In this document: in pieces, positions 1-64,000 of the stretch
Numbering within the stretch: position 1 is the stretch's first letter
How the letters are laid out: each line of letters starts with the position of its first letter
From: Parcubacteria group bacterium
Lineage (GTDB): Bacteria > Patescibacteriota > Minisyncoccia > Moranbacterales > UBA2206
Direction of reading: 5' to 3'
DNA: 64,000 bases
Assembly (NCBI GenBank): GCA_041645535.1
Contig: JBAZPT010000002.1
Coordinates: forward strand, 77,605 to 141,604
The notes under the pieces: model-generated
Told to the model about the DNA's origin: nothing
Seen by the model: only the letters and a program-made list of their open reading frames with translations
Database searches by the model: none
Made by a program: the position numbers and the translations under genes

Positions 1-717
1 TATTGTTCCACCCCATGAAACGTTCTTACTGGCGCGAAACATCATTCTATAAGCAAACGTGAAAACTATAGACACCAGCAAAAATCCGCCCAAGATGTTA
101 GGGTGTGGAAATAAGCCATAAGCGCGGATAAATTTGTGCCCGAAGAGCACAATCTTGGCTACGCCGTCAACATTCACCGAGATTAAGCTTTCTTTAAGCC
201 AAAATAGGCCAACAGAGTGCTGTAAAACAGCCTGCGCTATGCCAATTGTGGCTTGTATAAAGCCTAAAGCGACAATAAAGCCTACTGTATTGCGTAATAA
301 TGGCTTATTTAAAGCATTATGTGCAACATAGAAAAAAAGCAGGCTAAATTCGGCTAATTTAAGCGCTTTAAAAAGCGCCAGGTTTGTATTGCCAGGCCAC
401 GAGATGCTCATAAACGCCCAAGCTACTAATACCAGCACTAAGATATAGGCCTCTTGTCGATTGAAAAACTTGATACAACTTGACAATTTAAGCTTTTTGT
501 TTCGTAATATAGAAATTATCCAGGCTATAATAGTCAGAATCAATAAAATATCGCTTAAATAAAGGTAGATTCCGGTATATTCGTTAAAGCCACCCGCAAT
601 AGGATAGAAAAAAAAGACTTTCCGGATTGAAAGCGTGAAGGTCAAAAGGAAGCCGTAGAAAAACCAGCCGTCCGGCCGAGCTTTGAAATTGTTCCACGCT
701 TTGGTGAAGATTGCCAT
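1..717 (-). CDS. O-antigen ligase (Wzy_C)-like polytopic membrane protein, C-terminus cut by window edge
   Basis: Open minus-strand frame running off the window start, with ATG at 717-715. My translation MAIFTKAWNNFKARPDGWFFYGFLL...RAYGLFPHPNILGGFLL is multi-TM. It shares the R..G.F..PN.L motif with the ligase-like paralogs at 41657-44147. Confidence 0.55.
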   Translation of the reverse strand, partial: MAIFTKAWNNFKARPDGWFFYGFLLTFTLSIRKVFFFYPIAGGFNEYTGIYLYLSDILLILTIIAWIISILRNKKLKLSSCIKFFNRQEAYILVLVLVAWAFMSISWPGNTNLALFKALKLAEFSLLFFYVAHNALNKPLLRNTVGFIVALGFIQATIGIAQAVLQHSVGLFWLKESLISVNVDGVAKIVLFGHKFIRAYGLFPHPNILGGFLLVSIVFTFAYRMMFRASKNVSWGGTI

Positions 718-844
718 AACACTTTAATTATACTACAGATTAGACTTTTTGACGCAAAAACGATATGATAAAAATATTGCTATAAAATAGTAACACAGAG
801 GGGAAGTTTTTTAAAAATCAAATTAACTTAAGAGGAGGTGAATT

Positions 845-1939
845 ATGTCATCGATTTTAGATCATTCGCTCATAATTGGTGATATAGTCGCCAAATTGCC
901 ATTCATTCAGGGCGGGATGAGCGTAGGAATTTCTCTGCATTGTCTGGCGGCTGCCGTAGCGAATGAAGGCGGCATTGGAGTTATTGGGACTGCTGATATC
1001 GGTATGAACGAGCCAGACTTCCGCGATAATTTTCTTGAAGCAAATATTTGGGCGTTAAGACAAGAAATCGCAAAGGCAAGGAAATTAACCAAAGGAATCC
1101 TCGGCGTCAATATCATGGTAGCATTGACAAACTTTGCAGATCTTGTGCAGACAGCAATTGAAGAAAAGATTGACATTATTTTTTCCGGCGCCGGATTGCC
1201 GCTTAATCTTCCTGGATTTTTAAATGGCGCAAAAACAAAATTAGTGCCTATTATTTCTTCCGGAAGAGCCGCTGTGATTATCGCGAAGAAGTGGACGGAG
1301 AAATACAATTATCTCCCAGACGCATTTGTAGTCGAGGGACCAAGGGCGGGAGGACACTTGGGATTTTCCGAAGAACATATTGGCGATCCGGAGTATGCCT
1401 TGGAAAAACTTATTCCCGCAGTGATTGAAACACTAAAGCCATATGCAGAAAAATATGGCAGGCCGGTTCCGGTGATTGCAGCCGGTGGAATTTATACCGG
1501 CGCGGATATTTTCAAATTTTTGCAGTTGGGAGCGGCGGGCGTGCAGATGGCAACGCGTTTTGTCACGACGCACGAATGCGACGCCAACATTAAATTCAAA
1601 GAAGCATATCTAAATGCCAAGGAATCTGATATAACAATTATCAAGAGCCCTGTTGGATTGCCAGGAAGAGCAATTCGCAATGCTTTTCTTGATAAGGTCA
1701 GCCAAGGCAAAATGAAACCCTTTAAGTGCCCATATCACTGCCTAAAAACATGTGAATTGGAAAAAAGTCCGTATTGCATTTCTTTCGCATTAATCAACGC
1801 GCAGCGAGGAAATCTTGATCGCGGTTTCGCTTTTTGCGGAGAAAATGCTTACCGGGCAGACAAAATCGTTCATGTAAAAGAAGTGATGGAAGCTCTCAAA
1901 GAAGAGTATCGAGAAGCCTCCGGAGGAGAAGAGTTGTAA
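845..1939 (+). CDS. NAD(P)H-dependent flavin oxidoreductase, nitronate monooxygenase / FabK-like family
   Basis: 364-aa ORF with a strong SD (AAGAGGAGGTG) 5 nt upstream. Family motifs are GGMSVGISLHCLAAAVANEGGIGVIG and IAAGGIYTGADIFKFLQLGAAGVQMATRF. Confidence 0.8.
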   Translation: MSSILDHSLIIGDIVAKLPFIQGGMSVGISLHCLAAAVANEGGIGVIGTADIGMNEPDFRDNFLEANIWALRQEIAKARKLTKGILGVNIMVALTNFADLVQTAIEEKIDIIFSGAGLPLNLPGFLNGAKTKLVPIISSGRAAVIIAKKWTEKYNYLPDAFVVEGPRAGGHLGFSEEHIGDPEYALEKLIPAVIETLKPYAEKYGRPVPVIAAGGIYTGADIFKFLQLGAAGVQMATRFVTTHECDANIKFKEAYLNAKESDITIIKSPVGLPGRAIRNAFLDKVSQGKMKPFKCPYHCLKTCELEKSPYCISFALINAQRGNLDRGFAFCGENAYRADKIVHVKEVMEALKEEYREASGGEEL

Positions 1940-2108
1940 ACATTATTTCCGGGCGTGCTGTGAACTTAACAGTGCGACCCGGATTTATTTTTTCATTGAC
2001 CCTATTAGAAATTTTGGAAAATACTCAATAATACCAGGATGTTAAGGCGAAGCCGCTTCGCTCTCGTATCAAATTGAAAAAAAAGCTGTCCATGAATTTC
2101 TAACAGGG

Positions 2109-2136
2109 TTGACTAACAATTTTTTTCTGATATGAT
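2109..2136 (+). promoter_or_regulatory. sigma70-like promoter upstream of tRNA-Ala
   Basis: TTGACT (2109-2114), a 16-nt spacer, then TATGAT (2131-2136), about 27 nt before the tRNA. Confidence 0.45.
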
Positions 2137-2162
2137 ATTATGGATTTAGATATTGCCTAAAC

Positions 2163-2233
2163 GGGCTCATAGTAAATCGGTATTACGGGACCATGGCATG
2201 GTTCAGTGCAGGGTTCGACTCCCTGTGAGTCCA
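2163..2233 (+). tRNA. tRNA-Ala (anticodon GGC)
   Basis: Hand-folded cloverleaf with acceptor GGGCTCA/TGAGTCC carrying the G3:U70 alanine identity pair. D arm is GTAA/TTAC, anticodon loop ATGGCAT, T arm CAGGG-TTCGACT-CCCTG. No CCA is encoded. Confidence 0.85.
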
Positions 2234-2264
2234 CACTTCGACTTCGCCCAGTGTAAACAATCTT

Positions 2265-2813
2265 ATGTTAAAGAAAATTTTATTAATTCCAGGATGGATG
2301 AGAAGCGTTGCTTATTATAAGAAGTATGAAGGTATTGATATTTGGAAAGAAAATATCCCCAATGATCTGAATATTGAAGCCGATTATATTGTCGCGCACA
2401 GCCTCGGATCCGTAGTCGCTTTGCAAAATTGGCAAAAATTTCCAAACACAAAATTAATTTTAGTTAATCCCTTAGTGTTAAAAAGAAGTTTTTGGGAATG
2501 GCTGTGGCGCTGGTTCAAGTTTGCTTTTGATGAAGGGCCGCGCATAGATAAAAATGTCGGCATTCTCAAGATATTTTCCGGATTGAAAAAACTTTATCAG
2601 CTTAGCCAAGTTGACACGACCGGAATATTAAAAAATATTTCCGCAAATGATTTGGTAATCATCCGCGGATGCAAAGATAAGTTTTTTTGCGATAATGAAG
2701 CCAGTGGATATTTGAAGAAAAATGGATTAAATTTAATAGAAATAGTAGAAGCCGCGCATCATTGGAATGAAAAATTTGACATGGAAATAAATAGAATAAT
2801 CTCGGGCCCGTAG
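2265..2813 (+). CDS. small alpha/beta-fold serine hydrolase (YdeN/RBBP9-like size class)
   Basis: 182-aa ORF with the nucleophile elbow AHSLGS (GxSxG). The last 10 nt, including the TAG stop, overlap tRNA-Met. Confidence 0.5.
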   Translation: MLKKILLIPGWMRSVAYYKKYEGIDIWKENIPNDLNIEADYIVAHSLGSVVALQNWQKFPNTKLILVNPLVLKRSFWEWLWRWFKFAFDEGPRIDKNVGILKIFSGLKKLYQLSQVDTTGILKNISANDLVIIRGCKDKFFCDNEASGYLKKNGLNLIEIVEAAHHWNEKFDMEINRIISGP

Positions 2814-2875
2814 CTCAGTGGTAGAGCGCGCGACTCATAATCGCTTGGTCGCAGGTTCGATCCCTGCCGGGCCCA
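2804..2875 (+). tRNA. tRNA with CAT anticodon (elongator Met or lysidine-modified Ile2; not initiator-like)
   Basis: Acceptor GGGCCCG/CGGGCCC, D arm GCTC-AGTGGTA-GAGC, anticodon loop CTCATAA, T arm GCAGG-TTCGATC-CCTGC. It has a 1:72 G-C pair and lacks the three G-C pairs in the anticodon stem, so it is not an initiator. Confidence 0.8.
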
Positions 2876-2887
2876 CAATTTATAAAG

Positions 2888-2908
2888 TCGAGGCGAAGCC
2901 TCGATTTT
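2888..2908 (+). terminator. rho-independent terminator after tRNA-Met
   Basis: TCGAGGC-GAA-GCCTCGA followed by TTTT. Confidence 0.7.
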
Positions 2909-3039
2909 AAGTTTTCACAGAAATAATCCCGCAAACACTTGACAGAAAGTGATGGCTATGCTAAACTACTTTGAAGTTCTTAAGAGGCATTCACTGAAAA
3001 GTGAAGAATATAAATTATACACCAAAAAGGGAGGAGAAC

Positions 3040-3375
3040 ATGAGAAAATTTTTTTATGTCGTAATATCTGTTTTTGTTCTTTTATTTTTCACAGGTTGCA
3101 GTAAGGATTATAAGATTGATACTCCGGTTACGGTAGAAAATGTTGAGATTACCAAACAGCCATTAACCGGTAAAACCACAATCATCCTGAAAATGGTTGA
3201 TGGAGCTGGAAACCATATGACCCTAGTAAGCCTTGGGGCAAGCGAAAACGAACAACGCATAATAAAATGTGCGAAAAAAGGAGACCACATAACGGTCAGC
3301 TTCTGCTCCAGTGGTACAAATAATATTTTTCTCAAAGCAATCAAGAACAATGATTTGGGTATTGAGTGTCAATAA
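3040..3375 (+). CDS. small lipoprotein, unknown function
   Basis: ATG at 3040 preceded by GGGAGGAG. Signal peptide ends in the lipobox FFTGC. A TTGACA/TAAACT promoter sits at 2938-2966. Confidence 0.6.
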   Translation: MRKFFYVVISVFVLLFFTGCSKDYKIDTPVTVENVEITKQPLTGKTTIILKMVDGAGNHMTLVSLGASENEQRIIKCAKKGDHITVSFCSSGTNNIFLKAIKNNDLGIECQ

Positions 3376-3424
3376 CCCACTACTATGTCCGGAAGCCAGC
3401 GCAAAACAGCGCGTTTGGCTTCTT

Positions 3425-4396
3425 TTATTTTTTTCTCCTTCTCGCGTGGAACGCTTTGTGGACTTCTTTGAGCTGTTGGTTGGTGATGTGGGTGTAAATT
3501 TGGGTGGTAGTGATAGAAGAATGGCCAAGCATAGCCTGGACACTGCGGATATCGGCGCCATTGATTAATAAATCCGTAGCAAATGAATGGCGCAAAGTAT
3601 GCGGATGGACATCTTTAATGATTCCGGCCTTGGCGGCATAAAATTTTACCATTCTTTGGACACTGCGGGGAGTTAATCTTAGAGTTTTATCCTGGTTTTT
3701 TTCTAAAGCCGAGCTTTCCCCGATCTTAAAGCTCGGTTTTTTAGTTTCAAATTTCTTTAGCGCCTTCACATCCCGCACAAATAAGGCAGGGTCAATGTCG
3801 GCGCGCTTGTCGAGATAGCGCTCAAGCGCTTGCTTGGCGCTATCAGAAACAAAAACCAGCCTGATTTTGTCGCCCTTGCCCCGCACAGTGAATTCCTGAT
3901 TTTTGAGATCCAGCTTATCGCGGTTGATATTGATAAGCTCGGAAACACGCAGGCCCGAAGAGAAAAGCAGTTCCAGCATTGCCCGATCCCGGAGGATCTT
4001 GAAGCTATTGCCGCTAGCCGCCTCCAAAATACGCTCGACTTCCTCCGCCTCCAAAAATTCCACTTCCTTGCGGGACACCTTGCCCGCTTCCACTTTCTCC
4101 GCCGACAAAGTTTTGATATCTTTCTTGGCCAGATATTTCAGGAAGCTGCGGAGTGCGATAATATAATAATTTTGCGTTATTTTCTTGAGTTTTTGCCCTT
4201 TTTTGTCCTCATAGCGGTTGAGATAAACCCGAAAACCGCGCACCGTTTCCTCCGTGATGTTTTTAGGATCGGTTACTCTAGACCATTCTAAAAACCGATC
4301 CAGATAGTGGCCGTAGTTTTCAATCGTCTTCCCGGCTTTGCCCTTTTCAATTTCCAAATATTCCAGAAATTGGTTTTTAAAATCCTTTAGTTGCAT
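3425..4396 (-). CDS. tyrosine site-specific recombinase, XerC/XerD family
   Basis: C-terminal catalytic signature HTLRHSFATDLLINGADIRSVQAMLGHSSITTTQIYTH. I prefer the internal ATG at 4396 (MQLKDFKNQFLEYL), which gives a typical length of 323 aa. Confidence 0.9.
   Translation of the reverse strand: MQLKDFKNQFLEYLEIEKGKAGKTIENYGHYLDRFLEWSRVTDPKNITEETVRGFRVYLNRYEDKKGQKLKKITQNYYIIALRSFLKYLAKKDIKTLSAEKVEAGKVSRKEVEFLEAEEVERILEAASGNSFKILRDRAMLELLFSSGLRVSELININRDKLDLKNQEFTVRGKGDKIRLVFVSDSAKQALERYLDKRADIDPALFVRDVKALKKFETKKPSFKIGESSALEKNQDKTLRLTPRSVQRMVKFYAAKAGIIKDVHPHTLRHSFATDLLINGADIRSVQAMLGHSSITTTQIYTHITNQQLKEVHKAFHARRRKK
3705..3740. repeat. intragenic hairpin AAAGCCGAGCTTT / AAAGCTCGGTTTT inside the recombinase gene
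   Basis: 13-bp arms with one G:T, and a 10-nt loop. It shares the AGCCGAGCT core with the palindrome at 42668-42710. Confidence 0.6.
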
Positions 4397-4688
4397 AAAA
4401 ATTGATTGTGCGACACTTATGCTCTTATCATACACCAAGCCGCCAGACTTGGGAATAGCCGGCGACCCAAAAAATTTTAACCGGCCATTTTGGCTTGAAT
4501 TGGGCAAAATATGCCTTGTTGACAATGCTCTTGACTGGCGAAGTTCCATTTGCTATAGTAGAAGTTGTTAAAAATTAAGGTTCAACATCATTAGTAAACT
4601 AGCTATTTCTATTACTCAAGGTTTATTAGGGAGGGCAAACCTGAATAATCTGCGCCAGCAGATCCATATCCAGCAAAAAAACATTGCC

Positions 4689-5759
4689 TTGTTCATCAAG
4701 GAACACCGGACAGTGAAGGCTCTTCATATCTTCCGCCGCTACTCCGCTCTGATAGTGGTCATCTCCAGCGCGCTTCTAGTTTCGGCAACCAATTTGGCCG
4801 CGGGAAAAGAATCCAGTGGTTTTTTATTTGGCTCGCTTGGCAGTGATGACAACTTTGAAAACCCCCTGGCCAATAAAATGTCCGTAGAAGCTAACAAAAA
4901 GCATGATTTAGCCCTAGTTACTCTGTCTCAATCCAGCACCGCTCCCGACCCGGACGCCAAGCTTGAAGATGAAAATGAAACCTTTATTCTTCAGGGACAG
5001 GCTATTGTAGCCGGCACCAGCCCGGTAAAAAGGGATCCGGAAGAAGACGGGGGCGTTAAAATTTATGAAGTCCGCCAAGGCGATACGGTCGGCGGCATTG
5101 CCTCAAAATTTGGCATAACTGTAAATACTATCCTTTGGTCCAATGAGTTGGACAATGTTGATTCTATTATGCCCGGGGATAAAATATTCATTCTGCCGGT
5201 GGCCGGCCTGAATTACACCGTGAAATCTGGAGACAGTCTGGATGCCATTGCCAATAAATATAAAGCCGACAAGGGCAAAATTATTTCTTTTAACGACCTG
5301 CCAGCCGACGGAGAATTGAAAGTTGGAGAGGAAATTATTATTCCGGACGGACAGAAAGAAGTTGCGGCTCCGGCAGTTCCAAGGACGCCCATTGCTACCC
5401 GCCCTTATGAATCCTTTGCTCCATCAGGCACAATCCTTTCTGGAAGAGCCGGCACCGGACACAAATTCCCTTACGGATATTGCACCTGGTATGTGGCGCA
5501 GAGAAGATTCGTTCCCTGGGGCGGAAACGCCGGAACTTGGCTCTACCACGCCAAGGCTATGGGCTATTCCACTGGCAGAACTCCGCGCCCGGGATCCATT
5601 ATTGTGACGTCCGAATCCTGGTGGGGACATGTCGGCATCGTGGAAAAAGTCAGCGGCGGATCAGTCACTATTTCCGAAATGAACTACCGGGGCTGGGCCA
5701 AAAAAAGCTCGCGCGTACTGTCAGCTTCCAGCCGGGTCATTAAAGGCTATATTTACTAA
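4689..5759 (+). CDS. membrane-anchored peptidoglycan hydrolase, 2x LysM + C-terminal CHAP domain
   Basis: LysM repeats YEVRQGDTVGGIASKFGITVNTILWSN and YTVKSGDSLDAIANKYKADKGKIISFN. CHAP-like region is YGYCTWYVAQRR...WGHVGIVEKV. TTG start, N-terminal TM helix. Confidence 0.8.
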   Translation: MFIKEHRTVKALHIFRRYSALIVVISSALLVSATNLAAGKESSGFLFGSLGSDDNFENPLANKMSVEANKKHDLALVTLSQSSTAPDPDAKLEDENETFILQGQAIVAGTSPVKRDPEEDGGVKIYEVRQGDTVGGIASKFGITVNTILWSNELDNVDSIMPGDKIFILPVAGLNYTVKSGDSLDAIANKYKADKGKIISFNDLPADGELKVGEEIIIPDGQKEVAAPAVPRTPIATRPYESFAPSGTILSGRAGTGHKFPYGYCTWYVAQRRFVPWGGNAGTWLYHAKAMGYSTGRTPRPGSIIVTSESWWGHVGIVEKVSGGSVTISEMNYRGWAKKSSRVLSASSRVIKGYIY

Positions 5760-5761
5760 GT

Positions 5762-7972
5762 TTATAATTTCTTGAGCGGGGCGACTGAAGCGGAGAGTTT
5801 TTTGAGGCCGGATTTGGAAAAAGCCACCGTGAGCGTATCGCCCTGCGAACCAACAATGAGTCCGTCGCCGAAAATTTCGTGGCGAACCCGGTCGCCATCT
5901 TTAAAAGTGTTTTTCTTCCGTATTTCCCTCTCCCCTTGGGAGAGGGTGTCCCGATGTGCATCGGGACGGGTGAGGGTTTTGAACTTTGTGATTTGTGATT
6001 TCCCATCTTTTGCATCCTGCAAAAGATGGACTGGTATATCATCCAAAAACCGCGACGGCGGATTGACCTGTGTCGAACCAAAAATATTCCGCTGGCTGGT
6101 GAACAAAAGATAAACTTTTTCTTTGGCGCGCGTGATGCCGACATACATCAGGCGCCTTTCTTCCTCCATTTCGCCTTGATCGAGCATACTTCTAGAATGC
6201 GGCAGGATTCCTTCTTCCAGTCCCGCGATAAAAACTACTTTAAATTCCAAACCTTTGGCGCTGTGGAGCGTCATTAAATGCACGGCATCTAAATTTTGAT
6301 TCACATTGTCCGTGTCGGACGCCAACGCGACTTCTTCTAAAAACATCCGCAAGGCCTCCCCGCCCTCATATTCGCTGTATTTTTTGGCAACAGTCAGCAA
6401 TTCGCGGATATTTTCCCGCCGCATTTCGCCTTCTTCCGTGCCGTCCAGCAGAAATTTTTCATAGCCGGATTCAGCAAAAACTTTTTCCATAAAATCCGTC
6501 AGCGGCAATTTGCGGATCGCCTCGTTCATCCTTTTGATAAAATCACAAAACTTGGCGATCGCCTCATATTTTGCATTCTGTATTTTATATCCAGCATCTT
6601 GGTTGTTTTTAAATCGCAGGCCTCCATCGATTAAATCAACTTTATTTTCTTTGGCAAATTTCAGCCAATATTTTACCGTAACTTCTCCGATACCCCTCTT
6701 GGGTTCATTAATTATTCGCTCCAGCGAAACCGCGTCAGTGAAATTTTGGATCAGGCGCAGATACGCGACGACATCTTTTATTTCTTTGCGCAAATAAAAT
6801 TTTATGCCGCCGATAATTCTATATGGAATGGAATTGGAAAGCATTACTTCTTCCATAATGCGGGACTGCGCGTTGGTGCGGTAGAGAACTACGAAATCAG
6901 AGAACTTATGCTTTTCTTTTTCCTGTTTTTGGTTGCGTAAAACTTCCGCGACCACGAATTCCGCCTCGTCTTTTTCGTCTCTGGCCTCATAGCAAGTTAT
7001 GAGATGCCCGCCGGCGCTTTCCGTCCAGATTTTTTTGTCTTTGCGATTGATATTTTTAGAAATCACGCCGTAAGCCGCGTCCAAAATGTTCTGCGTGGAA
7101 CGATAATTTTGCTCGAGTTTTATGACCTTGGCGCTAGGATAGTCCTTTTCAAAATCCAGGATGTTTTGGATATCCGCGCCTCTCCAAGAGTACACTCCTT
7201 GCCAGTCATCGCCCACGACGCAGATGTTGCCATTCTTTTTGGCCAGCATATTAATCAACGAATACTGCGCGTGATTAGTGTCCTGATATTCGTCCACCAT
7301 AATATAACGGAAAAAATTCTGGTATTTTTCCAAAACTTCCGGAAACTTTTGGAATAAATGAACCATCAGCATAATAATATCATCGAAATCAAGCGCGTTT
7401 TGCTCCTTGAGTTTTTTTTGGTAGGCACTATAGGTCTTGGAAACTGTTTCTTCATAATAACTGCCGATTGTTTCATGATAATGCACCGCGTCAATCAGTT
7501 CGTTCTTGGCCTTTGAAATCGCGTTGAGCATCGCCTGCGGTTTGAATTGTTCCATATCCAGCTCATTTTCCTTCATGGCTTTTTTCATCGTCGCCAACTG
7601 GTCCTGATCATCAAAAATATTAAACGATTTTTTATAGCCCAGTTTTTCGATCTCATGGCGCAAAATCCGCGCGCAGATGGAATGGAAAGTGCCCATAACT
7701 GGAAGTTCATAGTTCTTAGTTTTTAGTTCTTGGTTATTAACATTTAATAAAACTCTTACCCGTTCCTTCATTTCCTGCGCGGCTTTATTAGTAAAAGTCA
7801 CCGCCAGAATATTTCTCGGCGGAATCTTTTTTTCCTTGATGAGATAGGCTACGCGGTGCGTAAGCGCCCGGGTTTTGCCCGATCCCGCTCCGGCAATGAT
7901 CAAAACCGCCCCTTCGGTGGTTTCGACCGCTTCCCTCTGCGCGGGATTCAAGTTTTTTAGGATTTCATCCAC
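5762..7972 (-). CDS. pcrA: ATP-dependent DNA helicase PcrA/UvrD (SF1)
   Basis: 736-aa ORF with Walker A AGAGSGKTRALTHR, plus DEYQDT and VGDDWQ. C-terminal region is GDRVRHEIFGDGLIV. GTG start. Confidence 0.95.
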   Translation of the reverse strand: MDEILKNLNPAQREAVETTEGAVLIIAGAGSGKTRALTHRVAYLIKEKKIPPRNILAVTFTNKAAQEMKERVRVLLNVNNQELKTKNYELPVMGTFHSICARILRHEIEKLGYKKSFNIFDDQDQLATMKKAMKENELDMEQFKPQAMLNAISKAKNELIDAVHYHETIGSYYEETVSKTYSAYQKKLKEQNALDFDDIIMLMVHLFQKFPEVLEKYQNFFRYIMVDEYQDTNHAQYSLINMLAKKNGNICVVGDDWQGVYSWRGADIQNILDFEKDYPSAKVIKLEQNYRSTQNILDAAYGVISKNINRKDKKIWTESAGGHLITCYEARDEKDEAEFVVAEVLRNQKQEKEKHKFSDFVVLYRTNAQSRIMEEVMLSNSIPYRIIGGIKFYLRKEIKDVVAYLRLIQNFTDAVSLERIINEPKRGIGEVTVKYWLKFAKENKVDLIDGGLRFKNNQDAGYKIQNAKYEAIAKFCDFIKRMNEAIRKLPLTDFMEKVFAESGYEKFLLDGTEEGEMRRENIRELLTVAKKYSEYEGGEALRMFLEEVALASDTDNVNQNLDAVHLMTLHSAKGLEFKVVFIAGLEEGILPHSRSMLDQGEMEEERRLMYVGITRAKEKVYLLFTSQRNIFGSTQVNPPSRFLDDIPVHLLQDAKDGKSQITKFKTLTRPDAHRDTLSQGEREIRKKNTFKDGDRVRHEIFGDGLIVGSQGDTLTVAFSKSGLKKLSASVAPLKKL
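5926..6029. repeat. three consecutive perfect hairpins inside pcrA
   Basis: CCCTCTCCC-ctt-GGGAGAGGG (5926-5946), GTCCCGATG-tg-CATCGGGAC (5948-5967) and CCATCTTTTGCA-tcc-TGCAAAAGATGG (6003-6029). Confidence 0.8.
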
Positions 7973-8072
7973 CCCGTTAGAGTTTTGCCGAATTAAATTT
8001 ATTCAATAAGGCAAACTTAGTAAAAAATTATTGATTTATCCCCGCATCATTTATGTTAAAACTCTAGCGGGG
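7972..8072. repeat. CCCGTTA-family inverted-repeat element (copy A)
   Basis: CCCCGTTAGAGTTTT (7972-7986) pairs with AAAACTCTAGCGGGG (8058-8072): 15 bp, 1 mismatch. It lies between the TrmB-like stop and the pcrA start. Confidence 0.7.
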
Positions 8073-8089
8073 TAAATAACCTTTCTATT

Positions 8090-8848
8090 TTACACTCTTC
8101 CCGACTGCGAAGCAAAGGTAGCCAAATCAAAAATCTGCTTTAAACTTTGAGCGATCTGCTTGCTTTCCATGACTACGCCCACCAGTTCTTCACCAAACGA
8201 CAAAATCGCAATCTTGTCTCCAAAAATATCGATCTCTACCGGCGCGGTATACCTATTTTTGTCCACATTAAATCTTTGCATCAACCATCTGGCATCTTTG
8301 GCCGGATCATGGACATCCGACGGAATAATCGCCGTGACTTTAATCTTTTTTTCCACTCTCTCCCGAATAAAATCTTCAACGATAGGGGCGATTTTGTTGT
8401 TATAGGTCGGCTCATAGGCGGTGCGGATCAAATGAAAGTCTTGGCCATCGTTTAAAATTTCCTCGTAGATTTCTTTTAGCCCGCTTACTCCTTCATAAAA
8501 CTTGATTCCGGGCCGGCTATTGATCAGATTAAAACTGGAAAGTATATCCGGAAGATAATTATTCAGCATTTCCTTATCCTTTTTAATTTGCGCTTCTTTT
8601 TTGGCTATTAATTTCTTGAGCAGCGATGGATGGCCGGCCGAAAAAACCGCCACCTGGTTAGGCCGTTCCCTTTTTTCAACCAGTCCCAGGCTTTCCAGTT
8701 CTTCGGCTTCTTTATAGACAATCGCCCGAGATCTTTTAATTTTTTTGGCTATTTGGGAAGCCCTGGCTTCTTTGTTTTGGTATAAATAATCCAAAATCTC
8801 CGCCTGGGAGGGAGTGAGATCGGCTTGAAGTAAAACTTCTTTAAACAT
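8090..8848 (-). CDS. TrmB-family transcriptional regulator (wHTH + C-terminal domain)
   Basis: N-terminus LTPSQAEILDYLYQNKEARASQIAKKIKRSRAIVYKEAEELESLGLVE. Paralogous to 20343-21110. I prefer the ATG at 8848 over the TTG at 8866. Confidence 0.75.
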   Translation of the reverse strand: MFKEVLLQADLTPSQAEILDYLYQNKEARASQIAKKIKRSRAIVYKEAEELESLGLVEKRERPNQVAVFSAGHPSLLKKLIAKKEAQIKKDKEMLNNYLPDILSSFNLINSRPGIKFYEGVSGLKEIYEEILNDGQDFHLIRTAYEPTYNNKIAPIVEDFIRERVEKKIKVTAIIPSDVHDPAKDARWLMQRFNVDKNRYTAPVEIDIFGDKIAILSFGEELVGVVMESKQIAQSLKQIFDLATFASQSGRV

Positions 8849-8905
8849 AAGTATTAATTTAACCAAAAAATTTCTTGCTTAGATTATTTCATTATTTATC
8901 CTTTG

Positions 8906-9035
8906 TGTCAAATAATCTTTTGACAATATATCCTTAAATTTTATGTCAATATTGACCTATAGTAAAGCGATTGACTTACATTTATACTTTTTTGTTTATT
9001 TTGTATTTGACAAATAACAATAAATGGCATACACT
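8906..9035. promoter_or_regulatory. divergent control region with clustered TGTCAA/TTGACA palindromes and a promoter for 9075
   Basis: TGTCAAA-N6-TTTGACA (8906-8925) and the perfect palindrome GTCAATATTGAC (8945-8956). Promoter is TTGACA (9007-9012), 17 nt, TACACT (9030-9035). Confidence 0.5.
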
Positions 9036-9074
9036 ATCTTGTTGCACATTAAAAACTAAAAAGGAGGAGGCACT

Positions 9075-9281
9075 ATGGACTGGGACGAGTTTGATAAGCT
9101 TTTAGAGAAGATAGTGGCCGGAGAAATTACTGACATGCACACGACAAAACTTGAGTCGTTACACTTTCTTCAAGTTCGTGACATAGCTACCAAGGCGCCT
9201 AAAGGATCGCCTATTCAGGAAAAAGCTCACATATTGATTTTGCAGTGGGCTCTGGAGTGCGACAGATTGGGACCACTTTAA
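9075..9281 (+). CDS. hypothetical protein (68 aa)
   Basis: ORF with a strong SD AAAGGAGGAGG 5 nt upstream. Confidence 0.55.
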   Translation: MDWDEFDKLLEKIVAGEITDMHTTKLESLHFLQVRDIATKAPKGSPIQEKAHILILQWALECDRLGPL

Positions 9282-9297
9282 AAGAAAGGAGGAGTGT

Positions 9298-9549
9298 ATG
9301 AGTAATTTATTTTTAGGGATTTTAACTTGTGCCTTTATTGTTTACTTTTACATTGGAACAGATTACGCACAAATTCTCATGAAACGGGCTCCGAAAGAGT
9401 GGGGTGTCAATAAGCCAGTTAATCACGCTTTAATCCTAACGCTTTTTTGGCCAATACTTTGGCCCTATTGGAAAAAAAGAATTAGGATGTGGACAGAACA
9501 AGAAGAGCAACTGGATAGAAATAATCCACCAAGGCATCCAATGGAGTGA
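9298..9549 (+). CDS. hypothetical small membrane protein (83 aa)
   Basis: Strong SD AAAGGAGGAG and two hydrophobic helices. Terminator follows at 9563-9592. Confidence 0.55.
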   Translation: MSNLFLGILTCAFIVYFYIGTDYAQILMKRAPKEWGVNKPVNHALILTLFWPILWPYWKKRIRMWTEQEEQLDRNNPPRHPME

Positions 9550-9562
9550 ATTAAGCTAATGA

Positions 9563-9592
9563 GGGGCGAAGAAATTTCGTCCCTTTATTTTT
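9563..9592 (+). terminator. rho-independent terminator
   Basis: GGGGCGAA-gaaat-TTCGTCCC followed by TTTATTTTT. Confidence 0.6.
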
Positions 9593-9653
9593 ATTCAAAC
9601 TATAGACAAAATCCTTTTCTTTTGTTATGGTTATAATGCATTAAGATAAACTT

Positions 9654-9932
9654 ATGTTTGAAGAAACCCCAGAGCTAACTTACGAACAAGCAATTGAGGC
9701 GAAGAGAACTGTTTTAATCAGAGGCATAGCTGAGGATGTAATTGAACTATTGGCTAAAAATACTAGCGGTGAAGATATTGGAATATTGATCGGTAGGAAA
9801 TTTACTGAGAACTTTGGAGAGGGACAAAATATTCAAACCTTAATCGCGGAGGCCTTCAAAGACAGCGCTGTTTCCGAATTGGAAGCATTGACTATGAAAA
9901 TTGACACTTACAAAAAATTCTTGGAAAAATAA
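9654..9932 (+). CDS. hypothetical protein (92 aa)
   Basis: ORF only; no recognisable motif. Confidence 0.4.
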   Translation: MFEETPELTYEQAIEAKRTVLIRGIAEDVIELLAKNTSGEDIGILIGRKFTENFGEGQNIQTLIAEAFKDSAVSELEALTMKIDTYKKFLEK

Positions 9933-10005
9933 TTTATTTTAATTTAGCGGACATTGGTTTGCGTCCGCCGCGGCGGATCGGAACGAATGTTTTGCCCAAA
10001 AACAT

Positions 10006-10272
10006 ATGGCCCTCACAGGCAAGCAAAAAGAAAAGGTAACCAAGGAAGTGAAAAGGCACGAGAAAGATTCCGGTTCTCCGGAATATCAGATTGCCCTTTT
10101 TAGCGAGCAGATCAAGAAGCTAACCTCACATCTCAAAAAAAATCCGAAAGATTTCCATTCCCGCCGAGGTTTGCTCAAAATGGTATCCAAGCGAAAAAAA
10201 CTGATGAGCTATCTGGAAGGCAAGGACGAAAAAGCTTACAAAAAATTAGTGAAACAACTAGACTTGAAATAA
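10006..10272 (+). CDS. rpsO: 30S ribosomal protein S15
   Basis: 88 aa, with GSPEYQIALFSEQIKKLTSHLKKNPKDFHSRRGLLKMVSKRKKLMSYL, typical of S15. Confidence 0.95.
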   Translation: MALTGKQKEKVTKEVKRHEKDSGSPEYQIALFSEQIKKLTSHLKKNPKDFHSRRGLLKMVSKRKKLMSYLEGKDEKAYKKLVKQLDLK

Positions 10273-10281
10273 TTTCTTTAG

Positions 10282-10308
10282 CTTCCAAGGCTTAACCTTG
10301 GAAGTTTT
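10282..10308 (+). terminator. rho-independent terminator after rpsO
   Basis: CTTCCAAGG-cttaa-CCTTGGAAG followed by TTTT. Confidence 0.8.
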
Positions 10309-10479
10309 AACTAAAAAGCGGTGGCTATCCCAGCACCAATTCCGAATTCAGATTTTTATTAATATTCAATGGGTTCCACGGATACGCCTTCGGCTTAATT
10401 TTAACTAACAGATAATTTAATAAATGAATTGGTGCGGGATGCTCATTTTTGTAGCTTTTCGCTCCGCTCAAAGACAAAA

Positions 10480-10977
10480 ATGGCAAAGTTCAAAGAACAA
10501 AGAGTCGGCGTATTGGTCGACATTCAAAATCTCTATTATTCCGCACGGGTATTGCACAGCAAAAAGGTTAATTTCAAAAATGTCCTTCTGGACGCGGTTT
10601 CGGGAAGAAAACTGATTCGCGCTATTGCCTACGGCATCAAAACCGTGGAAGGCCAGGAGGAAAAATTTTTCGAGGCTCTCGAAAAACAGGGGTTTGAAGT
10701 AAAAACCAAAGATCTGCAGATCTTTCCCGGCGGAGCCAAGAAGGGCGACTGGGATGTCGGCATCGCGGTGGATGCAATTAAAATGAGCAAGAGCCTCGAC
10801 GCTTTAGTATTAATTTCCGGCGACGGCGATTATATTCCGGTTGTGGAATATATCCAAAACACCACCGGCTGTATTGTGGAAGTCATGGCTTTCAAAGAAT
10901 CGACCAGCTCCAAACTAATCGAATCCGCCGACGGATTTACCAATTTGAGTGAGAATAAGAAGAAGTTTTTGATATAA
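10480..10977 (+). CDS. NYN/LabA-like (PIN-fold) domain protein
   Basis: VGVLVDIQNLYYSA ... DWDVGIAVDA ... LISGDGDYIPVVEYIQ. I prefer the ATG at 10480 (MAKFKEQRVGV). Confidence 0.75.
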   Translation: MAKFKEQRVGVLVDIQNLYYSARVLHSKKVNFKNVLLDAVSGRKLIRAIAYGIKTVEGQEEKFFEALEKQGFEVKTKDLQIFPGGAKKGDWDVGIAVDAIKMSKSLDALVLISGDGDYIPVVEYIQNTTGCIVEVMAFKESTSSKLIESADGFTNLSENKKKFLI

Positions 10978-11084
10978 AATCTAGCAACAATCCAAAAATA
11001 GCATGCTTGACATTTTCATCATAGGTATGCTATTTTTTATTACTGATCTTTGACAGTAAAAAATAACGAAAGAGGAGGTGCGCT

Positions 11085-11894
11085 ATGCCCCTTAAAGATT
11101 GGTTGGATGGAGCATTATTACCCGTTATAGCAAAAGAAGAAGAATGGTCACTGGATGAGTTGGAAAAAATATTGAGCGATGCGATATCTGATTGCTTCAC
11201 AAAATGCTTTGTTGCTCATGCGGGAAAAATTGCCACTACGCTTTCCGGCGGAGTTGACTCTTCGTTTTGTCTTTCTAAGCTGAGGCGCGAAGGAAACCTG
11301 ACTGGAATTTACACTTTCACCGTCGGCGGAGATAGAAACCATCAGGACATAGTTTATGCAAAAATGATGGCTGAGCAGTTCTCCACAAACCACCATGAAA
11401 TCATTCCCAAACAAAAAGAAATTTTGTGGGCAAAAAGAAAATTGGCCAAGATTCGTTTTGCATCTGCGAAAGAAATAACAGATGGAAGCGTAGCCGTGTT
11501 TTTGGCTTATCGGTCAATATCGGATTGTGGTTTTCAAATCAGCATCGCCCACGATGGGATTGACGAGCTTTTAGGAGGCTATCCGGAACACCGATTTTCT
11601 CCACGAACAACGGCGGAAAAGAAAATGTATTTCCGGAAAATGTGGAATGAGCTTATCCCGAATCATCTGCTGCTTTTGGAAAAAAGTGCTAGATTCTTCG
11701 GCATCAAAGTTCTTTTCCCTTATCTCTAGCCTGAAGTCGTGGAATATATTTCTCATATTCCCGTCGATCAACGAACGGGAAGACAAGAAAGTAAGATTCC
11801 TCTGCGGAGAATTGCAGCAAAGTATCTTCCCCGAGAAATCATCGAGAGGCCAAAAAAAGGTTTCTGCGATGCCCTGAAGAAAGACTTCGCATAA
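11085..11894 (+). pseudogene. stand-alone asparagine-synthase-like PP-loop ATPase domain interrupted by an in-frame TAG (11727-11729)
   Basis: SD GAGGAGGTG and PP-loop LSGGVDSS. After the TAG the same frame continues PEVVEYISHIPVDQRTGRQESKIPLRRIAAKYLPREIIERPKKGF to TAA at 11892-11894, which is the canonical AsnB C-terminus. Terminator at 11900-11928. Confidence 0.7.
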
Positions 11895-11899
11895 TAATC

Positions 11900-11928
11900 G
11901 CCCCCGGAAACTCACCGGGGGCATTTTT
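11900..11928 (+). terminator. rho-independent terminator
   Basis: GCCCCCGG-aaactca-CCGGGGGC followed by ATTTTT. Confidence 0.8.
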
Positions 11929-11965
11929 CTTAAAAAAGTTTTACTGTTATAATTAGCTCAAATTT

Positions 11966-12232
11966 ATGAATGACATTATTTCACTTTTTCATCACATTCA
12001 TCACATCGGCAAAAAGCATGAGGTTCATCATTGTGGCGGTAAACATTGCAAAATTGATCCTGCGTTTAATTATACGATTCAGCACTGCAAGTGCGGAAAA
12101 CATTCCGTTAATAAAAAAACAGCCATTGGGCATGCGGTCGACAGCAGATTAAATAAAAAAGAAGTTAAAATAAAATTTACAGAAAAATGTCCCGGTGGAG
12201 GCTGGCATATAGAAAGTGGAGTAAAAACATAA
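11966..12232 (+). CDS. His/Cys-rich small protein (88 aa), possible metal binding
   Basis: ORF; sequence FHHIHHIGKKHEVHHCGGKHCK...HCKCGKH...KCPGGGWH. Confidence 0.45.
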   Translation: MNDIISLFHHIHHIGKKHEVHHCGGKHCKIDPAFNYTIQHCKCGKHSVNKKTAIGHAVDSRLNKKEVKIKFTEKCPGGGWHIESGVKT

Positions 12233-12315
12233 ACCCTTGAAAAATTCCTTGTTTTACAATATACTTAAACTATGAAAAGCGCTGACATCAAAAAGCTGGT
12301 AAATTACAAAGAATT

Positions 12316-12630
12316 ATGTCAAAAGCTGAAGCCAAAAAAGTAGTTAAAAAATACGCCGAACAATTAAAGAAAAAGGGCTATCCTTTTACCGCGATTTATT
12401 TGTTTGGATCATACGCCAAGGGAAAACCAAAAAAATGGAGCGATATTGATGTGGCGGTTGTTTCCAGGGAAATGGAGAAAAATTGGGATAAAGCTCGTTT
12501 CAGGTTGTGGAACTTAAGAATGGATGTGGATACCAGAATTGAACCTCACGGGTTTTCGCCCGAAGATTTCAAGGATTATTGGAACCCAATGGCGCATGAA
12601 GTTAAAAAAACCGGCATCAAAATCGCTTGA
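12316..12630 (+). CDS. minimal nucleotidyltransferase (MNT-type), no HEPN partner adjacent
   Basis: LFGSYAKGKPKKWSDIDVAVV is a GS-x10-DxD polymerase-beta-type motif. Confidence 0.75.
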   Translation: MSKAEAKKVVKKYAEQLKKKGYPFTAIYLFGSYAKGKPKKWSDIDVAVVSREMEKNWDKARFRLWNLRMDVDTRIEPHGFSPEDFKDYWNPMAHEVKKTGIKIA

Positions 12631-12780
12631 CAAAATACCACAAGTAACATAAACTTTCATTACTTAATAATTTAATAAAAAGCCTCGTTTAATGCGTAAA
12701 TAGGCACAGTATTGAGCTTAATAGAATTTGAGCTTGGCACCGTGTTTACAGCGTCATTAGCGTAAGGCTAAACGTTTCTT

Positions 12781-14907
12781 ATGGAACATAAAAAATGGTC
12801 TCTCCAGATTGGAGGGAGAATTCTTGAGGTCGAAACCGGGCTTTTAGCCGGCCAGGCCAACGGATCAGTAACTGTGCGCTATGGCGACACGGTAGTTTTG
12901 GCTGCCGCCACAATGAGCGCCGACGCGTCCAGAATCAGCGGTTATTTCCCGTTGATGGTGGACTTTGAAGAGAGATATTACGCCGCCGGGAAAATCAAGG
13001 GCTCAAGGTTTATTAAGAGAGAGGGCCGCCCATCCGATGACGCTGTTCTTTCGGGACGGGTAATCGATCGCACAATCCGTCCGCTTTTCAACAGCCGGAT
13101 GCGAAATGACGTTCAAGTTATCGTCACCGTGCTTTCTTATGACGGAGAAAATGACCCGGATATTTTGGGAATCATTGCGGCTTCCGCCGCCCTTTCTATT
13201 TCCAACATTCCCTGGAACGGTCCGGTTGGCGCCGTTAGAATTGGCAAAGTGAACGAAAATTTAATTTTAAACCCGGTTAACGGCGAAACTACCGATGGAG
13301 ATTTTGATATTGTCCTTTCCGGAACCAAAGATAAAATCAATATGATTGAAACAGCCGCCAAAGAAGTTCCGGAAACGGAAATTCTCAAGGCTTTTGAATT
13401 CGGCCACGAGGCTCTTCAGAAAATCGCCACTTTCATTGAAGATATTCAGAAGGAAGTGGGAAAAACTAAAGCAGGACCGGCATTGCTCCAAGGCACACCT
13501 GAATTTGAAGCTAAGATAAAGGAAATTTTGCTGGGCGAAAATTTGGCTGAAGCTTTGTATGACCCAGATAAGCAAACAATTGAAGGAAAACTCAAGGCTA
13601 TCAAGGAAAAAACCACGGCTTATATCAAAGAAACTTTTTCAGAAGCTTCCGAACGCGAAAAGGACAACTATAAAGAAATCGCCGAGCAAGTTTTTGAAGA
13701 AACCTCGGATGAAATCGTGCATCAGAATATTTTGGGGAAAGAACAACGACCCGATGGCCGCAAATTAAATGAAATTAGAAAAATCGAGTGCCAGGTTGGG
13801 ATTTTGCCTAGAACTCACGGCACCGGTCTTTTCACCCGCGGAGAAACACAGGCGCTGACTGTCACGACTTTAGGATCCCCTGGCGATGAACAAGTCATTG
13901 ACACAATGGAAGTGGATATGAAGAAAAGATATATCCATCATTACAATTTCCCGCCATATTCGGTGGGAGAAGTGAAGCCAATGCGCGGTCCCGGACGGCG
14001 CGAAGTCGGCCACGGGGCTCTGGCTGAAAAAGCCTTGATCCCAGTTTTACCTCCAAAAGATGAATTTCCTTATACTATCCTTTTGGTTTCCGAAGTCCTT
14101 TCTTCCAATGGTTCATCTTCGATGGCTTCTACTTGTGGTTCTACCCTTTCTCTTATGGATGCCGGTGTGCCAATCAAGCGCCCGGTCAGCGGAATCGCCA
14201 TGGGAATAATCGTTGATCAGCAAGATCATTCTAAATTTAAAGTATTAACTGACATTCAAGGACTGGAAGATCATTACGGCGATATGGATTTCAAAGCCGC
14301 CGGCACTGAAATCGGCATTACAGCCCTTCAAATGGATGTAAAATTGGACGGCGTAACCCTGGAAATGTTGAAGGCTGTTTTGGAACAATCCCGGGAAAAT
14401 CGCATGGAAATCATGAAAAAGATTACCGATGCAATCCCGGCTCCAAGAGCCGAAATGTCGCAATATGCCCCAAGAATCATTATAATGAAGATTAATCCGG
14501 AGAAAATCCGCAATGTTATCGGCACGGGTGGCAAAATCATCAACGCTATTATCGATGAAACTGGCGTGCAAATTGACATTGAAGACGACGGCTCGGTTTT
14601 CATCACCTCTCCGGACGCCGTTGCTGCCAAAAAAGCCCAGGAATGGATTGACAACCTCACGCACGAAGTGAAGGCTGGCGAAATCTTTAACGCCAAGGTA
14701 ACCCGCATTATGAACTTCGGCGCGTTTGCTGAAATTCTGCCCGGACAGGAAGGGTTGATTCATATTTCAGAACTGGCTGACCACCGCGTGGAAAAAGTTG
14801 AAGATATTGTCCAGATTGGCGATATCATCCCGGTCAAGGTCAAAGAGATTGACAGCCAAGGCCGAATAAATTTGTCAGCCAGAGCTGCAGCAAAAGTTGC
14901 CAAGTAG
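12781..14907 (+). CDS. pnp: polyribonucleotide nucleotidyltransferase (PNPase)
   Basis: 708 aa with two RNase PH domains plus KH and S1 (FGAFAEILPGQEGLIHISELA). Confidence 0.95.
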   Translation: MEHKKWSLQIGGRILEVETGLLAGQANGSVTVRYGDTVVLAAATMSADASRISGYFPLMVDFEERYYAAGKIKGSRFIKREGRPSDDAVLSGRVIDRTIRPLFNSRMRNDVQVIVTVLSYDGENDPDILGIIAASAALSISNIPWNGPVGAVRIGKVNENLILNPVNGETTDGDFDIVLSGTKDKINMIETAAKEVPETEILKAFEFGHEALQKIATFIEDIQKEVGKTKAGPALLQGTPEFEAKIKEILLGENLAEALYDPDKQTIEGKLKAIKEKTTAYIKETFSEASEREKDNYKEIAEQVFEETSDEIVHQNILGKEQRPDGRKLNEIRKIECQVGILPRTHGTGLFTRGETQALTVTTLGSPGDEQVIDTMEVDMKKRYIHHYNFPPYSVGEVKPMRGPGRREVGHGALAEKALIPVLPPKDEFPYTILLVSEVLSSNGSSSMASTCGSTLSLMDAGVPIKRPVSGIAMGIIVDQQDHSKFKVLTDIQGLEDHYGDMDFKAAGTEIGITALQMDVKLDGVTLEMLKAVLEQSRENRMEIMKKITDAIPAPRAEMSQYAPRIIIMKINPEKIRNVIGTGGKIINAIIDETGVQIDIEDDGSVFITSPDAVAAKKAQEWIDNLTHEVKAGEIFNAKVTRIMNFGAFAEILPGQEGLIHISELADHRVEKVEDIVQIGDIIPVKVKEIDSQGRINLSARAAAKVAK

Positions 14908-14986
14908 ATCCCGTTAGAAATCATGCAGTTACTGCCGCAAAAAATATATATCCTGGGGATTTTTAATACTAACTTTCTAACGGGAT
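14908..14986. repeat. CCCGTTA-family inverted-repeat element (copy B)
   Basis: ATCCCGTTAGAAA (14908-14920) pairs with TTTCTAACGGGAT (14974-14986): perfect 13 bp. It begins 1 nt after the pnp stop. Confidence 0.75.
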
Positions 14987-15013
14987 AGACAAAATTTCAA
15001 AATGTTGTAGAAT

Positions 15014-15041
15014 AAAGATGCAAGTTGCATCTTTATTTTAT
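15014..15041 (+). terminator. rho-independent terminator (pnp)
   Basis: AAAGATGCA-agt-TGCATCTTT followed by ATTTTATT. Confidence 0.75.
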
Positions 15042-15187
15042 TGTCGAAAATTCATCCCCACACCAATCGAGGATTAAAAAAATATTTATTTGTTTGATTC
15101 CGGTTATTGTGTGATTGAATATATAAAAGTAAAAATTAAAAACACGCCTTTTGAAAATTATCCTCAATTGGTGTGGGGACAAGCAAA

Positions 15188-16447
15188 ATGTTTCAAAACA
15201 AAAACAACCAAACAACTGACGGCGGACAAACTAACTTGAGCCAGGCTGATGATCTGCCGATTGAAGATCTGCCGGTTCATACAATGAAAAAAGATCTGGA
15301 AGCGATTAAGCATCCAGAACTGGCTCTGGAAATCGAAGCTCAGGAAGCGGCTTCTCAATCTATGCCGATAAATCGGGAAAAGCTTACAGAAACCCAGAAA
15401 AGCAGCCCTTTTTTGGATTTTTCTGCTCCTAAAAAAAGCGCCCCCGAAGAAATGAACTCCCGGCCAGAATCAGCAAAATCTGATGTTTTAGATTCGCGTA
15501 TTAAATTCACTGAACCCGAGTCCATGCCAGAAAGAATTCTTCCCGCAACTGATGTAAGAGTGATCACGCCCGCGCCTCAACCGGAAAAAGTTGCTGCTCC
15601 ACAGAATCTTCCCATCTCAAACAATGAAAAGCCTATTTTTGATTCTGAAAAAAACTCGGCCAAAGATAAGCAGCATCCGCATCACATTAATTTCAGCAAA
15701 GTTTTCGCGGGAGTTATCGCTGTCCTGATTATCGCCATCATCGCCGGTACAGGCTATTATTTTTGGATTACCCGCCAAGGCACTCCGGAAGTCGTCGTGA
15801 CTCCGCCCATCACTGAACCAGAACCGATACCGGAACCAATAGCAAAGTTTTCAATCGACGCGCCAAATGTTCTTACAATTGATATGGCCGCGGCTACCAG
15901 CGCTACAATCAAAGAACTTTTACAGAATACCGCCAAAGATGTGGCTCAAGAAAAAGCTTCTTTACCAATTGAATTTATCGTCACTGGAACAGACGGAAAA
16001 CCGGTTATTTTCAAAGATTTCACCAAGATTTTAGGAATCACCTTTTCACCAGCACTCACTGCCAATCTTTCAGATGCCTTTAGCCTGTTTATTTATAACG
16101 ACAACGCTGTCACTAGGGGAGGCATCGCCATTGAATCCAAGGATCCGATCAAACTGAAAGGATTATTAACGCTGGAGGAAAAAACCTTGGTCAAAAGCAT
16201 TGCCGAGAGCATTGTTCCCGCATTTCTAGCTTCTAACCCCGCCTTTACTGCCAAGGCTTTCACTGATAGTGATCATAAGGGCACAGCCATTCGCTATATA
16301 AATATAACCTCTCCGGAAGACTGGTCTGTGGACTATGCGATTTACCAAAACAAACTGGTTATTGGAACGACCAAAATGACCTTGCGCGCAATAGTGGACA
16401 AGACTGCCCCGATAGTCGACGGAGTGGTTCAACCTATTAAAAATTAG
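15188..16447 (+). CDS. hypothetical single-pass membrane protein with disordered N-terminal half
   Basis: ATG at 15188 (MFQNKNN); central TM FAGVIAVLIIAIIAGTGYYFWI. Confidence 0.6.
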   Translation: MFQNKNNQTTDGGQTNLSQADDLPIEDLPVHTMKKDLEAIKHPELALEIEAQEAASQSMPINREKLTETQKSSPFLDFSAPKKSAPEEMNSRPESAKSDVLDSRIKFTEPESMPERILPATDVRVITPAPQPEKVAAPQNLPISNNEKPIFDSEKNSAKDKQHPHHINFSKVFAGVIAVLIIAIIAGTGYYFWITRQGTPEVVVTPPITEPEPIPEPIAKFSIDAPNVLTIDMAAATSATIKELLQNTAKDVAQEKASLPIEFIVTGTDGKPVIFKDFTKILGITFSPALTANLSDAFSLFIYNDNAVTRGGIAIESKDPIKLKGLLTLEEKTLVKSIAESIVPAFLASNPAFTAKAFTDSDHKGTAIRYINITSPEDWSVDYAIYQNKLVIGTTKMTLRAIVDKTAPIVDGVVQPIKN

Positions 16448-16460
16448 CCTTTTCAACAAG

Positions 16461-16469
16461 TTATCCACA
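16461..16469 (+). promoter_or_regulatory. perfect DnaA box TTATCCACA
   Basis: Exact 9-mer. It sits in the 16-mer AAGTTATCCACAGCTT, which is identical to 26201-26216. Confidence 0.6.
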
Positions 16470-16603
16470 GCTTTGATTAGTTTGCTGAAAAAAGAGATTT
16501 TCTTTATTTTTTCAGCAAAAATTGAAATTTTAAATATTGCAGTGAAAAATAGCCCAAAATACCGTTTTATTGCCCAAACTAAGCCATTTTTATCAAAACA
16601 CCT

Positions 16604-16632
16604 TTGACTTTTTCTGTTTTTTCTGCTATAAT
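16604..16632 (+). promoter_or_regulatory. near-consensus sigma70 promoter with no ORF downstream
   Basis: TTGACT (16604-16609), a 17-nt spacer, then TATAAT (16627-16632). Confidence 0.7.
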
Positions 16633-16638
16633 GGATAT

Positions 16639-16857
16639 ACAAGTTCGTTAAAAAACCGATTTCGAACAGCACTAGGGTTTTCAATCGCAATTTCCCCCTA
16701 TTTGCGATTGAAAACTTTCCTGCTGTCCAAGCGTTCTGAATAACATTTCAGAACCGCTCCGATAAAAATCGGAGACCCTAAAACAAAAACAAAAACTTGG
16801 GACCTGCCCGGAGCAGTTATAATTTATAACTATTGCGGGCAGGATCCCAGACTTTTT
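16639..16857 (+). ncRNA. candidate structured small RNA (~220 nt), class unknown
   Basis: Starts about 7 nt after the -10. Successive hairpins are GTTTTCAATCGCAAA/TTTGCGATTGAAAAC, GTTCTGAA/TTCAGAAC and CTCCGAT/ATCGGAG. A long terminal hairpin GGGACCTGCCCG...CGGGCAGGATCCC is followed by a T-run. No credible ORF. Confidence 0.5.
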
Positions 16858-16894
16858 AAAAAAATACAAAAAATAAAAAGTTAGTACTTTCAAA

Positions 16895-17126
16895 TAAAGG
16901 CTTTATGCCAGAGGACAGTCGGAATAAAGCATGTATATAAAATACATGTGCACAAGTAATCAAACTGTGTACTCACCCACACGGAGAGATTCAAATGTCA
17001 CATGTTAATACATGACGAACACCTTGGGGTGTCGTTTAAGTAAGCCATATTATATTATTATACGGCACATCTTCAATCGGCACCCTGGGTTTCATTCTTT
17101 ATTGTGCACCAGGCAGGTGTTTTTTT
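16895..17126 (+). ncRNA. second candidate structured RNA / highly structured spacer, class unknown
   Basis: Hairpins GCTTTAT...ATAAAGC, CATGTAT-ataaa-ATACATG and ACACC-ttg-GGGTGT, plus a terminator-like CACCCTGG...CCAGGCAGGTG followed by T7. No clear promoter was seen. Confidence 0.3.
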
Positions 17127-17173
17127 GTTGGCAAAAATGTTAGAATGGGACGGATAAGACTTATGGGATAAAT

Positions 17174-17560
17174 ATGACGGATCATTTAGAAGCTGGAAAA
17201 ATCGGCGAGCAGGTAGCGGCTAACCTTTTGCAAAGCAACGGCTACCAGATTTTAGAAATGAATTATAAAAACTCCCTAGGCAAACGGCTGGGAGAAATTG
17301 ACATTATTGCCGAAGATAAAGAAGCTGGAGAACTGGTTTTTGTTGAAGTGAAGACGCGAAGATTACAGGGCAATGAAGACACTTTGCCGGAAGAAAACAT
17401 TACCCGCTCAAAACTGCGCAAACTCACACGCATTGCCGGCTCATATCTCAACCGCCGGAACTGGCAGGGGCGAGATTACCGTTTTGACGCTGTTTCCGTG
17501 TGGCTGGATTGGGACGCAAGGAACGCCAAAGTCAAACATTTGAAAAACATCTTTTTATAA
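17174..17560 (+). CDS. yraN: YraN-family (UPF0102) endonuclease-like protein
   Basis: GEQVAANLLQSNGYQILEMNYKN..GEIDIIAEDK..LVFVEVKTR. Confidence 0.85.
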   Translation: MTDHLEAGKIGEQVAANLLQSNGYQILEMNYKNSLGKRLGEIDIIAEDKEAGELVFVEVKTRRLQGNEDTLPEENITRSKLRKLTRIAGSYLNRRNWQGRDYRFDAVSVWLDWDARNAKVKHLKNIFL

Positions 17561-17699
17561 TTGCTAGCAAGCACACAAGCGAAAGCTTGCTTTCATTTGG
17601 TGCGAGCGACGCAATTACATGGATAACACATAGACAGGCAGTTGATATTTTGATAGACTAATCACAGCGATATTAAAGTAACCATTAAATAAAGCAACT

Positions 17700-18062
17700 A
17701 TGGATCAAAAAGTGTTAGCTGAATTAAAAGAAGCCTTGCTCAAGGAAAAATCCGAGCTGGAAGAAAACTTATCCCGCATCGCCAAGCCTGTAGACGATAA
17801 AGGAGACTATAAAACATCTTTTGAAGAAATCGGGAGCGACCGCGAAGACAACACTACCGAAGTTGAACAATATGCGGACACTTTGCCGGTAGAGATAACG
17901 CTGGAGAAGAAATTACAGGCCGTCATTGAAGCTTTGGAAAAAATGGAAAAAGGCACTTATGGAATCTGCGCCGAATGCGGAGAAGAAATTGAAATCGACC
18001 GCCTACGCGCCAATCCTTCCGCCCGGCGCTGTATTAAATGCAAAAATCAAGCCTCCGCGTAG
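17700..18062 (+). CDS. DksA/TraR-family C4 zinc-finger protein
   Basis: Coiled-coil N-terminus plus GTYGICAECGEEIEIDRLRANPSARRCIKCK. Confidence 0.85.
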   Translation: MDQKVLAELKEALLKEKSELEENLSRIAKPVDDKGDYKTSFEEIGSDREDNTTEVEQYADTLPVEITLEKKLQAVIEALEKMEKGTYGICAECGEEIEIDRLRANPSARRCIKCKNQASA

Positions 18063-18074
18063 CTTGCCAAACCG

Positions 18075-18491
18075 ATGCTTGGAAAAAATAAAATTATCCT
18101 TTTCACATTTTTAATCTTAGCTGACCAGTTGAGTAAATATTTAATCCGCCATTCCAGCGGGTTTTATATTTGCAATTTTGGAGTTGCTTTTGGCATAAAG
18201 ATTCCTGATATTATCTTTTGGATTTTTTGGCTGGCAATAATATTTTTTATTCTTTTTGGCTTGTACAAAAAATGCTTCCTTCATTCTACTTTATACATTC
18301 TACTTATATTAGCCGGCGCTGTATCCAATATCATCGATCGTTTGTATTTCGGCTGCATTATTGATTTTATCGATCTCAAAATATGGCCGGTGTTCAATTT
18401 GGCAGATGTCTTTATCACTCTCGGAGTAATCCTTCTTATTTTTTCTTTTTACAAAGAGACCTCCAAATCATCCTTGACAAAAAAGACTTAG
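18075..18491 (+). CDS. lspA: lipoprotein signal peptidase II
   Basis: Four TM helices, with NFGVAFG, NIIDRLYFGCIIDFID and WPVFNLADVFITLGV. Confidence 0.9.
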   Translation: MLGKNKIILFTFLILADQLSKYLIRHSSGFYICNFGVAFGIKIPDIIFWIFWLAIIFFILFGLYKKCFLHSTLYILLILAGAVSNIIDRLYFGCIIDFIDLKIWPVFNLADVFITLGVILLIFSFYKETSKSSLTKKT

Positions 18492-18540
18492 TCCATTATA
18501 ATGGAAATATATCCAAAATAATGGAATTTAATATAAACCT

Positions 18541-19077
18541 ATGAATTGGCTATTTTTTATCACTTCCCAACAAAAAATCCTGGCTTTTTTGGGCGAAAAT
18601 TCCGGAGAAGAATTTCAGGAAAAAGAAATCTCCAAAGAAACAGGCGTAAAAAAATCGGCAGTTAATTTAGCTTTGCGTCCCCTGGTTAAACTTAGCCTGA
18701 TAAACCGCAGAAAAATTGGCCGGAGTTCGCTTTACAGCGCTGATGCCAATAATAATCTGATTCGGGAAATAAAAATCATTTTGAGCATATTGGCGCTTAA
18801 TCCGCTTATGGAAAAATTAAAATCAGAAAGCATGCGGGTCATTCTTTTTGGATCTCTCGCGACAGGCAAAAACAAACGAAACAGCGATATTGATCTTTTT
18901 GTCTTAACAAACAATCCAGGAAGTGTTAGAAAAATTATAAATGAGTCTGCTTTTGCAGAGCGAATACAATTAATCACAAAAACTCCCGCTGAAATGCTAA
19001 AAATTAACAAAAACAAGCCCCTGCTTTTTCAGGAAATTGAAAAAGGCAGAGTGCTTTGGGAAACAAATGAAAACTAA
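18541..19077 (+). CDS. wHTH + nucleotidyltransferase (MNT-type) protein
   Basis: ILFGSLATGKNKRNSDIDLFVL. Overlaps the downstream HEPN gene by 11 nt. Confidence 0.75.
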   Translation: MNWLFFITSQQKILAFLGENSGEEFQEKEISKETGVKKSAVNLALRPLVKLSLINRRKIGRSSLYSADANNNLIREIKIILSILALNPLMEKLKSESMRVILFGSLATGKNKRNSDIDLFVLTNNPGSVRKIINESAFAERIQLITKTPAEMLKINKNKPLLFQEIEKGRVLWETNEN

Positions 19078-19498
19078 AGAATTTGAAAAATGCTTGGAAC
19101 GAGGGAAAATAAAGATTTTTTCCAGAGCCAAACAGCTAGTTTCCAAAGAACTAGACCTAGCTAAACAGGATCTGAAATCTTCAGAAAAAAGTTTTTTAGG
19201 TAAAAATTATCGCTGGGCTACGATTCAGGCATATTATTCAATGTTTCATACCGCCCGGGCTTTAATTTACCAAAGGGGATATCGCGAGAAAAGCCATTTT
19301 TGCCTAGCAGAGGCATTGAAGTCTTTTTATGTTTCGGAAAATATTTTACCCTCCAGATTTTTAGAGGCCTTGCAGCTTGGAAAATCCTTACGTGAAAACG
19401 CTGATTATTATGGCGACTTTGACAAAGCTGGAACGGAAAGCATGCTTGAAAGCGCGAAAGATTTTTTGAGGGAAACAAAAAAAATTCTGAAGAAATAA
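19067..19498 (+). CDS. HEPN domain protein (partner of the upstream MNT)
   Basis: ATG at 19067 (MKTKEFEKCLERGKI); helical protein ending in a HEPN-like LRENADY (R-x4-x-Y/H region). The MNT-HEPN gene order is typical. Confidence 0.65.
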   Translation: MKTKEFEKCLERGKIKIFSRAKQLVSKELDLAKQDLKSSEKSFLGKNYRWATIQAYYSMFHTARALIYQRGYREKSHFCLAEALKSFYVSENILPSRFLEALQLGKSLRENADYYGDFDKAGTESMLESAKDFLRETKKILKK

Positions 19499-19560
19499 AA
19501 AACTATTTTGGCAAAAGAAAAAAGACAGGGTCGGTTGACGCCTGCCATTTATGCTTTTTA

Positions 19561-19821
19561 CTATATATATTCTATAAGAGTGTCTGGTTTATCTTTGTGA
19601 CAGCTATAACCCCCACAACATCCAATCCAAGCACCACCAAGTACATGATAGACAGTAATAAACAAGCTTTTATGGTCTCTTTTCATCCTTTTTAGTATAA
19701 CATCCACTTCTTTGCAGCTCATTTTTCTTTCAACTATCTTTTCTATTGCTTCATGAAACTCTGTACCATAAACATAGCCATCATAACTACGATAAATTGA
19801 TTTAAACCTATGTTCACACAT
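19561..19821 (-). CDS. hypothetical Cys-rich small protein (86 aa)
   Basis: Strong SD AAGGAGGAT upstream; C-terminus WIGCCGGYSCHKDKP. Confidence 0.5.
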   Translation of the reverse strand: MCEHRFKSIYRSYDGYVYGTEFHEAIEKIVERKMSCKEVDVILKRMKRDHKSLFITVYHVLGGAWIGCCGGYSCHKDKPDTLIEYI

Positions 19822-19946
19822 AATTTATCCTCCTTATTTTTAAAGAACAAAGCACTTTTTTGAGGAAATTATTTCCCTTTCAAAATATTCAAAATGTTAA
19901 AATCTTTGAAGGGGAGGCAGGTGTTTTTAATACCTGCCCTTATTGG

Positions 19947-20135
19947 CTAGCGATCGTCACCTTTTTCGGGCAATGTATCACATAAGTGACTCGCGAATTC
20001 CAAGAGTTCTTTCAGGAATTCTTCTTTACTTAGTTCTCCCTTGGCAAACATTGAGAACAGCCGAGGTCCAGCATATTGAAGATTTACTTCACTCATAGCC
20101 ACTTCCGATTCATATTCGGTAAATTCTTTTTTCAT
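19947..20135 (-). CDS. hypothetical protein (62 aa)
   Basis: Strong SD AAAGGAGGG upstream. A hairpin GGCAGGT...ACCTGCC lies downstream at about 19917-19939. Confidence 0.45.
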   Translation of the reverse strand: MKKEFTEYESEVAMSEVNLQYAGPRLFSMFAKGELSKEEFLKELLEFASHLCDTLPEKGDDR

Positions 20136-20305
20136 ACGCCCTCCTTTAGCTCAAGGAACTGTTTTTTATTAAGCCAAGTTTTTAGCTTAACGATAAATTG
20201 TATCAATAATTTCTAAGATAGTCAATAAATAGCCACGATTAGTCAATAACTTAAGATTATTTCCTTATATAAGGTTATTTTAAGCCTTAATTTTGTGGAA
20301 TTTTA

Positions 20306-20334
20306 TTGACACATATTACACTGTGCTATATAAT
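20306..20334 (+). promoter_or_regulatory. sigma70 promoter giving an essentially leaderless mRNA for 20343
   Basis: TTGACA (20306-20311), 17 nt, TATAAT (20329-20334), with the ATG 8 nt after the -10. Confidence 0.6.
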
Positions 20335-20342
20335 AAACACAT

Positions 20343-21110
20343 ATGATTACCCAAGAACAATTAATTAATCTTGGATTCAGCCCGAAAGAAGCGGTTGTTT
20401 ATTTGGCGCTTTTGGAGCTAGGACCGTCAACAGCCACTGAGATAGCCAGAAAAGCTGGAATTAATCGCACAACCAGCTATGATATTTTGGAATCACTGCT
20501 AAGCGATGATCTAGCTAGTCTTACTGGCGAAGCAAAAATACAAAAGTATCGTGCAGAAAGTCCTGAAAAAGTCCTGAAATTTTTGGAAAGCAAAATAGAC
20601 ATTGCTAAAGAAAGATTAAGTGAAGCGCAAATTTTACTGCCACAGCTTTTGTCGGTCTACAATATAAAAGAAAAACCCAAAGTAAAATTTTATGAGGGTA
20701 TTGAAAAAATGAAAGAAGCCTTCGAAGACACACTGACTGCCGATGGAGAAATTTTGGCTTATGCTATTGGCGATATGATCCAGACAATTCCCGCTTATTA
20801 TTTTCAAGATTATTTTAAAAAACGGATTGAAAAAAATATAAAAGTCAGGGTAATTGCTCCAGACACTGCAGATAGTCGCAAAATAGCCGAAAATGACAAG
20901 AAGGAATTGCGAACAACTATTTTAATTCCCGGAGATAAGTTCTATTTTTCCATTGAAACGGATATCTATAATGAAAAAGTCCTGGTTTTATCCTGGAAAG
21001 AAAAATTTGCAGTTATAATTGAAAGTGAAGAAATCGCCAGTGCACAAAGAAAAATTTTTGAGCTTTCCTGGGAAGGCGCTAAAAAAATTCAAACCTGGAA
21101 TTCATTATAA
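20343..21110 (+). CDS. TrmB-family transcriptional regulator
   Basis: GFSPKEAVVYLALLELGPSTATEIARKAGINRTTSYDILESL. The C-terminal domain is paralogous to 8090-8848 (KVKFYEGIEKMKEAFEDTL). Confidence 0.75.
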   Translation: MITQEQLINLGFSPKEAVVYLALLELGPSTATEIARKAGINRTTSYDILESLLSDDLASLTGEAKIQKYRAESPEKVLKFLESKIDIAKERLSEAQILLPQLLSVYNIKEKPKVKFYEGIEKMKEAFEDTLTADGEILAYAIGDMIQTIPAYYFQDYFKKRIEKNIKVRVIAPDTADSRKIAENDKKELRTTILIPGDKFYFSIETDIYNEKVLVLSWKEKFAVIIESEEIASAQRKIFELSWEGAKKIQTWNSL

Positions 21111-21136
21111 AAAATTGATTAAATTAACTAAAATTT

Positions 21137-22675
21137 ATGCCTTCTAAAATATTATCCGCCGTCACTATTGGGCTCAAAAGCGAGCTGATTGAAGTCGAAG
21201 CGGATACATGCAAAGCTAACTTGCACCAATTCAATGTGGTGGGACTGCCGGATGCCGCCGTCAAAGAATCGCGCGACCGCGTGAGCGCGGCTATTCGCAA
21301 CAGTAAATTCAAGCCCCCGCACCAGTGCGGCCGGGTGACTGTCAATCTCGCTCCCGCCGATCTCAAAAAAGAAGGGCCGATTTATGATTTGCCGATGGCT
21401 TTGGGATTTTTGCTTGCCACCGGCCAAATCAGTTTTGATTGGAAAAATAAACTTTTTCTCGGCGAATTGTCGCTGGATGGCAAAGTCCGACCGGTGAAAG
21501 GCGTGCTCCCAATGGCAATTCTTGCCAAAGAAAAGGGAATTAAAGAGATGTATGTGCCGAGCGACAACGCCGCCGAGGCTTCTATAATTGAAGGATTGAC
21601 GGTTATTCCAGTCAGCACTTTGGTTGATTTAATCTTACATTTGCAGAATAAAATAAAAATAGCTCCGGCACCGAAAACGAATCTGGAAGAATTTTTTGCC
21701 GACGAAGAATATCTGGTGGATATGAACTATATTAAAGGCCAGGAACACGCCAAGCGCGCGCTGGAAATTGCCGCCGCCGGAGGGCATAATGTGATTCTTA
21801 ATGGTCCGCCCGGATCGGGAAAAACAATGCTGGCCAAAACCATGGCTTCAATTTTGCCCAAACTCACCATTCCGGAAGCGCTGGAAGTGACCAAAATATT
21901 TTCGGTCGCCGGGCATCTTCCGCGCGGAACCGCGCTTATTGCCAAGCGCCAATTCCGCTCACCGCACCACAGCGCCAGCGCGGTGTCATTGGTCGGCGGC
22001 GGAACATATCCACGGCCGGGCGAAATCAGCCTGTCGCACCGCGGTATTTTGTTTCTCGATGAATTTCCGGAATTTTCGCGCGCGGTTTTGGAAAATCTGC
22101 GCCAGCCATTGGAAGACGGAACTATTACGGTTTCCCGCGCCCAAGGTTCGCTGGAATTTCCGGCACGCTTCACCATGGTCGCCGCTATGAACCCCTGCCC
22201 GTGCGGAAACGCCACCGATCCGGAAAAGGCTTGCGCCTGCTCTCCAGCCAGCATTATAAAATATCAAAGAAAAATTTCCGGACCGATTATGGACCGCATT
22301 GATTTGCATGTGGAAGTCCCGCGCATTAAATTTGAAAAACTATCCGAAGATAACCATTCGGAAAATTCAACGGCTATCCGCGCGCGGGTAGAAAAAGCCC
22401 GGGCGATACAAAAGGAAAGATTCGCCGGTCCGCCGGCTGGCGGAAAAACCATAACCAACAGCGAAATGGGCAGCGAACAGATCAAAAAATTCTGCACGCT
22501 TGACGGGCCTTGCTTGGAGCTTATGAAAAACGCGGTCAATCGCATGCACTTGAGCGCGCGGGCATATTATCGTATTATAAAGGTCGCCCGCACTATCGCC
22601 GATTTGTGCGCCTCGCCGACTATCCAGCCGGCGCATATCGCCGAATCGCTGCAATATCGGTTTAAAACGGAATGA
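21137..22675 (+). CDS. YifB/ComM-family Mg-chelatase-like AAA+ ATPase
   Basis: 512 aa; Lon-like N-domain, Walker A LNGPPGSGKTMLAK, LFLDEFPEF. The TGA stop overlaps the next ATG (ATGA). Confidence 0.9.
   Translation: MPSKILSAVTIGLKSELIEVEADTCKANLHQFNVVGLPDAAVKESRDRVSAAIRNSKFKPPHQCGRVTVNLAPADLKKEGPIYDLPMALGFLLATGQISFDWKNKLFLGELSLDGKVRPVKGVLPMAILAKEKGIKEMYVPSDNAAEASIIEGLTVIPVSTLVDLILHLQNKIKIAPAPKTNLEEFFADEEYLVDMNYIKGQEHAKRALEIAAAGGHNVILNGPPGSGKTMLAKTMASILPKLTIPEALEVTKIFSVAGHLPRGTALIAKRQFRSPHHSASAVSLVGGGTYPRPGEISLSHRGILFLDEFPEFSRAVLENLRQPLEDGTITVSRAQGSLEFPARFTMVAAMNPCPCGNATDPEKACACSPASIIKYQRKISGPIMDRIDLHVEVPRIKFEKLSEDNHSENSTAIRARVEKARAIQKERFAGPPAGGKTITNSEMGSEQIKKFCTLDGPCLELMKNAVNRMHLSARAYYRIIKVARTIADLCASPTIQPAHIAESLQYRFKTE
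22429..22444. repeat. GC-rich palindrome TCCGCCGGCTGGCGGA inside comM/yifB
   Basis: 6-bp arms TCCGCC/GGCGGA, the same motif as 52842-52857 and 9964-9977. Confidence 0.6.
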
Positions 22676-23607
22676 AAAAAATCTTTATTATTCTATTTTT
22701 AATAGCTGCCACTTGGGCAATTTGTTCTTTTGTCGGCCGCCCCGACCGTGAATTGGATTTGAATAATTCTGCTAAAATTATTTCTCTAAATGACAATGGT
22801 TTTTCATATAATGTTCGGACTTCCTCTGCTACAATCGAAGACTTTTTAAAAGAAAATGATATAGTTTTGGGCGAGCATGACCAGATTATTCCGGAAAAAA
22901 ACACTCCGCTTCTGTCCGGAATGAACATTTCCATAAAAAGGGCTCTAAAAATAAAATTGCTAGCTGATGGAAAAAATTCCGAAGTTTATACCCTGGAAAA
23001 TTCCGCTGGTGGCGCTCTTTGGGAAAATAAAATAAGTTTAGGTGAAGATGATATTGTTAAGCCAGACTTGAATTATTCATTGCATAGCGGCGATAAAATA
23101 GAAGTTATCCGGGTGGATATCCGGGAAGAAACAGCCAATGAAAGTATTCCTTACGCGACTAAACGCAATGAGGACGACAACTTGAGCTGGCGAATAAAAA
23201 AAGTTACGCAAAAGGGGATAAATGGAATAAATGAAATTCGCTATAAGGTGGTATCCTATAACGGCAAAGAAATTTCCAGAAAGATTCTTTCTCAAAATGT
23301 CACTAAAGATCCAGTGAATGAAATTGTTACACAAGGAACATATATGAAGCTGGGCAAAGCGAAGACCGGACAGGGAACCTGGTATGCTTTTAAGGGCGGA
23401 CTGTTCGCCGCCAGCACAACGCTTCCGCGCGGATCTTATGCCAAAGTAACCAACACAGAAAATGGCCAATCAGTCATCGTGCAAATCAACGACTACGGCC
23501 CGCAAGGCAAAGGCCGGATCATTGACCTCGACAAAGTCGCCTTCGCCAAAATCGCATCGCTAGGAGCGGGGGTGATTGGGGTGAAGGTAGAACCGATATT
23601 AAATTAA
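22672..23607 (+). CDS. secreted cell-wall protein: DUF348-like + G5 domain + RlpA-like double-psi beta-barrel
   Basis: N-terminal TM, a G5-like KKVTQKGINGINEIRYKVVSYNGKEISRKILSQNVTKDPVNEIVTQGT, and DPBB-like GTWYAFKGGLFAAS...VIVQINDYGPQGKGRIIDLDKVAFAKIA. Confidence 0.75.
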   Translation: MKKIFIILFLIAATWAICSFVGRPDRELDLNNSAKIISLNDNGFSYNVRTSSATIEDFLKENDIVLGEHDQIIPEKNTPLLSGMNISIKRALKIKLLADGKNSEVYTLENSAGGALWENKISLGEDDIVKPDLNYSLHSGDKIEVIRVDIREETANESIPYATKRNEDDNLSWRIKKVTQKGINGINEIRYKVVSYNGKEISRKILSQNVTKDPVNEIVTQGTYMKLGKAKTGQGTWYAFKGGLFAASTTLPRGSYAKVTNTENGQSVIVQINDYGPQGKGRIIDLDKVAFAKIASLGAGVIGVKVEPILN

Positions 23608-23613
23608 AAAAAT

Positions 23614-24444
23614 ATGCCGACAAAACTCGGACAAAATTTCCTAAAGAATAGTGACATAGTCAAAAAAATTGTTGCAGCTGCTGATTTAAAAGCGGATGAT
23701 TTGGTTGTGGAAATCGGACCAGGAAAGGGAATTTTGACAGAAGAATTAGCAAAATATGCCGGAAAAGTTGTGGCCGTAGAATTGGATGAAAAGTTATGTA
23801 AATTGTTACTTAACAAATTCAGTAACAATAAAAATATTGAAATAATTGAAGGAGATATTTTAAAAAGAAACATTTCCGGCTTACTTGGACATTGGATGTC
23901 CAAGTCAAAAAAGACATCCGATGTCTTGCCAACCTACAAAGTTATCGCCAACTTGCCTTATTATATAACCTCTCCAATAATTAGATTATTTTTAGAAAGT
24001 GATTGTCCGCCAACTGAAATGATTTTGATGGTGCAAAAAGAAGTAGCGGAAAGGATAACTGCAAAAGCTGGACAAATGAGCATCCTGGCTGTTTCCGTAC
24101 AATACTATGCCGACGCGGAGATTTTATTTGAAGTTGGAAAAGAAAATTTTGATCCGATACCAAAAGTAAATAGTGCAATCGTAAAGATTGCTCCGCATTC
24201 TTCCTCGCCCTATCAAGGGAGAGGAACTAAAGGAGAGGGTGAGAATACAAAAAACTTTTTTAAAATCGTTCGCGCCGGATTTTCCGCTAAAAGAAAAACG
24301 CTGGTAAATAATTTATCCAGCAGTTTGCATTTGGACAAAAATTTGGTTGAAGAAAAAATAAAATCACTAAAAATAAAAAGCACAGCCAGAGCACAGGAGC
24401 TTTCAGTGGAAGATTGGAAGAAAATGGTTGAAATGTTTCCGTAA
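23614..24444 (+). CDS. rsmA: 16S rRNA (adenine1518/1519-N6)-dimethyltransferase
   Basis: GQNFLKNSDIVKKIV, VVEIGPGKGILTEEL, IANLPYYITSPI. Confidence 0.9.
   Translation: MPTKLGQNFLKNSDIVKKIVAAADLKADDLVVEIGPGKGILTEELAKYAGKVVAVELDEKLCKLLLNKFSNNKNIEIIEGDILKRNISGLLGHWMSKSKKTSDVLPTYKVIANLPYYITSPIIRLFLESDCPPTEMILMVQKEVAERITAKAGQMSILAVSVQYYADAEILFEVGKENFDPIPKVNSAIVKIAPHSSSPYQGRGTKGEGENTKNFFKIVRAGFSAKRKTLVNNLSSSLHLDKNLVEEKIKSLKIKSTARAQELSVEDWKKMVEMFP
23884..23928. repeat. double-hairpin TTGGACAT-family element inside rsmA
   Basis: CTTGGACAT-tgg-ATGTCCAAG (23884-23904) and AAGACAT-ccg-ATGTCTT (23911-23927). Near-identical copies lie at 43481-43531 (opposite orientation) and 45151-45180. Confidence 0.8.
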
Positions 24445-24472
24445 AGATGTCCCGGTGGGGCGTCTCTACAAT

Positions 24473-26116
24473 TTACAAAAAGATAATCTTCACCAAAATC
24501 AAACCATAAGCCGCCGCGATTCCCAGAACCCACCAAAAGAACTGGCGCGGTTTTGTTTTTTTATTCACAATTACCAGAAACGCGCCTGCGCCGCAAAGAA
24601 CCGCCCACCAAAAAAGCCTGAATTCATTCAGGAAGAAAACTGTAAGCACAAAGGAAACAAAAGCCCAGGCCGCCATAAAGAGCCTGCCTTTTTCTTCCCC
24701 TAAAAGCACCGGCAAGGTCCAGATATTATGCTTTTTGTCGGCCTCAATATCCTTGAAATCCTTGAGCGGCAAAGCCAGTGTCAAGGTCAAAAGAAGCAGT
24801 AAAATAACTCTCCAGGAAAGTCCCTGTATATTATTGTCGCCGGAAATAAGCGCGAAACCGATAAATAAAACAATGATTAAGTCCGCCGCCGCCAATAAAG
24901 TAGCCGCGACTGGCAGCCTTTTCAGATGGAATGGCGGGCTGGAATATATCCAGGCGATGACTTGATATACCAACAAGAGCGCGGCGAACTTTGGATTCAC
25001 GATAAATCCGCCAACCAGCGAGAGTATGAAAAAAATCAAACCTATCTGCCAGTATTCGCCTATCGTGATTATCTTTTTTGGCAAAGGGCGATCCTGGTTT
25101 GAAATAGCGTCGATGGAAAAATCATAAATATCATTAACCGCCACGGAAGCCAACCAGGCCAGCCAAATAGCGGCTAAAAGATTCAGCGCGGCAAAAGCGG
25201 AAAAAATATTCAGATTAAGATTTCCGGGATAAGCCAGGTAGCCCAGCCACAGCCCGGCGAAAAACAATCCTGTATGCCCCAGTAGCTGCGGCAACCTGGC
25301 GTTTCCGGCCAGCGCGCGAAATTTGTCTTTATTTATCCAAAAAAACAAAATGGCCAGAAGCCCCAGCAAGAGCGGAAAGTAAATTAAGTTAAGATTGAAG
25401 GAGAGAGCATGCTTGAGGCTCTCCGCGAATTCAACGCCGAAAATCGGCTTAGGCGCGCCCACAAATTGCACAATATCAATGCTGGTCACTGCGGTGATTT
25501 TTTTCGAACCCTGAAAAAAATGATAAACAAACGACAGCCAGGATGGGAAACTGACGAAGAAAAAAAGTATGCCGTATGCTCCCAGCGCCCCGGCGAGCGA
25601 TCGCCAAACATTTTTCGTTTTTAAAAATATAATCAAAAGGAATGCCAGCACGCAAACTGCTGCCATAATTCGCGTTCCAAAATATACCATTCCGGTCGGC
25701 AAATTTCCCAAAAAACTTACGCATTGCGGACCCAAGTCATGAAAACTGCTGAATAAATACGGGCTCCAAAAAATTCCCCCGCCGGTTTTTAGCATATCAA
25801 AAATTGGAGGGAAAATGATGATGAGCGATGCCCATAAGACCAAATTGCTCAACTTCAGAGGGTTTTCCTGGACGCATAGCGCCAGCCAAAGCCATAAAGA
25901 AATAATAACCAGCAGAAAAAAAAGCAGGTTGTGGGCATCAGTCGGACTGGCCAGTGTAAATTTTCCCTGCTGGGCCACGAAATTATCCAAAAAAAGCCTG
26001 ACGGCTATAATTCCCGCAAAGCTAAGAAACCAGACCAAGGGACTGGGAGCCTTTTCCGAAAAACTATCCGGCCATTTATTCATTTTTTGCATAAATGCCG
26101 TTACAACTTGATTCAT
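24473..26116 (-). CDS. polytopic membrane protein: ~290-aa N-terminal domain of unknown function fused to a UbiA-family prenyltransferase
   Basis: 547 aa with about 14 predicted TM helices. UbiA Asp-rich motif NDIYDFSIDAISNQDRPLP in the C-terminal half. Confidence 0.7.
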   Translation of the reverse strand: MNQVVTAFMQKMNKWPDSFSEKAPSPLVWFLSFAGIIAVRLFLDNFVAQQGKFTLASPTDAHNLLFFLLVIISLWLWLALCVQENPLKLSNLVLWASLIIIFPPIFDMLKTGGGIFWSPYLFSSFHDLGPQCVSFLGNLPTGMVYFGTRIMAAVCVLAFLLIIFLKTKNVWRSLAGALGAYGILFFFVSFPSWLSFVYHFFQGSKKITAVTSIDIVQFVGAPKPIFGVEFAESLKHALSFNLNLIYFPLLLGLLAILFFWINKDKFRALAGNARLPQLLGHTGLFFAGLWLGYLAYPGNLNLNIFSAFAALNLLAAIWLAWLASVAVNDIYDFSIDAISNQDRPLPKKIITIGEYWQIGLIFFILSLVGGFIVNPKFAALLLVYQVIAWIYSSPPFHLKRLPVAATLLAAADLIIVLFIGFALISGDNNIQGLSWRVILLLLLTLTLALPLKDFKDIEADKKHNIWTLPVLLGEEKGRLFMAAWAFVSFVLTVFFLNEFRLFWWAVLCGAGAFLVIVNKKTKPRQFFWWVLGIAAAYGLILVKIIFL

Positions 26117-26203
26117 ACTAGTTTAAAATTAAATAAAAATTAGCTGCTCTGTGGATTTTCTATGCAGTATGGCTAGAATTGTTCAAGTTGTAACGGTATA
26201 AAG

Positions 26204-26212
26204 TTATCCACA
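26204..26212 (+). promoter_or_regulatory. perfect DnaA box TTATCCACA upstream of the T4SS-like cluster promoter
   Basis: Exact 9-mer. A weaker inverted box TGTGGATTT lies at 26150-26158. Confidence 0.6.
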
Positions 26213-26238
26213 GCTTCAGATTACCAGCCTTGCCCCTT

Positions 26239-26266
26239 TTGCGCAACTTTGTTTTTGTGTTATAAT
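26239..26266 (+). promoter_or_regulatory. extended -10 promoter giving a leaderless mRNA for 26273
   Basis: TTGCGC (26239-26244), 16 nt, TGTTATAAT (26258-26266). The ATG at 26273 falls on the predicted +1. Confidence 0.55.
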
Positions 26267-26272
26267 TTTGGC

Positions 26273-27322
26273 ATGCTAATAGAAATAAAACACATCAAAT
26301 TAACTTTGCTGATTTTGTTTAGTTTGGTAGTTTCGAGCTATGCTTTTTTCAGCCTGGCCCAGGAAAATTCGCAGACGCAAAATAATATTTTTATTGATTC
26401 CGACCAGGACGGACTTTCTGACCAGGAAGAAATTTCTTATGGCACTGACCCGCGCAATTCCGATTCGGATCATGATGGATATTCCGACGGCACCGAAATA
26501 AAATCCGGCTATGATCCGCTGATACCTTCTCCAGGAGACAGGGTAGTTAAGGAAACAGAAACAACCTCTGTCAATTCGGCCGATGAAACCAGCCTGACTA
26601 AGGAAGTCGCCCAAAAAATATTAACCCTGACCAACGACACCGCCGCTACCGACGAGGAAAGCCAGCAGATTTCCCTGGATCAAATAAAAACCATTATTAA
26701 TGAATCATTGCAGCCTCAAACAGAGGACGCCGAATTGCCGGCCATTGACAAAAAAGAGCTAAGCATATTAAAGCAAAATTACAAAGGAACAACGGCTGAA
26801 ATAGCGGCCAAAAAAAAGGCGGACTTCATCAATTACGCGGTAGGAATTTATTATGTTTTTTCCAGCAACTCCCAAACGGCCATTACTTCAACCGGCGATA
26901 TACCGAAAACAATCAATCTTATTTCACAGCAGATAATCACCGCCATGACCACGGGAGACTATAAATCCCTCGACGGCTTGAGCAAGAGCGCGGAAAAAAT
27001 TTATGAGCAGATGAAGTCAGTCGAGGTTCCGGAAGAAATGGCTGACGCGCACATTAGAATACTTCAGTTCGCGAAATACGCCGTGACGATCAAGGACTCT
27101 ATGAGCTCCGACTCGCAAGATCCTCTGGCGCAAATTGCTTCTTTGTCCAAAATGCAAAATTTTATCCAGGAGGTAATGTCGTTTTCGGGCGAGATGACTA
27201 CCAAGTTGCAATCTTATGGAATCCAGTTCAGTGAAATGCAAACCACTATGGAAAATTATGGCATTACCCCGCCGGTGGAATCAACTGACACATCCGCGGA
27301 TTCAAGTAACTCGACAGATTAA
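26273..27322 (+). CDS. secreted/anchored protein with thrombospondin-type-3-like Ca-binding repeats
   Basis: Signal anchor, then DSDQDGLSDQEEISYGTDPRNSDSDHDGYSDGTEIKSGYDP, then a helical domain. Confidence 0.65.
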   Translation: MLIEIKHIKLTLLILFSLVVSSYAFFSLAQENSQTQNNIFIDSDQDGLSDQEEISYGTDPRNSDSDHDGYSDGTEIKSGYDPLIPSPGDRVVKETETTSVNSADETSLTKEVAQKILTLTNDTAATDEESQQISLDQIKTIINESLQPQTEDAELPAIDKKELSILKQNYKGTTAEIAAKKKADFINYAVGIYYVFSSNSQTAITSTGDIPKTINLISQQIITAMTTGDYKSLDGLSKSAEKIYEQMKSVEVPEEMADAHIRILQFAKYAVTIKDSMSSDSQDPLAQIASLSKMQNFIQEVMSFSGEMTTKLQSYGIQFSEMQTTMENYGITPPVESTDTSADSSNSTD

Positions 27323-27328
27323 ATTTTT

Positions 27329-28429
27329 ATGAAAAAAATTTCTCGAAAAAAATTATTCTGCGTAAAAATGATTGCCGTCATTCTTTTCAGCTTATCCTTG
27401 AATTTGAGTCCGCTAACCGTACCTAAGGCCTATGCCTGGGAAACATACATTACAACTCCACTGGGAGTAATGCTCGATACTATGATCAGTATAGTTAAGG
27501 GCGTTTTATTGGGTTCGTTGAAACAGGCAGCCGCAAAGGCTCTTAATAAAGAAATAAGCAATATGGTCGGCGGATCTTCTTCTAGCAACGCCATGTTTGT
27601 CACTGACTGGCAGGATTATCTGATTAAACAGCCGGAACAAAAAACCAAAGTCTTTTTGAATGCCTACATCGATCAGGCAACCTCCGGCCGCGGATCGCTT
27701 TCGCAATACATCCCAGCCGGCTCTGAAGGCTTTGGCCTGAACGCCGCCAATTACAACAATCAGCTGAAAATTGGAGCTACCGCTTCCATTGTAAATCCAA
27801 AAGATCCTAAGGTTACCTATGTCGGCAATCCTTCGCAAATGTTCGCTGAAGGTAATTTCCGCAATTTGAGCCTGTATCTTTCCGGCATTAACAATCCCTG
27901 GGCTTTTAATCTGCATATTCAGGAAAAATTTGACGAAACCAAGAAAAATGAACAACTGACGGCCGCTGAAAAAGCTCGCGCGGGATCAGGCTTTACCGGC
28001 ACGGAATCCAACGGCAAAACCATCACGCCAGGTATCTTAATCAAGGAACAAATGGCGGGAGTGCAAAATATTGGCAATACCATTATTGGCAACGCCACCA
28101 ATATTCCGGAAGTGATCACGGCTATTGTTTCCCAAATGGCCATCCAATCAATCAAACAAGGCGTCGGCAAAGTCCAGGCTAACATTCAAAAAGAAGTTAC
28201 CACCGCGCAAAACCAGGCATCCAGCCAACTCAATTCAGCTGTCCAGCAATTGGGTCCGGGAGCGCAATATACCTCCAGCTGGTCGCAAGGCGCTTCTTCC
28301 AGCACCACCTGTGCTGTCGCCTGCGCCGGCACCGGCGCGCATTACGGCGCCAGCTGTACCAGCGCCGAAAATGGAACCGCCGCCTGCCCAACCGTGGCTG
28401 GAAAACAATATTGTTGCATTCCGAGGTAG
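27329..28429 (+). CDS. secreted protein with Cys-rich C-terminus, unknown function
   Basis: N-terminal signal anchor; C-terminus TTCAVACAGTGAHYGASCTSAENGTAACPTVAGKQYCCIPR. Confidence 0.6.
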   Translation: MKKISRKKLFCVKMIAVILFSLSLNLSPLTVPKAYAWETYITTPLGVMLDTMISIVKGVLLGSLKQAAAKALNKEISNMVGGSSSSNAMFVTDWQDYLIKQPEQKTKVFLNAYIDQATSGRGSLSQYIPAGSEGFGLNAANYNNQLKIGATASIVNPKDPKVTYVGNPSQMFAEGNFRNLSLYLSGINNPWAFNLHIQEKFDETKKNEQLTAAEKARAGSGFTGTESNGKTITPGILIKEQMAGVQNIGNTIIGNATNIPEVITAIVSQMAIQSIKQGVGKVQANIQKEVTTAQNQASSQLNSAVQQLGPGAQYTSSWSQGASSSTTCAVACAGTGAHYGASCTSAENGTAACPTVAGKQYCCIPR

Positions 28430-28454
28430 AAAAAGCCGATTTTATTAAAAAGTT

Positions 28455-28937
28455 ATGCCAAAACAAAAATTAATGAAAGAAAATTCCGAAAATATCACTA
28501 ACCATCTGGCTGTTTTTAGGGGCAAAACCATCAGGAAAACAATCTTTCAAAAAGAATGGTGGTTTTCAGTTGTTGATGTCATTCAGGTGCTTATTAACCA
28601 ACAAGATGGTCTAAAAGCTAGAAAATACTGGAACAAACTAGCGCAACGGCTACGAGAGGAGGGAAGTGAAGTGGTGACAAATTGTCACCAGTTGAAATTA
28701 CTGGCTCCTGATGGCAAAATGCGAGAAACAGACTGTGCTAACACGGAAGATATGTTCAGAATTGTGCAATCGATCCCGTCGCCCAAGGCCGAACCACTAA
28801 AACGCTGGCTGGCCAAAGTTGGCTATGAAAGAATTTACCCCATTGGATATGAAATTATCCAACGGGGTGAAGAAATTGAAAATCCGGAATTACCATGGCT
28901 AAATAATTTGACTTTTGCATATATTGGAATTACCTAA
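28455..28937 (+). CDS. Bro-N/antirepressor-like DNA-binding protein, apparently 3'-truncated
   Basis: FRGKTIRKTIFQKEWWFSVVDVIQVL...PKAEPLKRWLAKVGYERI. The frame runs into the GIY-YIG gene. Confidence 0.6.
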   Translation: MPKQKLMKENSENITNHLAVFRGKTIRKTIFQKEWWFSVVDVIQVLINQQDGLKARKYWNKLAQRLREEGSEVVTNCHQLKLLAPDGKMRETDCANTEDMFRIVQSIPSPKAEPLKRWLAKVGYERIYPIGYEIIQRGEEIENPELPWLNNLTFAYIGIT

Positions 28938-28947
28938 CGGGGTAAAA

Positions 28948-29217
28948 ATGAATACTATGTTTTATATTTATATTCTGCAAAGCCTGAAGGATGAAAAATT
29001 TTACGTAGGCTACACGAATGATCTAACAAATAGAAAGAAGAAACACGACAAAGGATTGGTCAATTCCACAAAAAACAGAAGACCTTTGCAACTCGTATAT
29101 TATGAAGCCTGTATTGATCAGCAAGACGCAACCCATAGAGAAAAATATTTGAAAACAGCCTGGGGCAAAAGGTATATAAAAAGCAGGTTGAAAAATCATT
29201 TAGTACTGAAAATTTAA
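28948..29217 (+). CDS. GIY-YIG nuclease-domain protein (stand-alone, ~90 aa)
   Basis: FYIYILQSLKDEKFYVGYTNDLTNRKKKH...REKYLK. The ATG is preceded by TAACGGGGTAAAA. Confidence 0.8.
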   Translation: MNTMFYIYILQSLKDEKFYVGYTNDLTNRKKKHDKGLVNSTKNRRPLQLVYYEACIDQQDATHREKYLKTAWGKRYIKSRLKNHLVLKI

Positions 29218-29265
29218 AATAATTTTTTACGCGACAAAAATAAAAAGCGCATAAAGTAACCTTCG

Positions 29266-31230
29266 ATGAAAACAAAGAAACTAAAAAATATACTTGGCAT
29301 AGGGATTCTGTTTATCGTATCCGTCGGTTTTTTGTTTTTTGGAAACACGGAAGCAGTGGAAGCAGATACTTTAAATTGCGCGTGTTTTAATGGAACTGCG
29401 CCTACTACGGAAAACATAACAGAATATATTGATGTCACTGTTGGAAATAGTTCTTCACCCACACAGGCAGAAACAAATCAATGTTCGGATCTTTGTAAAA
29501 GCAAATCTTATTCAGGTGGCAGTCTTATGGGGAAGATTAGCACTGGAATAGACATGCTCAGTAGGTGGACGGGATATTATTCTCCGGGAAATGTTGCGCA
29601 AAGAAACGTTGTCGATCCTTTAAAGGGCGCCCTTGGCACGATATTTAAGGGCTTGCTAGTTATAGTGTTGATTTTTGTAGGAATGCTTTTGTCAGTTGCT
29701 GCAAGTATCTTCGAGTGGATCACCCAAGTAGGCAATTTTAAATCAGTAGTTGATGGGCCAACTGTGTATACCGCATGGCAAAATGTTAGGGATGTTTTGA
29801 ATATTGCTTTTATTTTAGTTCTTCTTTATTCCGCTTTTTGCACAATTTTACAAATTGAAAGTTATAATTACAAAAAAATACTTTTAAAACTGGTCATAAT
29901 GGCATTGCTTGTAAATTTCAGCTTTCCTATTACCCGATTCATTATTGACACTTCCAATGTTTTGATGTACACAATTATTCAGACACTCTTGCCTGATCAA
30001 ACTTCTAAGCTTTTTTCTGCATTTTCGAATCCCTCTATAACAGCAATTTTAAACCAAGGAACAGAAGCCTCGGGCGTGTCACTGCTCGCTTCCATTGTTT
30101 TTGTTTTTATACTGGCCATCACATTACTGGCAATTGCCATTTTATTTGTCATTCGAATGATAGTTTTAACAATACTTATAATTTTTTCTCCGCTGGCTTT
30201 TGTCGCGACAATTTTTCCCGACACAGGAAGCTATTCCAGCAAATGGTGGGACAATCTTTTTAAGTATTCCTTCTTCGGGCCCATAATGATGTTTATGCTT
30301 TACATATCGGCACAGATAATGGTCTCTACTATAGGCATTAACAAAAGCCTTACTGCAGTCGTACAAAAAAATTCCATCGAGCCTAACTTAGTTGCCGCTA
30401 TGGCCGAATTCTCCGTGCCGATTGTCATCCTTTGGATGGGCATAGGCATGGCTGCTTCCATGAGCGGGGCAGCCGGTTCGGCAGTCATAAGCGGCGCGCA
30501 GAAGTTTATTAAAGGCGCTGGCAAGAAATTCAGCGGTTACAATGCGATTAAAAAACAATATGATGCCTTTGCCGGAGCTCGCAAAAAACGCGAAGAAGCT
30601 AAGGCCAGAAACAGATTTGGAGGCAAAGTCGGCGACTTCACCAATAAGGCGCAGGATACTGTTATTGCAGGAATTCCAGGCGTGGGAGGTGCCGCTCGAA
30701 AACGACTGGATGAAATGGAGCGCAAAAAAATTCAAGAAATTAGAGAGGAATGGAAGAAGATTGGCGGGGCAAGCGATGTTCAACTTAATGATCATCTCAA
30801 CAGCCATGATTCCGCAAAACGCAAAGCAGCTGCCATGGAAATGGCTGAAAAAAATGGTTTTGGAGACGGAACAAATCCGGCTGCAGACTTAGCTCGTTAC
30901 AAATCTGCTTTTGCAGCGATTGAAAATGACCCGGTTTACAAAAAATTATTTGATGAAAAAGTCAAAGAGAAACATGTGCGTCTTATTATCGCCGACGAGA
31001 TTCCAACAAAAGGTCTTGCAGCAGCTTATGATGATAATTTAAAAAATATGACCGCTGACCAACTTGCAAAACAAACCAACTTATTGGATAAAGATGAGTT
31101 TCATGATAACTTCATGCAAACCAAAAAGATATCCGATCCTAATTTTATCATAGAAGTTGCCAAAAGAGCTACCGGAGGCGTTAGAAATGACTGGAAAAGA
31201 GCTGTTCCCAATAGAAATTATACCATCTAA
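29266..31230 (+). CDS. VirB6/TrbL-like polytopic membrane protein with Cys-containing exodomain and long charged C-terminal tail
   Basis: 654 aa; signal peptide, about 7 TM helices, then a Lys/Glu-rich cytoplasmic tail. The call rests on architecture and neighbours; no strict motif was recognised. Confidence 0.5.
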   Translation: MKTKKLKNILGIGILFIVSVGFLFFGNTEAVEADTLNCACFNGTAPTTENITEYIDVTVGNSSSPTQAETNQCSDLCKSKSYSGGSLMGKISTGIDMLSRWTGYYSPGNVAQRNVVDPLKGALGTIFKGLLVIVLIFVGMLLSVAASIFEWITQVGNFKSVVDGPTVYTAWQNVRDVLNIAFILVLLYSAFCTILQIESYNYKKILLKLVIMALLVNFSFPITRFIIDTSNVLMYTIIQTLLPDQTSKLFSAFSNPSITAILNQGTEASGVSLLASIVFVFILAITLLAIAILFVIRMIVLTILIIFSPLAFVATIFPDTGSYSSKWWDNLFKYSFFGPIMMFMLYISAQIMVSTIGINKSLTAVVQKNSIEPNLVAAMAEFSVPIVILWMGIGMAASMSGAAGSAVISGAQKFIKGAGKKFSGYNAIKKQYDAFAGARKKREEAKARNRFGGKVGDFTNKAQDTVIAGIPGVGGAARKRLDEMERKKIQEIREEWKKIGGASDVQLNDHLNSHDSAKRKAAAMEMAEKNGFGDGTNPAADLARYKSAFAAIENDPVYKKLFDEKVKEKHVRLIIADEIPTKGLAAAYDDNLKNMTADQLAKQTNLLDKDEFHDNFMQTKKISDPNFIIEVAKRATGGVRNDWKRAVPNRNYTI

Positions 31231-31241
31231 ATTTAAAAGTT

Positions 31242-32156
31242 ATGCAAATTGATAATCTAAAAATATTTTCAAATTTTTCTCCCATCATTGCCCAACCAAT
31301 GGAAAGAGAAACTACGGAGCAATTTTCAAGAAGATGGGAAAAATTTGATGCTTTGCCTGAAAAAATCAAGGGCAAGCTTTCTGATCCAAAAGTTCCGGAA
31401 TCTATAAAGAATCTTGGAAAAATAAACAATTTAGCACCTCAACAAACCTGTAGTATTTCCAGAGCCATCAGAAGTTACTATTTCGGCGAGTTGAAGTTGG
31501 AGGATATGCCGGCGGTTTTGGCTAAAGAGATACCGATTGATTTGGCGAAAGCGCGGGAGATTTCGAGAATGGTAATTCAAAAGATTATTAATGACAACTC
31601 GGTGGAAGAAGCTTCGCAAGCCAAGCTGGTTCAGATAACTGTCGCTGACGCGCTAAAGGCTTATCCGGAAATTGGGGAGCAGTTGATCACATCCGAAAAA
31701 ATTGTTTTGAAAAATTTTCCGGAACCGGCGCGGCCGTGCCTCAAAAACTGGCTGGCGGATTTCACTTTCACGCTCGGGCGCGACAAACACACGGCGATGG
31801 ACAGGGGCATTTATCTTTTCCAAAGCGCCAACGGAAAGCGGTTGAATTCGCAAGACAGAAACAAGTTGGCTTATATTTTAAAAGCGTTTGATGAAAATTT
31901 GCCTATTTCTGTGAATAAGGATGTGAAGCAAATTGTTTTTGCGCCGCAACCCGAAACCCAAAACCTGAAACCTGAAACCCAGACTCCACCGACACAAGGA
32001 TTTTCCTCTGATATGCATAGCGGCGTGAGATTTTCATCAGCGCAGAAATTGCCATACGAACAAAAACAGGAACAGCCATATGTAATCAAGCCGATAGCGC
32101 CAAAGCAGGAAGAAAATAGACTATTACAGAAAAATGTAGTTGATTTAAGAGAGTAG
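31242..32156 (+). CDS. hypothetical protein (304 aa)
   Basis: ORF in the cluster. Contains the heptamer-repeat stretch at 31955-31990. Confidence 0.5.
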   Translation: MQIDNLKIFSNFSPIIAQPMERETTEQFSRRWEKFDALPEKIKGKLSDPKVPESIKNLGKINNLAPQQTCSISRAIRSYYFGELKLEDMPAVLAKEIPIDLAKAREISRMVIQKIINDNSVEEASQAKLVQITVADALKAYPEIGEQLITSEKIVLKNFPEPARPCLKNWLADFTFTLGRDKHTAMDRGIYLFQSANGKRLNSQDRNKLAYILKAFDENLPISVNKDVKQIVFAPQPETQNLKPETQTPPTQGFSSDMHSGVRFSSAQKLPYEQKQEQPYVIKPIAPKQEENRLLQKNVVDLRE

Positions 32157-32165
32157 TTTTAAAAA

Positions 32166-32284
32166 AGTCTAAAGTATCAAGTCTGAAGTCTAAAAAAAGT
32201 TAAAAGTTGAAAAGTATATAAGTATAAAAAGTTTTTACTTTAATATCTTATACCTCCTTTAGACTTTAAGCTTTAGCCTTTAGA
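32166..32284. repeat. AT-rich intergenic imperfect inverted repeat built from AGTCTAAAG-like units
   Basis: AGTCTAAAGTATCAAGTCTGAAGTCTAAA (32166-32194) versus TTTAGACTTTAAGCTTTAGCCTTTAGA (32257-32283). Confidence 0.5.
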
Positions 32285-32295
32285 ATTTAACGCAT

Positions 32296-32688
32296 ATGTT
32301 ATTCAACATTCCCCAATTTATCGACAAAGAAGACAAAATTGTCGGCCCGCTCACTGCCAAACAGCTGGGCTGGTCGTTCGGCGCGGGCGGAGTGCTGATT
32401 TTTCTCTGGGCCATCCTCGACATTTCCGCCTTCATTATGGCTTCAGTTCCCGTCATAGCCATTTTCGGAGCCTTGGCTTTTTACCGCCCGAACAACATGT
32501 CGCTCATCGCTTTCATTTTTTCCTCCGTCCGTTTTTTTTTCCGCCCGAAAATGTATGTTTGGAAGCGAGTGCCGGATGTTATTAAAATTCAGAAAAAGAC
32601 ACGCCCAGCCAAGACCATTTCCCGCGATACAAGGATTATAAATAATGATAGAATATCGGAGATAACGAAATTGCTGGATCAAAAATAA
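32296..32688 (+). CDS. PrgI/VirB3-like small two-TM T4SS protein
   Basis: MLFNIPQFIDKEDKIVGPLTAKQLGW followed by two TM helices. It lies just upstream of VirB4. Confidence 0.65.
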   Translation: MLFNIPQFIDKEDKIVGPLTAKQLGWSFGAGGVLIFLWAILDISAFIMASVPVIAIFGALAFYRPNNMSLIAFIFSSVRFFFRPKMYVWKRVPDVIKIQKKTRPAKTISRDTRIINNDRISEITKLLDQK

Positions 32689-32692
32689 TTTT

Positions 32693-33379
32693 ATGGAAAT
32701 ATTGCATCAGGACAAATTAGCCAAAAAAACCACGACTGCCGCCACGCAGAGTTTTTTGGATGTCGCTGAAGTCAAAGAAGACGCAATTGTCCTTAAAAAC
32801 GGGTCGCTCCGCTCGGTAATCGCCGTTTCTTCCATAAATTATGATTTGAAATCCACCGACGAACAGGATGCCATTATCAGCCAGTACCAGAATTTCCTGA
32901 ATTCCCTGGATTTTCCGGTGCAAATTATCATTAGTTCCAGAAAGTTGGATATGCAGCATTATCTGGAGTTTTTGAGCGAAAAAGAAAAAGAACAGTCAGG
33001 CGAACTTTTGCGCCTGCAGATTTCCGAATATAAAAATTTCATTACCCAGCTGGTGGAAGTTTCCAACATTATGGACAAGAATTTTTACATTATCGTCCCG
33101 TTTTCGCCCATTGAAAATGAAGAAAAAAGTTTTTTCAGCAATTTCCTGAATGTCCTTAATCCGAAAAAGGGCATTATTGAAAAACGGGAGAATTTTGAAA
33201 CCTGCAAAAGCCAGCTTTTCCAGCGCGTCGATCATGTGATGGCCGGCCTTTCCGGCATTGGACTGCGCCTGGCTCCGCTCCAGACCCAGGAGCTCGTGGA
33301 ACTCCTCTACAACGCGTATAATCCGACCGTTTTTAATTTATCCGAACTGGGAGAAATCAAGGAACTTGATTTAAAATAA
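32693..33379 (+). CDS. hypothetical protein resembling a VirB4 N-terminal region
   Basis: AEVKEDAIVLKNGSLRSVIAVSSINYDLKSTDEQDAIISQYQNFLNSLDFPVQIIISSRKLD. The stop is 1 nt before the VirB4 start. Confidence 0.45.
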   Translation: MEILHQDKLAKKTTTAATQSFLDVAEVKEDAIVLKNGSLRSVIAVSSINYDLKSTDEQDAIISQYQNFLNSLDFPVQIIISSRKLDMQHYLEFLSEKEKEQSGELLRLQISEYKNFITQLVEVSNIMDKNFYIIVPFSPIENEEKSFFSNFLNVLNPKKGIIEKRENFETCKSQLFQRVDHVMAGLSGIGLRLAPLQTQELVELLYNAYNPTVFNLSELGEIKELDLK

Positions 33380-33380
33380 A

Positions 33381-35207
33381 ATGTTTAATTTTACTAAAAC
33401 TAAAAAAAGCGCTCCGGCTGGCAAAGAAGAACAGGATGAGCTTCTGCGCAGTGAAAAATATTACCGCGAGGGCATTGCTCAGCTTACAGATCTGATCGCG
33501 CCGGCCGCCATCAAGGTTATGCCGCGCTATATCCGCGTCGGCGAAATTTTGGCGGAAACGCTTTTTGTTATCGCTTATCCGCGTTATCTCCACAGCAATT
33601 GGTTTTCGCCAATTATCAATATTGACGCGCCGATTGATATTTCCATGTTTATCCATCCGATTGATACCGCGGAAATTTTGAAGTCGCTGCGAAAAAGCAT
33701 CACGCAAGTTGAATCGCAGATCAACATCGAGCAGGAAAAAGGGCTGGTACGCGATCCATCGCTCGAAACCGCGGCCAAAGATATTGAAGAACTGCGCGAC
33801 AAGCTCCAACAGGGAACGGAAAAATTTTTTCGCTACGGACTTTACATCACCATGTATGGGCAGGACGAAAAAGAGCTGGAAAAAATCGGAAAATCCATAA
33901 CTTCAATTTTGGAAGCGCAATTGGTTTATGTGAAACCCGCCGTTTTTAAATCGGAACAAGGGTTTGTCTCATCGCTTCCCATCGCCAATGATGAACTGGA
34001 CATCGGCACCAGCATGAATTCAGCTCCGCTTTCCACTTCGTTTCCCTTTGTTTCTTCGACCCTTTCCAATGATGAGGGCATCCTTTACGGCATCAACCGC
34101 CACAACAACAGTTTGATAATTTTCGACCGCTTCAAAATGGAAAACGCCAATATGGTGGTTTTCGCCAAGTCCGGCGCCGGCAAAAGTTATACGGTAAAAC
34201 TGGAGGTTTTGCGCTCGATGATGATCGGCACCGATGTCATCATTATCGATCCGGAAAATGAATACAAGCACTTGTGCGATACGGTTGGCGGAACTTTCGT
34301 AAAAATTTCCTTGAATTCCGACCAGCATATCAACCCGTTTGATTTGCCGAAACTCATCGAGGGCGAGGATCCGGAAGATATTTTGCGCAATAACATTGCT
34401 AATCTCATCGGCCTTCTGCATATTATGCTCGGTTCAATCACGCCGGAAGAAGATTCGATTTTAGACAAAGCCATCCATGAAACTTATTCCATCCGCGACA
34501 TAACCTCGCAAACCGATTTCAATGCTCTGGCCAGGGAAGCTTTTCCGACAATGACCGATCTCTATGAAGTGCTGCGCAATATGCAGGGCGGCGAGGATAT
34601 GGCAACCAGACTCGAAAAATATACCGAGGGAGTTTTCGCGGGATTTCTCAATAACACGACCAATGTGCGCGTCGACAACCAGCTGGTAGTTTTCAACATC
34701 CGCGATATGGAAGAGGAACTGCGCCCGATTGCTATGTATGTAGTTTTGCAATACATCTGGAACGAAATGCGCACCAACTTGAAAAAAAGGCTGGTGCTGG
34801 CGGACGAAGCCTGGGTGATGATGAAATATGAAGACGCGGCATCCTTTCTTTTCGGCATTGCCAAGCGCTGTCGGAAATATTATACCGGCCTCACCACCAT
34901 CACGCAGGATGTCAATGACTTTCTGGCTTCGCGCTATGGCAAGCCGATTGTCACCAATTCATCCATCCAGCTCCTGCTCAAGCAATCGCCGGCCGCCATT
35001 GATGTGATTACGGAAACATTTTACCTTACCGACCAGGAAAAATTCCTGCTTCTGGAAAGCAATGTGGGCGAAGGCATTTTTTTCGCCGGCACCAAGCATG
35101 TGGCCATCAAGGTTATCGCCTCCTATTCGGAAGACCAGATTATCACCACCGATCCGGCCCAGCTTTTGGAAATTGAACAAGCCAAAAAAGATTTTGAATC
35201 AGAATAA
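33381..35207 (+). CDS. VirB4/TrbE-family T4SS ATPase
   Basis: 608 aa; Walker A FAKSGAGKSYT, IIDPENEY, Walker B RLVLADEAW, TTITQD. Confidence 0.85.
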   Translation: MFNFTKTKKSAPAGKEEQDELLRSEKYYREGIAQLTDLIAPAAIKVMPRYIRVGEILAETLFVIAYPRYLHSNWFSPIINIDAPIDISMFIHPIDTAEILKSLRKSITQVESQINIEQEKGLVRDPSLETAAKDIEELRDKLQQGTEKFFRYGLYITMYGQDEKELEKIGKSITSILEAQLVYVKPAVFKSEQGFVSSLPIANDELDIGTSMNSAPLSTSFPFVSSTLSNDEGILYGINRHNNSLIIFDRFKMENANMVVFAKSGAGKSYTVKLEVLRSMMIGTDVIIIDPENEYKHLCDTVGGTFVKISLNSDQHINPFDLPKLIEGEDPEDILRNNIANLIGLLHIMLGSITPEEDSILDKAIHETYSIRDITSQTDFNALAREAFPTMTDLYEVLRNMQGGEDMATRLEKYTEGVFAGFLNNTTNVRVDNQLVVFNIRDMEEELRPIAMYVVLQYIWNEMRTNLKKRLVLADEAWVMMKYEDAASFLFGIAKRCRKYYTGLTTITQDVNDFLASRYGKPIVTNSSIQLLLKQSPAAIDVITETFYLTDQEKFLLLESNVGEGIFFAGTKHVAIKVIASYSEDQIITTDPAQLLEIEQAKKDFESE

Positions 35208-35211
35208 AAGT

Positions 35212-35721
35212 ATGTCTATCGAACAAAATATTGAGCGAGCCAATAAATTAAAAGAGCTAAGAAAAGGCATGGAAAAAAGTCCCTTGAAAAAGGCTAAGTT
35301 TGTGGCAGGAAAACTTGCCCTAATGAAATATTTCAATCCTTATATGGATTGGCTCTATGGCATCGCATTATCCGCCGCTCTCTTGAAAGATATTGTGGAT
35401 CTAGTCGGAATCGGCTCTCTTCCCGCTATTGGCACTGTCATTACCCTTATGGCTTCTATCACTATTTTTGCGGTTATGTTCATTACCGGTAATTTTTTTA
35501 AAAAACGCTGGGCTAAAAAAGTTGGGGTTGTTTTTATGGGAACGGCCGTTGAAATAATTTTTGGACTTAATTTTCTACCGGTTGAAACAGCTATCGTTAT
35601 AATTGTTTTTTACCTGGCTTTGGACGATAGGCGAAAAGAAGCCGAAGCCGCTGAAAAGAAAAAGGCGCAAGCGACCGGGCAGAGCGCAAATTATTCTCCA
35701 CAACCCGAATTTGCAGCGTAA
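35212..35721 (+). CDS. membrane protein (169 aa), unknown function
   Basis: ATG at 35212 (MSIEQNIERANK). The longer track ORF overlaps VirB4 and is rejected. Three or four TM helices and a charged tail. Confidence 0.55.
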   Translation: MSIEQNIERANKLKELRKGMEKSPLKKAKFVAGKLALMKYFNPYMDWLYGIALSAALLKDIVDLVGIGSLPAIGTVITLMASITIFAVMFITGNFFKKRWAKKVGVVFMGTAVEIIFGLNFLPVETAIVIIVFYLALDDRRKEAEAAEKKKAQATGQSANYSPQPEFAA

Positions 35722-35726
35722 AAAAT

Positions 35727-36386
35727 ATGGTTAATTATAAAAAACTGAATATTCTCGCCTGGAGAGAAGACCTCGTAACTTTGGCGGTTATTGCTTTTTG
35801 CCTGTTGCTGGTAACTTTTTTTCCCGCCAGCGGAACTTCGCAATTTTTTACAAAAACTTTATTTTTTTTGCTAGTCGTTCCGATCTTGTATATTAAGCTT
35901 ATCCTAAAAAAATCTCTCAGCCAATTTGGATTCAACTTGAAAAATCCTAAACCTGGCATCCTGTGGTCATCCGCGGCCCTGGGGCTTTCCTTGCTTTTAT
36001 TTTTTGCGTTTTTACATTTTTACCCATTTTCAAATACAAACTTGCCGAACGCGATAACAGTTTCGTTTTGGGCATTCCTGTTTTATGAGCTAGTAATAGT
36101 CAGTTCCCTGTTTTTCTTGCAACAATTTTTCACCCAAGGCTTCGCGTTATTTTCTTTCAAGGAAAAGTTTGGAATCTGGTCTATTGTTTTTTCTTTTCTA
36201 GTCTTATTGATTTTTCTGCTGTCAAACAACAGCCTTGCGCTTTCTGACTTGCCCTTGCTTGTTTTTTTTCTGACGGGCAGCTTGGTTTCCTATAAGAGCG
36301 GTTCATTTATTTATTCCTACGCGGCCGGCTTATTATTTTTCATCTTGACGCATAGTTATTTAATCCATCTTATTAAAAATTTATGA
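35727..36386 (+). CDS. polytopic membrane protein (219 aa, ~6 TM), unknown function
   Basis: Hydrophobic ORF. Its stop overlaps the next start (ATGA at 36383). Confidence 0.55.
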   Translation: MVNYKKLNILAWREDLVTLAVIAFCLLLVTFFPASGTSQFFTKTLFFLLVVPILYIKLILKKSLSQFGFNLKNPKPGILWSSAALGLSLLLFFAFLHFYPFSNTNLPNAITVSFWAFLFYELVIVSSLFFLQQFFTQGFALFSFKEKFGIWSIVFSFLVLLIFLLSNNSLALSDLPLLVFFLTGSLVSYKSGSFIYSYAAGLLFFILTHSYLIHLIKNL

Positions 36387-39046
36387 TAAACAAAAAAATA
36401 TTTTTGCCGACACTGATTGTCCTCTTGATTTTTTTCGCCTTAAGCACCCAGAACGCGCGAGCTTATGATATGACCGCCTTTCTCGGCAATCCCAAGGCCG
36501 GCATCAACAACATGCTGGACGCGCTTGGGTTCAACAAGGATGAAACGAATGAAATGGTAAAAAATTTGAATGTTTCCCGCAAAAAAAAGCAAGCGCCCCA
36601 GGTTTCTCTGGATTTCTCTCCGGGAAATCCGACTGAGGGAGAGAAGGTTACCGCCGCCGCCAAGCCTATCTATTTTCTTAATGATATCTCCCGGCTTTAT
36701 TACACCTGGTATCTCAAGCATAATAACAACGATGGGGTTAAAACTCATTTTGACAAAACTTTGGAAAAAACTATCGACTGCGATGAGGATGGCAACTGCG
36801 ATCTTAACGACGATGGAGATATTGATATAGAAGACTGGAAAATAGAAGCCGCCCGGATTATCGCCAGCAATGATTTTGATTGGGAGAAAGCCGATTATTC
36901 GTCCACCAGCAAGGATGATGACGGTTACAAGGCCTATTTGGGCGGCGACGATCAACAAGGCAAGGATCCGGAACCAGAAAAACACTGCTACCTTCACAAC
37001 TTTGAAACCGGAGATGATTTCAATATCCCGGAGGATAAATGCAAGCATCTTTTCCCTAATGCTCCTGAAAAAAATAACAATGATTTTGAAACCGGCGACG
37101 ATTCTTTCAATAAAGACGAAGAAAAATTCTGGCGAACCGATCCGCAAAATCCCGACACGGCCAACACGGGAGAGACGGACGAAGCCAATGTAGCCGGACT
37201 GGGAATTGAGGAATTTACCTGGAACTATCAAAATGGCGACAAGATTGGCGTAGCCGTGGAAGGAATTTCCATGGATCCTACCCAGTCGCCGGACGCGTCT
37301 TACAAAATAATGTGGGCCACGCTCAAAAACGAGACCTGTGATTCGGTTTCGGATTCCCTGGATGAAACCAGTGATTCCTTAGCAAACCTGACAAACGGCA
37401 CAGCCACGGTCGTATCTGATCCTGTGGTTACTACTGATCCCGTTACCGGCAACGAAACTACCGTTGAGGTGACCACGGAAACAACCACTGTAGTTAATTT
37501 AAGTGATTCTACCGCCGAAATAACCACTGTCGCTACCACCACGACAACTGTCAGGGACAGCGGCGACAATATAATTTCCGGACCGACAACCACGACCACA
37601 ACCAGTGTGCAAAATATCGGCTCCGACGCGGACATTGACGATTTCAATGAATGTCTGGAAGACAATCTTATTTCGCCCACCGAAGGCGGGGAGTCGCAAA
37701 AAATTGATGTTTTACTTTCCTATTTTCCGACTTCTCCTATCAATGATCCGACGGGAGAAAACGCCACGGAAATCGTAGTTAATTCTTCCATTACCAACGC
37801 CAATGACCAAAATATTTTGAAATATGCCTGGCAGGTATATAAAAGCGATGTTATCAACCCGGACAGCTGGGGCGATCCATTGTTAAAATCAGAGCTCCCT
37901 GGAATCGGCCAGACTACGGGAGCGGGACTCTCTTCAATCAAATTTAAGCCGCAATTTAAAGATCCAGCGCCAAAATTTTTGAAAGTAAAATTAAGCGTTA
38001 CGGAAAACAGTTCCGCAGACAGCGAGAGAGAAGGCCATTCGAATGTCATAATCCCGCTTTCCCTGACTTCCAATAAAATTAGTGTTTTTTCAGTCGCGGT
38101 ATCGCCGATTTTGGTTTTAAGTTTAGAGCAAGCTGAGCGATGCGCAGCCGGCATGGACAAAGCTTTCTGTCCGATAGTACAAAATGAGATTGTCGGAATG
38201 TCAGTGGCCAAAGAAAACTACACGAATTTTGCCTGGACGGTAAACGGTAATCCTATTAAGGCTATAAACTATCCTAGCGGCGGATCGTGCCTCTCAGGAG
38301 AGTGTAATAAAACTACCAGCGACAACACTAATATAGCCTTTTTTCCGGTTTTAAAAGAAAAAGGAGTAAAATATGATGTATCGCTTACCGCCAGTAATGC
38401 TGCGGGAGAAAAAATAACTCTGACTAAAAATTTTGAAGTCGTTGATCCGGAAATAAAAATTATTTCCTCCGACACTGCCGCTTGCCGGCCCGTTCTTTTG
38501 GGAAATTACCTGGATCTTGATGGAACGCCGTGGCCGGATTATAGCGATAAAAATTTCCAGGCCGCCCCGGGATCAACTATTTCGCTCATCCCCATTCTCA
38601 ATAATCCTTTCGCACAAGATCTTCTTTGGTATATCGACGGAGTGGCGCTGACACCTGAAAATATGTCCTACTTTGGAGCAGCTGTTTCTTCAAGCAGAGC
38701 ATTAACTTTTCCAGCCGCCAAACAATTGGGAGAAATTTATAATATTTCCGTAAGAGCTCTTTACTCGCAGGACAATAACACCAAGAAATTTTTAAATCTT
38801 AACGAAGGAGTGCAGATGAGCGAATTTTCTGAAAGCACTATGTCTGACAGCATTGAAATTCAAATGGCTAGTTTAGCCGGAGTACCGGGAGCCCAGAAGT
38901 CCGTTCCGCGCAAATTTTTGGCCGCCATTTTCACCGGACTGCCGGCTTATATCAGCTTCCTGTTCCGCATTGTGCTTACCGTTATGTTAATTTTGGCCGT
39001 TTTCTGGATCACCATGAGTCTCAACCTCGGAACGCGAGAAGAATAA
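36383..39046 (+). CDS. large surface protein (887 aa) with Asp-rich Ca-binding-like motifs, Thr-rich linker and C-terminal TM anchor
   Basis: Signal peptide, DCDEDGNCDLNDDGDIDIEDW, TTVATTTTTVRDSGDNIISGPTTTTTTSV, and C-terminal helix FLAAIFTGLPAYISFLFRIVLTVMLILAVFWITM. Confidence 0.65.
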   Translation: MINKKIFLPTLIVLLIFFALSTQNARAYDMTAFLGNPKAGINNMLDALGFNKDETNEMVKNLNVSRKKKQAPQVSLDFSPGNPTEGEKVTAAAKPIYFLNDISRLYYTWYLKHNNNDGVKTHFDKTLEKTIDCDEDGNCDLNDDGDIDIEDWKIEAARIIASNDFDWEKADYSSTSKDDDGYKAYLGGDDQQGKDPEPEKHCYLHNFETGDDFNIPEDKCKHLFPNAPEKNNNDFETGDDSFNKDEEKFWRTDPQNPDTANTGETDEANVAGLGIEEFTWNYQNGDKIGVAVEGISMDPTQSPDASYKIMWATLKNETCDSVSDSLDETSDSLANLTNGTATVVSDPVVTTDPVTGNETTVEVTTETTTVVNLSDSTAEITTVATTTTTVRDSGDNIISGPTTTTTTSVQNIGSDADIDDFNECLEDNLISPTEGGESQKIDVLLSYFPTSPINDPTGENATEIVVNSSITNANDQNILKYAWQVYKSDVINPDSWGDPLLKSELPGIGQTTGAGLSSIKFKPQFKDPAPKFLKVKLSVTENSSADSEREGHSNVIIPLSLTSNKISVFSVAVSPILVLSLEQAERCAAGMDKAFCPIVQNEIVGMSVAKENYTNFAWTVNGNPIKAINYPSGGSCLSGECNKTTSDNTNIAFFPVLKEKGVKYDVSLTASNAAGEKITLTKNFEVVDPEIKIISSDTAACRPVLLGNYLDLDGTPWPDYSDKNFQAAPGSTISLIPILNNPFAQDLLWYIDGVALTPENMSYFGAAVSSSRALTFPAAKQLGEIYNISVRALYSQDNNTKKFLNLNEGVQMSEFSESTMSDSIEIQMASLAGVPGAQKSVPRKFLAAIFTGLPAYISFLFRIVLTVMLILAVFWITMSLNLGTREE

Positions 39047-39109
39047 AAAATTCTTGCGTTATCGCTTTGCATTTTCTATAATAAAAGTAGCAACCGTATT
39101 AAAACAAAA

Positions 39110-39970
39110 ATGAATAAAAAAATAATTATTATTCTTTTTCTGTTAGTTTTTCTGTCATTACCTTTTTTTGCCAGCGCCCAAACAACTGGTCCTTTTAATT
39201 ATGTCCCTCTTGAAAAAATTCCCGGCTCGGACAAGGAAACTTCACAAGCGATTGATTTTTATACTTATGTTTCAGCTATTTACAAGTTCGGGATCTGGGC
39301 GGTAGGGATTGTGGCGCTGTTTATGCTGGTTTTTGGAGGCTACACCTACATCACTTCCGCCGGCAATAACAGTTCGATGGAAACAGCCAAAAAAATCATT
39401 ACCGACGCGATCGTGGGCGTTATTATGGCGCTCACCGCTTATCTTTTGCTTTTTGCGATTAATCCTGATTTGGTAAAAATGAAAAAACTGGCTCCAGTAG
39501 CAGGGATATCTGGTACAGGAACAGGGGCCACAACCACAGGAGCAACGGGAGCGCCCAGTGGCGTTGGCAAATGCGTACCACTAACTACCGGCCCTTGTTC
39601 AGTTGATAATCTGAAAAGTTCCTGTTTTGGAGCGACAAACGCAGAAAAAGCTTCGGCTATTTGCAACGCTGAAAGCGTTGGCGATCCAAGAGCCCTAAGC
39701 ATATCCGATAAATGCAAAAAGGGACAATCGTTTTCTGTGGGATTATTTCAAATTAACTTAACCGTTCATGACATCGGCAACGGTTGCACTTCGGCTTTTT
39801 CGGGCAAGAATTATGCTTGTTCCGTCACTGATCAAAACAAATACGATCAGTGCGTTTCCCTGGCGCAAGATTCAACCAAAAACATCCAGGAGGCTTGTGC
39901 TATTTTCAAGGCCAGCGGTTGGAATGCTTGGGGGGCTAATACTGATCCTGTTAAAGGCTGTCATTTTTAA
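39110..39970 (+). CDS. VirB2/T4SS-pilin-like domain fused to a lytic-transglycosylase (SLT/lysozyme)-like domain
   Basis: Signal peptide plus two-helix pilin module (FGIWAVGIVALFMLVFGGYTYITSAGN...AIVGVIMALTAYLLLFAINP), a Gly/Thr linker, then AICNAESVGDP...SVGLFQINL. Confidence 0.6.
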   Translation: MNKKIIIILFLLVFLSLPFFASAQTTGPFNYVPLEKIPGSDKETSQAIDFYTYVSAIYKFGIWAVGIVALFMLVFGGYTYITSAGNNSSMETAKKIITDAIVGVIMALTAYLLLFAINPDLVKMKKLAPVAGISGTGTGATTTGATGAPSGVGKCVPLTTGPCSVDNLKSSCFGATNAEKASAICNAESVGDPRALSISDKCKKGQSFSVGLFQINLTVHDIGNGCTSAFSGKNYACSVTDQNKYDQCVSLAQDSTKNIQEACAIFKASGWNAWGANTDPVKGCHF

Positions 39971-40010
39971 ACTATCTTTTCTCTGATAATTAAATAATCT
40001 AATCTTATAT

Positions 40011-40544
40011 ATGTCCAAGAATACAAAACTCATTATCGTTGTTTTTTCAATCATTCTTTTGGTGGTTGCTGTCTATTTTTTTATAACTCTCCGCTCTAAT
40101 CCACAAAAGCCGTTGGCACAGCCCCAAACGCCTCCACAGACACAACAACCCGGCTCATCTCCAACAAGCAACTTTGTTGTTCCCCCAAAAGACTCTGGAA
40201 AAATGGTTATTACCATATCTCAAGGCAGTCTTGAAATTAACAATCTTTACAAAAATCCGGTGGCAGATTTACCCGGCAATGGCGTTGCTTTCAAAGAAAC
40301 TAACGATTATCATATGGATTTTTATCCACAAGACGAAGGCTTTATTATAGCCATTCAAAATCCAGATATCCAGACAGCCAGAGATATAGCAGAAGTTGAT
40401 TTTTTGCAAGCCTTGGGCATAACCAAGGATCAAGCTTGCTCTTTAAAAGTTACTCTGGGCGTTCCTTACAATGTAAATCAACAGGCTGCGGGACAAAATT
40501 ACGGACTTAGTTTTTGCCCAAATGGTAAATCTTTTAATCAATAG
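40011..40544 (+). CDS. membrane-anchored secreted protein (177 aa) with Pro/Gln-rich linker
   Basis: ORF with an N-terminal TM helix. Confidence 0.5.
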   Translation: MSKNTKLIIVVFSIILLVVAVYFFITLRSNPQKPLAQPQTPPQTQQPGSSPTSNFVVPPKDSGKMVITISQGSLEINNLYKNPVADLPGNGVAFKETNDYHMDFYPQDEGFIIAIQNPDIQTARDIAEVDFLQALGITKDQACSLKVTLGVPYNVNQQAAGQNYGLSFCPNGKSFNQ

Positions 40545-40560
40545 ACCCGTTTAATTACTT

Positions 40561-41697
40561 ATGACCCCCTCTAAAAAAATCTTCATCGCTTCCACCGCCA
40601 TTTTGGCTTTTCTCCTGATTTTCTGGGGCATTTATTCTTTTTCTTTCAAAAAGACAACTCCTCCATCCAACGCGCCGACGGAAGAAAAAACCGAGCCGGT
40701 TGCCGTTCCAAAAACATCTGCTTCGCAAATCACAGCCATCAGCGATGAAGCCGTGCTGGCCCCGGTGCTCACGCCGGAAAAAAACGCCGTCAAATATTAT
40801 TCTAAAAACGACGGGCGGGCTTATCAAATAAACTTGGACGGCACTAATAAAAAAATCTTGAGCGACAAGGAACTCCCGGGTCTCGTTTCCATAGCCTGGT
40901 CGCCCGATACCAGCAAGGTAATTACCCGCTTTGAAAACAACGGCAAAAATAAATTTTATTATTACGACTACGGAAAAAACCAGGGCGTCCAGCTCAAGGA
41001 AAACCTGGACACCGTATTCTGGCAGAATGACAATAAAATTATTTACAAATATTTCGATCCTAAAACCAAAGAACGGACACTCAATATTTCCGATCCGGAC
41101 GGCTCCAATTGGAATAAAATAACCGACATTGCTTTTCGCAACCTCTCTCTGGCTCCCATCCCCAAGACCGGCCTGCTTTCTTTTTGGAATTCACCGGACG
41201 CTTTTTTTGAAACATCCTTCCTGTCAACTCCGATTATCGGCGGGGAAAAAAAGACCATATTGGCCGGAAAGTTCGGCGCTGATTATCTCTGGAGCCCCGA
41301 CGGCAACCTGATCTTAATTAGCAGCTCTCAGGAAAAAGCCAGCCCCCGGATGCAGCTGGCAATTGCCAATGATCGGGGCGGAGAATATAAAAATCTGGAC
41401 ATTCCTACCTTTATTTCCAAGGCCGCTTGGTCGCGCGACAATAAAACCGTTTATTACGCCCTCCCGGGAAATGTTCCGGCCAACGCTATTCTCCCTAATG
41501 ATTACAACGATAAAAAATTCCTTTCCACGGATACTTTCTGGAAAGTTAATGTCGCCAATGGAGAAAAGTCAAGAATCATCCCCTTGGATAAAATCAGCGG
41601 CCAATATGACGCAACCGATTTATTTTTGAATTCCGACGAAAGCCTGCTTTTTTTCATTAATCGCGCGGACGGGAAGTTGTATAAAATAGACCTATAA
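40561..41697 (+). CDS. membrane-anchored TolB-like beta-propeller (PD40/WD40-like repeats)
   Basis: Repeated WSPDTSKV, WSPDGNLILIS and AWSRDNKTVYY motifs. Confidence 0.65.
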   Translation: MTPSKKIFIASTAILAFLLIFWGIYSFSFKKTTPPSNAPTEEKTEPVAVPKTSASQITAISDEAVLAPVLTPEKNAVKYYSKNDGRAYQINLDGTNKKILSDKELPGLVSIAWSPDTSKVITRFENNGKNKFYYYDYGKNQGVQLKENLDTVFWQNDNKIIYKYFDPKTKERTLNISDPDGSNWNKITDIAFRNLSLAPIPKTGLLSFWNSPDAFFETSFLSTPIIGGEKKTILAGKFGADYLWSPDGNLILISSSQEKASPRMQLAIANDRGGEYKNLDIPTFISKAAWSRDNKTVYYALPGNVPANAILPNDYNDKKFLSTDTFWKVNVANGEKSRIIPLDKISGQYDATDLFLNSDESLLFFINRADGKLYKIDL

Positions 41698-42859
41698 AAA
41701 AATTAAGCCAAAAAATAACCGCCAGATCATTTTTGAAGTAAGTTGTGTCGACCAGGCCGTGAATTAAAAAATAAAGCATAATCGCGAAAGAAATAGCCCA
41801 CAGGCTGTTTTTTTCTTTGCCCAGCATTTCCTTGAGCCAGAAAAAAATTAAAGCTATAAAACCAACAAAGCTCAACATCCCGCCATACAGCCACCAGGCT
41901 AAATATAAATTATGCGGATGCGGAACCGCCCATTCAAGATAGGGCGGAAAATATTTCTGGTATTCCAGATATTTTTGCTGGAAATTCCCCGGTCCGATGC
42001 CAAAAGCAATGTTGTCTCCTAAAATTTTAGCCGCGCTGTTCCAAATCATAACGCGCGATGCCAACGATGAGTGAGGCGAGCTTTGGATATTATTGAGCTT
42101 TTCCGTGTTCTGCTGGCTGATAAACAAAATAAATATTATTATTAAGCCTCCAGTTGTTATCTTTTTGTTTATTTTTTTATTTTTTATTATTATAGTAATC
42201 ACTAAACTTAATATAAGCGCTATCCACGCCGCGTAAGAATAAGTCAGATAAAGAGCAACCAAAATTACAGCCAAGCCAATAACCGCGAAGGTCTTTTTCT
42301 TTTTTTGATCCCGTTTTTTAATACTAAATACTAAATACCAGATACTAATTATCAGTCCCGGCACCAGATACATCGCCAGATAATTTGGAGAATTAAAAAT
42401 GCCCTGCAGTCTGCCGTCAAAAGTTACTGCCCCGTAAATATAATATCCCAAACTTATAATAGCCACCGTCAAAGCTGAAAAATAATAAGCATAATAAATA
42501 TTTTTTCTTTTTTCTTCCGGGATACCAGCCGTGGCTATCCATGAAAACAGCAGTGGTAAAATAAACCAGCTTTTTATAATCCCGAAGCCGACCGCGTAAT
42601 TTTTATTCACCAAAATTGAAATCAATAATCCTAAAAAAATGAGGCTTAAACAAAGCACAATCTTCCTCCTAGAGCCGAGCTCTTGGAGTTTCCAAGAGCT
42701 CGGCTCTAGGAAAATAAACCCGCTGGCAATGACAGCCAACATTAAAATTTCCAGTGCGTTTGTCGGAACGCCAAAAACAGAAACTTTAACCAAGTAAGCC
42801 GGCAAAAGAAAAATTGTCGCGTAGATTAAAAATTCGGTTATTTTATTATTTTTCTCCAT
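41657..42859 (-). CDS. O-antigen ligase (Wzy_C)-like membrane protein
   Basis: 400 aa, more than 10 TM helices. Its 3' end overlaps the convergent gene by 41 nt. Confidence 0.7.
   Translation of the reverse strand: MEKNNKITEFLIYATIFLLPAYLVKVSVFGVPTNALEILMLAVIASGFIFLEPSSWKLQELGSRRKIVLCLSLIFLGLLISILVNKNYAVGFGIIKSWFILPLLFSWIATAGIPEEKRKNIYYAYYFSALTVAIISLGYYIYGAVTFDGRLQGIFNSPNYLAMYLVPGLIISIWYLVFSIKKRDQKKKKTFAVIGLAVILVALYLTYSYAAWIALILSLVITIIIKNKKINKKITTGGLIIIFILFISQQNTEKLNNIQSSPHSSLASRVMIWNSAAKILGDNIAFGIGPGNFQQKYLEYQKYFPPYLEWAVPHPHNLYLAWWLYGGMLSFVGFIALIFFWLKEMLGKEKNSLWAISFAIMLYFLIHGLVDTTYFKNDLAVIFWLNFFIGLFYTTSRPRD
42668..42710. repeat. perfect 20-bp-arm palindrome inside the ligase-like gene
   Basis: CCTAGAGCCGAGCTCTTGGA-gtt-TCCAAGAGCTCGGCTCTAGG, translated as EPSSWKLQELGSRR. 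Confidence 0.85.
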
Positions 42860-44147
42860 CTGTTTTCACCGCGCCTAGCGCGATTACAATTAACAAAAAC
42901 GGCAGGGCCTGCACCGAAAACAAGGCTGTTTCAAAAAGAGAATGCGCGGAAAATATAACCAGGCTCGTTGCTCCAGCCAGCCATATAACATTACTCTTTG
43001 ATTTTTTTATAAAACCGCTTATCGAAAAAATAATGAGCGCTATCCAAATTATAGTATTCAAAATTCCGGTTTCCGCGGCAATATCTAAATATAGATTATG
43101 CGCATAGAACGGCTCTCTGTAATCAGCTGTGGCTTTTATTTCCAGCGCATAATTACCAAGCCCGACTCCTAAAGGATTATTTTTAATTATTTCAACAGCT
43201 TCCTTCCACATTTCAAGCCGGCCCTGATTAGATCCTTCTTTGGCGTTGAAGCTTGTCAGAAAACGATTGCCGATCGGACTATTTAAAATAGACACGAAAA
43301 AAACGAACATCAACACGAAACCAATTAAAGCTTTTTTGAAATTCACTTTTTTCTTCCAAACTATAACTGCCAAAAAAAATAATAGCCCGGCTGCCAGACC
43401 GATATAGCCTCCGCGCGAAAACGACAGCAGGTCCGCCAAAAGAATCACCCCGGATAATATTAAATATATTTTTCGGCCGCCAAGACATCGGATGTCCTTT
43501 GCCCGCTTCGCTTGGACATCCGATGTCCAAAACAATCCCAGCGCCAACGGCAGCGCCATCCCCAAATAAATCGAAAGCATATGCGGATCAGGAAAAGTTG
43601 CAGTGGCGCGAAAAATTGTTTTTCCGCCCAGATTCACCAGCCAGCTAGGGTAGGCCAGCACCGCCTCTGAAAAAGCCGTTCCCAAAAAAACAGGCGCGAT
43701 AGTGCCAGCCCAAAATTTCAAAATATTATTTAGCCCCCAAATAAATTGAAGAGCAAATTGAATCAGCCCGACCAGCGCCGCCAGCCCCGCGCCCCAAGTA
43801 AGAAATTTGATAATTTTAATCCTATCGAAGTCGGACTTCGATATTGCCGTAGTTATGAAGTAAATTGGAAATATTGAAAGTAAAAACAAGAGTTTCCGGA
43901 GGCTCCAATCCGTATTTCTGGCCCACAAAAGCGAAAAAGCGCTCAGAAAGAGAAAAGAGAGGATTAAAAAGGTCTGAATTCGGACCGGCACACAAACCTG
44001 GCGGTTTTTGAGAGCCGAAATAAGCCACATTAAAGCCAAAATCAGGATGAACACCCTCCCGGAAGCCAAGTCCACCCCCTCCGCCGGATTAAGAGCGATT
44101 TGGAAAGGGATGTAGAGGCAAAAGAGTAATAAAAGCTTGTATATCAT
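42846..44147 (-). CDS. O-antigen ligase (Wzy_C)-like membrane protein (paralog)
   Basis: 433 aa polytopic protein. Overlaps the downstream paralog by 14 nt. Confidence 0.7.
   Translation of the reverse strand: MIYKLLLLFCLYIPFQIALNPAEGVDLASGRVFILILALMWLISALKNRQVCVPVRIQTFLILSFLFLSAFSLLWARNTDWSLRKLLFLLSIFPIYFITTAISKSDFDRIKIIKFLTWGAGLAALVGLIQFALQFIWGLNNILKFWAGTIAPVFLGTAFSEAVLAYPSWLVNLGGKTIFRATATFPDPHMLSIYLGMALPLALGLFWTSDVQAKRAKDIRCLGGRKIYLILSGVILLADLLSFSRGGYIGLAAGLLFFLAVIVWKKKVNFKKALIGFVLMFVFFVSILNSPIGNRFLTSFNAKEGSNQGRLEMWKEAVEIIKNNPLGVGLGNYALEIKATADYREPFYAHNLYLDIAAETGILNTIIWIALIIFSISGFIKKSKSNVIWLAGATSLVIFSAHSLFETALFSVQALPFLLIVIALGAVKTDGEK
43481..43531. repeat. double-hairpin TTGGACAT-family element inside the ligase-like gene
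   Basis: CAAGACATCGGATGTCCTTTGCCCGCTTCGCTTGGACATCCGATGTCCAAA. Its reverse complement aligns with 23884-23928. Confidence 0.8.
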
Positions 44148-44234
44148 GCCCTAATCCTCGCATATTTTGGGTTTTCGCGCAAAAAAATAGCTGCCAATTT
44201 AAAACGACAGCTATTGAGAATTTTTATAATATTT

Positions 44235-44561
44235 TCAAGCATATTTGATGCCTTTTATGCCTTTTGGCATTTCGACCCGTTTCCAGTTCTCAAGAAATTC
44301 CTTTTCAAAAGAAGTGGAAAACTTTTCAGGCATTAGGTTTATAAAACCAAACCTCTCTGTTAATACTCCCGACTGTCTAACTTTGAACTTATAACTGCAT
44401 TTTCTGCCAAAGATAGAGCCGCCACCCACTTTTGTTTGAACATTCTTTCCAGGCCTCGGAATGTGCTTTCTCCATATATTTTTTGTAAAAGAAGCCACTC
44501 CATTTTCCTCACCCGTAATCAAATTGCAGAAGGTTATGCTGACATATGCCTCAATCTTCAT
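44235..44561 (-). CDS. hypothetical protein (108 aa)
   Basis: ORF with an SD-like AAGGGGGAA upstream. Confidence 0.45.
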   Translation of the reverse strand: MKIEAYVSITFCNLITGEENGVASFTKNIWRKHIPRPGKNVQTKVGGGSIFGRKCSYKFKVRQSGVLTERFGFINLMPEKFSTSFEKEFLENWKRVEMPKGIKGIKYA

Positions 44562-44579
44562 GGTTCCCCCTTTTTGTTT

Positions 44580-45308
44580 TTAATATTTTAAAAAGTACTT
44601 CCTAAAATATCGGCGTTGCGATTTATAATAGTAGGCTTTCTGCGTTTTTTTGTCAAGAAAGGACTTGCCGCCAAAATGTTTAATCGTAAATTTCGGAAAA
44701 TAGAGAACTTTGTATCCGAGCTGGCGCGCGCGCCGGCAAAGATCGATGTCTTCAAAATACATAAAAAAATCTTCGTCGAAACCTTCGACTTTTTCAAAAA
44801 TTTCCTTTTTTACAAAAAGCGCGGCACCGCTAACCCAGTCAGCAGCAACATCTTTTTGGCTTTCCCAAATTTTTTTACTGTCAATTAGACCAATGTTGTT
44901 TTTAATCAGCCGCCAAAGAGTAAACTCTTCCCCAGCGCACCACCACTGCGTTTTTCCATTTTCCCTTACCAGTCTCGGTCCGACTATCGCCAGTTTTTTA
45001 TCTTTTTCAAATTCACTCAATAAATTCAAGATATTTTCTGAAACAATCTCCGTATCCGGATTGAGAAAACATAAAATTTCTCCTTGCGCCATGCGCGCGC
45101 CCAAATTGCACGCCGCGCCAAAACCAATATTTTTGCCGGTATTTATAAGCCTTGCTTCGCTTGGACATTGGATGTCCAAGTCATCATTATTAACCACAAT
45201 TATTTCATATTCCACGGCTAAAATTTTTTCTTTGATAGAAAAAATGCATTTGGCCAGATATTTTTCGCTTTGGTAGTTGACAATAATAATTGAAAGTTTC
45301 GGATTCAT
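44580..45308 (-). CDS. family 2 glycosyltransferase
   Basis: LSIIIVNYQSEKYL...VVNNDDLD...FEDIDLCRRARQLGYKV. Confidence 0.8.
   Translation of the reverse strand: MNPKLSIIIVNYQSEKYLAKCIFSIKEKILAVEYEIIVVNNDDLDIQCPSEARLINTGKNIGFGAACNLGARMAQGEILCFLNPDTEIVSENILNLLSEFEKDKKLAIVGPRLVRENGKTQWWCAGEEFTLWRLIKNNIGLIDSKKIWESQKDVAADWVSGAALFVKKEIFEKVEGFDEDFFMYFEDIDLCRRARQLGYKVLYFPKFTIKHFGGKSFLDKKTQKAYYYKSQRRYFRKYFLKY
45151..45180. repeat. single-hairpin TTGGACAT-family element inside the GT2 gene
   Basis: GCTTCGCTTGGACATTGGATGTCCAAG, translated as LDIQCPSEA. Confidence 0.75.
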
Positions 45309-45356
45309 TTTTCCAGACTATGTCAAATCATTGCATATGCAAGAAATTGACATACT

Positions 45357-46220
45357 TTATATCTTTATGTTGCCATAATCTTTGTAGGCTTTTTGCACAA
45401 TTTCCGCCAAATCATTTCTTTTGAATTTCAGATCGAATTTATTTTTTATCTTGCGCAGCGCCGTATAAAATTTTATCCACGGCTTGAACAAGAGGGGCGT
45501 GTTTTTTTGGAAAAAAATCAGTCCGGAAATAACCAGCCAGTATGTTTTTTGTTTTAAGTTGCTCTCGCTTTTTTCAAGATGATAAACCCAGGATCCGGAA
45601 ACCACGCTGATCTTAAAGCCGGCTTTCCTGGCCCGCACGCTGAAGTCAGCATCCTCCCAATAAAGAAAAAAATCTTCATCCAAAAGCCCGATTTCTTTAA
45701 AAACCGCGGCGCGCACCAGCATAGAACATCCGGTTGCAAGCCCGGTTTCATAACTATCCGCGGATGAGGCCTCTTTTCGGTGTATGGTTTTCATTTGAAG
45801 CCAGCCTATTTCTCCCCCGGAAAACCAGATCTGCCGGCTGTGCTTGCTGAATATCACCGGACTGACAATGCCAATTTTTTCGTTTTTTTCTGCCGCTTCC
45901 ACAAGCTTGGTCAAAAAATCCTTTTCCACTTCCGTGTCATTATTAAGCAGCAACACATAATCTGCCATCCTCTCGAGCGTAAAGCGGATGCCGACATTAT
46001 TGCCGACGGCATAGCCCAGATTCTCTTCATTCTTGATAAATTTGGCTTTGGAAAAACCGGCCTTGGCCAGCTCAAAAGATCCGTCGGTGGAATTATTGTC
46101 CACCACAACCACCTCAAAGTCAGTATAATCAATTTTAAAAATGGATGTCAGGCAATTTTTAATGACATCCTTTCCGTTGTAGTTAAGAACGATAATAAAA
46201 ATTTTAGGGTAGTTGCTCAT
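45357..46220 (-). CDS. family 2 glycosyltransferase
   Basis: IFIIVLNYNGKDV...VVVDNNSTDGS...WEDADFSVRARKAGFKI. Confidence 0.8.
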   Translation of the reverse strand: MSNYPKIFIIVLNYNGKDVIKNCLTSIFKIDYTDFEVVVVDNNSTDGSFELAKAGFSKAKFIKNEENLGYAVGNNVGIRFTLERMADYVLLLNNDTEVEKDFLTKLVEAAEKNEKIGIVSPVIFSKHSRQIWFSGGEIGWLQMKTIHRKEASSADSYETGLATGCSMLVRAAVFKEIGLLDEDFFLYWEDADFSVRARKAGFKISVVSGSWVYHLEKSESNLKQKTYWLVISGLIFFQKNTPLLFKPWIKFYTALRKIKNKFDLKFKRNDLAEIVQKAYKDYGNIKI

Positions 46221-47646
46221 ATTCTTCTACTCCTTTTTTACTTACCAGACTGGTTATTTCGGAAGTTTTCACCGCGTCAAAAATCCAAAGCGCCGTGAAA
46301 TAAATAGCCGAGCCTACGCAAGCGGACAGAAAAAAATTAAGGCCCCGGGCGAAGAATAGAAACACCGCCATTAGTGCGCCAGCAAGAAAAATCCCGGTTA
46401 TCTTTTCCGGCTTCGGGGCATAGTCTAGTTTTTTCCAGGCATAAAGTCCGGCGGCGGCGGCTACAAAAATTTCAGTTGCGGTTGAAATGTAAGCGGCGCC
46501 CATATAAGAAAACTTCGGGATAAGCGCCAGATTGAATCCGACGTTGCCGATCGCCGCTACCAGCCAGATGCCCATCAGCTTCTTTTGCAAATTTCCGGCG
46601 ATTAAAATGTTGTTGAAAAAATTTCCAAAAAAGATCGCCGCCAGGGCGAAAACTAAAATTTGAAGAACCGCCGCGGATTGGCCGAACTGGCCGCCCCCGA
46701 TCAGATGGATTATTCCCTTGGAAAGAAAAAGCGTGCCCACAATAAGCGGAACCACTAAAATAACAAACACTTTAAAAGTTTTATTAGAGATATCTCTGAA
46801 CTTGGCCTTATCGGTAAAAATAGTGTTGGATATTATCGGCAGCACCAGCCCGATAATCATAGCCGGAAAAAAGGAAATGTTTTCCAAAACCTTATAGGCC
46901 GCGTTATAAATGCCTACATCTTCGCTGGTTTTGAGAATTGAAAGCAGGATGGTGTCCATTTTAAAGTAGGCGAAAACAATAACCGATCCAATGCCGATTG
47001 GCAAAGACTCCTTAAGAAATTTTTTCCAATATGAAAAATCAAATTGAAAACTAAAGCGCAGATATTTTCTCGACCAAAGAAAAACAATTATGAAGCTGGC
47101 TATCATATTGAAAAGCAGCGACGCGATAATCCAGTCAAAGCTAAGTTGAAATTTGACGGCCAAAATAACCGTTGCCACCTGGATTATTTTCCCTGCCAAT
47201 TCTCCGATAGCCACCCTGTCCATCGCCAGATTTTTTTGAAAGACGCCATTCAAAACCTGATAGCCGGACGAAAACAAAAAAGAGGCCGCCGCAATCATGA
47301 TGCCCTCCTTCACTTCGCGGGGATAGTCAAAAAAGAGTACGACTATCGGAGCCACGATTAAAATTCCCAGCGCCGAAATAACCCTTAAAGTAAAGATATT
47401 CCCCATAATCCTTTTTTCATCGGCTCCGGGACGGGAAATTTCCCGGGTGGAAATGTGATAGAGGCCAAGATCAGCGAGCGACGCGAAAAAAGACAAAAAC
47501 GCGAGCACTGTCGCGTAATTTCCAAAACCGTCTTTGCCTAAATAGCGGGTAATAAAGCCGATAGAAACCAGAGCCAGCGCCGTTGAAAAAAATTTGGAAA
47601 CGCTGCTTACCAGGACATTGTAAGCTATTTTTCTGGCAATAACCAT
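46204..47646 (-). CDS. Wzx/MOP-family polysaccharide flippase
   Basis: 480 aa with about 14 TM helices, sitting in the glycan cluster. Confidence 0.7.
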   Translation of the reverse strand: MVIARKIAYNVLVSSVSKFFSTALALVSIGFITRYLGKDGFGNYATVLAFLSFFASLADLGLYHISTREISRPGADEKRIMGNIFTLRVISALGILIVAPIVVLFFDYPREVKEGIMIAAASFLFSSGYQVLNGVFQKNLAMDRVAIGELAGKIIQVATVILAVKFQLSFDWIIASLLFNMIASFIIVFLWSRKYLRFSFQFDFSYWKKFLKESLPIGIGSVIVFAYFKMDTILLSILKTSEDVGIYNAAYKVLENISFFPAMIIGLVLPIISNTIFTDKAKFRDISNKTFKVFVILVVPLIVGTLFLSKGIIHLIGGGQFGQSAAVLQILVFALAAIFFGNFFNNILIAGNLQKKLMGIWLVAAIGNVGFNLALIPKFSYMGAAYISTATEIFVAAAAGLYAWKKLDYAPKPEKITGIFLAGALMAVFLFFARGLNFFLSACVGSAIYFTALWIFDAVKTSEITSLVSKKGVEEYEQLP

Positions 47647-47657
47647 GAGTGGTAATT

Positions 47658-48137
47658 TTAAATTAAGTCGGCTGGCTCGATGACAACTTTGCGCTCTTCG
47701 CCTTCGCCGATACTTTCAGTTTTAACCTGGCTGTTTTTCGATAAAGCCAGATGCACCAGTCTTCTTTCATAAGGAGACATCGCGCGCAGAACCACAGCCC
47801 TTTTTTCACGAATGGCCTGTTCAGCCATTTCCTCCGCCATTTTTTCAATGGAAACATTTTTTTCTTCCCGATATGAGTTTACATCCACAGTAAAATTTAT
47901 TCTTTCCTCAGTTTTTTGGCGCACCAAAAGCCGCGCGATATGCTGGAGCGACTGCAAATTCACGCCGTATTGTCCGATCAAAAAATTAGAGTCGGCGGTT
48001 TTAATATTGCAAACCACTGTGTCTTCCTCTTCGCCAGCCGACTCTTTGATTTCCACCTCGGAGCTAAAGCCCATTTTGGAAACAAGCTCCGCCACTGTTT
48101 CCTTAATCACTTCTTTTATATTGCCAGTTTTTTCCAT
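47658..48137 (-). CDS. jag: Jag-like RNA-binding protein (KH + R3H)
   Basis: ATG at 48137 (MEKTGNIKEV); LIGQYGVNLQSLQHIARL; R3H region MSPYERRLVHLAL. Downstream of yidC as usual. Confidence 0.8.
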   Translation of the reverse strand: MEKTGNIKEVIKETVAELVSKMGFSSEVEIKESAGEEEDTVVCNIKTADSNFLIGQYGVNLQSLQHIARLLVRQKTEERINFTVDVNSYREEKNVSIEKMAEEMAEQAIREKRAVVLRAMSPYERRLVHLALSKNSQVKTESIGEGEERKVVIEPADLI

Positions 48138-48144
48138 AATAGTA

Positions 48145-48912
48145 TTAGTTAACTTTTTTAGCTTCCGGCAATTCCTTTTTTTCCAGATAATATTGCTGAG
48201 CAATCATAAACACCGTTGACACCAGCCAATAGAGAGCCAGCCCGGCCGGAAATTTTATACCAATAAACAAAGTGAGAAGCGGCCCCAAGTAAAGCATTTG
48301 CTTGGACATCATTTGCGAAAAATCCGCGTCTTTGCCGGCGGGCGCCGCAACCTGTTTCCCCATCAGCATTTTTGTCTGGATATATTGCGAGCCGGCAGCC
48401 ATGATTACCAAAATTATTTGCGGAACATTAGCGAACGTCAAACTGCCGAGATTTAAAACCGACGCCAAATCGATGATGCCCAAAAACATATGATGGATTT
48501 GCCCCGGATCAGGCACAAAAGCATACAAATCCGCAATATTTACCTTGAGGCCGGCCTCGGAAATATTAAATAACACCCGGTAAATAGCGATTAAAAAAAC
48601 CAATTGGACAATCATCGGCAGGCATCCGGAAAAAGGATTGGTTTTCTTTTCTTTATATAGATCCATCAGCGCCCGGCTTTGTTTTTCTTTGTCATTTTTA
48701 TGCTTGGCCTGCAATTCTTTTATTTTTGGCTGCAACTCCTGCATTTTTTTCTGCGATTCAATTTGTTTCTTGCTTAGAGGAATAAGCAGAAGCTTAATAA
48801 CAATTGTTACCAGAATTATAGCCACGCCAAAATCGCGGAAAGGCACGACCGAATAGACAAAAATCAACAGGTTATAAATCGGCTTATATATAATTGCGTC
48901 AAATAAAAACAT
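48145..48912 (-). CDS. yidC: membrane protein insertase YidC (short form)
   Basis: LLIPLSKKQIESQKKMQELQPKIKELQ...GCLPMIVQLVFLIAIY...PAGLALYWLVS. Confidence 0.9.
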   Translation of the reverse strand: MFLFDAIIYKPIYNLLIFVYSVVPFRDFGVAIILVTIVIKLLLIPLSKKQIESQKKMQELQPKIKELQAKHKNDKEKQSRALMDLYKEKKTNPFSGCLPMIVQLVFLIAIYRVLFNISEAGLKVNIADLYAFVPDPGQIHHMFLGIIDLASVLNLGSLTFANVPQIILVIMAAGSQYIQTKMLMGKQVAAPAGKDADFSQMMSKQMLYLGPLLTLFIGIKFPAGLALYWLVSTVFMIAQQYYLEKKELPEAKKVN

Positions 48913-48921
48913 TGTTTCTTT

Positions 48922-49272
48922 TTAGCTCTTGTTTAATAGATTACTTTTTTCAATCAGTTTGGCGACTGTCTTTTCAATTGCCGCATAAGTTTCTTTCCCA
49001 CCGGCCTTGCCCCTTGCCGACACCACAATATCCGTTCCTTCTTTTATGTTTTTTAGTTCCTGTCTGAATATTTCCCGCAATTTTCTTTTTAAAGCATTCC
49101 TTTCCACCGCCTTTTTAGAAAATCGCATTCCCACTACAACCCCGATTCTGGTTTTATTCTGCCCATTTTCCGTAAATTGCAACTGCAGGAAATCCCGGAA
49201 AAAACGCCGGCCGGTGCGCTGAACCTTGGAAAAATCCTTCTTGTCAACTAATCGTTTTTCCGCCGGCAACAT
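48922..49272 (-). CDS. rnpA: ribonuclease P protein component
   Basis: 116 aa basic protein between rpmH and yidC; RIGVVVGMRFSKKAVERNALKRKLRE. Confidence 0.85.
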   Translation of the reverse strand: MLPAEKRLVDKKDFSKVQRTGRRFFRDFLQLQFTENGQNKTRIGVVVGMRFSKKAVERNALKRKLREIFRQELKNIKEGTDIVVSARGKAGGKETYAAIEKTVAKLIEKSNLLNKS

Positions 49273-49278
49273 ATTTTT

Positions 49279-49385
49279 ATCCCGTTACAACTTAAATAAT
49301 TGTAGTTATCCTTGTATTAAAAAATATCCCGAGCAAAGCTAGCTTAATCAAGTTACAACCAGGATGGATTAAGTTGTAACGGGAT
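49279..49385. repeat. CCCGTTA-family inverted-repeat element (copy C)
   Basis: ATCCCGTTACAACTTAA (49279-49295) pairs with TTAAGTTGTAACGGGAT (49369-49385): perfect 17 bp. It fills the rpmH-rnpA spacer. Confidence 0.8.
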
Positions 49386-49522
49386 TATACCTGGGTTAAT
49401 TTTTTCCGTCCCTTCTGCCGTCTGGCTTTCAGCACCTTTTTCCCTCCCTTGGTCTGGTTGCGTTTCAAAAACCCATGTCTTTTCCGGCGCCTAATTTTTT
49501 TCGGCTTGTAAGTTTGACTCAT
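49385..49522 (-). CDS. rpmH: 50S ribosomal protein L34
   Basis: Not in the ORF track because it is under 60 aa. My translation is MSQTYKPKKIRRRKRHGFLKRNQTKGGKKVLKARRQKGRKKLTQV. Confidence 0.9.
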   Translation of the reverse strand: MSQTYKPKKIRRRKRHGFLKRNQTKGGKKVLKARRQKGRKKLTQV

Positions 49523-49725
49523 TGTTTTTTTCTAATTTTTTACTACCTCCCAGTGTACCAACGCAGAAGCTAAAAGTCAATTTTTTAGCGCAGGGGTTTA
49601 CTTTTTATTTCCCTTCCCTTTATAATAAAAAATGCACAGGTTATCAACAGGTTGATCATCTTTTTGCCTTAGGCGCCCTGGCGCTACTGTGATATACTTT
49701 TTTAACAACCTAATTATATTATCAC

Positions 49726-51117
49726 ATGGCTAACGAAGAACTTTGGCAGGCCGCCCTGGGAGAAATAGAGCTCTCCATCTCCAAGGCTAACTTTATCACT
49801 TGGTTTAAAAACACCTATGTCTTGTCCGCTGAAAACGACAAGGTTGTCATTGGCGTTCCCAATGGCTTTGCCAAGGAATGGCTGGAAAACAAGTATAATC
49901 TCTATATTTTACGCGCTCTGCGCAATATAAAGCCGGAAATTAAGGAGGTTTCCTGCATAATTGCTTCTCCGGAAAACTTTGGCCAAAAAAATGCCTCGGT
50001 TGATGCGATTATCCCAGCTGGCTCCCGTGTTTATCCTGTTGGCGATAATACAGATTATCCTCAAAAAATAGCTAGAATAAGCCAAGAAAGCAACCTGAAC
50101 CCTAAGTATGTTTTCGATAATTTTGTAATTGGCGGCAGTAATGAATTGGCGCGGGCCGCTTGTTACGCGGTTTCCCAAAATCTGGGCAAAGTCTATAACC
50201 CGCTCTTCATTTATGGCGGCGTGGGCTTGGGAAAAACGCACTTACTCCAATCCATCGGCAATGCGGTTTTGAAAATAAATCCCTCCCGCAAGGTAAAATA
50301 TATAACTTCAGAAAGATTCACCACCGAACTCATTGACTCCATAAAAAACCAAAAGGTCGCCCTTTTTAAGGATCATTACCAGAAAATAGACCTTTTAATT
50401 ATCGACGATGTTCAGTTTTTATCCGGCAAGGAAAAAACCCAGGAAGAATTTTTTCATATTTTCAACTTTCTCTATCAATTAAACAAGCAGATTGTTTTAA
50501 GCAGCGACCGAGCGCCCAAGGCTATCCCTACTCTAGAGGAGCGCCTGCGCTCCCGCTTTGAGGGCGGCATGATTGCGGATGTTTCGCGGCCGGACTTGGA
50601 AACTAGAATCGCTATTTTACGCAGAAAAGCGGCCGTTGACGGCCTCGAGATCAATGACGAAGCTCTGGAATTTATTGCCGCCAACATCACTCATAATATC
50701 CGGGAATTAGAGGGAGCGCTTACGCGCGTCGCTGTTTCCGCCCAGCTGCTCAAGAGAGATGTGGTGGATGTTAAATTTGCCACCGCGGTGCTTTCCGAGC
50801 TTATTTCCAGCGGAAAAAAGAAGGGGATCACCCATACCCATATTATTAAGGCAGTTTCTGACTATTTTGACATTAGCCAGGAAGATTTGGTTGTAAAAGG
50901 ACGCAAACAGGAGGTGGTAAGGCCCAGACAAATTGCGATGTATCTGATGCGCATAGAACTCCAATATTCTTTCCCTGGCATCGGGGAAAAGCTGGGCGGC
51001 CGCGACCACACCACTGCCATCCATGCTTTTGAAAAAATCACCAAGGAGCTGGAGGAGGACATGAAGCTGTTGGAGGATATAACCCTCCTGCGAGAAAAGA
51101 TTTATTCTTTAAGTTAA
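49726..51117 (+). CDS. dnaA: chromosomal replication initiator protein DnaA
   Basis: 463 aa; Walker A GGVGLGKTHLL; LLIDDVQFL; C-terminal domain IV RDHTTAIHA. Confidence 0.95.
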   Translation: MANEELWQAALGEIELSISKANFITWFKNTYVLSAENDKVVIGVPNGFAKEWLENKYNLYILRALRNIKPEIKEVSCIIASPENFGQKNASVDAIIPAGSRVYPVGDNTDYPQKIARISQESNLNPKYVFDNFVIGGSNELARAACYAVSQNLGKVYNPLFIYGGVGLGKTHLLQSIGNAVLKINPSRKVKYITSERFTTELIDSIKNQKVALFKDHYQKIDLLIIDDVQFLSGKEKTQEEFFHIFNFLYQLNKQIVLSSDRAPKAIPTLEERLRSRFEGGMIADVSRPDLETRIAILRRKAAVDGLEINDEALEFIAANITHNIRELEGALTRVAVSAQLLKRDVVDVKFATAVLSELISSGKKKGITHTHIIKAVSDYFDISQEDLVVKGRKQEVVRPRQIAMYLMRIELQYSFPGIGEKLGGRDHTTAIHAFEKITKELEEDMKLLEDITLLREKIYSLS

Positions 51118-51381
51118 TATCCTGTGGATAAAGCCGTTTTTTTGTTACTATGCCGGTGCCTTACCCCTGCCTTACCTGTTATTTAACTGTCCTTGCTTTT
51201 GCATTATATTTTTTCCAAAATTATTTCAACCTGTCGTCCTCCATTAAACACCTCTCTTATCCACATGTTGTCCCCTAAAATATTTACCTCTAATGCTTTA
51301 TTTGCCATAACTTAACCCCCTAATCTCTCTTTTTCTTTTCCCCATATAATAATAGTTGCTTATAAATATTTATATAATATT
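51118..51381. promoter_or_regulatory. candidate oriC (dnaA-dnaN spacer)
   Basis: Perfect DnaA boxes at 51123-51131 (TGTGGATAA) and 51257-51265 (TTATCCACA). An AT-rich run at about 51340-51381 follows. Gene orientation diverges around this locus. Confidence 0.6.
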
Positions 51382-52536
51382 ATGAAATTAATATGTACTC
51401 AGGAAAATTTTAAAAAGGCTATTTTTAATTCGGAGCGGGTTGTGGCTAAACAAACAACCTTGCCGATTTTAAATAACATCCTTATAGAGGCGGATAAGAA
51501 GGGATTATCCTTTTCAGCCACAAATTTGGAAATGGGAGCAGTTGTGAACATTGGAGCTAAAGTGGAAAAAGAGGGTAAAATCACCCTACCGGCGAAATTA
51601 TTAAGTAATTTCGTGAATAATTTGCTATTAGGGGAAAATATCGAAATAGAGGGGCATGATCAAGCGCTTAAGATAAAAAGTGGCGGAAGCAAAGCCTTAA
51701 TTAAGGGTTTGCCGGCCACAGATTTCCCCTTAATTCCAAAGAAGAAAAGCGAACCGCAGCTGCAAATAGAGGGCGAAAAAATGGCCTTAATTATAAAAAA
51801 AGTGGTTTCCGCGGTGGCCTTGAATGAAACCAGACAGGAATTAACCGGGGTAAATGTGCTTTTTGGCGAAAAAGAGCTGTTTTTTGCGGCCACAGACAGT
51901 TTTCGGTTGACAGAATACAGGTTGGCCATTTCGGAAAAAAACAGAAACAAAGAGCTTTATCAAGCCTTAATTTCTAAAAAAGAAAGCGTTATTATTCCGG
52001 CGGTTACTTTATTGGAGGTGGGACGGATTATCACCGAGGACGACACAATAGTGAAAATAACCATTGAGGAGGGGCAAGTTTTTTTTGAAGTAAACGGAAC
52101 AACGCTGGTTTCCCGCCTGATTAATGGAAAATATCCGGATTATAAGCACATAATGCCCAAAGATTTCAAAACTAGGATGGTAGGAGAAAAAAGCGGACTC
52201 CAGGGGGCGATTAAAATGGCGAGTATTTTTGCCAGCGGGAAGACTAGTGAGATCAGGCTAAAAACTGACCAGAGGAAAAAGATTATTTCAATTGAGGCCA
52301 GGAGCGTTGAGATTGGGGAAAATGTTTCAGAGCTCAAATTAGACATCACAGGAGAAGATCAGGATATTGTTTTTAACTCGCGCTATCTTTTAGATGGAAT
52401 AAGCACTATTGAAACCTCGCAGGTGGCCATTTTGGCAAACAGTGGAACCGCGCCGGTGGCGCTCAAGGAGATCGATGAAAAAACCGGCGAGGTACTGGAG
52501 GATTATATTTATATCGTAATGCCGATAAAGAATTAA
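51382..52536 (+). CDS. dnaN: DNA polymerase III beta sliding clamp
   Basis: 384 aa, directly after dnaA; LPILNNILIEA, ATDSFRL. Confidence 0.9.
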   Translation: MKLICTQENFKKAIFNSERVVAKQTTLPILNNILIEADKKGLSFSATNLEMGAVVNIGAKVEKEGKITLPAKLLSNFVNNLLLGENIEIEGHDQALKIKSGGSKALIKGLPATDFPLIPKKKSEPQLQIEGEKMALIIKKVVSAVALNETRQELTGVNVLFGEKELFFAATDSFRLTEYRLAISEKNRNKELYQALISKKESVIIPAVTLLEVGRIITEDDTIVKITIEEGQVFFEVNGTTLVSRLINGKYPDYKHIMPKDFKTRMVGEKSGLQGAIKMASIFASGKTSEIRLKTDQRKKIISIEARSVEIGENVSELKLDITGEDQDIVFNSRYLLDGISTIETSQVAILANSGTAPVALKEIDEKTGEVLEDYIYIVMPIKN

Positions 52537-52538
52537 AC

Positions 52539-53483
52539 ATGCCAGAAACCAAAACATACCCGTTGATAATTATTGGCGCCGGGCCGGCGGGGCTGGCGGC
52601 TTCAATTTATGCTTCGCGCTATGGCGTGGAGCATATTATTATCGGCGAACTCTTGGGCGGGCTGATTGCCGAAACGCACTTGATTGATAATTATCCGGGC
52701 ATTGAAGACGCGAGCGGTTTTGATTTTTCGCAAAAACTGGCGCGTCACGCGCAAAAATACGGCGTGGAAATCCGGCCGGCGCGGGTTAAAAATATTCAGA
52801 AAACAGATTTTGAATTTGAACTGGAAATTGAAAGGAAAGAATCCGCCGGCCGGCGGATAAAAAGCTCGGCAGTTTTATTGGCCACCGGAACTAAGCACAG
52901 GAAATTAAATATTCCGGGGGAAGTTGAGTTTTTAGGCAAAGGCGTGTCTTATTGCGCGGCCTGCGACGGCTTTTTTTATAAAAATAAAACCGTGGCGGTA
53001 GTCGGCGGGAACGACAGCGCGGCCGGCGCGGCGGTATATCTCGCAGGCATTGCCGAAAAAGTATATTTAATTTATCGCCGCGGCAAATTGCGCGCCGAAC
53101 CATTCTGGATAAATTTAATTGAAAAAAATCCCAAAGTCGAAGTAATTTATAACACAAATATTTTGGAAATTTTAGGCGCGGAAAAATTGCAAAAAGTAAA
53201 ACTCGATAAAATATACAAAAAGGCAGAAACACTCAATATCGGCGGGCTTTTTATTGAAGCCGGATCGGTGCCAAATCTTAATTTTGCCGCCGATTTAAAA
53301 TTGGAAACAGATGAGGAGGGTTATATAAAAATAAATCCGGACGCGGCTACAAACATTGCGGGCGTGTGGGCGGCGGGCGACATTACGGACGGTTCGGACA
53401 AATTCCGGCAGGTGATCACCGCCTGCGCTGAAGGAGCCATTGCCGCGCGGAGCATCTATAATTATTTGGAGAAAAATAAATAG
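52539..53483 (+). CDS. trxB: thioredoxin-disulfide reductase
   Basis: IIIGAGPAGLAASIYASR, redox CAACDG, VVGGNDSAAGAAVYL, GVWAAGD. Confidence 0.9.
   Translation: MPETKTYPLIIIGAGPAGLAASIYASRYGVEHIIIGELLGGLIAETHLIDNYPGIEDASGFDFSQKLARHAQKYGVEIRPARVKNIQKTDFEFELEIERKESAGRRIKSSAVLLATGTKHRKLNIPGEVEFLGKGVSYCAACDGFFYKNKTVAVVGGNDSAAGAAVYLAGIAEKVYLIYRRGKLRAEPFWINLIEKNPKVEVIYNTNILEILGAEKLQKVKLDKIYKKAETLNIGGLFIEAGSVPNLNFAADLKLETDEEGYIKINPDAATNIAGVWAAGDITDGSDKFRQVITACAEGAIAARSIYNYLEKNK
52842..52857. repeat. perfect 16-nt palindrome TCCGCCGGCCGGCGGA inside trxB
   Basis: Exact self-complementary 16-mer, the same motif as 22429-22444 and 9964-9977. Confidence 0.7.
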
Positions 53484-53485
53484 CC

Positions 53486-53779
53486 GTGAAATCAATCAAG
53501 AGCCTTCTTAGTAAAAAAATGAGCGGGGCGAAGATTTCGCGCCAAGCGACTTTTACCGAAAAAGATATTTTTTATGTTTTTAAAAAAATCATTCAGGAGG
53601 AATTCGGCAATGTCGGCGCCGCGAAACTGAAACCGGATTATTTCGGCAAAAATATTTTGCACATCAAATCCGAAAGCTCGGCCTGGGCTTCAGAACTCTG
53701 GCTGAATAAAAACCTGATTCTGCGCAAACTCAAAAAAGAACTGGGGGGAGAAGCAGTGAAGGAGATTAAACTGAAATAG
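53486..53779 (+). CDS. DUF721/DciA-like protein
   Basis: 97 aa, GTG start, in the typical position after dnaN; SESSAWASELWLNKNLILRKLKKELG. Confidence 0.6.
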   Translation: MKSIKSLLSKKMSGAKISRQATFTEKDIFYVFKKIIQEEFGNVGAAKLKPDYFGKNILHIKSESSAWASELWLNKNLILRKLKKELGGEAVKEIKLK

Positions 53780-53818
53780 GGTTTTGATTTGCAGGCTTTT
53801 TTGGCGTAAGATAAAAAT

Positions 53819-54190
53819 ATGGCTCAAAAAATAGAAAATTGGCAATTCCCCATCGAGGGAATAGGTGGGAAAAACAATAAGGATTATTCGGTATTTTTAG
53901 AACAGGCCGAAAAGGAAAAGAGAAGTAAGGAGGATATTATTGATAGAATTAAGGAAAGGACTAAATTTTTAGAAATCGAGGAGGCCAAACTCGCCATTCT
54001 GGAAGAGAACCCCGCTTCCAACGCCAAAAAAATAGAGGAACAGCAAAAATTAGTTGATAATATCAACGATGAGGTCATGGAGCTTAGCAAGAAAATATCT
54101 GGAATGGATGAGAAAGCGGAGCTGTATTTTGAAGGCGACGAGGAAGCGATAGAAAAACTGGAAAGATTTAAACCTGAAATTGAAAACTAA
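53819..54190 (+). CDS. hypothetical coiled-coil protein (123 aa)
   Basis: ORF with Glu/Lys-rich heptad-like sequence. Confidence 0.45.
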   Translation: MAQKIENWQFPIEGIGGKNNKDYSVFLEQAEKEKRSKEDIIDRIKERTKFLEIEEAKLAILEENPASNAKKIEEQQKLVDNINDEVMELSKKISGMDEKAELYFEGDEEAIEKLERFKPEIEN

Positions 54191-54377
54191 AGAAATGCAG
54201 CCGGTTAAATAAGTAATTAATTACATACATCATGAGCGTTCACAAAAAACACTTGTGGTGAGCGAAGTCGAACCATGGCGAACAAAAAATCCAACGAAAC
54301 AGGTGTGCCGATTAAGTATTGGAAAAAAAATGAAAAATGCCTAAAATAAGCCATATCTTAAGTTTTAACAATGCTAA

Positions 54378-54449
54378 AATCGTGAAAAATAGGTAGTTTT
54401 GTGGTTATTTTCACGATTATATTGACAAAATCGTGAAATGGTGTATAAT
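54378..54449 (+). promoter_or_regulatory. fic promoter with three AATCGTGAAA operator-like repeats
   Basis: 11-bp perfect inverted repeat AATCGTGAAAA (54378-54388) / TTTTCACGATT (54408-54418). A third copy AAATCGTGAAAT (54428-54439) lies in the spacer between TTGACA (54422-54427) and TATAAT (54444-54449). The ATG is 8 nt after the -10. Confidence 0.6.
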
Positions 54450-54457
54450 GGTAATAT

Positions 54458-55330
54458 ATGGCAAAAATACTTAATGTTTTCAACAAAATAAACTCTTTGC
54501 GAGAGAGATATTATGAGGCGTCCATCGGAAAAGAAGCCCTTATTAAACTTATCTCTGAAACCGAGGTGGCCGAACAAGTCTATAACTCAAATGCTATAGA
54601 AAACAGCACGCTAACTCTTGAAGAAACGGAAAAAATACTTTTGCAGATTGATCTGGATCGATACATAAATGAACGGGAGATTTTTGAAGCCAAAAACTTG
54701 GCGCGGGTTGTGTCATATATTGACAAGCGGGCCAAAGAAAAAGAACTTACTCTCGAGGTAGTTTTGTTTTTGCATAAAATGTTGATTTCCAACATCCGTG
54801 ATGAAATTGCCGGAAGATTCAGAAGGGATAATGAATTTGTGCGCGTGGGAAATTATATCGCTCCCAACCCTAAAGAAGTAACCGGGCTTTTGGAAAAAAT
54901 GCTGGTGGAATATAATGCCGCGAGCCATGAAAATATCATTAAGCGGATAGCCAGGTTGCATTTGACGTTTGAACACATCCACCCGTTTTGCGATGGCAAT
55001 GGACGCATCGGCCGGGTGATTAATAATTATTTATTGATCCGGGAAGGTTTCGTTCCCATAAACATAAAGTTTATTGACAGAAAAAAATATTACGAAGCGT
55101 TCAGGGAATTTGACGGGAAAGGCGCGACTGCAATCATGGAAGAAATGGTGGGCAAGGCTCTGACTAATAGTTATTATAAAAGACTGGCATACCTCGAAGG
55201 CAAAAAAATCATTACGCTAGCTGAACATGCGAAAGCAAACAAGCTCTCACATTCAAATCTGATCAATAAGGCCAACCGGCAGACAATCGAGGCTTTTTTG
55301 GAAAAAGGCGTCTGGAAAATCGGGGTATAA
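54458..55330 (+). CDS. fic: Fic/DOC-family protein (AMPylase-type), class II with N-terminal inhibitory motif
   Basis: Active site HPFCDGNGRIGR. N-terminal SNAIEN matches the [ST]xxxE[GN] inhibitory-helix motif. Confidence 0.85.
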   Translation: MAKILNVFNKINSLRERYYEASIGKEALIKLISETEVAEQVYNSNAIENSTLTLEETEKILLQIDLDRYINEREIFEAKNLARVVSYIDKRAKEKELTLEVVLFLHKMLISNIRDEIAGRFRRDNEFVRVGNYIAPNPKEVTGLLEKMLVEYNAASHENIIKRIARLHLTFEHIHPFCDGNGRIGRVINNYLLIREGFVPINIKFIDRKKYYEAFREFDGKGATAIMEEMVGKALTNSYYKRLAYLEGKKIITLAEHAKANKLSHSNLINKANRQTIEAFLEKGVWKIGV

Positions 55331-55376
55331 AAGTTATTATAAATAGGCGGTGCTACGCAGCAAGTCGAGTAACAAT

Positions 55377-55691
55377 ATGGACAAAAAAATCATCAAACAC
55401 GCTTTTCTTTTGGCGTTGGGCGAGGGGGTCTACATAACTCTAGTCGCGCTCCTGATGTTTGGTATCCAGAAACTGTTCGGCGCGAAGCCCGATCCCGTTA
55501 TCGTTGCTCCAATCGCTTTCCTTCTGCTCTTCGTCATTTCCGCTGCAATTTCGGGAGCTTTGATTTTGGGGAGACCCGTTATGCTGTATCTGGACGGCAA
55601 GAAAAAAGACGCGCTCCAGCTTTTTGGATTCATATTGCTCTGGTTGATTTTATTTTTGGCCGTAGCGTTTTTGATTGTGGCTAGTAAGTAA
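55377..55691 (+). CDS. small three-TM membrane protein (copy 1)
   Basis: MDKKIIKHAFLLALGEGVYITLVALLMFG.... About 260 nt are nearly identical to 58975-59228. Confidence 0.6.
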   Translation: MDKKIIKHAFLLALGEGVYITLVALLMFGIQKLFGAKPDPVIVAPIAFLLLFVISAAISGALILGRPVMLYLDGKKKDALQLFGFILLWLILFLAVAFLIVASK

Positions 55692-55794
55692 TATGCTACG
55701 TAATAAAATTAAATGAGCAGAAAAAAAAGGAAGAATATTTTCAGTCTAAAGCTTGTTTATATTACTATTGCTAATATAAACAAAAGAGGCCAAA

Positions 55795-56325
55795 ATGTTT
55801 ATATTGAATGAAATTCTTGATGAGGATTTTAAGTATGCCCGGGGAAAAAGTAAATTTATGATAAAAACTAAAAAAGAAATCGTTATATTTCAGTCAAAAA
55901 CCGGAGCGATTGAGCTTAGGGGTGATTTTAGCCGTGAAACGATTTGGGCCAATCTTGATCAGATTGCAGGCTTGTTTGACCGCGATAAATCAGTGATTTC
56001 AAGACATATAAAGAACATATTTAACGAAGGCGAGTTAAGGCGAAATTCAGTTGTTGCATTTTTTGCAACAACTGCTGCTGACGGAAAAACATATAAAGTC
56101 GAGTATTTTAATCTGGATGTAATTCTTTCAGTCGGGTATCGAGTGAATTCTAAGAAAGCAACCATATTTCGCCAATGGGCTACCAAAATTTTGCGCGAGC
56201 ATATCACCAAGGGATACACCGTTAACCGCAAGCAAATCGCGAAAAACTACGACGCCTTTATGAAGGCCGTCACGGATGTGCAAACGCTTTTGCGTTTCTT
56301 TGGTTTTTACGCAAGACAAAATTAA
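55795..56325 (+). pseudogene. RhuM-family protein, C-terminally truncated
   Basis: IVIFQSKTGAIELRGD...VEYFNLDVILSVGYRVNSKKATIFRQWATKILREHITKGY. 176 aa, against 353 aa for the full-length homolog at 57005. Confidence 0.6.
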
Positions 56326-56459
56326 AAACAATGAGAAATATCAATCCAAACGCGCTTACAGCTATCACGCTTTTGATTGCTGAGAGCAATCCAAAGAAGA
56401 AAGATTTAATGACTGGTCTGGTGGTAAAAATGCTAAAATAAATTCTAGGGCTGGGGATA

Positions 56460-56570
56460 GAGAGGCTCGCGATGGCGGGCGGGGCTAGTAAGTAATATGC
56501 TATGCCATGACGAAGTTTTAACGAAGTCTGGTTACGTAGCAGGTTACGTAGCAAAATCAGAAAATTGTGG
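56460..56570. repeat. solo copy (R1) of the GC-rich end + displaced gene tail + GGTTACGTAGCA repeats
   Basis: GAGAGGCTCGCGATGGCGGGCGGGG joined to CTAGTAAGTAATATGCT...GGTTACGTAGCAGGTTACGTAGCAAAAT. Matches 59637-59661 plus 59699-59784. Confidence 0.75.
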
Positions 56571-56641
56571 AAAGAAAAATAGAAAGTAGTCATCAAGCGC
56601 GTCCGCGGGGGAGTTTTAATTAAAGATTGGAAAAAATAAAA

Positions 56642-56687
56642 TTATCCACAGGGCGGGGATTGACGAAGAGCATGTTAGTGATATAAT
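56642..56687 (+). promoter_or_regulatory. perfect DnaA box next to an extended -10 promoter
   Basis: TTATCCACA (56642-56650), TTGACG (56660-56665), 16 nt, TGATATAAT (56679-56687). Confidence 0.5.
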
Positions 56688-56714
56688 ATCACTATAAATA
56701 ACTTTAAAAAATTT

Positions 56715-56990
56715 ATGGTTAAGGAGATTGTGATAAGTTCACTGAATAAAGATTTCGAAAGTATCAAAAAAGTCGATAAAACTGGCATAGAATATTGGGA
56801 AGCTCGGGAGCTGATGCCTCTTTTGGGTTATCCAAATTGGCAAAAAGCAGAAGATGTTATCGCCAGGGCTGCTAGGGCTTGTATCAATAGCGGCCAGGCT
56901 GTGGATAACCATTTTAACCGGTCGGTGAAAATGGTCGATATCGGCTCAAATACGGTGCGCGAAGTCAGGGATTGGAAAAGTATTTTATAA
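56715..56990 (+). pseudogene. DinD/Bro-N-like protein fragment (N-terminal ~90 aa only)
   Basis: IEYWEARELMPLLGYPNWQKAEDVIARAARACINSGQAVDNHF. It ends abruptly before the RhuM gene. Confidence 0.5.
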
Positions 56991-57004
56991 TTTAAAAAAT
57001 AATT

Positions 57005-58066
57005 ATGAAAAAAAAGAATCAAGTTATTCCAAATAACAGCTTTACCGAGTTTTTACTTTATACTACTCCAAATGGGAAGGTGAAAGTTGAGATTTTTTTG
57101 CGCGATGAAAATATCTGGTTGACTCAAGATAAGATAGCACTTCTATTTGGGGTTCAAAGGCCAGCTATTACCAAGCATTTGAAAAATATATTTGAAAGCG
57201 GAGAATTAGACGAAAAAGTGGTTAGTTCCATTTTGGAACATACCACTATCCATGGAGCTATAGCTGAAAAAACACAAAATCAGTCTGTAAAATTTTATAA
57301 TCTCGATGCTATTCTTTCTGTCGGCTATCGGGTCAATAGCGCGCAAGCCACGCAGTTTCGTATTTGGGCGACCGAAAGATTAAAAGAATATATTATCAAG
57401 GGCTTTACGATGGATGACGAACGATTAAAAAATCCCAATACAATTTTCGGCAAGGATTATTTTGAAGAACAACTTGCGAGAATTAGGGATATTCGTTCCA
57501 GCGAAAGACGAATGTATCAAAAGATAACGGATATTTACGCGCAGTGCAGCGCGGATTATTCTTCAAATAGCGATATTACCAAAGATTTTTTTGCGACAGT
57601 CCAAAATAAGCTCCATTTCGCCATTACCGGTAAAACTGCCGCGGAAATAATATCCGAAAGAGTGAGTAGCGCAAAACCAAATATGGGACTGACGGTTTGG
57701 AAAAATTCTCCAAAAGGCGCGATTCGGGAAACTGATGTGGTGATTGCGAAAAACTATTTGAATGAAAACGAGTTGGATGAATTAAACAGGATAGTTGAAA
57801 TGTATTTGGTGTTCGCGGAAAGTCAGGCGCGCAGAGGCAAAATAATGCATATGAAAGACTGGGTTAAAAAATTAGACAGTTTTTTGCGATTTAGCGAGAA
57901 TACGATTTTGCAAGATTTGGGAAAAGTGAGTCATGAAGTTGCCGAGTCATTGGCATTGGAAGAATATGAAAAATATCGCGTGGAGCAAAACAAAAATTAC
58001 ATTTCCGATTTTGACAGAGAGGTGAAGAGGATTTTGAAGATGGGAAAAAAGAAAGGGAAGAAATAG
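57005..58066 (+). CDS. RhuM-family protein (full length)
   Basis: 353 aa; VKFYNLDAILSVGYRVNSAQATQFRIWATERLKEYIIKGF. Confidence 0.8.
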   Translation: MKKKNQVIPNNSFTEFLLYTTPNGKVKVEIFLRDENIWLTQDKIALLFGVQRPAITKHLKNIFESGELDEKVVSSILEHTTIHGAIAEKTQNQSVKFYNLDAILSVGYRVNSAQATQFRIWATERLKEYIIKGFTMDDERLKNPNTIFGKDYFEEQLARIRDIRSSERRMYQKITDIYAQCSADYSSNSDITKDFFATVQNKLHFAITGKTAAEIISERVSSAKPNMGLTVWKNSPKGAIRETDVVIAKNYLNENELDELNRIVEMYLVFAESQARRGKIMHMKDWVKKLDSFLRFSENTILQDLGKVSHEVAESLALEEYEKYRVEQNKNYISDFDREVKRILKMGKKKGKK

Positions 58067-58119
58067 TATATTTTTCCAAACAGGCTAATATTGCTTGCTA
58101 CCCGAAGCATAATAGAAAG

Positions 58120-58144
58120 AAACCTCTTTTTGAGAGGTTTTTGC
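58120..58144 (+). terminator. rho-independent terminator
   Basis: AAACCTCT-ttttg-AGAGGTTT followed by TTG. Confidence 0.6.
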
Positions 58145-58243
58145 GTTTGCTGGCTTGAATAATTGCTTATTTAGTGATAATATAAGGATATTAAGCTGGA
58201 AACTCGAAGTATGTAATTTAGTATGTAATAAAAAAGTAAATTT

Positions 58244-58861
58244 ATGATAACGCCGTCCGCCATTATTCTCATTGTTGTCAATTTTATTCCTCTAGTCGGA
58301 GTCTTGTTTTTTGGCTGGAGCCTATTTGCAATTTTATTCCTCTATTGGCTAGAAAATTGGGTAGTCGGTCTTTTCAATGTTTTCCGTATGGCAAAGGCCC
58401 AAGGGACAACAGTAAGGACTAATACGGAGATTAACAATGTGCTAGCCAACAAATACAGCAAAGTCACACTCATCCCATTTTTCATCCTGCACTATGGAAT
58501 GTTCACGCTTATTCACGGGGTCTTTGTTTTTGCTGTATTCGGACCGCCGGATATTCCTTTTTGGAGCATGATAACTGCCGGAGCGTCACTTTTTGTGAGT
58601 CACACGGTTTCATACTTTTCCAATTTCATTGGCAAGGGCGAATACAAAAATATTTCACCCGACGCTCTTTTCGGCCAGCCCTATAAAAGAATAGTAATTA
58701 TGCATCTCACGATTCTGGCCGGCGGTTTTCTGGTGAAAGGTCTCGGGGCGCCAATCATGGCTTTGGTAGTCATGATAATTCTTAAAACCGCCATTGACCT
58801 CTTTTCCCATTTTAAAGAACACGAAAAGTTTCAGTGGAATGTTGAAATCGGGCAGATCTAA
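58244..58861 (+). CDS. polytopic membrane protein (205 aa), unknown function
   Basis: ORF with about 6 TM helices. Confidence 0.55.
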   Translation: MITPSAIILIVVNFIPLVGVLFFGWSLFAILFLYWLENWVVGLFNVFRMAKAQGTTVRTNTEINNVLANKYSKVTLIPFFILHYGMFTLIHGVFVFAVFGPPDIPFWSMITAGASLFVSHTVSYFSNFIGKGEYKNISPDALFGQPYKRIVIMHLTILAGGFLVKGLGAPIMALVVMIILKTAIDLFSHFKEHEKFQWNVEIGQI

Positions 58862-58974
58862 AATTCAGGCACTACTTTTCAGCTCTCATCGGGCTGTTTT
58901 TTTATTTAATTCCATTCCCTCGATTTTTTGATTTTTAGCCGGTTTGGGCGTAGAATTAAGGCAAGATCAACAAT

Positions 58975-59289
58975 ATGGACAAAAAAATCATCAAACACGC
59001 TTTTCTTTTGGCGCTGGGCGAGGGGGTCTACATAACTCTAGTCGCGCTCCTGATGTTTGGTATCCAGAAACTGTTCGGCGCGAAGCCTGATCCCGTCATC
59101 ATTGCTCCGATCGCTTTCCTTCTGCTCTTCGTCATTTCCGCTGCAATTTCGGGAGCTTTGATTTTGGGGAGACCCGTGATGCTGTATCTGGACGGCAAGA
59201 AAAAAGACGCGCTCCAGCTTTTTGGATTTATTTTGATGTGGTTAGTATTATTCTTAGCTATAGCATTTTTAATCATTATTAGATATTAA
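58975..59289 (+). CDS. small three-TM membrane protein (copy 2) with recoded 3' end
   Basis: Nearly identical to copy 1 up to 59228. From there the protein is conserved (LMWLVLFLAIAFLIIIRY versus LLWLILFLAVAFLIVASK) but the nucleotides diverge strongly. Confidence 0.6.
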   Translation: MDKKIIKHAFLLALGEGVYITLVALLMFGIQKLFGAKPDPVIIAPIAFLLLFVISAAISGALILGRPVMLYLDGKKKDALQLFGFILMWLVLFLAIAFLIIIRY

Positions 59290-59661
59290 GCAATGATAAT
59301 AAATTTTGGCCTGCCCGCCCGCCTCGCCTGAGCGAGCCCAAAAAATATGTATTATACTTACGTTTTAAAAAGTAAAGTAGATAATGATTTGTATGTTGGT
59401 TTTACGAACGACTTGAAATTAAGATTTAAACAACATAATAATGGCAAGGTTGAATCTACGAAAAGACGGAAGCCATTTGATATAATATATTATGAAGCTT
59501 GCTTGGATAAACAAGATGCCATTAAAAGAGAGAAGTATTTTAAAACAGGATTTGGGCGAAGATTTCTTAATAACAGGTTGGAAATGTATTTTAAATAAGG
59601 CTCAGGCTCGCGACCTGTCCGACACTCGAGTTAAATGAGAGGCTCGCGATGGCGGGCGGGG
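59229..59661 (+). mobile_element. GIY-YIG cassette bounded by GC-rich imperfect inverted repeats, inserted near the 3' end of the small membrane gene
   Basis: Left repeat CTGCCCGCCCGCCTCGCCTGAGCGAGCC (59311-59338); right repeat GAGAGGCTCGCGATGGCGGGCGGGG (59637-59661). The displaced original gene tail lies at 59662-59709. Confidence 0.55.
59347..59598 (+). CDS. GIY-YIG nuclease-domain protein (83 aa)
   Basis: YYTYVLKSKVDNDLYVGFTNDLKLRFKQHN...REKYFK. Paralog of 28948-29217. Confidence 0.8.
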   Translation: MYYTYVLKSKVDNDLYVGFTNDLKLRFKQHNNGKVESTKRRKPFDIIYYEACLDKQDAIKREKYFKTGFGRRFLNNRLEMYFK

Positions 59662-59784
59662 TTGATATTGTTCCTGATCATCGCGTTTATCATTGTGGCT
59701 AGTAAGTAATATGCTTTGCCATGACGGAGTTTTAACGAAGTCTGGTTACGTAGCAAGTTACGTAGCAAAATTAGGAAATTGTGG
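59637..59784. repeat. repeat R2 (GC-rich end, displaced gene tail, GGTTACGTAGCA tandem)
   Basis: See R1. It contains an extra 37 nt (59662-59698) encoding the original ...LILFLIIAFIIVASK tail. Confidence 0.75.
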
Positions 59785-59920
59785 CGGGAAAAGCAGAGAG
59801 TTAAGGTAATGTGCATCAAAGGCGGGTTGTAAATCCGCGATTATCGGAGTAAAAAGTAAAGTTATAAAAAACAACCACCTAGTTTAAATAGGTGATTGTT
59901 TCCGAGCTATGAAGTTTAAA

Positions 59921-60103
59921 CTATGTTAAATCTTCATAATCTGCTCCTTTAGCATTGTTTCTTGTCCACTCAATTGAAGTTTTTGCTCCTTGTTTTGAGT
60001 CGTAAGATTCGCTGCTTTTGGCTACTGTCTTACCGTTTCTATCGGATTTTAATATCCAATAGTAACATCCGGCGACATCCTTCGAAAGTTGGTATCTGGC
60101 CAT
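59921..60103 (-). CDS. YegP/DUF1508-family small protein
   Basis: MARYQLSKDVAGCYYWILKSDRNGKTVAKSSESYDSKQGAKTSIEWTRNNA. Confidence 0.6.
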   Translation of the reverse strand: MARYQLSKDVAGCYYWILKSDRNGKTVAKSSESYDSKQGAKTSIEWTRNNAKGADYEDLT

Positions 60104-60266
60104 AGCTTTGCTATTACGGCCTTATCCCTAGAATAAAGTCTGGTTGATTATCTGGCCTCTGGGGAACCAGAAAGGTACCTTCAATATACTATTTTAACAG
60201 GTCCTCAAAAAAAGTCAAGTTTTTCGTCGAAAATCACAAAAATTAAAATGGCTTAAATAAAGACAC

Positions 60267-60294
60267 TTGACAAGACTTTATAGTCATATATAAT
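60267..60294 (+). promoter_or_regulatory. sigma70 promoter giving a leaderless lexA-like mRNA
   Basis: TTGACA (60267-60272), 16 nt, TATAAT (60289-60294), with the ATG at 60302. Confidence 0.55.
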
Positions 60295-60301
60295 TAGGTT
60301 A

Positions 60302-60943
60302 ATGAGTAAATATCTTACATTAAAACAAAAAAAGGTACTGGAGCTAATTTATGATTCCATTTATTCTTCAGGTTTTTCACCCACACTTGCTGATCTTAAA
60401 GATGAATTAGGAGCTTCTTCAAATCAAACAGTTTTGAATTTTTTAGAAATATTAGAAAAAAAGGAGTGCATCAAAAAAATCGATAATAAAGCGAGGAGTA
60501 TTTCTATTACGCCATTTGGTTATAAGGAAATTGAAAAAGATCCATTGATAAAAATGGAAGGAACTAGCGCGGCTGGACCATATATCGAATCTTTTGCGGA
60601 TGTCTTTACTTTCCTGCCAATAAGCGGGCAGGTTTTAGAAAAAGAAAAAATAATAGAAGCTCAAGATAAAGTCTTTGTTATACAAATTAGCGGTGACTCT
60701 ATGATTAATGTAGGTATTAATGATGGAGACAAGCTACTTATCAAAAAATCTAAAGAATATAAGAGTGGAGATATTGTCCTTGCGAGGACGGATGATGGCA
60801 CGACAGTTAAACGTTTTGTTGCTGAAGGCGGAAAAAGATATTTACAGCCGGAAAATCCAGCTTACGAAAAAATGGTAATTATTCCCGGCGAAGTTGAATT
60901 TCAAGGCAAAGTAATTTTAAATCTTTCTAAAATAAATCAATAA
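60302..60943 (+). CDS. lexA: LexA-family repressor (wHTH + S24 self-cleaving peptidase)
   Basis: N-terminal LexA DNA-binding domain, an AAG cleavage-site candidate, Ser nucleophile GDSM, and Lys in TVKRF. Confidence 0.8.
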   Translation: MSKYLTLKQKKVLELIYDSIYSSGFSPTLADLKDELGASSNQTVLNFLEILEKKECIKKIDNKARSISITPFGYKEIEKDPLIKMEGTSAAGPYIESFADVFTFLPISGQVLEKEKIIEAQDKVFVIQISGDSMINVGINDGDKLLIKKSKEYKSGDIVLARTDDGTTVKRFVAEGGKRYLQPENPAYEKMVIIPGEVEFQGKVILNLSKINQ

Positions 60944-60944
60944 T

Positions 60945-62861
60945 ATGGCGGATCAAAAAAAGACCAGCGAAATCTTGGCAAAAATTTTTCATAATCCTGA
61001 TATGCAATTTGGACTCTCGGTTTTTGAAGGAATTGCTCCAGAGCAGGTTCTTAATCTTTCCGAAAAGGACGGAAAATATTATTTGGATTGTTTAAAACGG
61101 AAAAAGAATATACAAGCCAAGCCTGAAGAAATTGTGCGTCAACTTATGATTTATAAGCTGGTTAATTTTTATAAATACCCGCTTGATCGATTGGATGTCG
61201 AAGTGGATGTGCAATTCGGTCGAGAAATTGGATCCAAGAGAGCGGACATCGTTATCTATCGTGAAGATGGAAAAACTCCATATCTTATGGTTGAAGTGAA
61301 AAAACCTGATGTCAAAGATGGTCTTGGGCAACTCAAAAGCTACGCGAACGCAAACGGCGCGCCGATCCTCATTCTTACCGATGGAAAAGTGCAAAATAAT
61401 ATCTTGCGGACTGATCCGAATCTTTTTGAAGATCTGCCGGAAATTCCCAAATTTAATGAGACAGTTGATGATGTGCGGTCGAAAAAAATTACTTACGCCG
61501 ATTTGGATGAAATTCCGAATTTGAAACAGCTCGTTTATGAGTTGCAAGAAGTTGTTCTGACGCATAGCGGGGTAGATTCTTTTGATGAAATTTTCAAACT
61601 AATTTATGCCAAGCTTTTTGATGATATTGAAACTCCGCGAAATGACAATAGAAGATTTAGAGTTATTGCAGGAGCGACAAATAAGGAAAATTTAAATAAT
61701 ATTATCCGTCTATTTGAAGATGCGAAAGGACAATGGCGTGATGTTTTCAAACCGAAAGATGAAATAGAAATTCCGGAAAATGTGATTGTGCCAGCTGTTT
61801 CACTTTTGCAAAAGTATCGTCTTTTTGGGTCAAACTTGCAGGTAATTGATGATGCCTTTGAATATCTGATTAATCTGGATGCCAAAGGTGAAAAAGGACA
61901 ATACTTTACGCCGCGGCATGTAATAGACATGGCAGTCAAAATGTTAGCGCCTACTTCCAAGGATTATATTATTGATACGGCCGCCGGCAGCTGCGGATTT
62001 TTGCTGCATGCGATGCAATACGTTTGGGATAAAGAAATAAATAAGGAAAAATTTGAAGATGATTACAAATCTAAACAAAAAAACTACGCCGAGAAACATT
62101 TATTTGGGATTGATTTTGATCCGCGTTCGGTAAAAATTGGAAAAGCTATGATGCTTATCGCTGGTGATGGCAAAACTAATGTAACTTATGCTGATTCTTT
62201 GGACTCAGAAGTTTGGAATGAAGATGCAAAAGTTAAATTCAGGCCATTTTTACGACCACTTAAGGATAGCGAAGAAAACCGGCGCAATCAAGAAAAATTT
62301 TCCGAATTTAATTTTGATATTGTCCTAACCAACCCGCCTTTTGCCGGTGAGGTTAAGGGTGTAATGCTTAACAAATACGATCTGGGGTTTAAGTGGGACA
62401 AAGATTTTCAAAGAACATCTAAGCATCAAAATAAAGTTTCGCGCGATGTGCTTTTTATTGAGCGCAATCTGAATTTTCTGAAACCCGGCGGAAAAATGGC
62501 AATTGTTTTACCGCAAGGAGTTTTGAATAATACGCAGATGGAATATGTGAGAAAATTTATTTTGAATAAAGCTAGACTTTTGGCGGTTGTGGGACTGCAT
62601 GGAAACACATTTAAACCGCACACCGGAACAAAAACGTCAGTATTATTTTTGCAGAAGTGGGGGACTGATGAAAAAATTCCGAAAGACTATCCGATATTTA
62701 TGGCAGTGTCCAAAAAAGGCGGAAAGGATAATTCCGGAGATTATATCTACAAAAAAGACAGTGAGGGGAATGTGATGTTTGACGCCAGCGGGAAGAAAAT
62801 TATTGATCATGACTTAGATGAAATTGCAGAGGAATTCTTGAAGTTTACTAAAAATATTTAA
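60945..62861 (+). CDS. fusion of an HsdR-N-like PD-(D/E)xK domain with an N6-adenine DNA methyltransferase (HsdM-like)
   Basis: RADIVIYREDGKTPYLMVEVKKP, motif I IIDTAAGSCGFL, motif IV LTNPPFAG. It starts 1 nt after the lexA-like stop. Confidence 0.8.
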   Translation: MADQKKTSEILAKIFHNPDMQFGLSVFEGIAPEQVLNLSEKDGKYYLDCLKRKKNIQAKPEEIVRQLMIYKLVNFYKYPLDRLDVEVDVQFGREIGSKRADIVIYREDGKTPYLMVEVKKPDVKDGLGQLKSYANANGAPILILTDGKVQNNILRTDPNLFEDLPEIPKFNETVDDVRSKKITYADLDEIPNLKQLVYELQEVVLTHSGVDSFDEIFKLIYAKLFDDIETPRNDNRRFRVIAGATNKENLNNIIRLFEDAKGQWRDVFKPKDEIEIPENVIVPAVSLLQKYRLFGSNLQVIDDAFEYLINLDAKGEKGQYFTPRHVIDMAVKMLAPTSKDYIIDTAAGSCGFLLHAMQYVWDKEINKEKFEDDYKSKQKNYAEKHLFGIDFDPRSVKIGKAMMLIAGDGKTNVTYADSLDSEVWNEDAKVKFRPFLRPLKDSEENRRNQEKFSEFNFDIVLTNPPFAGEVKGVMLNKYDLGFKWDKDFQRTSKHQNKVSRDVLFIERNLNFLKPGGKMAIVLPQGVLNNTQMEYVRKFILNKARLLAVVGLHGNTFKPHTGTKTSVLFLQKWGTDEKIPKDYPIFMAVSKKGGKDNSGDYIYKKDSEGNVMFDASGKKIIDHDLDEIAEEFLKFTKNI

Positions 62862-62868
62862 AAATTAT

Positions 62869-63462
62869 ATGTTTAATAAAAATAAAAATGGAACAGAAAA
62901 TAAAAGCGTAATTTATGTTTTTATCGATGCTTCAAATCTTTGGCAAGCGCAGAAAGCCAAGGGAAAGCTTTTCAATTACGAGAAGCTCAGGAATTTTTTA
63001 AAAAGTAAATTTGAAGGGTTAGAGATAAAAGTTTTTTATTATACCGCATATCCTGCTGACGAAACAAGAAGCTATAGTACTGACGGAAGACATAAATTTT
63101 ATACTTTTCTAAAGAAGGGATTGGGTTTTGTTGTTAGAAAAAAGGAATTAAAACGCATAACTATAGTTACCGATGACGGTCAGGCTATTGAAGAGAAGGG
63201 AAATATGGATGTAGAAATGACCATCGATGCCATACATTATATGAAAAAATATGGCGTAGCCGTTTTGTTTACGGGCGATTCGGACTTTTTAGCGCTGGTA
63301 ACTTATTTAAGAAATGGCGGTAAAAAAGTTTATATTTTTTCATCAGAAAATAATGCTTCTAGAGAGTTAAAAACCGGAGGGGATGGATATTTTGATGTGT
63401 TAAAAATTGAGGATGATATTTGGGGTAAGGAGCTAAGGCATAGATCTAAAAAGACTGAATAA
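62869..63462 (+). CDS. NYN/LabA-like (PIN-fold) domain protein
   Basis: VIYVFIDASNLWQA ... NMDVEMTIDA ... LFTGDSDFLALVTYL. Confidence 0.75.
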   Translation: MFNKNKNGTENKSVIYVFIDASNLWQAQKAKGKLFNYEKLRNFLKSKFEGLEIKVFYYTAYPADETRSYSTDGRHKFYTFLKKGLGFVVRKKELKRITIVTDDGQAIEEKGNMDVEMTIDAIHYMKKYGVAVLFTGDSDFLALVTYLRNGGKKVYIFSSENNASRELKTGGDGYFDVLKIEDDIWGKELRHRSKKTE

Positions 63463-63469
63463 AAAAGCA

Positions 63470-63489
63470 AGCCCTCCTCGCGGAGGGCT
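63470..63489 (+). terminator. stem-loop without T-tract (possible terminator or processing site)
   Basis: AGCCCTCC-tcgc-GGAGGGCT. Confidence 0.35.
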
Positions 63490-63602
63490 GCCCTTGGATG
63501 TAATACCCTTTCAGTTATGACTAACCGAAAGACATAATAAGTATAGCAAAATCAACTTTGTTGTCAATAGTGTTGCCATACTACCAATTAATACGCTTAT
63601 TT

Positions 63603-63929
63603 ATGGGAAATATTTCAACAATTTTAAATATTATTCTAGGGCTTTTGACAGTCTATTTGTATATAGAAAATAAAAAGTTAAAAGGATTTGAAATCGAAAA
63701 AAATATAAAAATAAAAAGTATCGAAATCGATGAGTTAATGAATGAATATTCAGGGAGAAAAGCAATATTAATTCAGGATATGGCTAACAGGGGATTGACC
63801 TTCTCAAGCTTTAGGACACAAGCCGAGAATAATTTGAAAGAGGAATATGAAAATAAAACTAAAAAGCTAACAGCAAAATTAGTTTATTTAGAAAAACTAA
63901 AAAGATGCAAGTGGATTTTTAACAAGTAA
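63603..63929 (+). CDS. small TM + coiled-coil protein (108 aa), unknown function
   Basis: ATG at 63603 (MGNISTILNIILGLLTVYLYI), then a charged helical region. Confidence 0.45.
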   Translation: MGNISTILNIILGLLTVYLYIENKKLKGFEIEKNIKIKSIEIDELMNEYSGRKAILIQDMANRGLTFSSFRTQAENNLKEEYENKTKKLTAKLVYLEKLKRCKWIFNK

Positions 63930-63932
63930 AAT

Positions 63933-64000
63933 ATGATAAATTTTTCAATAATCCAAAAATCTCAACTCGAAGGTGCAATGCGAATTGATGCTGAATATTA
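63933..64000 (+). CDS. restriction-modification specificity subunit (HsdS-like), N-terminal fragment at window edge
   Basis: MINFSIIQKSQLEGAMRIDAEY resembles typical HsdS N-termini. The frame is open to the window end. Confidence 0.45.
   Translation, partial: MINFSIIQKSQLEGAMRIDAEY

Follow-up and report, generated by a model that had tools for sequence, protein, structure and literature searches.

A stretch of 64,000 nucleotides from a Parcubacteria group genome, here called the window, contains two copies of a gene for a small membrane protein, located 3.6 kb apart in the same genome and each 315 nt (104 codons) in size. One copy ends in strongly diverged codons and is followed by a short GIY-YIG nuclease gene, behind which the end of the membrane-protein gene appears once more. 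The question is whether a mobile element has entered this gene and supplied a new end for it, and if so, what part the nuclease would have played.

Anatomy of the hybrid gene and its cassette

The two copies differ by 6 mismatches over nt 1-252 (97.6% identity) and by 21 mismatches over nt 253-315 (66.7% identity), an abrupt switch from 6/252 to 21/63 (Fisher p = 1.2e-11), while the encoded tails read LLWLILFLAVAFLIVASK versus LMWLVLFLAIAFLIIIRY. The G+C content is 19.7% in the tail of copy 2, compared with 49.6% in the rest of the gene, 27.8% in the GIY-YIG ORF and 41% in the whole window. An earlier note on this DNA had described about six mismatches followed by a tail of nearly the same residues in diverged, AT-richer codons; the alignment bears this out in every part, including the residues given for both tails. 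From codon 89 (59239) on, the recoded tail matches that of a cassette-bearing allele from another sample (L007) at 49/51 nt, copy 1 at 34/51 and the empty allele of a related genome (L002) at 33/51. Its IIIRY ending occurs in no other of 109 homologues, and the relic downstream is of the native type. By these comparisons, the body of copy 2 is host DNA and its last 16-20 codons are foreign. The features of the locus are as follows:

55377-55691, forward strand: copy 1 (P0002), a paralogue whose tail is of the native type, with no interruption at codon 89/90
58975-59289, forward strand: copy 2 (P0001, exact match), hybrid membrane-protein gene of 104 codons, with an upstream flank orthologous to the empty allele L002
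59227-59289, forward strand: recoded tail of copy 2, judged foreign, codons 85-104 and stop
59290-59309, forward strand: spacer from the new stop codon to the left arm, 20 nt, with one mismatch to L007 and carried with the cassette
59310-59339, forward strand: left arm of a split GC-rich palindrome, CCTGCCCGCCCGCCTCGCCTGAGCGAGCCC; the same 22-mer makes solo hairpins in metagenomes
59347-59598, forward strand: GIY-YIG nuclease ORF, 83 aa, a single domain (PF01541)
59599-59661, forward strand: right arm of the palindrome, GGCTCAGGCTCGCGA ... TGGCGGGCGGGG
59662-59709, forward strand: native gene-tail relic, 48 nt, codons 90-104 and stop (LILFLIIAFIIVASK before the stop), directly abutting the right arm

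The two arms are imperfect terminal inverted repeats that bound the nuclease-bearing unit, and they pair as one split palindrome rather than as two separate hairpins; when joined they fold at -27 kcal/mol (z = -4.9). The GC-rich inverted repeats noticed earlier are thus real, although the segment 59311-59661 that had been called the ORF corresponds to the arm-bounded unit, and the actual ORF is the shorter one listed above. A segment of 36 nt within the right arm (59614-59649) is missing from L007 but present in L012.

The relic had been taken for the original 48-nt tail, collinear with that of copy 1. It is present and collinear but not identical: 38/48 nt agree with the tail of copy 1, 41/48 with that of the empty allele and 28/48 (58%) with that of copy 2. 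Over its first 24 nt the identity to the empty allele is 70.8%, as compared with 96% for the gene body, and these 24 nt resemble the relic of L007 instead. Part of the relic may therefore travel with the cassette too, which would complicate the simple picture of a native remnant.

We considered whether the arrangement could be an artefact of assembly. Since an independent Logan assembly of another sequencing run (L006) has the same junctions, it is not a misassembly, and L007 has analogous ones. An intron or a ribozyme was also rejected, since an Rfam search of 58800-59950 gave no relevant match and the non-coding parts are just about 30-60 nt long.

Empty and occupied alleles, and relatives in other genes

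The earlier note had proposed a search for empty and occupied alleles, and both kinds were found. The orthologous locus in L002 is empty: its upstream DNA matches the window and its native tail is intact. L007 contains the same cassette, recoded tail included, at 98% identity, in a gene body that is only 88.5% identical to that of the window. From codon 89 through the nuclease ORF the two are 96-98.5% identical, and the DNA downstream is unrelated; the contrast in identity between cassette and gene body is significant (p = 5.6e-7). The relic starts at the same codon in both. These comparisons support the view that the recoded tail is part of the cassette and travels with it. Only these two occupied alleles of the membrane-protein gene were found; a further candidate, the homologue P0033 with its tail ending in IVIYN, lies at a locus without the element.

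Three other host genes have the same layout in which a gene end is restored. The 3' tail is restored in a GT-like gene (L179; new tail and relic identical at 46/78 nt) and in an AbrB-like gene (L218; 40/66 nt), while in L027 it is the 5' end of a glycosyltransferase gene that is restored, by an exact duplicate of 41 nt. Sequence comparison thus indicates that the gene-restoring layout arose independently in other genes. In every restored case (six cases) the relic directly abuts one arm, and 4-36 nt lie between the other arm and the restoring copy. Plain, unrestored insertions with precise boundaries were found at one hotspot (GW|) of AbrB-like genes in L009, L213 and L216, from which we conclude that the arm-bounded unit is a discrete insertion.

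Among 80 relatives, 41 have an intact tRNA gene shortly downstream of the nuclease gene; at the clearest of these loci a partial 5' copy of the tRNA gene lies upstream, with the hairpin within it. At 33/80 loci the ORF lies between exact repeats of 12 nt or more. Solo hairpins made of the same arms, with no ORF, accounted for 94 of 123 hits in metagenomes. Viral contigs contained solo hairpins only, and phage records yielded just distant GIY-YIG genes (<43% identity).

Neither a target motif nor a target-site duplication proved consistent across the junctions. No target-site duplication was seen at the insertions in AbrB-like genes, a repeat of about 7-10 nt is present at the L034 and L208 insertions, and the duplications at restored genes are 17-48 nt long and do not abut both ends. 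Several junctions are preceded by TGG, which we do not claim as a motif because solo hairpins in other organisms do not follow this rule and because the G-rich ends of the arms blur the boundaries.

Traces of related sequences were found at two other places in the window:

55681-55697, forward strand: 17-nt end of the copy-1 gene, CTAGTAAGTAATATGCT, with an exact repeat at 56485-56501
56460-56501, forward strand: solo right-arm end followed directly by a 17-nt relic of the copy-1 gene end; the 25 nt at 56460-56484 equal 59637-59661
28948-29217, forward strand: second GIY-YIG ORF of the window (51% identical)
28834-28871, forward strand: a different, AT-richer hairpin, in frame inside a Bro-N ORF upstream of the second GIY-YIG gene

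The right-arm end and the 17-nt duplicate downstream of copy 1 had escaped the earlier note. The gene end at 55681-55697 may be the restoring copy of a second, degraded cassette. It had also been asked whether the second GIY-YIG gene shows a target duplication. None was found there, nor were GC-rich arms; the only hairpin at this locus is the different one listed above, the right arm of which is repeated at 28925-28946.

The nuclease, a candidate mechanism and its rivals

A single Pfam domain covers nearly all of the 83-aa protein (PF01541, residues 1-70; score 69.6 bits, cut-off 22.6 bits, E = 2.8e-19). Residues Y3, Y5, G18, R26, H30, E50 and E62 are invariant among 34 relatives, and Y16 is nearly so (at least 90%). 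The AF2 model (pLDDT 95.9) was matched by Foldseek to UPF0213 (1zg2), to Slx1 (TMq 0.67-0.68) and to the catalytic domain of I-TevI, the nearest solved relatives being the UPF0213 proteins BH0048 and EF2693. The domain match, the catalytic-type residues and the predicted alpha/beta fold together assign the protein to the GIY-YIG superfamily. The score against TIGR01453 was 26 bits, under the cut-off of 56. The nuclease gene is intact and conserved: the protein is identical in the window and L007, and all DNA changes between them are synonymous. The protein ends after the catalytic domain, and no C-terminal DNA-binding region (linker, zinc finger or NUMOD/HTH) was found.

In our preferred reading, which we consider probable when taken as a whole, the unit at 59227/59239-59661 (about 430 nt) is a horizontally mobile mini-cassette. 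It would consist of a GIY-YIG gene in the loop of a split GC-rich palindrome, the 20-nt spacer and the foreign AT-rich last 16-20 codons. Because it brings a foreign copy of the gene end, the hybrid gene stays a full-length ORF, and beyond the right arm the displaced native tail would persist as a relic that is not translated. The element would have resided about 20 nt downstream of a homologous gene in a donor lineage. On entering a new genome, one arm would have been joined precisely to a break in the recipient gene at codon 89/90, and the other side would have been resolved by homologous recombination in the gene body, taking along the donor's gene end and spacer; in short, a one-ended insertion plus homologous recombination. 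Once formed, the cassette could spread from allele to allele in a homing-like manner, the gene body on its left and the relic on its right serving as the recombining sequences.

As to the enzyme, a guide is provided by the Ssn proteins. These small GIY-YIG nucleases attach to the hairpin repeats that border their gene, and they cleave only single-stranded DNA, next to the hairpins (PMC11893778). By analogy, the probable substrate of the nuclease is its own palindrome in the form of a hairpin, extruded or single-stranded, with the cut placed where the arm ends; a classical double-strand homing endonuclease with a long site read by the protein is unlikely. The nuclease activity, its substrate and the one-ended joining step are inferred, and so are nuclease-driven homing and an immunity of the recoded allele to renewed cleavage. 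The earlier note had suggested a homing or integrating element that restores the gene it interrupts. A mobile, gene-restoring cassette is supported by L002, L007 and the recurrence in other genes, but simple active homing does not fit well. Copy 1 keeps the native site CTCTGG^TTGATT uninterrupted (in copy 1 or L002 the empty-allele site reads CTCTGG^TTGATTTTATT), which counts against an efficient site-specific homing nuclease since this should have converted copy 1, and the protein has no DNA-binding domain. The Ssn enzymes, the best characterised of its small relatives, moreover cut single-stranded DNA only.

The uninvaded copy 1 and the lack of a DNA-binding domain can also be read as signs of a passive hitchhiker, moved by ordinary homologous recombination after DNA uptake, with a nuclease that has no role in the insertion or the tail duplication. 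In that case the protein might be an Ssn-like enzyme, domesticated for work on hairpin repeats, perhaps to control incoming single-stranded DNA. The abundance of ORF-less solo hairpins with the same arms, also in viral contigs, agrees with this, as does the finding that Ssn in Neisseria modulates transformation and not its own transposition (PMC11893778). What makes us regard it as unlikely, though still to be reckoned with, is that the relic precisely abuts the arm end in 6/6 restored cases and that the plain insertions are precisely arm-bounded, so that the arm ends behave as real DNA ends. The tie to interrupted or duplicated gene ends and to tRNA genes (41/80) is also hard to obtain via general recombination alone. 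A two-step origin seems improbable to us: a plain transposon-like insertion would have truncated the gene at codon 89/90, as is seen in the AbrB-like genes, and either an unrelated duplication or recombination with a divergent allele would later have rebuilt the tail. The imperfect terminal inverted repeats would suit such an origin, and the unrestored insertions in L009, L213 and L216 share their hotspot with the restored L218. However, the new tail shares the AT-richness of the ORF and accompanies it between hosts at 96-98% identity, new tails and relics are only about 58-61% identical, and the non-gene spacer of 4-36 nt between the restoring copy and the arm is more in keeping with a donor flank than with a local duplication.

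The two remaining alternatives were rejected. Ordinary divergence of paralogues, or gene conversion restricted to the first 250 nt of two old paralogues, next to a GIY-YIG gene unconnected with them, might be suggested by the short distance between the copies and the high identity of their 5' parts. We regard it as very improbable, since L007 has the same tail, spacer, arms and ORF on a gene body with 88.5% identity, while a native-type relic lies behind the element and the orthologous L002 locus is empty; the mosaic identity of L007 and the empty allele of L002 together rule it out. Least credible of all is an element mobilised by an integrase or recombinase with duplication of an att core, restoring the 3' end of its target in the manner of genomic islands that target tRNA genes. 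Its expected layout of a restored 3' end and a relic is indeed seen, and the insert by copy 1 is flanked by the 17-nt exact repeat. The gene content contradicts it, however: there is no integrase or recombinase in this unit of about 430 nt, with its one GIY-YIG ORF of 83 aa, and an identity of 58% between new tail and relic is not that of an att core.

Implications and comparison with known systems

We propose, more tentatively, an undescribed class of mini mobile elements, widespread in Patescibacteria and made of a GC-rich palindromic hairpin and a single-domain GIY-YIG nuclease of about 80 aa, that may rebuild the interrupted 5' or 3' ends of tRNA and protein genes upon insertion, by the joining of one arm and resolution through the donor's neighbouring copy of the gene; we would place this combined claim somewhat below even. 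If it is true, even essential genes present once in a minimal genome are open to such elements, which also exchange gene ends among lineages. If our reading of the locus is correct, a design of fungal mitochondria, in which a selfish endonuclease gene brings a replacement gene end so that the host gene survives, would also exist in bacteria, here with a protein close to the minimum size for a nuclease. It would also account for mobile DNA that resides in tRNA genes and other single-copy genes of the very small Patescibacteria genomes yet is not lethal, and small GIY-YIG nucleases of the Ssn type would gain a concrete selfish-element biology, for which the original authors had a hypothesis only. 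The grafting of short foreign gene ends onto resident genes would be of relevance for the annotation and phylogeny of Patescibacteria genomes, and the compact pairs of hairpin and nuclease could be tried as sequence- or structure-specific DNA tools. Like the earlier note, whose author was not aware of such behaviour for small stand-alone GIY-YIG proteins, our literature searches found no account of small GIY-YIG genes of bacteria that lie at tRNA genes or restore gene ends.

The free-standing GIY-YIG homing endonucleases Seg and Mob of T-even phages perform "intronless homing", in which they adjoin their target gene and co-convert flanking markers. These enzymes are 200-250 aa in size, have DNA-binding domains and cut double-stranded DNA. 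They are not known to involve a duplication of the target gene end or palindromic arms. The cassette resembles them in that a free-standing GIY-YIG gene lies by its target and the donor's neighbouring sequence would replace that of the recipient; it differs from I-TevI or Seg in having only 83 aa and no DNA-binding module.

The architecture also recalls insertion sequences and MITEs, in its terminal inverted repeats, its ORF-less derivatives in the form of solo hairpins and the precise boundaries of the plain insertions. REP/REPIN sequences with their RAYT transposase genes, a comparison already made for Ssn (PMC11893778), likewise combine a nuclease gene flanked by short palindromic repeats on which the enzyme presumably acts with many scattered solo repeats. 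The RAYT enzyme, however, is of the HUH/IS200 type and not GIY-YIG, and is not known to rebuild the genes entered.

Ssn, the cd10448 family of site-specific nucleases for single-stranded DNA with NTS/SRM hairpin repeats, the gene and repeat architecture of which was likened to an insertion sequence by its authors (Chenal et al. 2025, PMC11893778), consists of a GIY-YIG domain alone of about 85-95 aa, with GC-rich hairpin-capable repeats on both sides of the gene and many gene-less repeats (PMC11893778). The cassette likewise encodes a single domain (83 aa; Ssn about 90-100) between hairpin-forming flanks that recur elsewhere, a likeness of features and not a placement in the Ssn clade. It deviates in that its flanks pair with each other, whereas each Ssn flank forms a hairpin of its own, and in that the published Ssn-related motif SRM (HGTCWY...RNCYNB) had 0 matches on both strands of the whole window. 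There is no report of Ssn interrupting and rebuilding genes or sitting at tRNA genes, as the relatives of the cassette do.

The general design is already well known from the mobile ORFs (mORFs) of fungal mitochondria (PMC3630166), which make gene hybrids of atp6 in Allomyces macrogynus and of atp6, atp9, cox2 and nad3 in Glomus (Paquin et al. 1994, as cited in PMC3630166), and C-terminal duplications of atp6 and cob adjoin GIY-YIG/LAGLIDADG ORFs (PMC6279837). There, as here, a host gene has an endonuclease ORF at its 3' end and, fused in frame, a C-terminus that is foreign and diverged, and the native C-terminus remains as a relic downstream; relatives resemble the relic more than the inserted copy, and the inserted end is inferred to come from another lineage. 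The DNA identity of the inserted copy is about 64-81% in Glomus (PMC3630166) and 58-67% for the cassette. Unlike the mORFs, the cassette resides in a bacterium (Parcubacteria) and not in an organelle, encodes a single domain of 83 aa without DNA-binding modules and has its ORF in a split GC-rich palindrome that is also found as solo hairpins, and among its relatives 5' ends and tRNA genes are restored too. With the mORFs it shares the foreign in-frame gene end with a native relic, a polymorphism of presence and absence, and a cassette that is more conserved than its flanks.

Structure of the recoded gene end and its displaced native tail

The products of the two membrane-protein genes are exact matches of WC608_03705 and WC608_03730 from a Parcubacteria-group MAG (428,777-bp contig), and each gene is 315 nt long (copy 1, 55377-55691; copy 2, 58975-59289). 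The earlier note had described near-identical copies that diverge in an AT-richer 3' end, and the counts bear this out. The first 252 positions contain 6 mismatches, whereas 21 of the last 63 positions differ (Fisher p = 1.2e-11), and the G+C content is 19.7% in the copy-2 tail versus 49.6% in the remainder of the gene. The recoded tail still encodes a hydrophobic helix, LMWLVLFLAIAFLIIIRY. The parts that follow it are listed below.

Parts of the cassette locus downstream of the copy-2 gene
59290-59309, spacer of 20 nt after the copy-2 stop codon
59310-59339, left arm, GC-rich
59347-59598, GIY-YIG ORF, 83 aa (PF01541, E = 2.8e-19)
59599-59661, right arm
59662-59709, relic of 48 nt, in frame, LILFLIIAFIIVASK and a stop codon

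Nearly all close homologues among the 109 compared have the C-terminal residues …IVASK/R/Q, and none besides copy 2 ends in IIIRY. The relic reads as a native-type tail; given this and the homologue endings, the description of the locus in the earlier note, with the original 48-nt gene tail beyond the GIY-YIG ORF, is correct. The ORF itself is shorter than proposed there, since the segment 59311-59661 is an arm-bounded unit in which the coding sequence occupies only 59347-59598. The locus holds this discrete unit as well as a cassette in which a foreign gene end is included. Joined directly, the arms form a single strong DNA hairpin (-27 kcal/mol, z = -4.9); together they make up a split palindrome whose loop holds the ORF. 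No Rfam family matched the region.

A search for empty and occupied alleles in other genomes had been suggested, and both exist. In a related genome, the orthologous locus L002 (duplicates L001, L003 and L004) has upstream sequence matching that of copy 2, a gene body 96% identical to copy 2 and an intact native tail, with no element present. The exact GIY-YIG protein was found again in L007, a contig of a different sample, where the insertion point is the same in a diverged host and the relic starts at the same codon as in the window.

Identity between L007 and the window by segment
Body of the membrane-protein gene (nt 1-252): 88.5%
Recoded tail, codon 89 onward: 96.1%
Spacer with left arm and nuclease ORF: 98.5%
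DNA downstream of the relic: unrelated

Mismatches numbered 29 of 252 in the gene body versus 7 of 375 in the cassette part (p = 5.6e-7), and the nuclease ORFs differ at two synonymous sites and the stop codon only. The segment identities and the shared relic codon show that the recoded tail belongs to a horizontally moving unit, sitting at the same position in diverged host genes. Ordinary paralogue divergence is excluded by the higher identity of the cassette (98.5%) than of the gene body (88.5%) and by the empty allele. Misassembly is also excluded, the window junctions being reproduced in an independent assembly (L006).

Of its first 24 nt, the window relic shares 21 with the L007 relic and 17 with the empty allele, and its last 24 nt match L002 exactly, so the right-hand recombination point may fall inside the relic. 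Within the right arm, a 36-nt segment between GGCTCGCGA repeats (59614-59649) is missing in L007 and present in diverged form in locus L012, so that its loss from L007 was probably a deletion between the repeats.

Related elements, solo hairpins and tRNA genes

In a metagenome scan with the 22-nt left-arm core, the right arm followed within 80 nt of the left, without an ORF, in 94 of the 123 matches listed. These ORF-less arm pairs are solo hairpins, about 40 nt long and similar to REP or MITE repeats, and among the matches listed the core is very abundant in this form (L092-L211). The hairpins come from metagenomes of sediment and groundwater; their flanking sequences differ and are often repeats in their own right. 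Five phage-like viral contigs (L219-L223) carry solo hairpins only.

Relatives with the ORF inside the arms were surveyed for context, and five kinds were found. Plain precise insertions occur in AbrB/MazE-like genes at one hotspot, directly after …KYGW (L009/L013, L213, L216), and in a GxxExxY gene, where the nuclease ORF has decayed (L157); none of these shows a duplication. The 3' end is restored in a GT-like gene (L179: …PGRLFNTSIGQGISRDSVKDLVKFIKS and stop, 5 nt, element, relic PGRMFSGAHGGGISKDSVKDVRKLIKTKFK and stop) and in an AbrB-like gene (L218: …KERQKVMVKKARGGFIIRDYRNK and stop, 4 nt, element, relic REKQKVTVKKVKGGLMIKDYYSKK and stop), the L218 relic starting exactly after the W of the hotspot; new tail and relic are identical at 46 of 78 nt and 40 of 66 nt, respectively. 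In L027, the 5' end of a glycosyltransferase gene is restored, with an exact duplicate of 41 nt flanking the element on both sides. Insertions close to the gene start have repeats of about 7-10 nt (L034, L208), and intergenic copies make up the fifth context. In every restored case, the relic touches one arm directly and 4-36 nt lie between the restoring copy and the other arm.

L218 also has a tandem pair of different small GIY-YIG genes (772-1026 and 1201-1548) around one AbrB-like gene. A CCCTGTTAAAT-type motif precedes the upstream one, as it does in five relatives (L035, L054, L057, L064, L069), which points to an additional type of hairpin or target in the family.

We also surveyed 80 genome loci encoding relatives of the nuclease (39-77% identity), mostly from Patescibacteria. 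An intact tRNA gene on the same strand starts at most 130 nt past the nuclease stop codon at 41 loci and at most 30 nt past it at 32, and 12 tRNA types are represented. Many of the tRNA-linked loci contain a partial 5' copy of the same tRNA in the 100 nt upstream of the ORF, and an entire hairpin belonging to the same GC-rich family interrupts the D-loop of this copy (clearest in L018, L020, L028, L043, L050 and L075, among loci L014-L091). Exact direct repeats of at least 12 nt bracket the ORF at 33 of the 80 loci, for an estimated chance expectation of about 0.3% per locus. The tRNA-linked copies and bracketing repeats indicate that partial duplication leaving the target gene intact is a property of the family and not a peculiarity of the window.

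The copy-1 locus and the surrounding island

A solo arm at 56460-56484 is a second copy of the final 25 nt of the window-type right arm. Immediately after it comes CTAGTAAGTAATATGCT (to 56501), 17 nt that repeat exactly the end of the copy-1 gene (55681-55697). The next 105 nt share 90% identity with the sequence that follows the copy-2 relic. The 787 nt between the two 17-mers (55698-56484), of which the solo arm forms the final 25, include a truncated RhuM-family ORF (55795-56325) and contain neither a left arm nor a nuclease gene. The remnant is apparently what is left of another cassette with the copy-2 layout, now decayed and inserted at another site (GTGG^CTAG).

The second GIY-YIG gene in the window (28948-29217; 51% identical), for which the earlier note had asked about a similar target duplication, showed neither such a duplication nor GC-rich arms. 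A different, AT-richer hairpin (TTTACCCCATTGGATA / TATCCAACGGGGTGAA) lies at 28834-28871, in frame within an upstream, apparently truncated Bro-N ORF, to which it adds YPIGYEIIQRG; its right arm is repeated at 28925-28946, just before the start codon of the second nuclease.

Both copies of the membrane-protein gene lie in an island of toxin/defence-type genes (54458-62861).

Other features of the island
54458-55330, Fic
within 54458-62861, two RhuM-family ORFs
56715-56990, Bro-N/DinD-like fragment
58244-58861, DUF6498
59921-60103, minus strand, DUF1508
60302-60943, LexA-like repressor
60945-62861, type I restriction-modification methylase-like gene

AbrB/MazE-like 3'-half pseudogenes, with the sequences LWREKQRVKVMCIKGGL-stop-IRDYRSKK-stop and LWKEK-stop-KVVIKRVRGGVLIKDWKK-stop, lie downstream of both copies (59779-59859 and 56565-56639; also L007 871-1047). 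Their similarity to intact AbrB/MazE-like genes begins directly after GW, the insertion position of related elements in four other genomes (L009, L213, L216, L218). A tandem TACGTAGCA(A/G)GTTACGTAGCAAA motif, operator-like and containing a TACGTA palindrome, accompanies the membrane-protein genes in several genomes (56533-56555, 59747-59769, L002 ~4318-4340, L005 ~3963-3985); compared with L002, 33 nt are inserted immediately ahead of the motif in the window copies.

Nuclease, mechanism and comparison with known systems

The nuclease is intact and conserved, with invariant residues Y3, Y5, G18, R26, H30, E50 and E62 in the family alignment and a confident AlphaFold model (pLDDT 95.9). Among solved structures, the UPF0213 proteins BH0048 and EF2693 are nearest, followed by the nuclease domain of Slx1 and the catalytic domain of I-TevI. 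At 83 aa, the protein leaves no room for a DNA-binding domain.

We propose that the element would first have lain in an AT-rich donor, a short distance downstream of a homologous gene. In the recipient, the gene would have been broken at codon 89/90 and one arm end attached there. Homologous recombination within the gene body would have resolved the other side and brought in the donor tail and spacer, and the cassette would now spread between alleles via recombination through the gene body and relic. The substrate of the nuclease is most likely its own palindrome, as hairpin or single strand. A classical, efficient homing endonuclease is at odds with the native site kept in copy 1 of the same genome and with a protein too small to read a long site, and an integrase-type element is excluded. 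The main rival, with the nuclease as a passenger, either passive or domesticated, we consider unlikely, although it deserves clearly more weight than a two-step origin, which we regard as improbable.

Functionally, the nearest precedent is provided by the Ssn family, whose single-domain GIY-YIG members bind hairpin repeats on either side of the gene that encodes them and cleave the adjacent single-stranded DNA; the authors likened the repeat-gene-repeat layout to an insertion sequence (PMC11893778). The protein-plus-hairpin architecture of the cassette is that of Ssn/NTS. The published Ssn motif is absent here, so the nuclease is better said to work, putatively, like Ssn than to be Ssn. The layout of the cassette is that of fungal mitochondrial mobile ORFs, which graft a foreign C-terminus on atp6, atp9, cox2 or nad3 while the native C-terminus stays downstream (PMC3630166; PMC6279837). 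We did not find in the literature a description of a single-domain nuclease of some 80 aa that lies in a split palindrome in a bacterium, combined with restoration of either gene end and a strong link to tRNA genes.
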